Shown here one piece after another: positions 1 to 28,657 of a stretch of DNA of 28,657 bases. Where the stretch lies: positions 1 through 28,657 of the forward strand of contig JBCCQY010000115.1 of assembly GCA_039208735.1 (NCBI GenBank), in the 5' to 3' direction. The first letter of the stretch is position 1. Each line of letters begins with the position of its first letter. The translations under genes were made by a program, and so were the position numbers. This DNA comes from Myxococcota bacterium (GTDB lineage: Bacteria; Myxococcota_A; UBA796; GCA-2862545). Under the pieces are notes generated by a model, which saw only the letters and a list, made by a program, of their open reading frames with translations, was not told the DNA's origin and made no database searches.

Positions 1-427
1 CCGCGACCGCTTCCGCCATCACGGCGGCGAGCGCTCCCTGACGGAGTTCGCCGGCGAGCAACATGGCCACAAACCCCTGCTCGGGCTCGGTGAGGGCCTC
101 AAAGAGCTGACGAAGAGCCTCCATGCGCCGGGCCTTGCTGCCTTTGCCCGCGATGTCACGAATGGTGCTGAAGGCCGTGTCGAGATCGTCGACGCGGACG
201 GAAGGCGTCGAGGAGGGTGGCGTCCCTCGAAGCTCGGACAACGTGGCGTAGCCCACCCCAATGCGGCCCTGGCGCAGTTCGCCGGCCAACCACGGCACCA
301 CGATGGGGAGAACCTCCGCACTGGAGGCATCGAGCAGTTCGGCCAACGCTCCAATCTTGGTCTTGCGGGAGCGCGTGCCGGCCACACGCTGATTGACGGC
401 CACGATGTCCGCGAGCAACGGCTTCAT
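1..427 (-). CDS. ATP-dependent DNA ligase, N-terminal DNA-binding region (LigB/archaeal-like); partial, runs off the left edge
   Basis: Not in the ORF track. Manual translation from ATG at 427 gives MKPLLADIVAVNQRVAGTRSRKTKIGALAELL...WLAGELRQGRIGVGYATL...IAGKGSKARRMEALRQLFEALTEPEQGFVAMLLAGELRQGALAAVMAEAVA, open to the edge. This pattern is typical of the DNA_ligase_A_N region of mycobacterial LigB-type ligases. The catalytic KxDG motif lies outside the window. Confidence 0.88.
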   Translation of the reverse strand, partial: MKPLLADIVAVNQRVAGTRSRKTKIGALAELLDASSAEVLPIVVPWLAGELRQGRIGVGYATLSELRGTPPSSTPSVRVDDLDTAFSTIRDIAGKGSKARRMEALRQLFEALTEPEQGFVAMLLAGELRQGALAAVMAEAVA

Positions 428-464
428 GGGGGGGTTCTAACGCCGCTGGGTTACGCCACGAGTC

Positions 465-869
465 ATGGACGGCGCTGTCGCTGGACTTCCCGCTTGGGTT
501 GCCCCGGTGCTCGTAGGGATGTCGGTGCTCTCGGGACTGGGACTGGTGGGGGCTGCGGTGGCGCTGCCTCGCGTCCTGGCGGGTCTGCCCGTGGACTACC
601 TGCACACCCCCGAAGTGGTGGTGACCCATCCAACGGTGTGGCTAGGCCGCGCGCTAGTGGCGATTGGGCTAGCGTTCGCGGGCCTCGCCATGCTGGTCTT
701 GCCCGGTCAGGGCGTGTTGACGCTGTTGGCCGCCGCCCTTGTGAGTCCCGTACGAGGCAAGAAGCACGTTGTGCGGTGGCTACTGGGCTTTGACATCGTG
801 TTTCGGGCGGTCACGATGTTGCGCGCCCGTCGAGGAGCCCCTCCGTTGCGTCCGCTGGTTCAGGACTGA
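465..869 (+). CDS. Small membrane protein, PGPGW-like family
   Basis: 134 aa with hydrophobic segments and AMLVLPGQGVLTLL, resembling the LPGPG(W) signature. Confidence 0.7.
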   Translation: MDGAVAGLPAWVAPVLVGMSVLSGLGLVGAAVALPRVLAGLPVDYLHTPEVVVTHPTVWLGRALVAIGLAFAGLAMLVLPGQGVLTLLAAALVSPVRGKKHVVRWLLGFDIVFRAVTMLRARRGAPPLRPLVQD

Positions 870-1672
870 GACGGCACCGCGAGGGGCGTTGCCTTTCGCT
901 CATAGGCTCTTTCGTCTTGATGGCGACGAGGCACTCGCGACTCCCAAACGAACAGTTCAGGCATTTCGATTGCAGTTAGGAAGCCACCTTTGCCGCATCC
1001 TGTGTCGATGGCGATCACCTGTTCACCGGCCCATAGGTCAGCCGGATCCTCGGGGGTGTAGCTCGACAGTTCACGAGGAAGGAGGCTGGTCACGGTGTGG
1101 CCGACGATGCAGGTCTTTCCTCGGTAGTTCTTGAAAAAGTCCATGGTCCGGGTCCACAACAGGCTGGCCGTCTGTTCAACCTCGGAGGGGTGGAGGAACC
1201 GACCGTCCACTTTGGGCAGACCCGCGTGCACGTAGATCGCGTGTTCGTCTTCGAAGTACAGCGGCAGTTCGTGGAGCCACTCGACCACGTCGTCAGGGAA
1301 GAACGAGCCGGAGAGCAGTTGCTCCCACTCCTCATCGTTGGCCGGCGGAGCGTCACGGGCCCCGCCCACGAAACTCCGGTAGCAGGCCACGCAGCCGTTC
1401 GATGGCGGGAGGATGAAGCCATCCCAGCCTTCCGTCAGCACGCGAAGCCAGGCGTCTTCGTGGTTTCCCCGCAGGGGGACGATGCGCGCCCCGGAGTGGG
1501 GCAGGTCGAACCGGATGAAGTCGATCACCTCGCGGCTCTGGGGGCCGCGGTCGACGTAATCACCAAGGAAAACGAGCGTATCGTCGCTCCCAATCGGGCC
1601 GATGTGCTGAAGGAGTTCCAGAAGCGCATCGAGCTCTCCGTGGATATCTCCGATGGCAAAGGTTCGCCGCAT
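860..1672 (-). CDS. Metallophosphoesterase / PPP-family Ser/Thr protein phosphatase
   Basis: Motifs GDIHG, GDYVDRG, RGNHE, YVHAG, VGHT and IDTG. Start placed at ATG 1672 (MRRTFAIGDIHG), 270 aa; the ORF-track extension to 1966 overlaps another gene. Confidence 0.93.
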   Translation of the reverse strand: MRRTFAIGDIHGELDALLELLQHIGPIGSDDTLVFLGDYVDRGPQSREVIDFIRFDLPHSGARIVPLRGNHEDAWLRVLTEGWDGFILPPSNGCVACYRSFVGGARDAPPANDEEWEQLLSGSFFPDDVVEWLHELPLYFEDEHAIYVHAGLPKVDGRFLHPSEVEQTASLLWTRTMDFFKNYRGKTCIVGHTVTSLLPRELSSYTPEDPADLWAGEQVIAIDTGCGKGGFLTAIEMPELFVWESRVPRRHQDERAYERKATPLAVPSQS

Positions 1673-1765
1673 GTCGTCCCCAAAGCTTGAAGGCTCTCTC
1701 GGATCTGGGCCTTGGCGGCGCGTTGCAGCTTGGTTACTCGCGTTCCTCCCGTTTTTGGAGACCCG

Positions 1766-1909
1766 ATGCTCGTTCGTCGTCGCAACAAGTCCGCACGCCT
1801 CAAGGCCATGCTCAAGCGCAAGAAGGGCAAGGAGCGTCTGCGCAAGGCGGGTCGCCTCAAGAAGCGGCGCAATGGCGGCCGTCTCGTGAAGGTTGTTCGC
1901 AAGGCCTAA
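1766..1909 (+). CDS. Very basic 47-aa small protein of unknown function
   Basis: GGAG at 1757-1760, ATG at 1766, TAA ending 1909. Sequence MLVRRRNKSARLKAMLKRKKGKERLRKAGRLKKRRNGGRLVKVVRKA. All Lys codons are AAG and Arg is mostly CGC/CGT. It fills the gap between two minus-strand genes. Confidence 0.78.
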   Translation: MLVRRRNKSARLKAMLKRKKGKERLRKAGRLKKRRNGGRLVKVVRKA

Positions 1910-1916
1910 GGTCGGC

Positions 1917-3032
1917 CTAGGGGGCGAAAAGGCCGCTCGTCGCGAGCCACGCGGCCATGACCCCAAGCAGACCTACGCCAGCCAGACTGCAAGCCACGAT
2001 CACGATCACCCCGGGTCCGGAACGACGATCGGGGGACGACCGTTCGTGGTCGAGGCGTGCAGATCGGGACGAGTGTGATTGCACGATGGGGTCCGGATCG
2101 AGCGAGGGCATCGGCGCGACCGGCAAACGCGGTCGATCGAGACCCAGTCGTTCGGCGACGGGCGTGCCCACGGGATGGGTGGTTGTGCCTGATAAGGGCA
2201 GTGAAACCGGCTCAATTTCTCGGAGGGCCTCGGTTAGGGCCTCACGGAATGCGTGCGCGGTGGGATAGCGCGCGTCGGAGCGCTTGTGCGTGGCCTTTGC
2301 GACCACCTGCAACAAGCCAGGGTCGAGCACCTGCGCGTCGGGAAGCGGTCGCATGAGATGTCCGGCACGGGCGGTCGCAGGATCGGTGCCAAAGGGCGGA
2401 CGGCCCGCGAGCCATGCGTGCAGCAGGGTGCCCACGGCATAAAGGTCGGTGCGCGCGGTCCGCGGTTGTCCGCGCAACCCCTCGGGCGTGGCCCAGGTCG
2501 ACCCGCCAGCGGGGTCCACCGGCGGGGCGGTGGCGTCGATGAGGCGGAGCTTCCCATCGTCGCCAACCCACAGGCTTGCCTTGGCGATCGAGCCGTGTGG
2601 ACCGGCGGCGCCGTGGTAGCGGGCAAGTCCGTCGAGCAGGCCCAGAATGGCGACCACGATCGAGCGGCGCCGGGTGCGTGTGGGATCGGGGAGATCGGCA
2701 TGCAGGGCCAACGGGGCCCCGTCAAACCACTCGAGGGCGACCCACCATCGCCACGGACTGGTTTGCGGAGGCATGGTGCCTTGATCCACCACCACGGGGA
2801 ACGCAGGGTGCCGAACCGCAATGCGCACGGGGTTGGGGGGAATGTTCGAGAATCGGATGCGTACCCGTTGGCGCGATCGCTCGTCGATCGCATTGATCAC
2901 CCACGCATCCCGGGTGCGGCTCACCGGCGTTGCAAGGCGGAAGCGCTCGCCGAGGAGGCGTCCCGGAGCGATGGAGTCTTCGACGCCCTCGGTGGGCGCC
3001 TCGCTCGGGTGTTCGGATCCCGGGTCGGTCAT
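1917..3032 (-). CDS. Membrane-anchored Hanks-type Ser/Thr kinase-like protein, probable pseudokinase
   Basis: Kinase scaffold visible: PGRLLGERFRL, RHPAFPVVVDQG, ALEWFDG, WATPE, TDLYAVG, GRPPF, ATHKRSDARY. Catalytic motifs are replaced (HGSIAKAS for HRDxKPxN, DAT for DFG). C-terminal TM helix. 371 aa from ATG 3032. Confidence 0.82.
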   Translation of the reverse strand: MTDPGSEHPSEAPTEGVEDSIAPGRLLGERFRLATPVSRTRDAWVINAIDERSRQRVRIRFSNIPPNPVRIAVRHPAFPVVVDQGTMPPQTSPWRWWVALEWFDGAPLALHADLPDPTRTRRRSIVVAILGLLDGLARYHGAAGPHGSIAKASLWVGDDGKLRLIDATAPPVDPAGGSTWATPEGLRGQPRTARTDLYAVGTLLHAWLAGRPPFGTDPATARAGHLMRPLPDAQVLDPGLLQVVAKATHKRSDARYPTAHAFREALTEALREIEPVSLPLSGTTTHPVGTPVAERLGLDRPRLPVAPMPSLDPDPIVQSHSSRSARLDHERSSPDRRSGPGVIVIVACSLAGVGLLGVMAAWLATSGLFAP

Positions 3033-3103
3033 GGCCAGGCGCCCTAACCGCAACGGGTTCCAGAAGCACCGTCATCGGTTACGGCCCGAGGCGGGGAGCA
3101 CCG

Positions 3104-3700
3104 ATGATTGGACCCGAAGACGACGACGATCCCGACACCGGAGTCTTGATCCAAGAGGAGTTCACACGCCGCATCAAGGTCGATGAGGTCGCTGGCAACA
3201 TCGACCCAGACGCCACCGTGGTGCGAACGCCAGCCGCTCGTGGTGAGGCCAAAGCCGACAAGGCGGCCGAATGGATGGAGGAGGCCCTCAAGCACTCCGC
3301 GACCGTGGTGCGCAAGGTTGATGACGAAGATCTCGATACCATTCGGGCCGAGGTCGTCGATGAGTTGCCGCGTCCTCCGACGCGGTCCAAGCCTGTCTTG
3401 AAAACCCGTCTGGCCTCGGCGCCCACGAAGCGTACGCGCGTTCCCGTGTTGTCGGCCGAAGTCCGAATGGATCCGTCGGTGACGGACGAGGGCAAGCCGG
3501 CGCCGAAGGCGGAACCGGAGTCCGCGACCCCGCCTCCGGTGGCGGAAAAAACCGTGCCCGAGCACACCGAACCCACGGGGAGCGCATCGCTGCCTGCGGC
3601 CGAGCCCGGCTGGGTCGCGATTCAGTCGAGTCTTGCCGGGCTTGGATTGAGCGCGGTTGTCGGCATGGTGGTGCTGACGGGCTTCTGGATCATGCGGTAG
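3104..3700 (+). CDS. Acidic/Pro-rich low-complexity protein with C-terminal transmembrane anchor
   Basis: GGGGAG upstream of ATG 3104; 198 aa; ends in the hydrophobic tail SLAGLGLSAVVGMVVLTGFWIMR. Confidence 0.72.
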   Translation: MIGPEDDDDPDTGVLIQEEFTRRIKVDEVAGNIDPDATVVRTPAARGEAKADKAAEWMEEALKHSATVVRKVDDEDLDTIRAEVVDELPRPPTRSKPVLKTRLASAPTKRTRVPVLSAEVRMDPSVTDEGKPAPKAEPESATPPPVAEKTVPEHTEPTGSASLPAAEPGWVAIQSSLAGLGLSAVVGMVVLTGFWIMR

Positions 3701-5249
3701 GGCGTGAGGGATCGGTGCGCCGTCGCACCACCGGGTCGACGAGCGGCGCTTCGTGGTGCGTCCACGGACGCTTGGTGCTCGGGTCGACCTCGGCTAAGGC
3801 CCGTCGGTAGTCGGCGAAACGCCCGCCGGCTTCGTAGCCCCGCAGCATCGCGAGCCCGGTCTCGGCTCCGCCTTGCGCCAACTCGTACTCGATCCATGCC
3901 CACCGCGCAGACACGGGCCGCAGCTCTGCGGCTCCCTTGAGTCGCTTCTTGAGATCGCGCATGCGGCGATCGATCGTCTTGATGCCGGCGAACGGGGCGC
4001 CATCGAGGGGGGTGGAGCGCTTGGCTACGAACGGCGCGATGCCCATCACGAGTCGAGCCGGGCGGCACGCCGCGGACAGTTCTCGGGTGAACCTTGCGAG
4101 TTCTTCGAGGTCGGCATCGTTTTCATCGGGAACGCCGATCACCATGTAGAGCTTGAAGTGCGAAAAGCCGACGTCGCCGGCTTGACGCGCGCAGGCCAGC
4201 AAGTGGTCTTCGGTGGTGGTCTTCTTGAGAAGCCGCCGGACCCGCTCCGACGCCCCATCGCTCGCCGTGGTTAGGGAACGGGCGCCACTCTGAGCCAAGT
4301 ACTTGGCAATTTCAGGCTTACGGGCGATCTGGTCGGCGCGCAATGACGAGAGCGACACCCGCTTGCCAGCCCGCGCGAGGGTGCCAATGAGATCGATGAG
4401 TTGGGGATGATCGCTAATTGCAGCGCCCACCAGGCCCACCTTCTGGGCCTCTTCGGGGATGAACGAGAGGATCTCGTTTGGAGGAACGAGCCGCATGCCG
4501 CCATGGGTCGTGCGGCGCATCACGCAGAAGGTGCACATGCGGTGGCACCCACGCTCCCCTTCGATGAGGAACATGTCGGAGAGTTCGGCCTCCGGGGCCA
4601 GCCACAACGAGCGAGCGGGGAGGTGCCGATCCGAGGCGGTGGTCGCGATGGGAAAGCGGTCGCCCTGTCGCTCGGGAACCCACCCTCCGGGCAAGCTTGC
4701 GATGCCATCGAGCCATTCGTCGCGCGTCGACGCATCAAAGAACGTGGTCGCGGCGGTGGCCGCAACGTCTTCGCCTTCCCCGAGGATGGCGGCATCGATG
4801 AATTCGGCAAGGAACGAGGGGCTCGCCATGCTGATCGGACCCCCGAGCAGGATCTGGGGATGCCCCGGGCGCCGGTCCTCCCGGCGGATCGGGATGCCGG
4901 CGAGGCGGAGCACGTCAAACAGGCCGATCAACTCCGTTTCGTAGGCGAAGGACACCGCAATCAGCGGAAATTGGTCGAGGGGAGTCAGCGTTTCGTACGA
5001 CAGGGGCGGCACGCGAGCCGTGTCATGAACCGCGACATCATCGGGCACAAAGACCCGTTCAACGGAGAGTCCAGCCGATCTGAGCAATGCGATGATGCGT
5101 TGGTACCCCAGCGACGACATGCCTGCGCGGTACGGCGACGGGTACACCATCGCGACCCGGTAGGGACCCTCACGAAACGCTTCGGGTCCGACGAGGCGCT
5201 CACGACCTCGTCGTGCCACGATTGCATCACTGATCGAACGTCGGCTCAT
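3690..5249 (-). CDS. Radical SAM protein with B12-binding-like N-terminal domain
   Basis: CxxxCxxC motif in RGCHRMCTFC; N-terminal VYPSPYRAGMSSLGYQ; SSLRAD and KLYMVIGVP strands. AAGGAG precedes ATG 5249. 519 aa. Confidence 0.88.
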   Translation of the reverse strand: MSRRSISDAIVARRGRERLVGPEAFREGPYRVAMVYPSPYRAGMSSLGYQRIIALLRSAGLSVERVFVPDDVAVHDTARVPPLSYETLTPLDQFPLIAVSFAYETELIGLFDVLRLAGIPIRREDRRPGHPQILLGGPISMASPSFLAEFIDAAILGEGEDVAATAATTFFDASTRDEWLDGIASLPGGWVPERQGDRFPIATTASDRHLPARSLWLAPEAELSDMFLIEGERGCHRMCTFCVMRRTTHGGMRLVPPNEILSFIPEEAQKVGLVGAAISDHPQLIDLIGTLARAGKRVSLSSLRADQIARKPEIAKYLAQSGARSLTTASDGASERVRRLLKKTTTEDHLLACARQAGDVGFSHFKLYMVIGVPDENDADLEELARFTRELSAACRPARLVMGIAPFVAKRSTPLDGAPFAGIKTIDRRMRDLKKRLKGAAELRPVSARWAWIEYELAQGGAETGLAMLRGYEAGGRFADYRRALAEVDPSTKRPWTHHEAPLVDPVVRRRTDPSRPTA

Positions 5250-5300
5250 GGTCTCCTTGCGCAGAGCATGCGTTAATCTCGCCAAGGTCGGAGGAAGCGC

Positions 5301-6041
5301 ATGATCGCTCTGTTCGCGCTACAGGGATTCGCCTGGGCGGCCCAGCCGTCCCACAAACTCGAGTGGCGGCTCTCCGTCGATGGCCAACCGATTGGCCAAC
5401 GCACGCTCACGGTTCGCTACCTCGAAGGCGAGGCGGGCACCAACCGCATCCTCGAGTCCTATACTGACATTGATGGCAAGGTGGGACCCGTCACCGTGCG
5501 CTATCGGCAGCGCCTGACCGCCCACGTCGATGCTCGGGAACCTGCGTCGTTTCACTCCGTGGTCGACAACGGTGGAACGAAAATCGAGGTGCAGGGCCGA
5601 TGGACGCCCACGAGCTGGGTGGTCACAACGACGGCGAACGGGCGTTCCCGCACGAGTCCGTTCGAACTGACCCACATCAATCTTTCATCGGCGGACCTGC
5701 TCGACCCCTACACCCGTCGCCCGCTCTCACACTACGTCAAGGCTCAGGCGCGCGTCCTGTCGACCTCGTCGGGCGAGATTGCGTCGGGTGAGGTGGAGTC
5801 GCTTGGGGTGAGCCAATGGTCGGCCGGTGGGCAGGCCGTCCAGGTCTCGGGCTACGCGTGGACGTCTCCGGAAGGTCGTTCTGAATACTACTATTCGCCG
5901 GATGGGTTCCTGGTTCGGTACCGAACCCAGTTGTTGGGCGCCACGATCGATGCCCAGCTGGTCGGTCCCGTGCCCGACGGGATCGACGATTTCCCCGTGG
6001 GGGCGTTGACGCCCGCCGTCGAGCAGGTCGAGGTCCGGTGA
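5301..6041 (+). CDS. Putative secreted beta-rich protein (DUF6134/DUF3108-like)
   Basis: GGAGG RBS at 5290-5294; short signal-like N-terminus MIALFALQGFAWA; alternating beta-strand pattern (LEWRLSVDGQPIG...). Family assignment is tentative. Confidence 0.7.
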   Translation: MIALFALQGFAWAAQPSHKLEWRLSVDGQPIGQRTLTVRYLEGEAGTNRILESYTDIDGKVGPVTVRYRQRLTAHVDAREPASFHSVVDNGGTKIEVQGRWTPTSWVVTTTANGRSRTSPFELTHINLSSADLLDPYTRRPLSHYVKAQARVLSTSSGEIASGEVESLGVSQWSAGGQAVQVSGYAWTSPEGRSEYYYSPDGFLVRYRTQLLGATIDAQLVGPVPDGIDDFPVGALTPAVEQVEVR

Positions 6042-6499
6042 TCGCGCGCCGCCACGTGCCGGTCATCTCTGTGATGACCCCATTTCCCGTCCACGTGTCG
6101 TCGGAGACCTCGGTCATTGCTGCGGCATCGATGATGCGAGGCCACGATGTGCGGCATCTGCCGGTGGTGGCCGGTGGCGATGTGGTGGGACTGGTGCGGG
6201 CGGCGGACCTCGAACTGGCCACCGCGCTGACCGCATCGATGGAGTTGCCCGTGTCCCGGCTTTGCGTGGTGGAGCCCTTGGTCTTCGAAATCGATGAACC
6301 GCTGGAGGGCGTCGTTCGGGCCATGTCGGCCGAGGGTCATGATGCGGCGGTCGTGCTGCGCCAGGGTCGGTTGGCGGGCCTGGTCACCACGGCCGACATC
6401 TGCCACTACTTGTGGCGCGATCCCGAGGCTCCGGTGTTGCTGCCTCCACCCGCGCCCCAGCCCTTTTCGGCAGGGCCTCCCGATGACGGTGCGGCATGA
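6038..6499 (+). CDS. CBS domain pair protein
   Basis: VMTPFPVHVSSETSV...HLPVVAGGDVVGLV and a second repeat ending GRLAGLVTTADI. Overlaps both neighbours by 4 nt (GTGA, ATGA). Confidence 0.88.
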   Translation: MIARRHVPVISVMTPFPVHVSSETSVIAAASMMRGHDVRHLPVVAGGDVVGLVRAADLELATALTASMELPVSRLCVVEPLVFEIDEPLEGVVRAMSAEGHDAAVVLRQGRLAGLVTTADICHYLWRDPEAPVLLPPPAPQPFSAGPPDDGAA

Positions 6500-6981
6500 G
6501 CGACGACGATCTCACCCATGTCGACGCTGTGGGGAACGCGCGAATGGTCGATGTGGGCGACAAAGCGGTGACCACGCGAACCGCGACCGCTCGAGGCACC
6601 ATTTCGCTGTCGCGCAGCGCGTTGCAGGCCGTGATCGACCGTTCGGCCAAGAAGGGGGACGTGCTGACGATCGCCCAGATCGCCGGCATTACGGGCGCCA
6701 AGCGTACCGCGGACCTCATTCCGCTGTGCCATCCGCTTCCGTTGTCGGGGGTGGATCTCACCTTCGAGATCGACGAGGTCCGCAGCTGCATCACGTGCAG
6801 GGCCACGGTCCGTACCGACGGTCGCACCGGCGTCGAGATGGAAGCCCTCACCGCGGTGAGCACGGCGCTGTTGACGGTCTACGACATGCTCAAGGCGGTG
6901 GACCGGACGATGACGCTGTCCGAGATCGCACTTCTGCATAAGGCGGGTGGCCGAACGGGAACCTGGCGGCGCGACGGCTGA
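6496..6981 (+). CDS. moaC: Cyclic pyranopterin monophosphate synthase MoaC
   Basis: Signature motifs LTHVD..GNARMVDV, KKGDVL, AKRTADLIPLCHPL, TGVEMEALT and YDMLKAVDR. Confidence 0.97.
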   Translation: MSDDDLTHVDAVGNARMVDVGDKAVTTRTATARGTISLSRSALQAVIDRSAKKGDVLTIAQIAGITGAKRTADLIPLCHPLPLSGVDLTFEIDEVRSCITCRATVRTDGRTGVEMEALTAVSTALLTVYDMLKAVDRTMTLSEIALLHKAGGRTGTWRRDG

Positions 6982-7017
6982 CCTCAAGGGCATTCCGAGG
7001 CGACCGATGTCTTCGCC

Positions 7018-7650
7018 ATGCCGCTGACCTCGCCGTTGCCTCCCATGTTCATTCAGGTGCCCGATGTCACGCCGACGCGGGTGCTCCATGCGTGCCAACA
7101 GCTCGAGCCCGTGGACGGCAAGCTGCAACTGTGCACCACCGAGTCGTTCGAGAGCGTGAGCACGGATTCAACGCTGCTGCTCTACTTCGAGGAGCGGCAG
7201 ACGTTCATGCAGCAGCCGGCCCGGGTACGAGCGCTGGAGCCCGGGCCCGATGAGGTTGGCACGTTGCTCACCCTCGAGCGGTTGGGGGAGGCCATCAACG
7301 CCGAGCAGCGCCAGGTCTACCGGGTGTCGTGCGTCAACGTGCCCATCCATGCGTCGATGGACCGTGAGTCGGACTGTCCGGTGGTGGACGTTTCGGCGAC
7401 GGGCTTTGGGGTCCGCTGCAAGAGCAAGTTTTCCACCGGGCAGCTCGTCACTGCGGTGTTGTCGTGGGACGGCGAAGGACTCAAGGGCACCGTCGCCATC
7501 GTGAGCGAGCGGTCCCTGACCGATGGGATGAATCGCTACGGGGTGCGGTGCGTGGATTCGGGCAACAACACCCGAGGGATGAACCTCAAGCGATCGCTCA
7601 CCCGCATCAGCCTTGCGGTTCAGCGGGAGCAGATGCGTCGCGTGCAGTGA
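7018..7650 (+). CDS. PilZ domain protein (c-di-GMP receptor)
   Basis: RxxxR (RQVYR) followed by DxSxxG (DVSATG) and a C-terminal RYGVRC strand; preceded by an N-terminal beta domain of about 95 aa. Confidence 0.85.
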   Translation: MPLTSPLPPMFIQVPDVTPTRVLHACQQLEPVDGKLQLCTTESFESVSTDSTLLLYFEERQTFMQQPARVRALEPGPDEVGTLLTLERLGEAINAEQRQVYRVSCVNVPIHASMDRESDCPVVDVSATGFGVRCKSKFSTGQLVTAVLSWDGEGLKGTVAIVSERSLTDGMNRYGVRCVDSGNNTRGMNLKRSLTRISLAVQREQMRRVQ

Positions 7651-7655
7651 CGCGA

Positions 7656-8117
7656 TCAGGCGATGACGTTTCGCCACACCATGAGGACGAGAATGGCGGT
7701 CCATCCCATGTGGAAGCCCACCGTCATCATGCGAAGGCTGCCCAAGCGGCCCTTCAGAGCGTCCGGATTGGCGTCGCCGCTCGCAATGGCCCCATGAACA
7801 CTGGCCAAGCCACGATCCGCGAATGCGAGGAGCCCCCACAGCCCGAGGGCGAGGGTGAGCGCGAGGTGAATGGGCCACGGCACCGCCCCCATCCCGCCGC
7901 TCCACACGATGAGGCCCACGCCCGTGGCGAGGATGCCGGCTGCACCGAGGTGGCCGAAGATGCCTGCACCGCCTGGTCCGGACTTGAACGCAGGATTGTC
8001 GGGGCCTGGATCGTTTGACAGCGCGCGGAGTTTGCCCGTGAGCTGGAGGGCCGCCGCAATCCACAGCGCCATCGAGAGGTAGTGCAGGAACTTGAGTCCC
8101 AGGTAGAGGCTGTCCAT
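7656..8117 (-). CDS. Four-helix membrane protein (DUF2269/CopD-like), function unknown
   Basis: Four hydrophobic segments with intramembrane His residues (LKFLHYL, FGHLG, PIHLA, GFHMG). GGAG lies 8 nt before ATG 8117; alternative GTG at 8126. Confidence 0.72.
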   Translation of the reverse strand: MDSLYLGLKFLHYLSMALWIAAALQLTGKLRALSNDPGPDNPAFKSGPGGAGIFGHLGAAGILATGVGLIVWSGGMGAVPWPIHLALTLALGLWGLLAFADRGLASVHGAIASGDANPDALKGRLGSLRMMTVGFHMGWTAILVLMVWRNVIA

Positions 8118-8227
8118 GGTCGTCACTCCGTTGTGGGCGATGGCCTATCGTTCAACAGGTCGTCGGCGCCAATGGCGCGGACGCATCCCGCCGAGATACG
8201 CCGTACGACGGAGCCAAAGGGGGGTTG

Positions 8228-8917
8228 GTGGCACGGGTGCTACTCATCGATGACGACGCCGCCCTGCTCGATGTACTGGCGCTGGCGGTGCAAGATGGCG
8301 GGCATGAACCGCTGACCGCCCCCGATGGGCATGCGGGCTACCAAGCGGTGGCCCAACAGACGCCGGATCTGGTGGTCAGTGACGTCAACATGCCAGGGAT
8401 CGACGGCTTTTCCCTCTGTCGGCGGCTTCGCGACGATGGGGTCACGGTGCCGATCATCTTGCTCACGGCCCGGGACGGCGAGATCGACGAGGCGTTGGGG
8501 TTGGAACTCGGGGCCGATGACTACATGATCAAGCCGTTCAAGCCTCGCATCTTGTTGGCTCGGATCGAAGCCCTCCTACGACGTGAGCGGCTCCGCACGG
8601 ATCAAGAGCCGCCAGAGCGTTTGGTCCAGGGTGCGCTAGAACTCGATGCGGGCCGGCTCGAGGCGAGGTTTGCGGGCCGGGTGTTCGAGACGACGGTGAC
8701 CGAGTTCCGGCTTCTTCAAGCCCTCGCCAAAGCGCCCGGCATCGTGTTTTCTCGGACCCAACTCCTCGAGAAGATGCGGGGGGACGACAGTGTGGTGGTG
8801 GAGCGGTTGGTCGACACCTATGTGCGCCGACTCCGTCGCAAAATCGAGTCGATCGACCCGTCCTTCAACGGCATCGAGACCGTGATTGGGGCCGGCTACC
8901 GATGGCGTGATTCGTGA
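8228..8917 (+). CDS. OmpR-family response regulator, ChvI-like
   Basis: Receiver motifs IDDD, SDVNMPG, LTA and KPF; winged helix with TVTEFRLL and LVDTYVRRLRRKI...IETVIGAGYRW. Start is GTG 8228 or TTG 8225. Confidence 0.93.
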   Translation: MARVLLIDDDAALLDVLALAVQDGGHEPLTAPDGHAGYQAVAQQTPDLVVSDVNMPGIDGFSLCRRLRDDGVTVPIILLTARDGEIDEALGLELGADDYMIKPFKPRILLARIEALLRRERLRTDQEPPERLVQGALELDAGRLEARFAGRVFETTVTEFRLLQALAKAPGIVFSRTQLLEKMRGDDSVVVERLVDTYVRRLRRKIESIDPSFNGIETVIGAGYRWRDS

Positions 8918-10380
8918 TCGAGTTGCTGCGGGGGTTCGGCGAGTTGAGGAGCCTCCGTTACCGCGCGCTTGGGGTCGTGGTGCTGGTCGTGGTGCTCCCC
9001 TTGCTCTGGGTGTGGGCGGTGGGGCCGCTCGAGCAGAACATCGTGTTGAACCTGCGCAAGCGCCTGCGTGACGCGCTTTCCGAGGCGACCCTCGACGGGC
9101 TGGCCTCCTCGAATCGGCTGTCGGAGATCGCGCGAACCCATCGCATCCGCCTGCGGGTGATCGGGCCAGATGGTGCGGTACTCGAAGACTTTGATGAAGT
9201 CGTCAACCAGGACGGTCTCCAAGCCGTCGCCGACCCGTTCTTTGGCCCTGGAGGAGCGCCGACGCTGTCGGAGTTCGACGCTGACCAGCCGCCAGTCGGC
9301 GAGCGCAAGCTGGTTCGTGAAGCCACCGCCACCCCCACTGCATCCTGCCGCGTGGTCGAAAAGGGACTGTTGTTGGCTTGCTCAGCGACCCAGCGCCTTT
9401 CCGACGGGTCGCGGGTTCACGTCATGCGGGGCTCGCCCCGGCTCGTGCGGTCGCTGTACGAAGAGCGCTTTCAGCTGACTGCGGTGACCTTGACGGTCCT
9501 GGGCATCGGCGTGATCGTGGCCGGATGGCTGTCGTGGCGCATGGTGGGCCCCATCGAACAGCTGCGGGATCAAGTGATGGCCCGCACCGAGGGCACCGTG
9601 TCGACCGAGCCCATCCAGGTGGGGCAGGACGACGAGTTTGGACAGTTGGCACGGGCCTTCAATGCGCTCTTAGGGGCGCTCGATGACCGCAATCGGGCCA
9701 ACGCGGAGTTTGCCGCGGATCTCGCCCATGAACTCAAGAATCCCGTCGCTGCAGTGAGGGCCGCCGCCGAGGCACTCGGACCCGGATCGCAAGTTGATGA
9801 GGAACGTCGCCAACGGCTGTTTCGGGTGCTTGACGCCTCGGCGGGACGGCTCGAAGAAGTGATCGGGCAGTTCCTAGACCTGGCTCGCGCGGAAGCCGGG
9901 CTGCCCGACACCGAACGAGAACTCGTCGATCTCCGCGCGTTGGCCGAGGGCGTGATCAGCGTCTACCGCGCCGATGAACGACACAATGGGCTGACGTTTA
10001 CCGTCCAAGGTCCATCGGAGACGGTTTGGGCCGCCGCCGAACGCCTCGAAACCGCCGTCCACAACCTCGTGTCCAATGCGGCCGAGTTTGCCGCACGTTT
10101 CGAGCGCAAACAAGGACCTGCCGTGGGCATCACCATCGAGGCGACCGCGGCCCAGGCCATCCTGCGCGTGAGCGACACCGGACCTGGGATTCCGCTAGCC
10201 GACCGGGAGCGGGTGTTCGATCGCTACGTCACCACACGCGAGAACGGGACAGGACTTGGTCTGGCATTGACCAAGGCCATCGTTCACGCGCACGGGGGCA
10301 CGATCGAGTTGGAAGGACCGCCTGAGGGAGGCACCACCATGGTGGTGCGGCTTCCTCGAGGAAGTCAGGCCACTTCTTGA
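8914..10380 (+). CDS. Membrane sensor histidine kinase with HAMP domain, ChvG/CreC-like
   Basis: Two TM segments, HAMP (DEFGQLARAFN), H-box DLAHELKNP, N-box NLVSNA, G1 DTGPGI, G2 GTGLGL. GTGA overlap with the regulator. Confidence 0.94.
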   Translation: MIELLRGFGELRSLRYRALGVVVLVVVLPLLWVWAVGPLEQNIVLNLRKRLRDALSEATLDGLASSNRLSEIARTHRIRLRVIGPDGAVLEDFDEVVNQDGLQAVADPFFGPGGAPTLSEFDADQPPVGERKLVREATATPTASCRVVEKGLLLACSATQRLSDGSRVHVMRGSPRLVRSLYEERFQLTAVTLTVLGIGVIVAGWLSWRMVGPIEQLRDQVMARTEGTVSTEPIQVGQDDEFGQLARAFNALLGALDDRNRANAEFAADLAHELKNPVAAVRAAAEALGPGSQVDEERRQRLFRVLDASAGRLEEVIGQFLDLARAEAGLPDTERELVDLRALAEGVISVYRADERHNGLTFTVQGPSETVWAAAERLETAVHNLVSNAAEFAARFERKQGPAVGITIEATAAQAILRVSDTGPGIPLADRERVFDRYVTTRENGTGLGLALTKAIVHAHGGTIELEGPPEGGTTMVVRLPRGSQATS

Positions 10381-10781
10381 GTGGCCGCGGCGGCTTCCGC
10401 CCGGTTCCGCGCCTCTTCCTTGAACAAACGCATTTCCGCGATGAGCGACTTGCGGTTGATTTCAGGAAGGTGTGGGAGCGCTGATGCGACCTCAGACAGG
10501 ACCTCAGCGCACTCGTCGTCGAGTCCCATGGCGCGGTCGGGATTTTCACGATCCCAAACCTCGTCCTTGGTGACGGGCTTCCAGAACACGACGTCGATGC
10601 GGTAGCCCAAGGCTCCTGCCCAAGCGACTAGTTGCTCGACGCGCAAGCTGCGAAGCCCGCGTTCCAGTCGCGACACAGCCGAAATGGACGAGCCAACCGC
10701 CTTCGCGACGATGTCTTGAGGCGCCCTCTGGGCTCGGCGCATGGCGCGGAGCCGCGAAGCGACCTGCTTACCGAAAGACAT
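10365..10781 (-). CDS. XRE-family helix-turn-helix transcriptional regulator
   Basis: LRAMRRAQRAPQDIVAKAVGSSISAVSRLERG..L HTH; GGAGG RBS; acidic helical C-terminal extension. Confidence 0.88.
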   Translation of the reverse strand: MSFGKQVASRLRAMRRAQRAPQDIVAKAVGSSISAVSRLERGLRSLRVEQLVAWAGALGYRIDVVFWKPVTKDEVWDRENPDRAMGLDDECAEVLSEVASALPHLPEINRKSLIAEMRLFKEEARNRAEAAAATQEVA

Positions 10782-10878
10782 TCGTTCCTCCAGGAAGAAA
10801 CCAGGGATGGGCCTGATTCTCCACGTGGTACCTCTTCACGGCCAGTTTTGATATCACGACAAAGATGAGCATCGCAAG

Positions 10879-10957
10879 AAAAAACGGGGACTCGCCAGGA
10901 TCGAGGAGCGTGCTCGTCGGGAAGGATGACCGCGCAAAACCCTCGGCGAGTCCCCGT
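10879..10957 (-). terminator. Large inverted repeat followed by a U-tract (terminator-like or structured RNA)
   Basis: ACGGGGACTCGCC (10884-10896) and GGCGAGTCCCCGT (10945-10957) are perfect reverse complements. The A6 run at 10879-10884 reads as a U-tract on the minus strand. The element starts 1 nt after the stop of the 10959-11438 gene. The 48-nt loop is atypical for a terminator. Confidence 0.55.
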
Positions 10958-10958
10958 G

Positions 10959-11438
10959 TCAACGACGCACGGATTGCGCTTCACGAACCTGATCGCGAAG
11001 CACTTGGACCGACGTCAAATCTCGTCGCCGCAGGGGGTCGACAAGTTCACGGGAACCCAAACCGAGATCCTCTCTCCTCGAAGGGGCCACGCTTACCACA
11101 GTGAACAACGACGTCCAGCTTGGCTGTCCCCGATCGTCGAGAAAGATCACGACCTCGTCACCTCGAGACCAAAGGGGAAGGCCAGAAACGCGCTGGGTCA
11201 ATCCGCCGGATCGCCCCCCGGGCAAGACGAACTCGATCGCCCCTCTGGCATCTCCGCGCCAGGTTTCCGTCACAGAGACCTGGTACGTCGTGCACAATCC
11301 CAATGCACAGGGTTCGCTTTGGGTACCCATCACGATCCCTTCCACCACAGCCGCACTGCGACGGTTCAAGGCTTCGATGGTGGGAACGTCCACGAATGTG
11401 GAAGCGTGTGCCATCGAAACGAACAGCCATCCGGTCAT
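10959..11438 (-). CDS. Putative secreted protein translationally coupled to the matrixin protease
   Basis: Signal-like MTGWLFVSMAHA; beta-rich body with VVEGIV, VSVTETWRG, LPGG and GDEVVIFL; ATGA overlap with the protease stop; GAGGT RBS. Confidence 0.8.
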   Translation of the reverse strand: MTGWLFVSMAHASTFVDVPTIEALNRRSAAVVEGIVMGTQSEPCALGLCTTYQVSVTETWRGDARGAIEFVLPGGRSGGLTQRVSGLPLWSRGDEVVIFLDDRGQPSWTSLFTVVSVAPSRREDLGLGSRELVDPLRRRDLTSVQVLRDQVREAQSVRR

Positions 11439-12136
11439 GGTTCACCTCGGCGGTAGAGGAAGGCCAGCGTGAGGAGCCCGGCCCATGACGCTCCGGTCGG
11501 ACCAACCGCGATGGCATTGCAGCCGCTCGACGACTCATCGGTCGCACCGGTGTCCTCTGGGGCCGCGGGCGGCGAATCATATAGGTAGCGAGCGGCTTCC
11601 TGGTCATCGCTGTCGAGGACCCGTCGCTGGACGTCCCCCGGCTCGTGCTTGGCGAACATGGTCGCTTCGGCGACTTCGCTATGACCAATGCCCAGTACGT
11701 GTCCCACTTCGTGGGTGATCGCAGCTTGCAGATCGAACGCGTCCTTCGCGCCGGTGGTCGACCACGGAATGGTGGCATTGATGTAGATGTCGTACTGAAC
11801 GATGTGGCCTGCGTCGTCCGCCCAGGACGTGGTAATGGCCAGTGCTTCATTGCCGGCAGGCCAGTCCGTGGTGAAGAAGACGAGATTTTCGTCGTCGAGG
11901 GCGACCTCGGGAGCGAGCGACGAGGTTTGTTTCTCAGCGAAGACATAGGCGTCGTCGACGTTGGCCCAGGCATCGAAGGAGGCGTCAATCGCCGTTTCAA
12001 GCCCATTTAGGTTCGGGGCGTCGCCTTCGACCCAAGCGTAGGTGACGGGCATCTCGAAGAAGCGCATTTCCTCACCCGTGGGCAAGGTTTGCACCTCGAA
12101 GGCGAGCGCGAGGCTCGTCCAAACGATCGTCGTCAT
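11435..12136 (-). CDS. Matrixin-family (M10, metzincin) zinc metalloprotease with MYXO-CTERM-like tail
   Basis: HExxHxxGxxH motif HEVGHVLGIGH, Met-turn ATMFA, signal-like MTTIVWTSLALA, and C-terminal SSGC...WAGLLTLAFLYRR. AAGGA precedes ATG 12136. Confidence 0.9.
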   Translation of the reverse strand: MTTIVWTSLALAFEVQTLPTGEEMRFFEMPVTYAWVEGDAPNLNGLETAIDASFDAWANVDDAYVFAEKQTSSLAPEVALDDENLVFFTTDWPAGNEALAITTSWADDAGHIVQYDIYINATIPWSTTGAKDAFDLQAAITHEVGHVLGIGHSEVAEATMFAKHEPGDVQRRVLDSDDQEAARYLYDSPPAAPEDTGATDESSSGCNAIAVGPTGASWAGLLTLAFLYRRGEP

Positions 12137-12309
12137 TGCGATTTCCTTCGCCGCGCCCCCAAGCCGGGGGATGACCCCGTTGTCGGTCCGGACCAATTTT
12201 CGTTTGAGGCGAGCGACGGTTCGGAGCTGGGGGACGGTTAATGAACCAGCGGAACCAACGGGCTTCGACCTCGCCGTGGAGCCACGCGGCGACTTTTCGA
12301 GCGTGACCC

Positions 12310-15300
12310 TTGTTCAACGGTTTTTCCCGCGAAGCGGCTTTGTGGACGTTCGATGCCGCTACGACATCGAACCCGGCCTGGCGTCGCGATGCGGCAGAGG
12401 CCCTGCGCGCGGAGGCACGAAAGACAAGCACGCCCCTGCGCTTGGTCGCACGCCAGGTCGAACCGGTGGGCGATGCGGGCGAGGGGCTGTTCCGCTTGCA
12501 TACCGCGGCGCATGCCCCCTTCGACTGGACCTGGGAAGGTGCGGCCGCCTACCAGCTTCGCGATCCGGACGACCCCACGGATCGGACGTGGTCGGGCGAA
12601 GTTGTCCAGGTCGATGAAGACCGAGGTCAGATCTACCTGTCCCTGACGTTCGGAGCGCTGTGCGAAGGACCGTTTTGGATCCGACCGTTTGGGTTCCTCG
12701 ACGCCTTGGTTGCGCTTTTCCGTCAATCCGAACGTGCACCCGCCACCGCGCAAGGCTTGGACGTTGCGTTGCTTGCCTCGCTGGGGCGAGGACCCAAGGC
12801 CACGACTTCCGGGGAGTCCACCAGTTGGCACCATCCGTGGGGCATTTTGTGGGGGCCACCCGGCACGGGCAAAACCTACTCGATCGGTCGCCAAGTGGCG
12901 CGGGTTCTCCGCCGTGATGACGAACGCATTCTCGTGGTCAGCACGACAAATCGCGCCACTGACGCCGCGGCTCTGCACATCGCAGACGCGCTGCGCGACC
13001 GTGGGTTGCCGCTCGACTTGGTGCGCCGGGTCGGGGCGGCCGCCTCGTTGCATCGTTTTGAGGCCCGGGGGGCTGCGGAACTCGTAGCGGGTGCCGAGGC
13101 GTTTGGACGTCGGCAATTGGCCCGATTGCTCGAGGCACGGCGCACCCATTCGGACCCTGAGGCACGCGCCCGGCTCACCGTCCAGCTCAATGCGACGCGG
13201 CAAGCCATTCGGGAGGCTGCCGGTGCCTTCTTGGACCCACGGCATCGCGTTGTGGTGTGTACGGCGTTTCATGCTCTGCAGAAGACGGTTGATGCGCAGA
13301 TCGCCGCGCTCCGGAGTGCCCAGCGGGCTCCCTTCACCACCGTCGTGATCGATGAAGCGGGCCTTACGAATCGTGCGGTGACCGCCGCATTGGCCCAACT
13401 CGCCGCCCGTCGGGTGTGGCTTGTCGGAGATCCCCGTCAACTCGCTCCGATCGCCCGGGTCGCCCGGGTGCTGCCGTCCTCACAAGCGAGATGGCTCGCC
13501 TCGAGCGGGTTGTCGCACCTTGACCCCGCCAAACCCGTGCCCCCGAACGTCGACGTGCTCACGGTGCAGCATCGGATGGGACCCGCCATTCGCAAGGTGG
13601 TTAGCCACTATGCGTACGAAGGGCGTCTCACCGACGCGGACTCCGTGCTTCACCGCACGTTTGCGGCCGATGGGCGCTTGCTCGCCGAGCCACGCGCCCT
13701 TTGGTACGTCCTCGATGAAGACACGGGAGGGCGGCTCGCCGATATCCGTGCGGAGCGCGGCCCCGGTCATCGCAGCTGGGTGAGGCGACGAACCCAAGCC
13801 GTTCTGCAACGGTTCTTGCAGGCCCATCCTGCCCTCGCGCAACATCGAGCGTTGGTGATGACGCCGTTCAAGGCCCAGGCCCGCGCACTCGACCGGTGGC
13901 TGTCGGAGCGGGGCCTCGCCACCTGGGAGGCATGCACCGTCCATGCACAGCAAGGGGCGGAGGCGCCCTTGGTCTTCTTCGATCCGGTGAATGCAGGGAG
14001 CACCGCCTGGGGCCCGGCGGAGTGGCGGCGCCTCGTGAATGTGGCGTTGAGCCGAGCCCAACATCAGTTGGTGGTCCTTGCGAGCCGACTCGAGATGCAG
14101 GAGCCCTACCTAAGGCCGCTCGCGGACCACCTCGCTCCTCGCGTCCTCGAGGGCCATGGCACGTCGTGGACCTACCGAGCCGTGCCTGGCGTGTCGGGGC
14201 CCATCGAGACGCTGGTGGCGGCTGAGGCGCCGCTTGGCGCGCAATTCGCCGCCCGACGGACGCTGAAGCCCGTGTTGTCGCGCGAACAAGAGCGGCTTTG
14301 CGCCATGCCCCTCGATGGTCGCCCCCGGCTCGTGCGAGGGGTCGCGGGCAGTGGCAAGACCTGGGTGTTGGGGCATTGGCTGGCCCGAACCCTGCGCGAG
14401 AATGGAACGGGGCGCGCATTCGTTGTGTTCGCCAATCGGGCGCTGCAAGGGTTGCTGGCCTCGATCATCACCGAGGCATGGTCCGAACTCGAGCCCACCC
14501 GACCGCTTCCGGTGGAGCGCTTCGTGCTTTGGCACATTCGCGACTTGCTCGACGAGCTTTTGGTCGAGGAGGGCCTGCCCCCCGTCGAGGGCTACGACTT
14601 CGATGCCGCGACCACGACGTACCTAGCGGCGGTCCCCGATTGGGCGAATCGGCCGCGTTGTGCGTCGTTGTTTGTCGATGAAGCGCAAGATCTCGGTCCC
14701 ATGACCCTTCGTTTGCTCACCGGGTTGGTGCGCCCTGCCACGCCGCGCGCCACCCAGCGGCCCATCCACATCTTCTACGACAACGCCCAAGACCTCTACG
14801 GACGCGGCATGCCGCGGTGGTCAGACCTCGGCATTGCCATTCGCGGCCGCACGACGGTCCTTCAGGAGTCGTTTCGCGGCACACGTCCCATCGCTGAGTT
14901 CGCATTGAACACGCTCGGCCAACTCGTCGACCTCGACCGAGACCCCGATCATCGGGAACTTCTGGAGCGAGGGCTGGTGTGGCAGGACGATGGCGTGCTT
15001 CGCGTCGGGTTCAACCAAAGCGACGGCCCTCGGCCGACCTTTGCCGTCTTCGACGATCGGATCGACGAGTGTGAAGCACTGGGCGACCAGATCCTCGAAT
15101 GGCTGCAACGCGAGGCCATTCGGCCGTGTGACATTCGGGTGCTCGCCAACTCGTCCGAGGTTCGTGAGGCGGTGGTCGACCATCTTGCCCCGCGACTGGC
15201 CCCGCTGGGAGTGGTCGTCGAGGCTCAAGCCCGCCAGACCCTCTCGACCGATGCTCGGACGCTCGTGGTGACGACAGCACATTCGTTCAAGGGTCATGAG

Positions 15301-15774
15301 GCCGAGATCATCGCCGTGCCGGGAGCCGACCGGTTCGTCGCGCGACGTTCCGCGAGTCCCCTGTTGGCGCGGGCCTTGTATGTGGCGCTGACGCGAGCCC
15401 GTTCGATCCTTTACGTGTCGGCCCGAACGCCGGTGGATGAGGTGGGTGCGGCCGCGTCGTCCCGCATCATCACCGCGTTGCGGCGGGCCCACGCCATCCC
15501 CGCGTCATCCCTCATCGCGTCCGACCTTCATCTCGTCGAGCGAGTCCCCACCGAACACCGCACGTGGTTTCGGAAGCTGGCCCGGCAGTTTCGCGTGACC
15601 GACGAGCCCATTCGTGACCGTCACGGCAGCATTGTTGCGCAGCCGCTGTTCGTCGTGCGTGACGGGGAGCGTCGTTTGGCCTGCTTTGGCCAGGCGGTGC
15701 CGCGCGCGGTGGTGGCGGACCTCGAAGATCACGGTGTGGAATTGATCGAACTTGGAGCGAGGTCCTTCGCGTAG
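12310..15774 (+). CDS. Tandem superfamily-1 helicase: Upf1/DNA2-like module fused to UvrD-like module
   Basis: Module 1: GPPGTGKT, STTNRATD, IDEAG, VGDPRQLAP, QHRM, TVHAQQGAE, NVALSRA. Module 2: LSREQ, GVAGSGKT, VDEAQD, YDNAQDLY, ESFRGT, TAHSFKGHE, YVALTRAR. The TTG start is uncertain. Confidence 0.9.
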   Translation: MFNGFSREAALWTFDAATTSNPAWRRDAAEALRAEARKTSTPLRLVARQVEPVGDAGEGLFRLHTAAHAPFDWTWEGAAAYQLRDPDDPTDRTWSGEVVQVDEDRGQIYLSLTFGALCEGPFWIRPFGFLDALVALFRQSERAPATAQGLDVALLASLGRGPKATTSGESTSWHHPWGILWGPPGTGKTYSIGRQVARVLRRDDERILVVSTTNRATDAAALHIADALRDRGLPLDLVRRVGAAASLHRFEARGAAELVAGAEAFGRRQLARLLEARRTHSDPEARARLTVQLNATRQAIREAAGAFLDPRHRVVVCTAFHALQKTVDAQIAALRSAQRAPFTTVVIDEAGLTNRAVTAALAQLAARRVWLVGDPRQLAPIARVARVLPSSQARWLASSGLSHLDPAKPVPPNVDVLTVQHRMGPAIRKVVSHYAYEGRLTDADSVLHRTFAADGRLLAEPRALWYVLDEDTGGRLADIRAERGPGHRSWVRRRTQAVLQRFLQAHPALAQHRALVMTPFKAQARALDRWLSERGLATWEACTVHAQQGAEAPLVFFDPVNAGSTAWGPAEWRRLVNVALSRAQHQLVVLASRLEMQEPYLRPLADHLAPRVLEGHGTSWTYRAVPGVSGPIETLVAAEAPLGAQFAARRTLKPVLSREQERLCAMPLDGRPRLVRGVAGSGKTWVLGHWLARTLRENGTGRAFVVFANRALQGLLASIITEAWSELEPTRPLPVERFVLWHIRDLLDELLVEEGLPPVEGYDFDAATTTYLAAVPDWANRPRCASLFVDEAQDLGPMTLRLLTGLVRPATPRATQRPIHIFYDNAQDLYGRGMPRWSDLGIAIRGRTTVLQESFRGTRPIAEFALNTLGQLVDLDRDPDHRELLERGLVWQDDGVLRVGFNQSDGPRPTFAVFDDRIDECEALGDQILEWLQREAIRPCDIRVLANSSEVREAVVDHLAPRLAPLGVVVEAQARQTLSTDARTLVVTTAHSFKGHEAEIIAVPGADRFVARRSASPLLARALYVALTRARSILYVSARTPVDEVGAAASSRIITALRRAHAIPASSLIASDLHLVERVPTEHRTWFRKLARQFRVTDEPIRDRHGSIVAQPLFVVRDGERRLACFGQAVPRAVVADLEDHGVELIELGARSFA

Positions 15775-16265
15775 TGCACGTCACAGCCACCGTGCCCCGT
15801 CTGCCCCCACGGACCGTCGAGTCGCCGAAAGCCGAACCGCTCATACAACGCTTGGGCCGAGGTCATGTTGCCCATCGTCTCGAGGTAGAGGTGGCGAAAT
15901 CCAGCCTTGCGCGCACCTTCGATGAGGTGCTGGAGCAATCGGCGTCCCAGACCTTGGCCGCGGACGCTCGCATAAAGGTACATCTTGCGAAGTTCTGCGA
16001 CGTCGGAAGGGCCGCCTTCAAGCGGGGCAAAGCCTCCGCCACCTACGATGTTGCCGCGTGCGTCTTCGATGACCACATAGGCGTGGCCTGGACCGGCGTA
16101 AGCCTCGGCCATCGCGTCCACTTCGGGGTCTGACAGCGCGAAACCTGGCCCTACGGCTCCGAATTCGGGCATCACGGTGTGGATGACCTCGCGAACTGCA
16201 GAATTGTCGGAAGTGGTCATCGAACGCAGGCGCAACGTTGCCCCCTGTGCGGGGCCGATCCGCAT
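15729..16265 (-). CDS. GNAT-family N-acetyltransferase, YjgM-like
   Basis: DNSAVREVI..VMPEFG, GGGGFAPL, ELRKMYL, RGQGLG, YLET, AQALYERFGF and TGHGGCD. Start is ATG 16265 or 16220. The 3' end overlaps the helicase 3' end by 46 nt. Confidence 0.9.
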   Translation of the reverse strand: MRIGPAQGATLRLRSMTTSDNSAVREVIHTVMPEFGAVGPGFALSDPEVDAMAEAYAGPGHAYVVIEDARGNIVGGGGFAPLEGGPSDVAELRKMYLYASVRGQGLGRRLLQHLIEGARKAGFRHLYLETMGNMTSAQALYERFGFRRLDGPWGQTGHGGCDVHYAKDLAPSSINSTP

Positions 16266-16303
16266 GGAAAGCCAGTTTCTGGTGTGCTTGAGGCCCGTCG
16301 TCC

Positions 16304-16319
16304 CTGCGTTGTAACGCAG
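16304..16319. promoter_or_regulatory. Palindrome in divergent intergenic region, candidate operator
   Basis: CTGCGTT-GT-AACGCAG has perfect 7-bp arms and lies between the GNAT and desaturase starts. Confidence 0.4.
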
Positions 16320-16357
16320 AGGCTGTGTTACCCCTCGATTAGACAGTGAGCGAACTG

Positions 16358-16371
16358 ACTGACCGGTCGGT
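16358..16371. promoter_or_regulatory. Near-palindrome, candidate TetR-type operator upstream of the desaturase
   Basis: ACTGACCGGTCGGT (one mismatched pair, perfect core GACCGGTC), about 30 nt before GTG 16401. Confidence 0.42.
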
Positions 16372-16400
16372 TTTTCTGACCGCATCAAGAGGAGTGACCC

Positions 16401-17408
16401 GTGCAGCGCATCCGGTGGTGGGCCGAGACCCTTGTGTTCCCTTCGATCATTTTGGGCACAATGGTTCCCGCGGGAGTGCTCCTCACTCAAGGCGCGCCAG
16501 CCTGGGTCACGGCGTTTCAGGGATGGGCGGGTCCAGGTCTGGGCGGTCAGCTGGCGGCGTTTGCGGCGTGGCTCCTCGATCTTGGCTACTTCGAGACCAT
16601 CGTCGTCATGGGCACGATCTTCGTCAGTTTTTCGTTGCAGCTTGGTCTGCAGCGCTGGCTTCCCTATCGGCCCGACTGGCGGAACTGGAAGCCAGACTTG
16701 GCGGTGGACCTGGTCCACATGTTCTTCAGCAACGGGCTTGGGACGTCGCTTGCGCGGGCGGCGTTCCTTCCGTTGGCGATTGCAGGACACGCCTGGGTCA
16801 CGTCGAGCTTCGGAGGGGTGCCCTGGCCGGTGGATTGGCCCTGGGTGGTGCAGCTCGCCCTTGCCTTAGTCATCGGAGACCTCGGCATCTACTGGCTCCA
16901 CCGCCTTTCGCACGAGTGGATGCCCTTGTGGCGATTGCATGCGCTGCACCACAGCTCTGAGCACATGAGCCTGCTCGCATCGGTGCGCATCCATCCGCTT
17001 CAGATGCCCCTGAACTGGTTGACCCAGACGGCACCCCTCGTGTTCTTGGGGGCGGGGCCCGAAATCCTGGCCTTGCACACGCTGTTCACCGCGGTCCACG
17101 GCCAGCTGCAGCACGCCAACATCGCGCAACGACTGGGGCCGCTGTCCTACATCTTCGCCACCGTTGAGGCTCATCGGTGGCACCACTCCACCGACCTCGA
17201 CGAAGGCCACACCAACTACGGCAACAACATCCTGCTGTGGGACCACCTGTTTGGGACCTTCCACCTTCCCGGCGGGGAGCCCGATGAGGTGGGCATCGGC
17301 GTGAGCTATCCGCGCAACGTGTTTTTGCACCTCGCATCGCCCTGGTTGCTCGATCGGTGGTCGGCGCCCCTTGTGGACGAGTCCGAGGAGCAAGTGCCCG
17401 CCAAGTAG
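16401..17408 (+). CDS. Sterol desaturase / fatty acid hydroxylase family membrane enzyme
   Basis: His boxes HRLSH, HALHHS and HRWHH, plus QHAN, NYG and WDHLFGTF; multiple TM segments; AGAGGAG RBS. Confidence 0.93.
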   Translation: MQRIRWWAETLVFPSIILGTMVPAGVLLTQGAPAWVTAFQGWAGPGLGGQLAAFAAWLLDLGYFETIVVMGTIFVSFSLQLGLQRWLPYRPDWRNWKPDLAVDLVHMFFSNGLGTSLARAAFLPLAIAGHAWVTSSFGGVPWPVDWPWVVQLALALVIGDLGIYWLHRLSHEWMPLWRLHALHHSSEHMSLLASVRIHPLQMPLNWLTQTAPLVFLGAGPEILALHTLFTAVHGQLQHANIAQRLGPLSYIFATVEAHRWHHSTDLDEGHTNYGNNILLWDHLFGTFHLPGGEPDEVGIGVSYPRNVFLHLASPWLLDRWSAPLVDESEEQVPAK

Positions 17409-17412
17409 GGAC

Positions 17413-18369
17413 CTACTCGGGCTCATCCCACGACAGCAGTTGGATGTTGACGAGGGCTGCGACCTCGGGTCGGCTGTTGGCCACGATCGACCGCACCTCC
17501 ATGAAGTACCGGATGTGGGCCTCACGAATGCGCTCGAGGTCTTCCCGCGACACGGCGACCACGTTGTAGCTGACCATGTCACCGTCGTGTGGCGCGGTGG
17601 CCCGGGCGAGCCCCTGGGCCGCCCAATGCGCCTTGAGGCGTTTCGTGCCTTCTGGATCGGCGACCGCATCGATGGTGAGGGCATCTCGGGTGCGGTACGG
17701 TCGAATGCCGGTACGCATGATGAGCCCTGCGTTCTCAAGGCGGCTTAGACAGCGACGTTCCACGGTTTCGTCGACTCCGAGGATGCGTGCGATGAGCCCG
17801 GGCTCGTGGGTGGCGCGACGTTGGTAGGTCTCGGTCTCGATGACGCACATCACCGCGCCGACCCAAGGCTCATCGAACGCGATGCGCTTCGAGGCGTGCC
17901 GCTGGTGATGGGCGGCCCGTAAAGCCTCGATGCGATCGATGTCGACGAGTTCGGCCAACAGATCGGACAGTCGCCCCGTCAGTGCCTCCACAAGCCTTAG
18001 GAAGTCCGGCAGCCGCGGCCGGGTGTCGCCGGCAATCCAGCGCGAGACGGCGTAGCGTGATGCGCCTACGCGTTCGGCGAGCACCTTGAGGGCGGTATTG
18101 CCGCGCAAGGCTTGGAGCCACGCGGCGACGCCTGCGTCATCTCCGTCGCCAATGGCGGGTGCTTCTTCAGGGGAAAAGCGCGCGAAGGCGTCGCCGACCT
18201 CAATCCCGACCATGTGACATGCCCGAATCGTCTCGGCTGCGGTCGGGAATCGCCGTCCCGCCTCCCAGTCACTTACGGGATTGGACGAGTACCCGAGACG
18301 CCGAGACAGCGCTTCCTGCGACCGGCGCCCGCGAATGGCCCGGATGAGCTGACGTGCCACCAACTCCAT
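17413..18369 (-). CDS. Tandem XRE-HTH protein with DUF4423-like C-terminal domain
   Basis: Two HTH repeats (RGRRSQEALSRRLGYSSNPVSDWEAGRRFP; RGNTALKVLAERVGASRYAVSRWIAGDTRP), a winged-helix-like segment (IARILGVDETVERRCLSRLENAGLI), and C-terminal VAVSREDLERIRE...ALVNIQLL. Confidence 0.8.
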   Translation of the reverse strand: MELVARQLIRAIRGRRSQEALSRRLGYSSNPVSDWEAGRRFPTAAETIRACHMVGIEVGDAFARFSPEEAPAIGDGDDAGVAAWLQALRGNTALKVLAERVGASRYAVSRWIAGDTRPRLPDFLRLVEALTGRLSDLLAELVDIDRIEALRAAHHQRHASKRIAFDEPWVGAVMCVIETETYQRRATHEPGLIARILGVDETVERRCLSRLENAGLIMRTGIRPYRTRDALTIDAVADPEGTKRLKAHWAAQGLARATAPHDGDMVSYNVVAVSREDLERIREAHIRYFMEVRSIVANSRPEVAALVNIQLLSWDEPE

Positions 18370-18384
18370 TCGACGAACCTGCCG

Positions 18385-18975
18385 TCATTCGAGTCGCTCG
18401 TCCACCTTGCCGTCGCCGTCGGTATCGCGACCCGTCCGGACGACCTGGCCGTCGGCCGAAAATCGTTCCCACACATCGATGCGTCCATCGCCGTCTTCGT
18501 CGCGCTCCTTGCGATCGAGGCGGGGATTCCCGTCTTCGTCCGGCACGTAGTACTTGAAAACGTTGGCGCGACCGTCATTGTCGGTGTCGTACTCGGACAT
18601 CACCCGCATGCCCGCCTTGTAGTGGTCGGTCCAATCGAATCGGCCGTCGTAGTCCGAATCCATCTCTTCGCGGACGAGCTGTCCGTCTTCATCGAAGACG
18701 CTGACCACATCGAACCGGCCGTCCACGTTGAGGTCGAGCTCTTTCTTCATGAGAAGGCGCGGAGCCCCGGGGCGTTCGCGGAAGTGATTGCGGATGTCGG
18801 CCACGCCATCCTCATCGATGTCGACCTTCTGCTCGATGAGGCCCTGCTCGGCGTCGGTGACCCGTTCATGCACGCGATTGTCGAAGGACTCGATGTCTTT
18901 TGGGCCCTGCTTGGGACAGCCCCAAGCGAGCATGAACAACATCGACCACGAAGACCAGAGCCGAATGAGGGGCAT
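18385..18975 (-). CDS. Lipoprotein with six Dx[DN]xDG calcium-binding-like repeats
   Basis: GGAGG before ATG 18975; lipobox-like LAWG-C; repeats DIDEDG, DLNVDG, DSDYDG, DTDNDG, DEDGDG and DTDGDG. Confidence 0.82.
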   Translation of the reverse strand: MPLIRLWSSWSMLFMLAWGCPKQGPKDIESFDNRVHERVTDAEQGLIEQKVDIDEDGVADIRNHFRERPGAPRLLMKKELDLNVDGRFDVVSVFDEDGQLVREEMDSDYDGRFDWTDHYKAGMRVMSEYDTDNDGRANVFKYYVPDEDGNPRLDRKERDEDGDGRIDVWERFSADGQVVRTGRDTDGDGKVDERLE

Positions 18976-19105
18976 GGGAGCCTCCAGCCCGGATGCGACG
19001 AACGGGCTCGACTCCTCATCGGCCGACCAAATGCGAACCTTTTCGGTTCGGCCATCGTCCAACCAACGGTATAAGACGCCTCATTGTTCCCGCAGGAGGA
19101 TCCGC

Positions 19106-20275
19106 GTGGCGCCATCCCGCGGTCGATTGATCATCGTCGACGACGAGCCCGTGATTTTGTCCCTGTTGACCACGGTGTTCGCGGACGACCAAGATCTGGA
19201 CATCGTGAGCTGTGACACCGGCCAACGCGCCATCGACGCGATGACCGACGGGGTCGACGTCCTGCTGACCGACAAGAATCTCCCCGATGTGAGCGGCCTT
19301 GAAGTCGCTCGACACGCGCGCGACCATCATCCCGACGTCGAAATCATCATCATCACGGGGTACGCCTCGCTCGACACCGCGTTGCTGGCGATGGAACTCG
19401 ACGTCTACGACTACATCGTCAAGCCGCCCAAAGACATTCGCGACGTGCGCCGCAAGGTACTTCAGGCCTTCGACAAGCAGGCGATGCGCCGCCATAATCG
19501 CGAACTGATGTCGAGCTTAAAAGAACGCAATCATGAGTTGGAGGTCGCACTCAACGAACTTCGTGAGGTGCAGGCCGAACTCATTCAGTCCGAGAAGCTT
19601 GCGGGCATCGGAACCTTGGCGGCAGGCATTGCCCACGAAATCAGTTCACCTCTGTTTGGTGTGATGGGTCTCGCCGAAGCGATTCTCGATGAAGACGACC
19701 TGTCGTTGGTGCATGGCTACGCCAAGGAGATCGTCGACTACAGCCAATCCATTAAGGACATTGTGGTCCAGCTATCGGGGTACTCCCGAACGTCGGGCTC
19801 GGATGGGGCCACCGCGGTCGACCTTGGACAAGTCGTGAGCGACGCGGTCAAGCTGGTGGTCCTTTCGGCCGGGTTCGATGAGACACGCATCGTGTTGGAC
19901 CTTCCTGCCGAGCTGACCGTGCGAGGGCGGGCCTCCGAGTTGCAGCAGGTGTTCGTGAACCTGGTCAAGAACGCGGTGGAAGCGGTCGTCGAGCATTCTC
20001 CGAACGGCGAAGGTCAGATTCGCATCGGAGGAGAGCGTCGAGGTCCCGAGGTCGTAGCCACGGTCTCCGACACCGGCCCGGGCATCGACCCTTCGAAAAT
20101 CTCGGTCATTTTCGACCCGTTCTTCACCACCAAGCCCGCCGGCCGGGGAACGGGGTTGGGTCTCAACATCGTCTACCGCATCGTGACCAAGTACGAGGGC
20201 CAGATTTCTGTCGCGAGCGAGCCGGGTCAGGGGGCCACCTTTACGCTTCGGTTTCCCGCCGACGGGGGGAGCTGA
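19106..20275 (+). CDS. Cytoplasmic hybrid kinase: receiver + coiled coil + HisKA + HATPase
   Basis: AGGAGG at 19094-19099, GTG at 19106. Receiver motifs VDDE, LLTDKNLP, ITGYAS and VKPP; H-box AHEISSPL; N-box NLVKNA; DTGPGI; FDPFFTTK; GTGLGL. No TM segment. Confidence 0.93.
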   Translation: MAPSRGRLIIVDDEPVILSLLTTVFADDQDLDIVSCDTGQRAIDAMTDGVDVLLTDKNLPDVSGLEVARHARDHHPDVEIIIITGYASLDTALLAMELDVYDYIVKPPKDIRDVRRKVLQAFDKQAMRRHNRELMSSLKERNHELEVALNELREVQAELIQSEKLAGIGTLAAGIAHEISSPLFGVMGLAEAILDEDDLSLVHGYAKEIVDYSQSIKDIVVQLSGYSRTSGSDGATAVDLGQVVSDAVKLVVLSAGFDETRIVLDLPAELTVRGRASELQQVFVNLVKNAVEAVVEHSPNGEGQIRIGGERRGPEVVATVSDTGPGIDPSKISVIFDPFFTTKPAGRGTGLGLNIVYRIVTKYEGQISVASEPGQGATFTLRFPADGGS

Positions 20276-20278
20276 CCC

Positions 20279-22027
20279 GTGCGCCTGTGGCGCCAGCTTG
20301 CCCTCGTGATGGCGGTGCTTGCGGTGGTGCCGGCGTCGGTGTTGGGAGGCGTCGCCGTCTCCACCGTTGACGACGAGTGGCGGCAAGCGAGCGAACGACG
20401 GGTGCGCGTCGATGCCACCGAGCGGGCGTCACTGCTCGGGGAGTGGCTGGCCGGGCAATACAAGTTCATCCAGGGCGTTCCGCCTGCCTTTGTTCCGGCG
20501 GTGGAGGCCGGGTTCACGCCCGACCACCAAACGGGCATCCTAAACCTGCTGTATCGGCTACTGCCGGACGCCAAGGTCGCCGTGATCGTCGATGAGCAGG
20601 GTCAGTTGACGGTGCCTGCGGTACCGCGAAGCGCCCCGTCGGAGCGCGTAGCGGACCTGGTCGCACGGCTGCCATTGGCGGCAGCGCAGGCCGAGCCGCA
20701 GAGGGCCCACCTGGGGCCAGCGTGGGTTCCCGCGGGACAGACGCGTCCCTCCGTTCCTGTAGCGGTCACCATCGCAACCATGGGCGACCGCTTTCGGGTC
20801 TTGGCGGTCGAGCTGACGCTGCCCGTGGCGCCCGCGGTCGGCCAACAGGAACATGGATTGCTCGGCCAAGATGGGCAGCCCCTGTTCGTGTCAGGGCCGC
20901 TCATCCAACCGGCGCAGCTGGCGCTTTTGCAGGGCAGTTTCAATGAGTTCGCGACGGACGAGCCCGAACCTGCCCATGGAGCGCTCGCGGCGGTTCCGGG
21001 TAGTCCAGGGTGGACGGTGGTGGTGGCGGAGCCGGAGCGGGCTTTGCTCCGGCTCAGCGAGCGAATCACGGGTCAGATTCTCGTGGGGGCACTGCTGGCC
21101 ACCCTTGTCGGTGTGCTTGCTGCACTGGCCACGGCATTGACGGTGTCGCGACCTGTCGAACGGCTCCGCGTGAAGGCGCAGGCGTTGGCGGACGGTCAGC
21201 TGGGCATTCGCATGGGCATCGAGCGCAATGATGAGATCGGCGAGCTGGCTTCGACCTTCGATCATCTCTCGGTGCGATTGTTGGAGGATCAGGCTCGCAT
21301 TAAGGCCCAGCAAACCGAGATTGCGGCCTTCAACGAGGAGCTTCAATCTCGGGTCGAGGAACGCACCCAACAGCTTCGTGAAGCCCAAGATCAATTGGTG
21401 CGAACGAGCCAGATTGCCGCGGTGGCCGAACTGGGTGCGGGTCTGGCCCACGATCTCAACAATCCGCTCACCGGAGTCCTGGGTCTCGCACAGGTGCTCA
21501 AGTCGCGCCATCCCGACAACGCGTTGATCGCGAGTCTCGAATCGGAAGCCCAACGGTGTCGAGATGTTGTGAACGCAATGCAGCGAGCCACCACCCTTGA
21601 AATTGACCCAACGCGATCGGTGTCGACCGATCTCAACATGGTGGTTCGTCATGCATCGGATTGGGTGGCCTCTTCCTACGCTCAACGCGGCATCGGGTTG
21701 CGCAAGGAGGCCCCGGAAAATGTGGTGGAGGCAAACATCGACCCGGAACAGGGAATGCGGATCCTCTCCCAGATCCTCCAAAGTGTGCGGTCGGGTCTCC
21801 CCGAAGAGAGCGTGGTGACGGTGAAAGTCATCATGGTCGAAACCGGAAATCGGGAGCGTCCCGCGATCCGGATCGAGGCGGACCGCAAGGTGGCGGAACA
21901 GCCTGCGCACCATGACGACTGGCTCACCGCGAGCCGCGTGATGTGGGTCACGCACCAGTCGATCGCTCGCCTTGGTGGCGAATTGCACAGGCCTGAAGAA
22001 GGCAGAGTGTGGCAGTGGGTATTGTGA
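20279..22027 (+). CDS. Membrane sensor with Cache-like domain, HAMP and HisKA but degenerate ATPase domain (pseudo-histidine kinase)
   Basis: Two TM segments flank a sensor domain ending in PGWTVVVAEP; HAMP NDEIGELASTFD; H-box LAHDLNNPL. No N-box Asn, DxGxG or GxGLGL in the C-terminal domain. Confidence 0.85.
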   Translation: MRLWRQLALVMAVLAVVPASVLGGVAVSTVDDEWRQASERRVRVDATERASLLGEWLAGQYKFIQGVPPAFVPAVEAGFTPDHQTGILNLLYRLLPDAKVAVIVDEQGQLTVPAVPRSAPSERVADLVARLPLAAAQAEPQRAHLGPAWVPAGQTRPSVPVAVTIATMGDRFRVLAVELTLPVAPAVGQQEHGLLGQDGQPLFVSGPLIQPAQLALLQGSFNEFATDEPEPAHGALAAVPGSPGWTVVVAEPERALLRLSERITGQILVGALLATLVGVLAALATALTVSRPVERLRVKAQALADGQLGIRMGIERNDEIGELASTFDHLSVRLLEDQARIKAQQTEIAAFNEELQSRVEERTQQLREAQDQLVRTSQIAAVAELGAGLAHDLNNPLTGVLGLAQVLKSRHPDNALIASLESEAQRCRDVVNAMQRATTLEIDPTRSVSTDLNMVVRHASDWVASSYAQRGIGLRKEAPENVVEANIDPEQGMRILSQILQSVRSGLPEESVVTVKVIMVETGNRERPAIRIEADRKVAEQPAHHDDWLTASRVMWVTHQSIARLGGELHRPEEGRVWQWVL

Positions 22028-22031
22028 GGCG

Positions 22032-22889
22032 ATGCATCAGGGGTGGGCCAGAATCATCATCGTGCCAGGGGTCCTCACGGGCCTCGCGCTGATGTGGTGG
22101 GCGTGGCCGACAGGGCCGCGCGTCCAGATCGTCGAGGTCGACGGGATGGCGGAGCTGTCTCGTAGCGGCGTCCAGGACCCGATCGTCGCCCAGGAAGGGA
22201 TCCTCCTTGAGGTGTCCGACAACGTCCGTACCGGAGCTGGCGGTGCCGCGGTCATCCAGTTTGGGTCTCACACCCAGATCCGCATCGGCCCCACGTCTTC
22301 CGTTGAAGTGGCCACCGTCGAAGACGAAGGCCTCTTTCTCGAACTCGAGGAGGGGGCGGTACGGGCCATCGTGCGGCCCGATTCCGGGCAGGTTCGCATC
22401 GGTAACGAAGGGCGCAGCGTAGTGGGCTCGGATGCGACCTTCGACGTGGGCGTTCGTGACGCCGTACTCCAAGTCCGCGCGGTTGAAGGAGACGTCGCCC
22501 TTGAAGGGGTGGATCGAACCGGACTGTCCGAAGGCCAGACCGCGACGATTCGGGATCGAACCGCCGAAGTCGGTGACGTGCCTGCGTCCCTCCTCTTGTT
22601 GGTGGCTCCCCCAGAGGTCGATCGCACCGCCGAACGCACCCTCACGGTGCGTGGACAGACGGTGCCGTCGGCGGATGTCGAGATTGCAGGACCCGTCAAG
22701 ACGCATCGGACGCGATCCAATGCGGAAGGTGAATTCGAATTGCCGATTACCCTCATCGAAGGTGAGAATTCGGCAACCGTCCAGGCGACCAATGTGTTTG
22801 GAGAGTCTCAGTCGAAGAACTTGGCGCTTCCGGTGCTCGATACGACCGCTCCAAAGGTCGGTGACAGCGAAGTGGAGTACCCGAGATGA
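22032..22889 (+). CDS. Membrane-anchored FecR-domain protein with C-terminal Ig-like domain
   Basis: N-terminal TM; FecR-type VRTGAGGAAVIQFGSHTQIRIGPTSSV...LEEGAV; Ig-like LTVRGQT...LIEGENSATVQATNVFG...DTTAP. Confidence 0.82.
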   Translation: MHQGWARIIIVPGVLTGLALMWWAWPTGPRVQIVEVDGMAELSRSGVQDPIVAQEGILLEVSDNVRTGAGGAAVIQFGSHTQIRIGPTSSVEVATVEDEGLFLELEEGAVRAIVRPDSGQVRIGNEGRSVVGSDATFDVGVRDAVLQVRAVEGDVALEGVDRTGLSEGQTATIRDRTAEVGDVPASLLLLVAPPEVDRTAERTLTVRGQTVPSADVEIAGPVKTHRTRSNAEGEFELPITLIEGENSATVQATNVFGESQSKNLALPVLDTTAPKVGDSEVEYPR

Positions 22890-25363
22890 TCGCCTTGGTC
22901 GCCATGGCGTCGGCGTTTGGGGGCGGGGAGGTCGCCGTCGTCGAAGGCACCCTGCGACCCGGGCGTATCGGCACCTTGCAAGTGGCGCGGACCCCCTTGC
23001 CGGCCACGGCATCCGAGACGATGGGGGCGCCAGGGCCTTTGGCCGATTTGGGAATGCAAGGGGCCAGCGTCCTGCGCACTCGGACCGTGCGACCCGGGAT
23101 TGTGGAACTCGAGGTGGTACCCCATCTCGATGCGACCCGCCTCGAGATTCGGCTGGGTGAAGTTCGATTTCGCTACCCCGTGGTCGAAGTCCCCCCGACC
23201 CCCCTTGAAGTCCCCGCTCGCGTGGCCGGACGGACTCAGCAGGATGACCTGTCGTTCCTGGTGCGTTCCACGACCACGCCTGGACTGTCGACCGACGACG
23301 TGGGGGTGTACCCGAGCGAAGGGACGGCGACCCTGGCTTCCGGCGATAAGGCAGGGCAGGTCGTGGTCACCCTCCAGACCGAGAAACGGTCCGCTCCTCG
23401 GGTCATTCCAACGCTTGTCATCGACCATCGAGGATTGCGCCGCCCCGTGATGGTGCCCGTCGTACTCCGTGCCCAACCGAGCTTGAGCGTCAGCGCGGAG
23501 GCTGGGAGCACATTGGTGCTCGAGGTGGGCCGAAGGACGTACGGGCCCGTCGAAGTGCCCCAGAGCGGCAAGGTGTCGATCCGGGTTGACCAGTACCCGG
23601 GAGAGGCCGTGGCCCGGGTTCGGGCGAGCGACGATCTGGGCAATACCAACACCTCTGAGCGGTCGCTCGCCACCACGCAGCAACCGAGCCTCGTGATTGC
23701 TCCCGCCGGGCGTTGGGTCCCCGGCGAACCGCCTCCGCCCGTTCATGTGGTGGCCTTGCGCCCCAGTGGCGCTCCCTGGTCGGAAGCGCCGAGCTGTCAG
23801 ACCCCGCAAATCCCGCTCGATCTTCAGCTTCTCGAGCCGGGTTGGTGGTCGATCGCCTTTCCCAACGGCGGCGATTACTGGCGTTCGGCCAAACAAGATC
23901 TGCGCATTGCCTGTACGGTGGGCGAGGTCACACGCTCGATTCGAGTCGAGTTGATGCATGGGGTCCCAGAGCGGCTGTCGCTCGAGGTCATCCCTGAAGA
24001 CTTGCGCAGTGAGTATCCGGTGGCGGAACTTCGGGCGGTGGTCGAGGATGTGCGCGGGGACAGGCTCGACGTGCGAGGACTCGCGGTGGTCGCCAACCAC
24101 GGTGAAGTGGTGGTGCGCGACCAATCGTCCACCTTGCGGGGGGAGTACCAGGGCCAAGAGGCCGTGTCCCATGAGGGCGACCGGATCATCGCCACCTACC
24201 AGCAGCCTCCAGGACCTGGGCCCGTCACGGACGTCGAGCTGGGCTTTGGCGGGGTGCCCGGGGTCGATGGAGGCCCGCTCACCGTCTATGCAAGGGCCCT
24301 CAATGCCCGTCGGGAGCCCGTGGCCTTCGTGCCGCTACGGGTTCGCGTCGATTCCGAGAGTCGATCCGTGATGACCCAGGCCGACGGCTGGGCTTCGACG
24401 ACCCTCGATGTTCCGGGGAGTCGAGAGCCTCGCCTCATCAGCGCCGAAACGGCGGTGGCGACGCGTCGCGCGCTGGCCATTCCGGGGGAGTCGGGCGTCG
24501 GTGGGCCCGACCAGGCCGATCTACGCATTGAGAAGACGGTGGGGATTCGCGCGGGAAGACTCGGGCAAGTGTCGGTAAATGTTGAGCCCAAGGTGCTTCG
24601 GGCTGGTCCAGGCACCATGGCCAACATCGTGGTGCGCCTCGAGGATCGGAGTGGTCGACCGGTCACCGACGAACCGCCCACCTTGGAGGCGAGCGAGGGC
24701 CGCATCTTGCCCCTGTTCACCCGGCCCGACGGCACCCTCATCGCGCAGTTTGTGCCGAGCCCGAGTCGGCAAGCGCGCGTGGTGCAGATCACGGCGTCGG
24801 TCGAAGGCGGCGTCAAATACACCACGGAAATCGCGATCGAGCCGCGGGGCACCAAGGCGACCGTCGGTCCGTTTGTGGGCATTCAGACCAACTTTGGCCG
24901 GCTTCGGGCTCTTCAGATTGGTGCGGATGTCGACATTCGAGCTCGATCGAGGCTGCTCGGTGACGCGCTGATGATTCGTATCGGGCTGCACGGAACGACC
25001 TCTCGGTCTACCGCGATCCTCAACGAGTCCATCGAGACCGAGCTGCGATCCACCATGACATCCCTCGATCTGGCCGCCTCGCTGCGAGACGATCGAGGAC
25101 CCGTCTCGTTGTGGGTCGGCATTGGTGGGTCGGCCGCCATCCAGTGGTCCAGCGTCGCGTTTGATGAGATTCAAGCTTTGCTTGGCCGCGATTTAGTGGC
25201 CGGTCCTATGGCCTTGGCAGGTCTTTCGCGCCGCACGCCGGTTGGTGAATTGCTGTTTGAAGCCAGGGGATACCTGATTCCTGCGCCAGCCGATCAAGAC
25301 ATTGGGTATACCGGTAATCTGGGTGGGGTAACGGTCGGCGTAGGCTACCGGTTGGTGTACTGA
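22886..25363 (+). CDS. Secreted multi-Ig (invasin/Big_1-like) protein with probable C-terminal outer-membrane beta-barrel
   Basis: Short signal-like N-terminus; Big_1-like segments (AELRAVVEDVRGDRL, TQADGWASTTL, ANIVVRLEDRSGRPV); the last ~170 aa are amphipathic strands ending GVTVGVGYRLVY. Confidence 0.75.
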   Translation: MIALVAMASAFGGGEVAVVEGTLRPGRIGTLQVARTPLPATASETMGAPGPLADLGMQGASVLRTRTVRPGIVELEVVPHLDATRLEIRLGEVRFRYPVVEVPPTPLEVPARVAGRTQQDDLSFLVRSTTTPGLSTDDVGVYPSEGTATLASGDKAGQVVVTLQTEKRSAPRVIPTLVIDHRGLRRPVMVPVVLRAQPSLSVSAEAGSTLVLEVGRRTYGPVEVPQSGKVSIRVDQYPGEAVARVRASDDLGNTNTSERSLATTQQPSLVIAPAGRWVPGEPPPPVHVVALRPSGAPWSEAPSCQTPQIPLDLQLLEPGWWSIAFPNGGDYWRSAKQDLRIACTVGEVTRSIRVELMHGVPERLSLEVIPEDLRSEYPVAELRAVVEDVRGDRLDVRGLAVVANHGEVVVRDQSSTLRGEYQGQEAVSHEGDRIIATYQQPPGPGPVTDVELGFGGVPGVDGGPLTVYARALNARREPVAFVPLRVRVDSESRSVMTQADGWASTTLDVPGSREPRLISAETAVATRRALAIPGESGVGGPDQADLRIEKTVGIRAGRLGQVSVNVEPKVLRAGPGTMANIVVRLEDRSGRPVTDEPPTLEASEGRILPLFTRPDGTLIAQFVPSPSRQARVVQITASVEGGVKYTTEIAIEPRGTKATVGPFVGIQTNFGRLRALQIGADVDIRARSRLLGDALMIRIGLHGTTSRSTAILNESIETELRSTMTSLDLAASLRDDRGPVSLWVGIGGSAAIQWSSVAFDEIQALLGRDLVAGPMALAGLSRRTPVGELLFEARGYLIPAPADQDIGYTGNLGGVTVGVGYRLVY

Positions 25364-28300
25364 TGATGCAGTGGGTTCGAGCAGCCTTCTCGGGATTCTT
25401 GGTCATGGTTGTCGCCGTGGCCTGCAATCCCGTTCGTCTGCCCGACATCGAACTCAATCGGGTTGAGCCCGACTTCGCATTCACCGGTGAAAACACGACC
25501 GTGACCCTGCACGGGAGCCTGTTCTTCCCTCGCCTTGAGATCAAGTCCCAAAGTGGCCAGAGCGAGTTCGACGACGACTTTCAGGCCTGGCTCGTGGGTC
25601 CCGATGGCAACGAGCTGTCTCGTCCCTTCGCCGCGGTGCAGTTCGAGAACTTCGATCGCCTACGGGGCACGATTCCCGCTGGTTATCCGCCTGGCGTCTA
25701 CAATGTCCGCCTCGAAGGGCCAGGTGGAGCCATCGCCCGATTGCCGTCCGCGTTTACGGTCACGGCGGCCAAGCCCAACCGCCTCGACGTCGAGCTACAG
25801 AGCCCAGCTGGCGTGTACCCGGTCGGGCAGCGCGTCTTCCTCGACCTGACGTTGCTCGATCTCGCCGAAAAGCCCTTTGGACAGTCGATCGAGATCGCGA
25901 TTACCGCATTGCGTGGCGAGCAGGCCGATGTGTCCCTCATCACGGACTACGCGGGTCTCCAGAACACACGGCTGGCTCCTGACGGGGACAGCATCGTGGG
26001 TCTCATGCCCGACGGTCGAGTGACCATCGGGATCACGGGCACCGAGACGGGCACCATCGACGTCGAGGTTGCGCCGTGGGACCGTTCGCTCGGGATTGGC
26101 CGCGACGATCTTGAAGTTCGATTTGGGAGTTCGCAAGACTACACCATCAACTTCGAACCGCTGCCCGACCCGGTCAATGGCGATGCCTACGTGGCCGGAG
26201 AGACCGTCCGGGCCTTCGCTCGTGCCGTCGATCTCGCGGGAAATCCCATCGACGATGCGGTGACGGTGACGCTCGTGGCCAAGTGCGGAGGCTGGGTCGA
26301 CCTGGTCGTTTTGGACGGCCCAGAGCCTTCGCCCTTCGAGTTTGTGCCGGTCGAAATTTGTGAAAAGGGCACCATTGTGGCCCTTGATGTCGGATCGGCC
26401 CCTCCGCTTGGCGAGTCGGCCTCGTTCGAAGTCGTCGCCGGCGAAGTGAGTGGCTTCGACATGCGCACGCTGTTGCCGAGTGTGGTTGCCGGAGACCTCG
26501 TCGATGTGCTGCTCCATCCGGTCGATGAGTTTGGCAACGAGACGGGCTACCTCGGGCCGCTGACCGTCACGTCGCCAAACGGAGGATTGATCGAGTCGAC
26601 GTGCGACCACCCGGTGGGGGCGGGCACCACCCGGTTCTGCCATGTCAGGCCTTCGTTGGCGGGAACGATTTCGCTCGTCGCCTCGGGCGATGGCACGCTG
26701 TTCGGCTCGGTGGCGGGCTTGATCGTGCTGCCTCGATCCGAGCCGGTCGACGCGAACCTCGTGGTTCCGTCTTCGACGGTGGCCGGGCTGCCGTTCGATG
26801 TGGAAATCCAGCCCTTCGACACCTTTGGCAATGTCATTGACGCGTCGGCCTACGGTCTGACCGACCTTGGGCTCGATGACAGCTTGAACGAACTGGAATG
26901 TGCGCTCCAGCCCCCTGTCGGCACACGCATGCTTTGGACGTGTCGACTCTATACGAGCCGTGAGAATGCACAGGTTCAGGCTTCGTTTACGGTGACTGGG
27001 ATCACGGTGGACTCGCGACCGTTCGAAGTCTTGCCGGGTCCGATTGGGAGTCTCGGCGTCGAGGTGGCCGACGAGGTCACGGCCGGAGACTCCGTTCCCA
27101 TCCAAGTGATTGCCCAAGACGACTTTGGCAACGACACGGCGCCCAATCCCGCCATCCACGTCGTACTCTCCGACACCACCGGGACCTTCTCGGCGCCGTC
27201 GGCCACGTTGGCCAACCAGTCCCGCACGGTCGTGGTGGGTACCTTCGAACTTGCGGGCCCCACCGAACTTCGAGCAACGGTGCAGGGAAGCTCGCTCGAG
27301 GGTGTTTCGTCGCCCATCACCGTCCGGCCGGGCGCGGCAGCGTCATGGAAGGTGCAGAGCGAGGGGTGGGTGTGGGCCGATACCCCTTCGGTCCTCGAGG
27401 TGCAGGCGATCGACGCCTACGGCAACCCCACCCCGCTCGATGCCCAGGTCGATGTCTCGTCGGACAGAGGCAGTTTGCCAACCGAGCGCTTTCCGGTGCA
27501 AGCCGGTCAGGCCTCCCTGCCCATTCGTTTCGTGAGCGGGGTCGGACTCGAGACGGTCACGGTGACCGATGATTTAGGGCGGTTTGGTCAAGCGCGGCTG
27601 CCCGTGGTGGAGCCCTGTGTCGATGGGCCCGTGCCCAGCCTCGAATTCGCGACGGAGCCCGATGGGCGCGCTTGCCTCGACCCGGTAACGGAGCTGGGCG
27701 CGGTGGCCGTCAACGGGGTGGGTTCGATCGAGGGCGCATCGCCAATCGAAACCTATGCATTTGCCGTCGATGGCACGCGGCAACTTCTCCAGGATTTGTC
27801 CCAGGCCACCGTCACCCTGCCGGGCGTGGGTCGCTACGACGTGGCGATGCTCGTCTCAGACACGCGGGGGTGTGGAGCCATCGAACATGCCACCGCCTGG
27901 GTGGGCCCAGACGACGGGACGCCGGTGGGGCCCATCCCCATCACGACCACCGAGAGTCACATCCTCGAGACCGATATGGTCGAGGTCAGACTCCAACGTG
28001 TGATGGACTGTCGAGGTCAGCCCGCTGCATTTGCAGAGGTCGGGGTGCGCTCCAGCGTGGGAGCCCTCGCGCCGGTGGCCAGCACGGGCACGGGGCTCCA
28101 CGTCAGTCTCGACGGCCAGGGCGACGCCGTCCTTCAGGTTGTGACCACCGGGAACCTCTCTGAGGGTACGGCGACGGTTCATGCCTATGTGCCCTCGGGA
28201 GCTGCCGAAGGCGCGCTGTTCGTGCCGGTTCAGGGCGACAGCGTTCCGCCGATCCTCATTGCCCAAACCCCGACGGGGACCATCGAAACCGCCCAGACGG

Positions 28301-28657
28301 GAGGCATCCAGTTTGTGGTTTCCGAGCCCTTGCTTCCGTCTTCGGTTCTTCCCTCGTCGTTCCACGTGCAAGGGCCATTTGGCGATGTTCCCGTCCTAGG
28401 ACTGCTCCTCGACGAGCAAGATCGACGCATTCAACTCGATTTGGGCGTGACGCTCGATACGGGCGAGTACGATGTCGTGGTCTCAGATTCCGTGCTCGAC
28501 GTTGCAGGCAACCCACTTTCGGGTGACTACACGGGCCAAGCCTCGCTCTACGACGGCGCCTTTGGATTCGTCACCTACACCCAGGCGAATGTCTCTTGCG
28601 GGACGGATCTCTCCCGGTTCCGGCCCGACGGTGACCCCGGAACAGGGGTAGAAGCAG
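25363..28657 (+). CDS. Large Ig-repeat lipoprotein (IPT/TIG-like, DxxGN Ig repeats, PKD-like, Big_5-like); partial, runs off the right edge
   Basis: Not in the ORF track. ATG 25363 overlaps the upstream stop (TGATG). MMQWVRAAFSGFLVMVVAVA-C has a lipobox-like end. Manual translation is stop-free for 1098 codons. Repeated motifs DLAGN, DEFGN, DTFGN, DDFGN, DAYGN and DVAGN. Confidence 0.88.
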   Translation, partial: MMQWVRAAFSGFLVMVVAVACNPVRLPDIELNRVEPDFAFTGENTTVTLHGSLFFPRLEIKSQSGQSEFDDDFQAWLVGPDGNELSRPFAAVQFENFDRLRGTIPAGYPPGVYNVRLEGPGGAIARLPSAFTVTAAKPNRLDVELQSPAGVYPVGQRVFLDLTLLDLAEKPFGQSIEIAITALRGEQADVSLITDYAGLQNTRLAPDGDSIVGLMPDGRVTIGITGTETGTIDVEVAPWDRSLGIGRDDLEVRFGSSQDYTINFEPLPDPVNGDAYVAGETVRAFARAVDLAGNPIDDAVTVTLVAKCGGWVDLVVLDGPEPSPFEFVPVEICEKGTIVALDVGSAPPLGESASFEVVAGEVSGFDMRTLLPSVVAGDLVDVLLHPVDEFGNETGYLGPLTVTSPNGGLIESTCDHPVGAGTTRFCHVRPSLAGTISLVASGDGTLFGSVAGLIVLPRSEPVDANLVVPSSTVAGLPFDVEIQPFDTFGNVIDASAYGLTDLGLDDSLNELECALQPPVGTRMLWTCRLYTSRENAQVQASFTVTGITVDSRPFEVLPGPIGSLGVEVADEVTAGDSVPIQVIAQDDFGNDTAPNPAIHVVLSDTTGTFSAPSATLANQSRTVVVGTFELAGPTELRATVQGSSLEGVSSPITVRPGAAASWKVQSEGWVWADTPSVLEVQAIDAYGNPTPLDAQVDVSSDRGSLPTERFPVQAGQASLPIRFVSGVGLETVTVTDDLGRFGQARLPVVEPCVDGPVPSLEFATEPDGRACLDPVTELGAVAVNGVGSIEGASPIETYAFAVDGTRQLLQDLSQATVTLPGVGRYDVAMLVSDTRGCGAIEHATAWVGPDDGTPVGPIPITTTESHILETDMVEVRLQRVMDCRGQPAAFAEVGVRSSVGALAPVASTGTGLHVSLDGQGDAVLQVVTTGNLSEGTATVHAYVPSGAAEGALFVPVQGDSVPPILIAQTPTGTIETAQTGGIQFVVSEPLLPSSVLPSSFHVQGPFGDVPVLGLLLDEQDRRIQLDLGVTLDTGEYDVVVSDSVLDVAGNPLSGDYTGQASLYDGAFGFVTYTQANVSCGTDLSRFRPDGDPGTGVEA

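Follow-up and report, generated by a model that had tools for sequence, protein, structure and literature searches.

A single bacterial polypeptide with an Upf1-like and a compact UvrD-like SF1 motor, a candidate two-motor defence helicase

A gene of a Myxococcota bacterium encodes two SF1 motors of different types in one protein, both with intact catalytic residues, and the family it belongs to has an architecture for which the profile libraries and literature searched gave no described match. The gene (12310..15774, forward strand; 1,154 aa, TTG start) lies in the window, the whole 28,657-nucleotide stretch of DNA analysed here, and joins an Upf1/IGHMBP2-like motor (motor 1) to a compact UvrD-like motor (motor 2). 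Our preferred reading, at a probability of about 0.38, is that the two motors would move in the same direction on opposite strands of a duplex, and that the protein likely provides an accessory defence, encoded by one gene, against phages or other mobile DNA.

The gene is a single frame with no internal stop, and a same-genus orthologue aligns from residue 1, matching the assigned start. Pfam domains AAA_12 (E = 6e-22), AAA_11 (E = 9e-16) and, in two stretches, UvrD_C_2 were detected, well above chance level. In the AlphaFold2 model (pLDDT 90.7, pTM 0.88), structure comparison aligns Upf1-type structures to residues 18-630 and UvrD to residues 654-1065. Between them lies a short, less conserved linker (residues 631-653; 14200..14268, forward strand), in which pLDDT falls to 63 and identity to the orthologue is 44%, compared with 73% and 68% in the two cores. 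The two complete motif sets described in the original prediction are present (Walker A 12853-12876, DEAG 13351 and NVALSRA 14038; Walker A 14338-14361, DEAQD 14677 and YVALTRAR 15379), the Walker A Lys, Walker B DE and motif VI Arg occur in both modules, and profile and structure matches agree with the proposed assignment of the modules as Upf1-like and UvrD-like. All 12 catalytic residues checked are kept in 190/192 proteins of ≥1,000 aa (query included), a set picked by score against the full-length query and thus favouring intact members. It is nearly certain that this is a single gene with both ATPase sites under selection.

Motor 1 comprises an Upf1/IGHMBP2-like SF1B core (residues 171-630; 12820..14199, forward strand), identified by Pfam, profile and structure matches, and a preceding helical stalk and 1B beta-barrel (residues 18-170; 12361..12819, forward strand), identified from the predicted structure and the Upf1/IGHMBP2 alignment. 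That alignment begins at residue 18-19, is ~507 residues long in the structure comparison, and takes in the stalk, 1B beta-barrel and 1C insertion; in the model, a helix (22-40) is followed by strands (43-125). Two RecA folds with Upf1-type motifs I-VI are present. AAA_11 and AAA_12 exceed their cut-offs, and the motifs are conserved (Walker A as above; Walker B 13351-13362; motif III 13426-13443; motif VI 14038-14058, all on the forward strand), with K188, D348, E349, Q377, R422 and R582 kept in 190-192 of the 192 long members. Module 1 matches Upf1, SETX, IGHMBP2 and Dna2, and SETX/Sen1 and HelD are also among the structural matches. Upf1-like enzymes are described as moving 5'→3' and UvrD-like enzymes as moving 3'→5' (excerpt of PMC13238157), and by this analogy motor 1 very probably moves 5'→3' on RNA or ssDNA.

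Motor 2 (residues 654-1065; 14269..15504, forward strand) is assigned from profile, structure comparison and motif conservation. It has a UvrD-type fold and motifs Q and I-VI (Q motif 14275; Walker A as above; Ia 14428; Walker B 14677; III 14776; IV 14866; V 15274; VI 15379-15402, all on the forward strand). UvrD is its best structural match (Z 31.8, rmsd 3.8, 360 aligned), followed by SLFN11 and SLFN14 (Z 27), with AddA/AdnA also among the matches. In profile comparison, GajB ranks first (E = 8.5e-8), then UvrD1, AddA, PcrA and Rep; when module 2 was compared with PDB sequences as a single sequence, just KaiC P-loops came up, and the family matches required a profile. The 2B subdomain is missing from motor 2, with a motif III to V spacing of 166 aa versus 314 in the genome's own UvrD and ~360 of 650 UvrD residues alignable. 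The separation-pin hairpin of UvrD-type enzymes, which we take to lie in 2A after motif VI, is apparently missing as well, with no hairpin seen there in the secondary structure of the model. Single-strand contacts of UvrD type (aromatic, Arg) appear to be retained: the motif Ia aromatic is kept in 184/192 and motif III residues Y830 and R832 in 177/192 each, while motif III has lost the second of the UvrD aromatics, with a conserved tryptophan, W837, close by (179/192). These Ia and III residues presumably correspond to the single-strand contacts of PcrA.

By analogy with UvrD-like enzymes, the balance tips slightly towards motor 2 being a true 3'→5' translocase. Polarity is not fixed by family, as shown by Nhi (excerpt of 10.1101/776245), and complex prediction with modules 1 and 2 as separate chains scored 0.00, with no verdict either way. 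The main rival explanation is that motor 2 is a GajB- or Schlafen-like sensor of ssDNA or nucleotide that gates motor 1, in which case the protein would run 5'→3' only and would still likely serve in defence; we consider this possible if somewhat unlikely. The missing 2B and visible pin are consistent with such a switch, as are the top-ranking profile match to GajB and the match to SLFN11/14, both reported as non-unwinding. GajB, which has neither 2B nor pin elements, neither unwound nor bound DNA (excerpt of PMC10681800), and SLFN5 and SLFN11 had no ATPase activity although their Walker motifs are intact (excerpt of PMC12135189). However, UvrD scores ~5 Z units above the Schlafens for motor 2, the ATPase residues and Ia/III contacts of motor 2 are nearly invariant, and Rep monomers are activated by deletion of 2B, Rep without 2B still unwinding (excerpt of PMC13238157). 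If motor 2 were a switch, the protein would provide a simple model of the GajB/Schlafen puzzle, in which motifs are intact without unwinding.

In the preferred reading, with two working translocases, motor 1 would start from a single-stranded 5' tail of RNA or DNA and run 5'→3', and motor 2 would follow the opposite, antiparallel DNA strand 3'→5'. The antiparallel arrangement of the strands would make the two motors pull in one direction, as in the RecB and RecD pair. Without 2B or a visible pin, motor 2 would track along its strand as a translocase and leave strand separation to motor 1. As no working nuclease is predicted in the dual helicase, it would unwind or strip an invader's forks, ends or RNA:DNA hybrids rather than cut them. 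A more specific version, which we regard as doubtful, is a single-chain bipolar machine in which a 5'→3' motor able to act on RNA and a 3'→5' motor acting on DNA together grip both strands of an RNA:DNA hybrid or fork and strip phage transcription or replication complexes without cutting; this would be a nuclease-free mechanism of defence and a one-protein counterpart of the RecB/RecD pair. With two different SF1 motors in one natural chain, each switchable by one Lys-to-Ala change, the protein would allow direct tests of how motors are coupled, what sets their polarity and what 2B contributes. If it protects against phages without a nuclease, helicase-based immunity would gain a new mode, in phyla that have been little studied.

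RecBCD is a known multi-subunit example of bipolar unwinding by two motors, and the dual helicase likewise pairs two SF1 motors of different type with predicted opposite strand polarity. Opposite strand polarity is described for RecB and RecD (excerpt of PMC3632103). In contrast to RecBCD, AddAB and AdnAB, whose motors are separate subunits in an operon, the dual helicase is one chain; it also differs from RecBCD in that its 5'→3' motor is Upf1-like rather than RecD-like, it has neither a RecB-type nuclease nor a RecC/Chi scanner, and its distribution is patchy, not housekeeping. Against it, the recB model reaches 20 bits (cut-off 696) and the recD model 18 bits (cut-off 310), and Pfam and NCBIfam detected no RecB nuclease. 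RecBCD/AddAB membership was rejected on the basis of the single ORF, the absence of a recurring partner helicase subunit in 60 homologue loci and the absence of a RecB-family nuclease. The RecBCD-like end processing suggested earlier is without nuclease support, the sole nuclease-like fold being predicted dead and dispensable.

A defence role is fairly probable, by analogy with the neighbourhoods of homologues. Defence genes lie ≤5 kb from the homologue in 8-9/15 loci versus 0/15 controls (Fisher P = 0.002-0.0007), in 8/12 metagenome loci and, as defence neighbours, in 7/11 Planctomycetota loci; one homologue abuts Lamassu genes (L015) and another precedes Shango genes (L182). In the phylum of the window, clear defence neighbours were found in just 1/10 loci. 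The original prediction of a one-gene defence system is supported by this family-level enrichment, whereas no defence island was found at the 12310-15774 locus itself. Across 60 homologue loci, just two tightly linked neighbours recur: an XRE regulator (in 10) and an alpha/beta hydrolase (in 6). As predicted, the gene is oriented against both of its neighbours, which were identified from profile matches and are not part of the system: it is divergent from an upstream matrixin-like metalloprotease gene (11435..12196, reverse strand) and convergent with a downstream GNAT acetyltransferase gene of uncertain start (15729..16265, reverse strand), whose ORF overlaps the helicase 3' end by 46 nt. The GNAT gene did not recur as a neighbour across the 60 loci. 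A sigma-70-like promoter was not found at the helicase locus, and terminators there were not in excess.

The locus is syntenic with one congener at 65-68% identity and is surrounded by housekeeping genes. The matrixin-like gene is kept in 4/4 congeners, and at the helicase site in three congeners the upstream genes are conserved and the entire downstream block is different, with no clean empty site. This synteny, together with the housekeeping surroundings of this and most own-phylum loci, favours accessory genome maintenance rather than defence, in which R-loops, stalled RNA polymerase or RecA filaments would be removed by a Sen1-like motor running 5'→3' on RNA together with a UvrD-like motor running 3'→5' on the template strand; the structural matches to SETX/Sen1 and HelD and the absence of a nuclease are also consistent with it. 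We nevertheless consider this reading unlikely: the family is carried by ~3% of the genomes searched in two phyla (12/401 and 11/401), no helicase match was found in 3/4 congeners searched (two of these genomes being just 80-82% complete), and the defence-island signal in the Planctomycetota loci is strong.

Among stand-alone proteins, those closest to motor 2 are NERD-UvrD proteins (~600 aa; PADLOC C3a187; 25-33% identity), which have an identical Walker A string and the same compact core. They differ in that a 630-residue Upf1-like helicase replaces the N-terminal NERD nuclease in the dual helicase, and PF08378 (NERD) had no match in the query or in the best 120 listed homologues. NERDs are reported to be enriched in defence islands (excerpt of 10.64898/2026.09.30.754977). 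Gabija GajB and the helicase domains of SLFN11/14 have, like motor 2, a UvrD-like core without 2B features, but in the dual helicase this core is fused to a second motor, with no GajA partner among the neighbours scanned and no Schlafen RNase domain. Gabija membership was rejected, as no GajA OLD-family nuclease was among the best PADLOC matches of neighbours in 32 loci and the window. Mokosh MkoA/MkoC, Hhe and CoCoNuT CnuH share the Upf1-like core with stalk and barrel, but the dual helicase lacks their kinase, PLD, DUF4011 or McrB partner domains, and a second motor, of UvrD type, is described in none of them. The MkoA model matches residues 175-590 (E = 9e-39) with its helicase part only (profile 631-1073 of 1,112), and Mokosh/Hhe membership was rejected because the match is confined to the helicase region and the partner domains are absent. 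Brr2/ASCC3, HELZ2 and TraI have two helicase cassettes per chain that arose by duplication of one type, frequently with an inactive copy, whereas the cassettes of the dual helicase come from different SF1 families with catalytic residues intact in both. Nhi (SERP2475) is a single-gene SF1 defence enzyme with bipolar unwinding (excerpt of 10.1101/776245), but it combines one helicase core with an active nuclease. Profile libraries and the literature returned no described single-chain Upf1-like plus UvrD-like architecture, although large defence-candidate tables in paper supplements could list the family under a cluster number.

Type III-B CnuH bears a Vsr-like nuclease (excerpt of PMC11090510), whereas the Vsr-like tail of the dual helicase looks dead. 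This dispensable C-terminal domain (15505..15771, forward strand) is likely a catalytically dead Vsr/DUF559-type PD-(D/E)XK fold, a reading from weak but concordant fold matches (atlas 0.84; VIA Z 4.7; Foldseek E = 0.17). The best structure match has Z 4.7 and rmsd 3.0 over 68 aligned residues, and most top rows are PD-(D/E)XK folds; Foldseek gave no match at E = 0.001 and Pfam gave no family for the tail of 39 members. The 90-aa tail is present in 139/192 long members and missing in 53/192, as well as in the same-genus orthologue. In what we take to be the catalytic register and ExDG-type family motif of Vsr/DUF559/MTES_1575, no conserved acidic catalytic or ExDG-type motif was found in the tail, the aligned positions being E/Q-P-L-F and A-C-F-G. 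An active C-terminal nuclease was rejected on the missing motif and the dispensability of the tail. The dead-looking tail, the NERD nuclease occupying the motor 1 position in stand-alone motor 2 relatives, and the adjoining Lamassu and Shango genes would also suit a motor subunit that has lost its own NERD and Vsr-type activity and passes ssDNA to a nuclease from another gene, either a restriction enzyme or another defence effector. This is quite improbable: no partner nuclease recurs in the 60 loci.

The dual-helicase family comprises at least 572 clusters. Trees of the two modules are congruent (rho 0.89 over 73 proteins; 0/200 permutations as high) with similar branch lengths, and support for a single fused clade is 0.97 with module 1 but just 0.08 with module 2, which therefore does not establish one common origin. 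Homologues are not split into separate genes among the best 120 listed, which cover 86-100% of the query, and the predicted single polypeptide holds as one ORF with full-length homologues. Some shorter relatives, including a few from long contigs, start close to the linker, but a chance or assembly fusion of two adjacent genes has next to no probability given hundreds of full-length homologues, the congruent module trees and the absence of an internal stop within 26 match rows at E = 1e-50 or better (three partial, at or near contig ends). Two genes or a frameshift were likewise rejected on full-length homologues, conserved residues and congruent trees. One contig of the possible source run, not independent evidence, spans the motor junction without difference. 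Phage and plasmid collections had no dual-helicase match at E = 1e-20 and 1e-30, and thus give no sign of carriage on those elements; the 11 loci on viral contigs are all partial matches to module 2 relatives. A scan of a collection of genome contigs with generic Walker A patterns gave one full-length locus among the 55 loci listed.

The dual helicase gene (window 12310-15774, + strand) is a single open frame encoding one polypeptide of 1,154 amino acids, as the original prediction held, and all six motifs that it had named lie at the bases claimed (6/6). Codon-position GC and GC content are uniform along the gene and the same as in the window. Among 40 listed strain differences (with 84 further entries), 24 fall inside the gene, where 16 of 22 codons are synonymous. 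A near-full-length search with 7,995 scored candidates recovered at least 572 clusters at E 1e-10 or better, and the 120 best homologues listed are 40-67% identical at 86-100% query coverage; the few named among these 120 come from Planctomycetota, Blastocatellia and Anaerolinea and are annotated merely as AAA or SF1 helicases. A fragment labelled Myxococcota is 66% identical, and a 50%-identity library yielded 230 representatives at E 1e-30. The 12 checked catalytic residues (K188, D348, E349, Q377, R422 and R582 in motor 1; K683, D790, E791, Q827, R856 and R1029 in motor 2) are all intact in 190 of the 192 proteins of at least 1,000 amino acids (query included, from 270 stored), a set biased toward intact members by its choice on score against the whole query. 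The exceptions are homologues P0173 and P0244 (2,055 amino acids); P0244 has a STAND-like NTPase at its N-terminus and both motors degenerate. Other longer variants are P0168 (1,854 amino acids with a 750-residue N-terminal extension) and P0086 (an N-terminal DnaJ domain). Four short relatives that contain module 2, on contigs of 22-225 kb (P0199, P0280, P0286 and P0284), some beginning near the linker, may be either genes that are naturally split or genes that are broken.

Trees of the two modules from 73 diverse members agree (Spearman 0.89, reached by 0 of 200 permutations) and their mean distances are close (2.9 and 2.8). The stand-alone relatives (13 in the module 1 tree, 19 in the module 2 tree) all fall outside the fused group, which has support of 0.97 and 0.08, respectively. 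No NCBIfam or PADLOC model spans the architecture, and a literature search over listings and the opening lines of abstracts found no description of a combined Upf1-like and UvrD-like protein. Passages of two papers on defence describe single Upf1-like or NERD helicases only (PMC11090510; 10.64898/2026.09.30.754977). The protein belongs to none of RecBCD/AddAB, Gabija, NERD-UvrD or Mokosh/Hhe. We conclude that the family is real, conserved and uncharacterised.

The AlphaFold2 model (120 sequences) reached a pLDDT of 90.7 and a pTM of 0.88. Module 1 (residues 18-630) matches Upf1, SETX, IGHMBP2, Dna2 and Sen1 by fold and sequence, including the stalk and barrel. Module 2 (654-1065) best matches UvrD structurally (Z 31.8, rmsd 3.8, 360 aligned), followed by SLFN11/14 (Z 27) and then PcrA, AddA, Rep and HelD, and a profile search ranked GajB, UvrD1, AddA, PcrA and Rep highest. 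Its closest stand-alone relatives are NERD-UvrD proteins of ~600 amino acids (25-33% identity; PADLOC NERD+UvrD match, E 1e-23), so we infer that the simplest history is one in which an Upf1-like helicase replaced the NERD nuclease. The motif III-to-V span is compact (166 residues versus 314 in UvrD of the same genome), and module 2 therefore lacks 2B; the model has no hairpin after motif VI. The motif Ia aromatic is kept in 184/192 proteins, and Y830 and R832 of motif III each in 177/192; UvrD has a second aromatic in motif III that is deleted here, and the Trp found five residues further on is conserved (179/192). We take these aromatic and Arg positions to correspond to the ssDNA contacts of PcrA.

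The tail (the last 90 residues) is predicted to fold independently (pLDDT 88), with weak signals for a Vsr/DUF559-type nuclease fold from the atlas (score 0.84), VIA (Z 4.7, most top rows of this fold) and Foldseek (E 0.17). Its conserved columns hold no catalytic motif, 139 of 192 proteins carry it and the same-genus orthologue lacks it; we read the modelled tail as a probably dead, dispensable binding domain. A short ORF (L008:1339-1818, on G031:C494) that matches the tail alone (38%, E 5e-9) is preceded by an unrelated gene; it may be either a leftover of the domain or a free-standing version of it.

In the phylum of this genome, 12 of 401 genomes have a match at E 1e-50 or better, as do 11 of 401 sampled Planctomycetota genomes, centre genome included in each. 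A syntenic orthologue is present in one congener out of four, and the other three (82, 95 and 80% complete) gave no match. A tail-less paralogue in the same genome (G000:C141:17731-20934, locus L013/L175; 1,068 amino acids, 43% identical) lies among regulator and hydrolase genes without a PADLOC hit.

Genes within 5 kb of 15 genome loci on long contigs (117 proteins) were scanned with PADLOC at E 1e-15 against 15 control windows (100 proteins) lying on the same contigs at a distance of ~60-85 kb, with heuristic gene calls for both. Any hit was found at 11/15 loci versus 3/15 controls (Fisher p 0.009), at 9/15 versus 0/15 without generic kinases and a sigma-54 activator (p 0.0007), and at 8/15 versus 0/15 when a locus with generic SNF2 hits alone was also removed (p 0.002), these p values being overstated because two genomes contributed two loci each. 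Among the neighbours are DrmD, methyltransferases of types I and III, a complete Lamassu set, Shango, a TIR protein and a ZorA-like gene. Another 17 loci, each flanked by 7 kb or more and taken without controls, included eight clear defence cases, all within the 12 metagenome loci. The defence-island enrichment is seen for the family (8-9/15 versus 0/15) but is uneven, with 1/10 loci in the phylum of this genome (window counted) versus 7/11 Planctomycetota genome loci. In one Planctomycetota genome the dual helicase gene and the end of a Lamassu LmuA-LmuC-LmuB set overlap (L015:6245-13540), and in another the dual helicase precedes Shango SngA-SngB (L182:3803-11324). At L139:10352-16158, a family member has a UG36-type reverse transcriptase and a type I restriction subunit immediately upstream and a TIR/Argonaute-associated gene downstream.

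Across 60 distinct loci (from 76 with a match of at least 500 amino acids), the only tightly linked recurring neighbours were an XRE-type regulator immediately upstream (10/60) and an alpha/beta hydrolase immediately downstream (6/60). The regulator (~110 amino acids, conserved) lies on the same strand, at most 40 bases upstream, at L113, L115, L117, L133, L146, L149, L177, L178 and L186, and 3.7 kb away at L015. It is often divergent from a cluster that combines SNF2/DrmD with a type III methyltransferase or that encodes type I RM, and may control defence islands. The small hydrolase carries C-terminal fusions that vary, and is coupled immediately 3' of the helicase at L119, L127, L139, L177, L157 and L179, overlapping it in the last.

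Upf1-like enzymes move 5'->3' and UvrD-like enzymes 3'->5' according to PMC13238157, and by family motor 1 would run 5'->3' and motor 2 3'->5'. RecB and RecD place opposite-polarity motors on antiparallel strands and travel in the same direction (PMC3632103). On antiparallel strands the two motors would likewise travel one way, and our tentative leading proposal (probability roughly 0.38 for the whole statement) is a non-cutting two-strand translocase on invading DNA that would unwind or strip its forks, ends or RNA:DNA hybrids. The working likeness to RecB/RecD is a prediction only. Nhi shows that a single SF1 core can be bipolar and that the family label may mislead on polarity (10.1101/776245). 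The 2B loss in module 2 cuts both ways. It activates Rep monomers (PMC13238157), but GajB, in which the pin and the 2B elements are lacking, showed neither binding nor unwinding of DNA (PMC10681800), and SLFN5 and SLFN11 have no ATPase although their Walker motifs are intact (PMC12135189). An alternative in which one module is a motor and the other a switch is therefore only somewhat less probable than the leading proposal. A non-defence maintenance role is unlikely, and is kept in view because the window locus and its phylum are poor in defence neighbours. A motor working for a nuclease in trans is less probable still.

At the two-strand translocase candidate's own locus, the gene is opposed to both neighbours, as claimed, being divergent from a matrixin-like metalloprotease gene and convergent with a GNAT acetyltransferase gene. 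A PADLOC scan of six neighbours found nothing beyond a weak GNAT match; one neighbour gave a myxosortase-type match below cut-off, and other window genes encode two-component, radical SAM, MoaC, PilZ and similar proteins. A trio of HTH, 159-residue unknown and matrixin-like genes (10365-12196, - strand) is kept in 4/4 congeners. The product of 17413-18369 (- strand), which combines DUF4423 with two HTH domains, is 83% identical in the congener, above the conservation of its neighbours.
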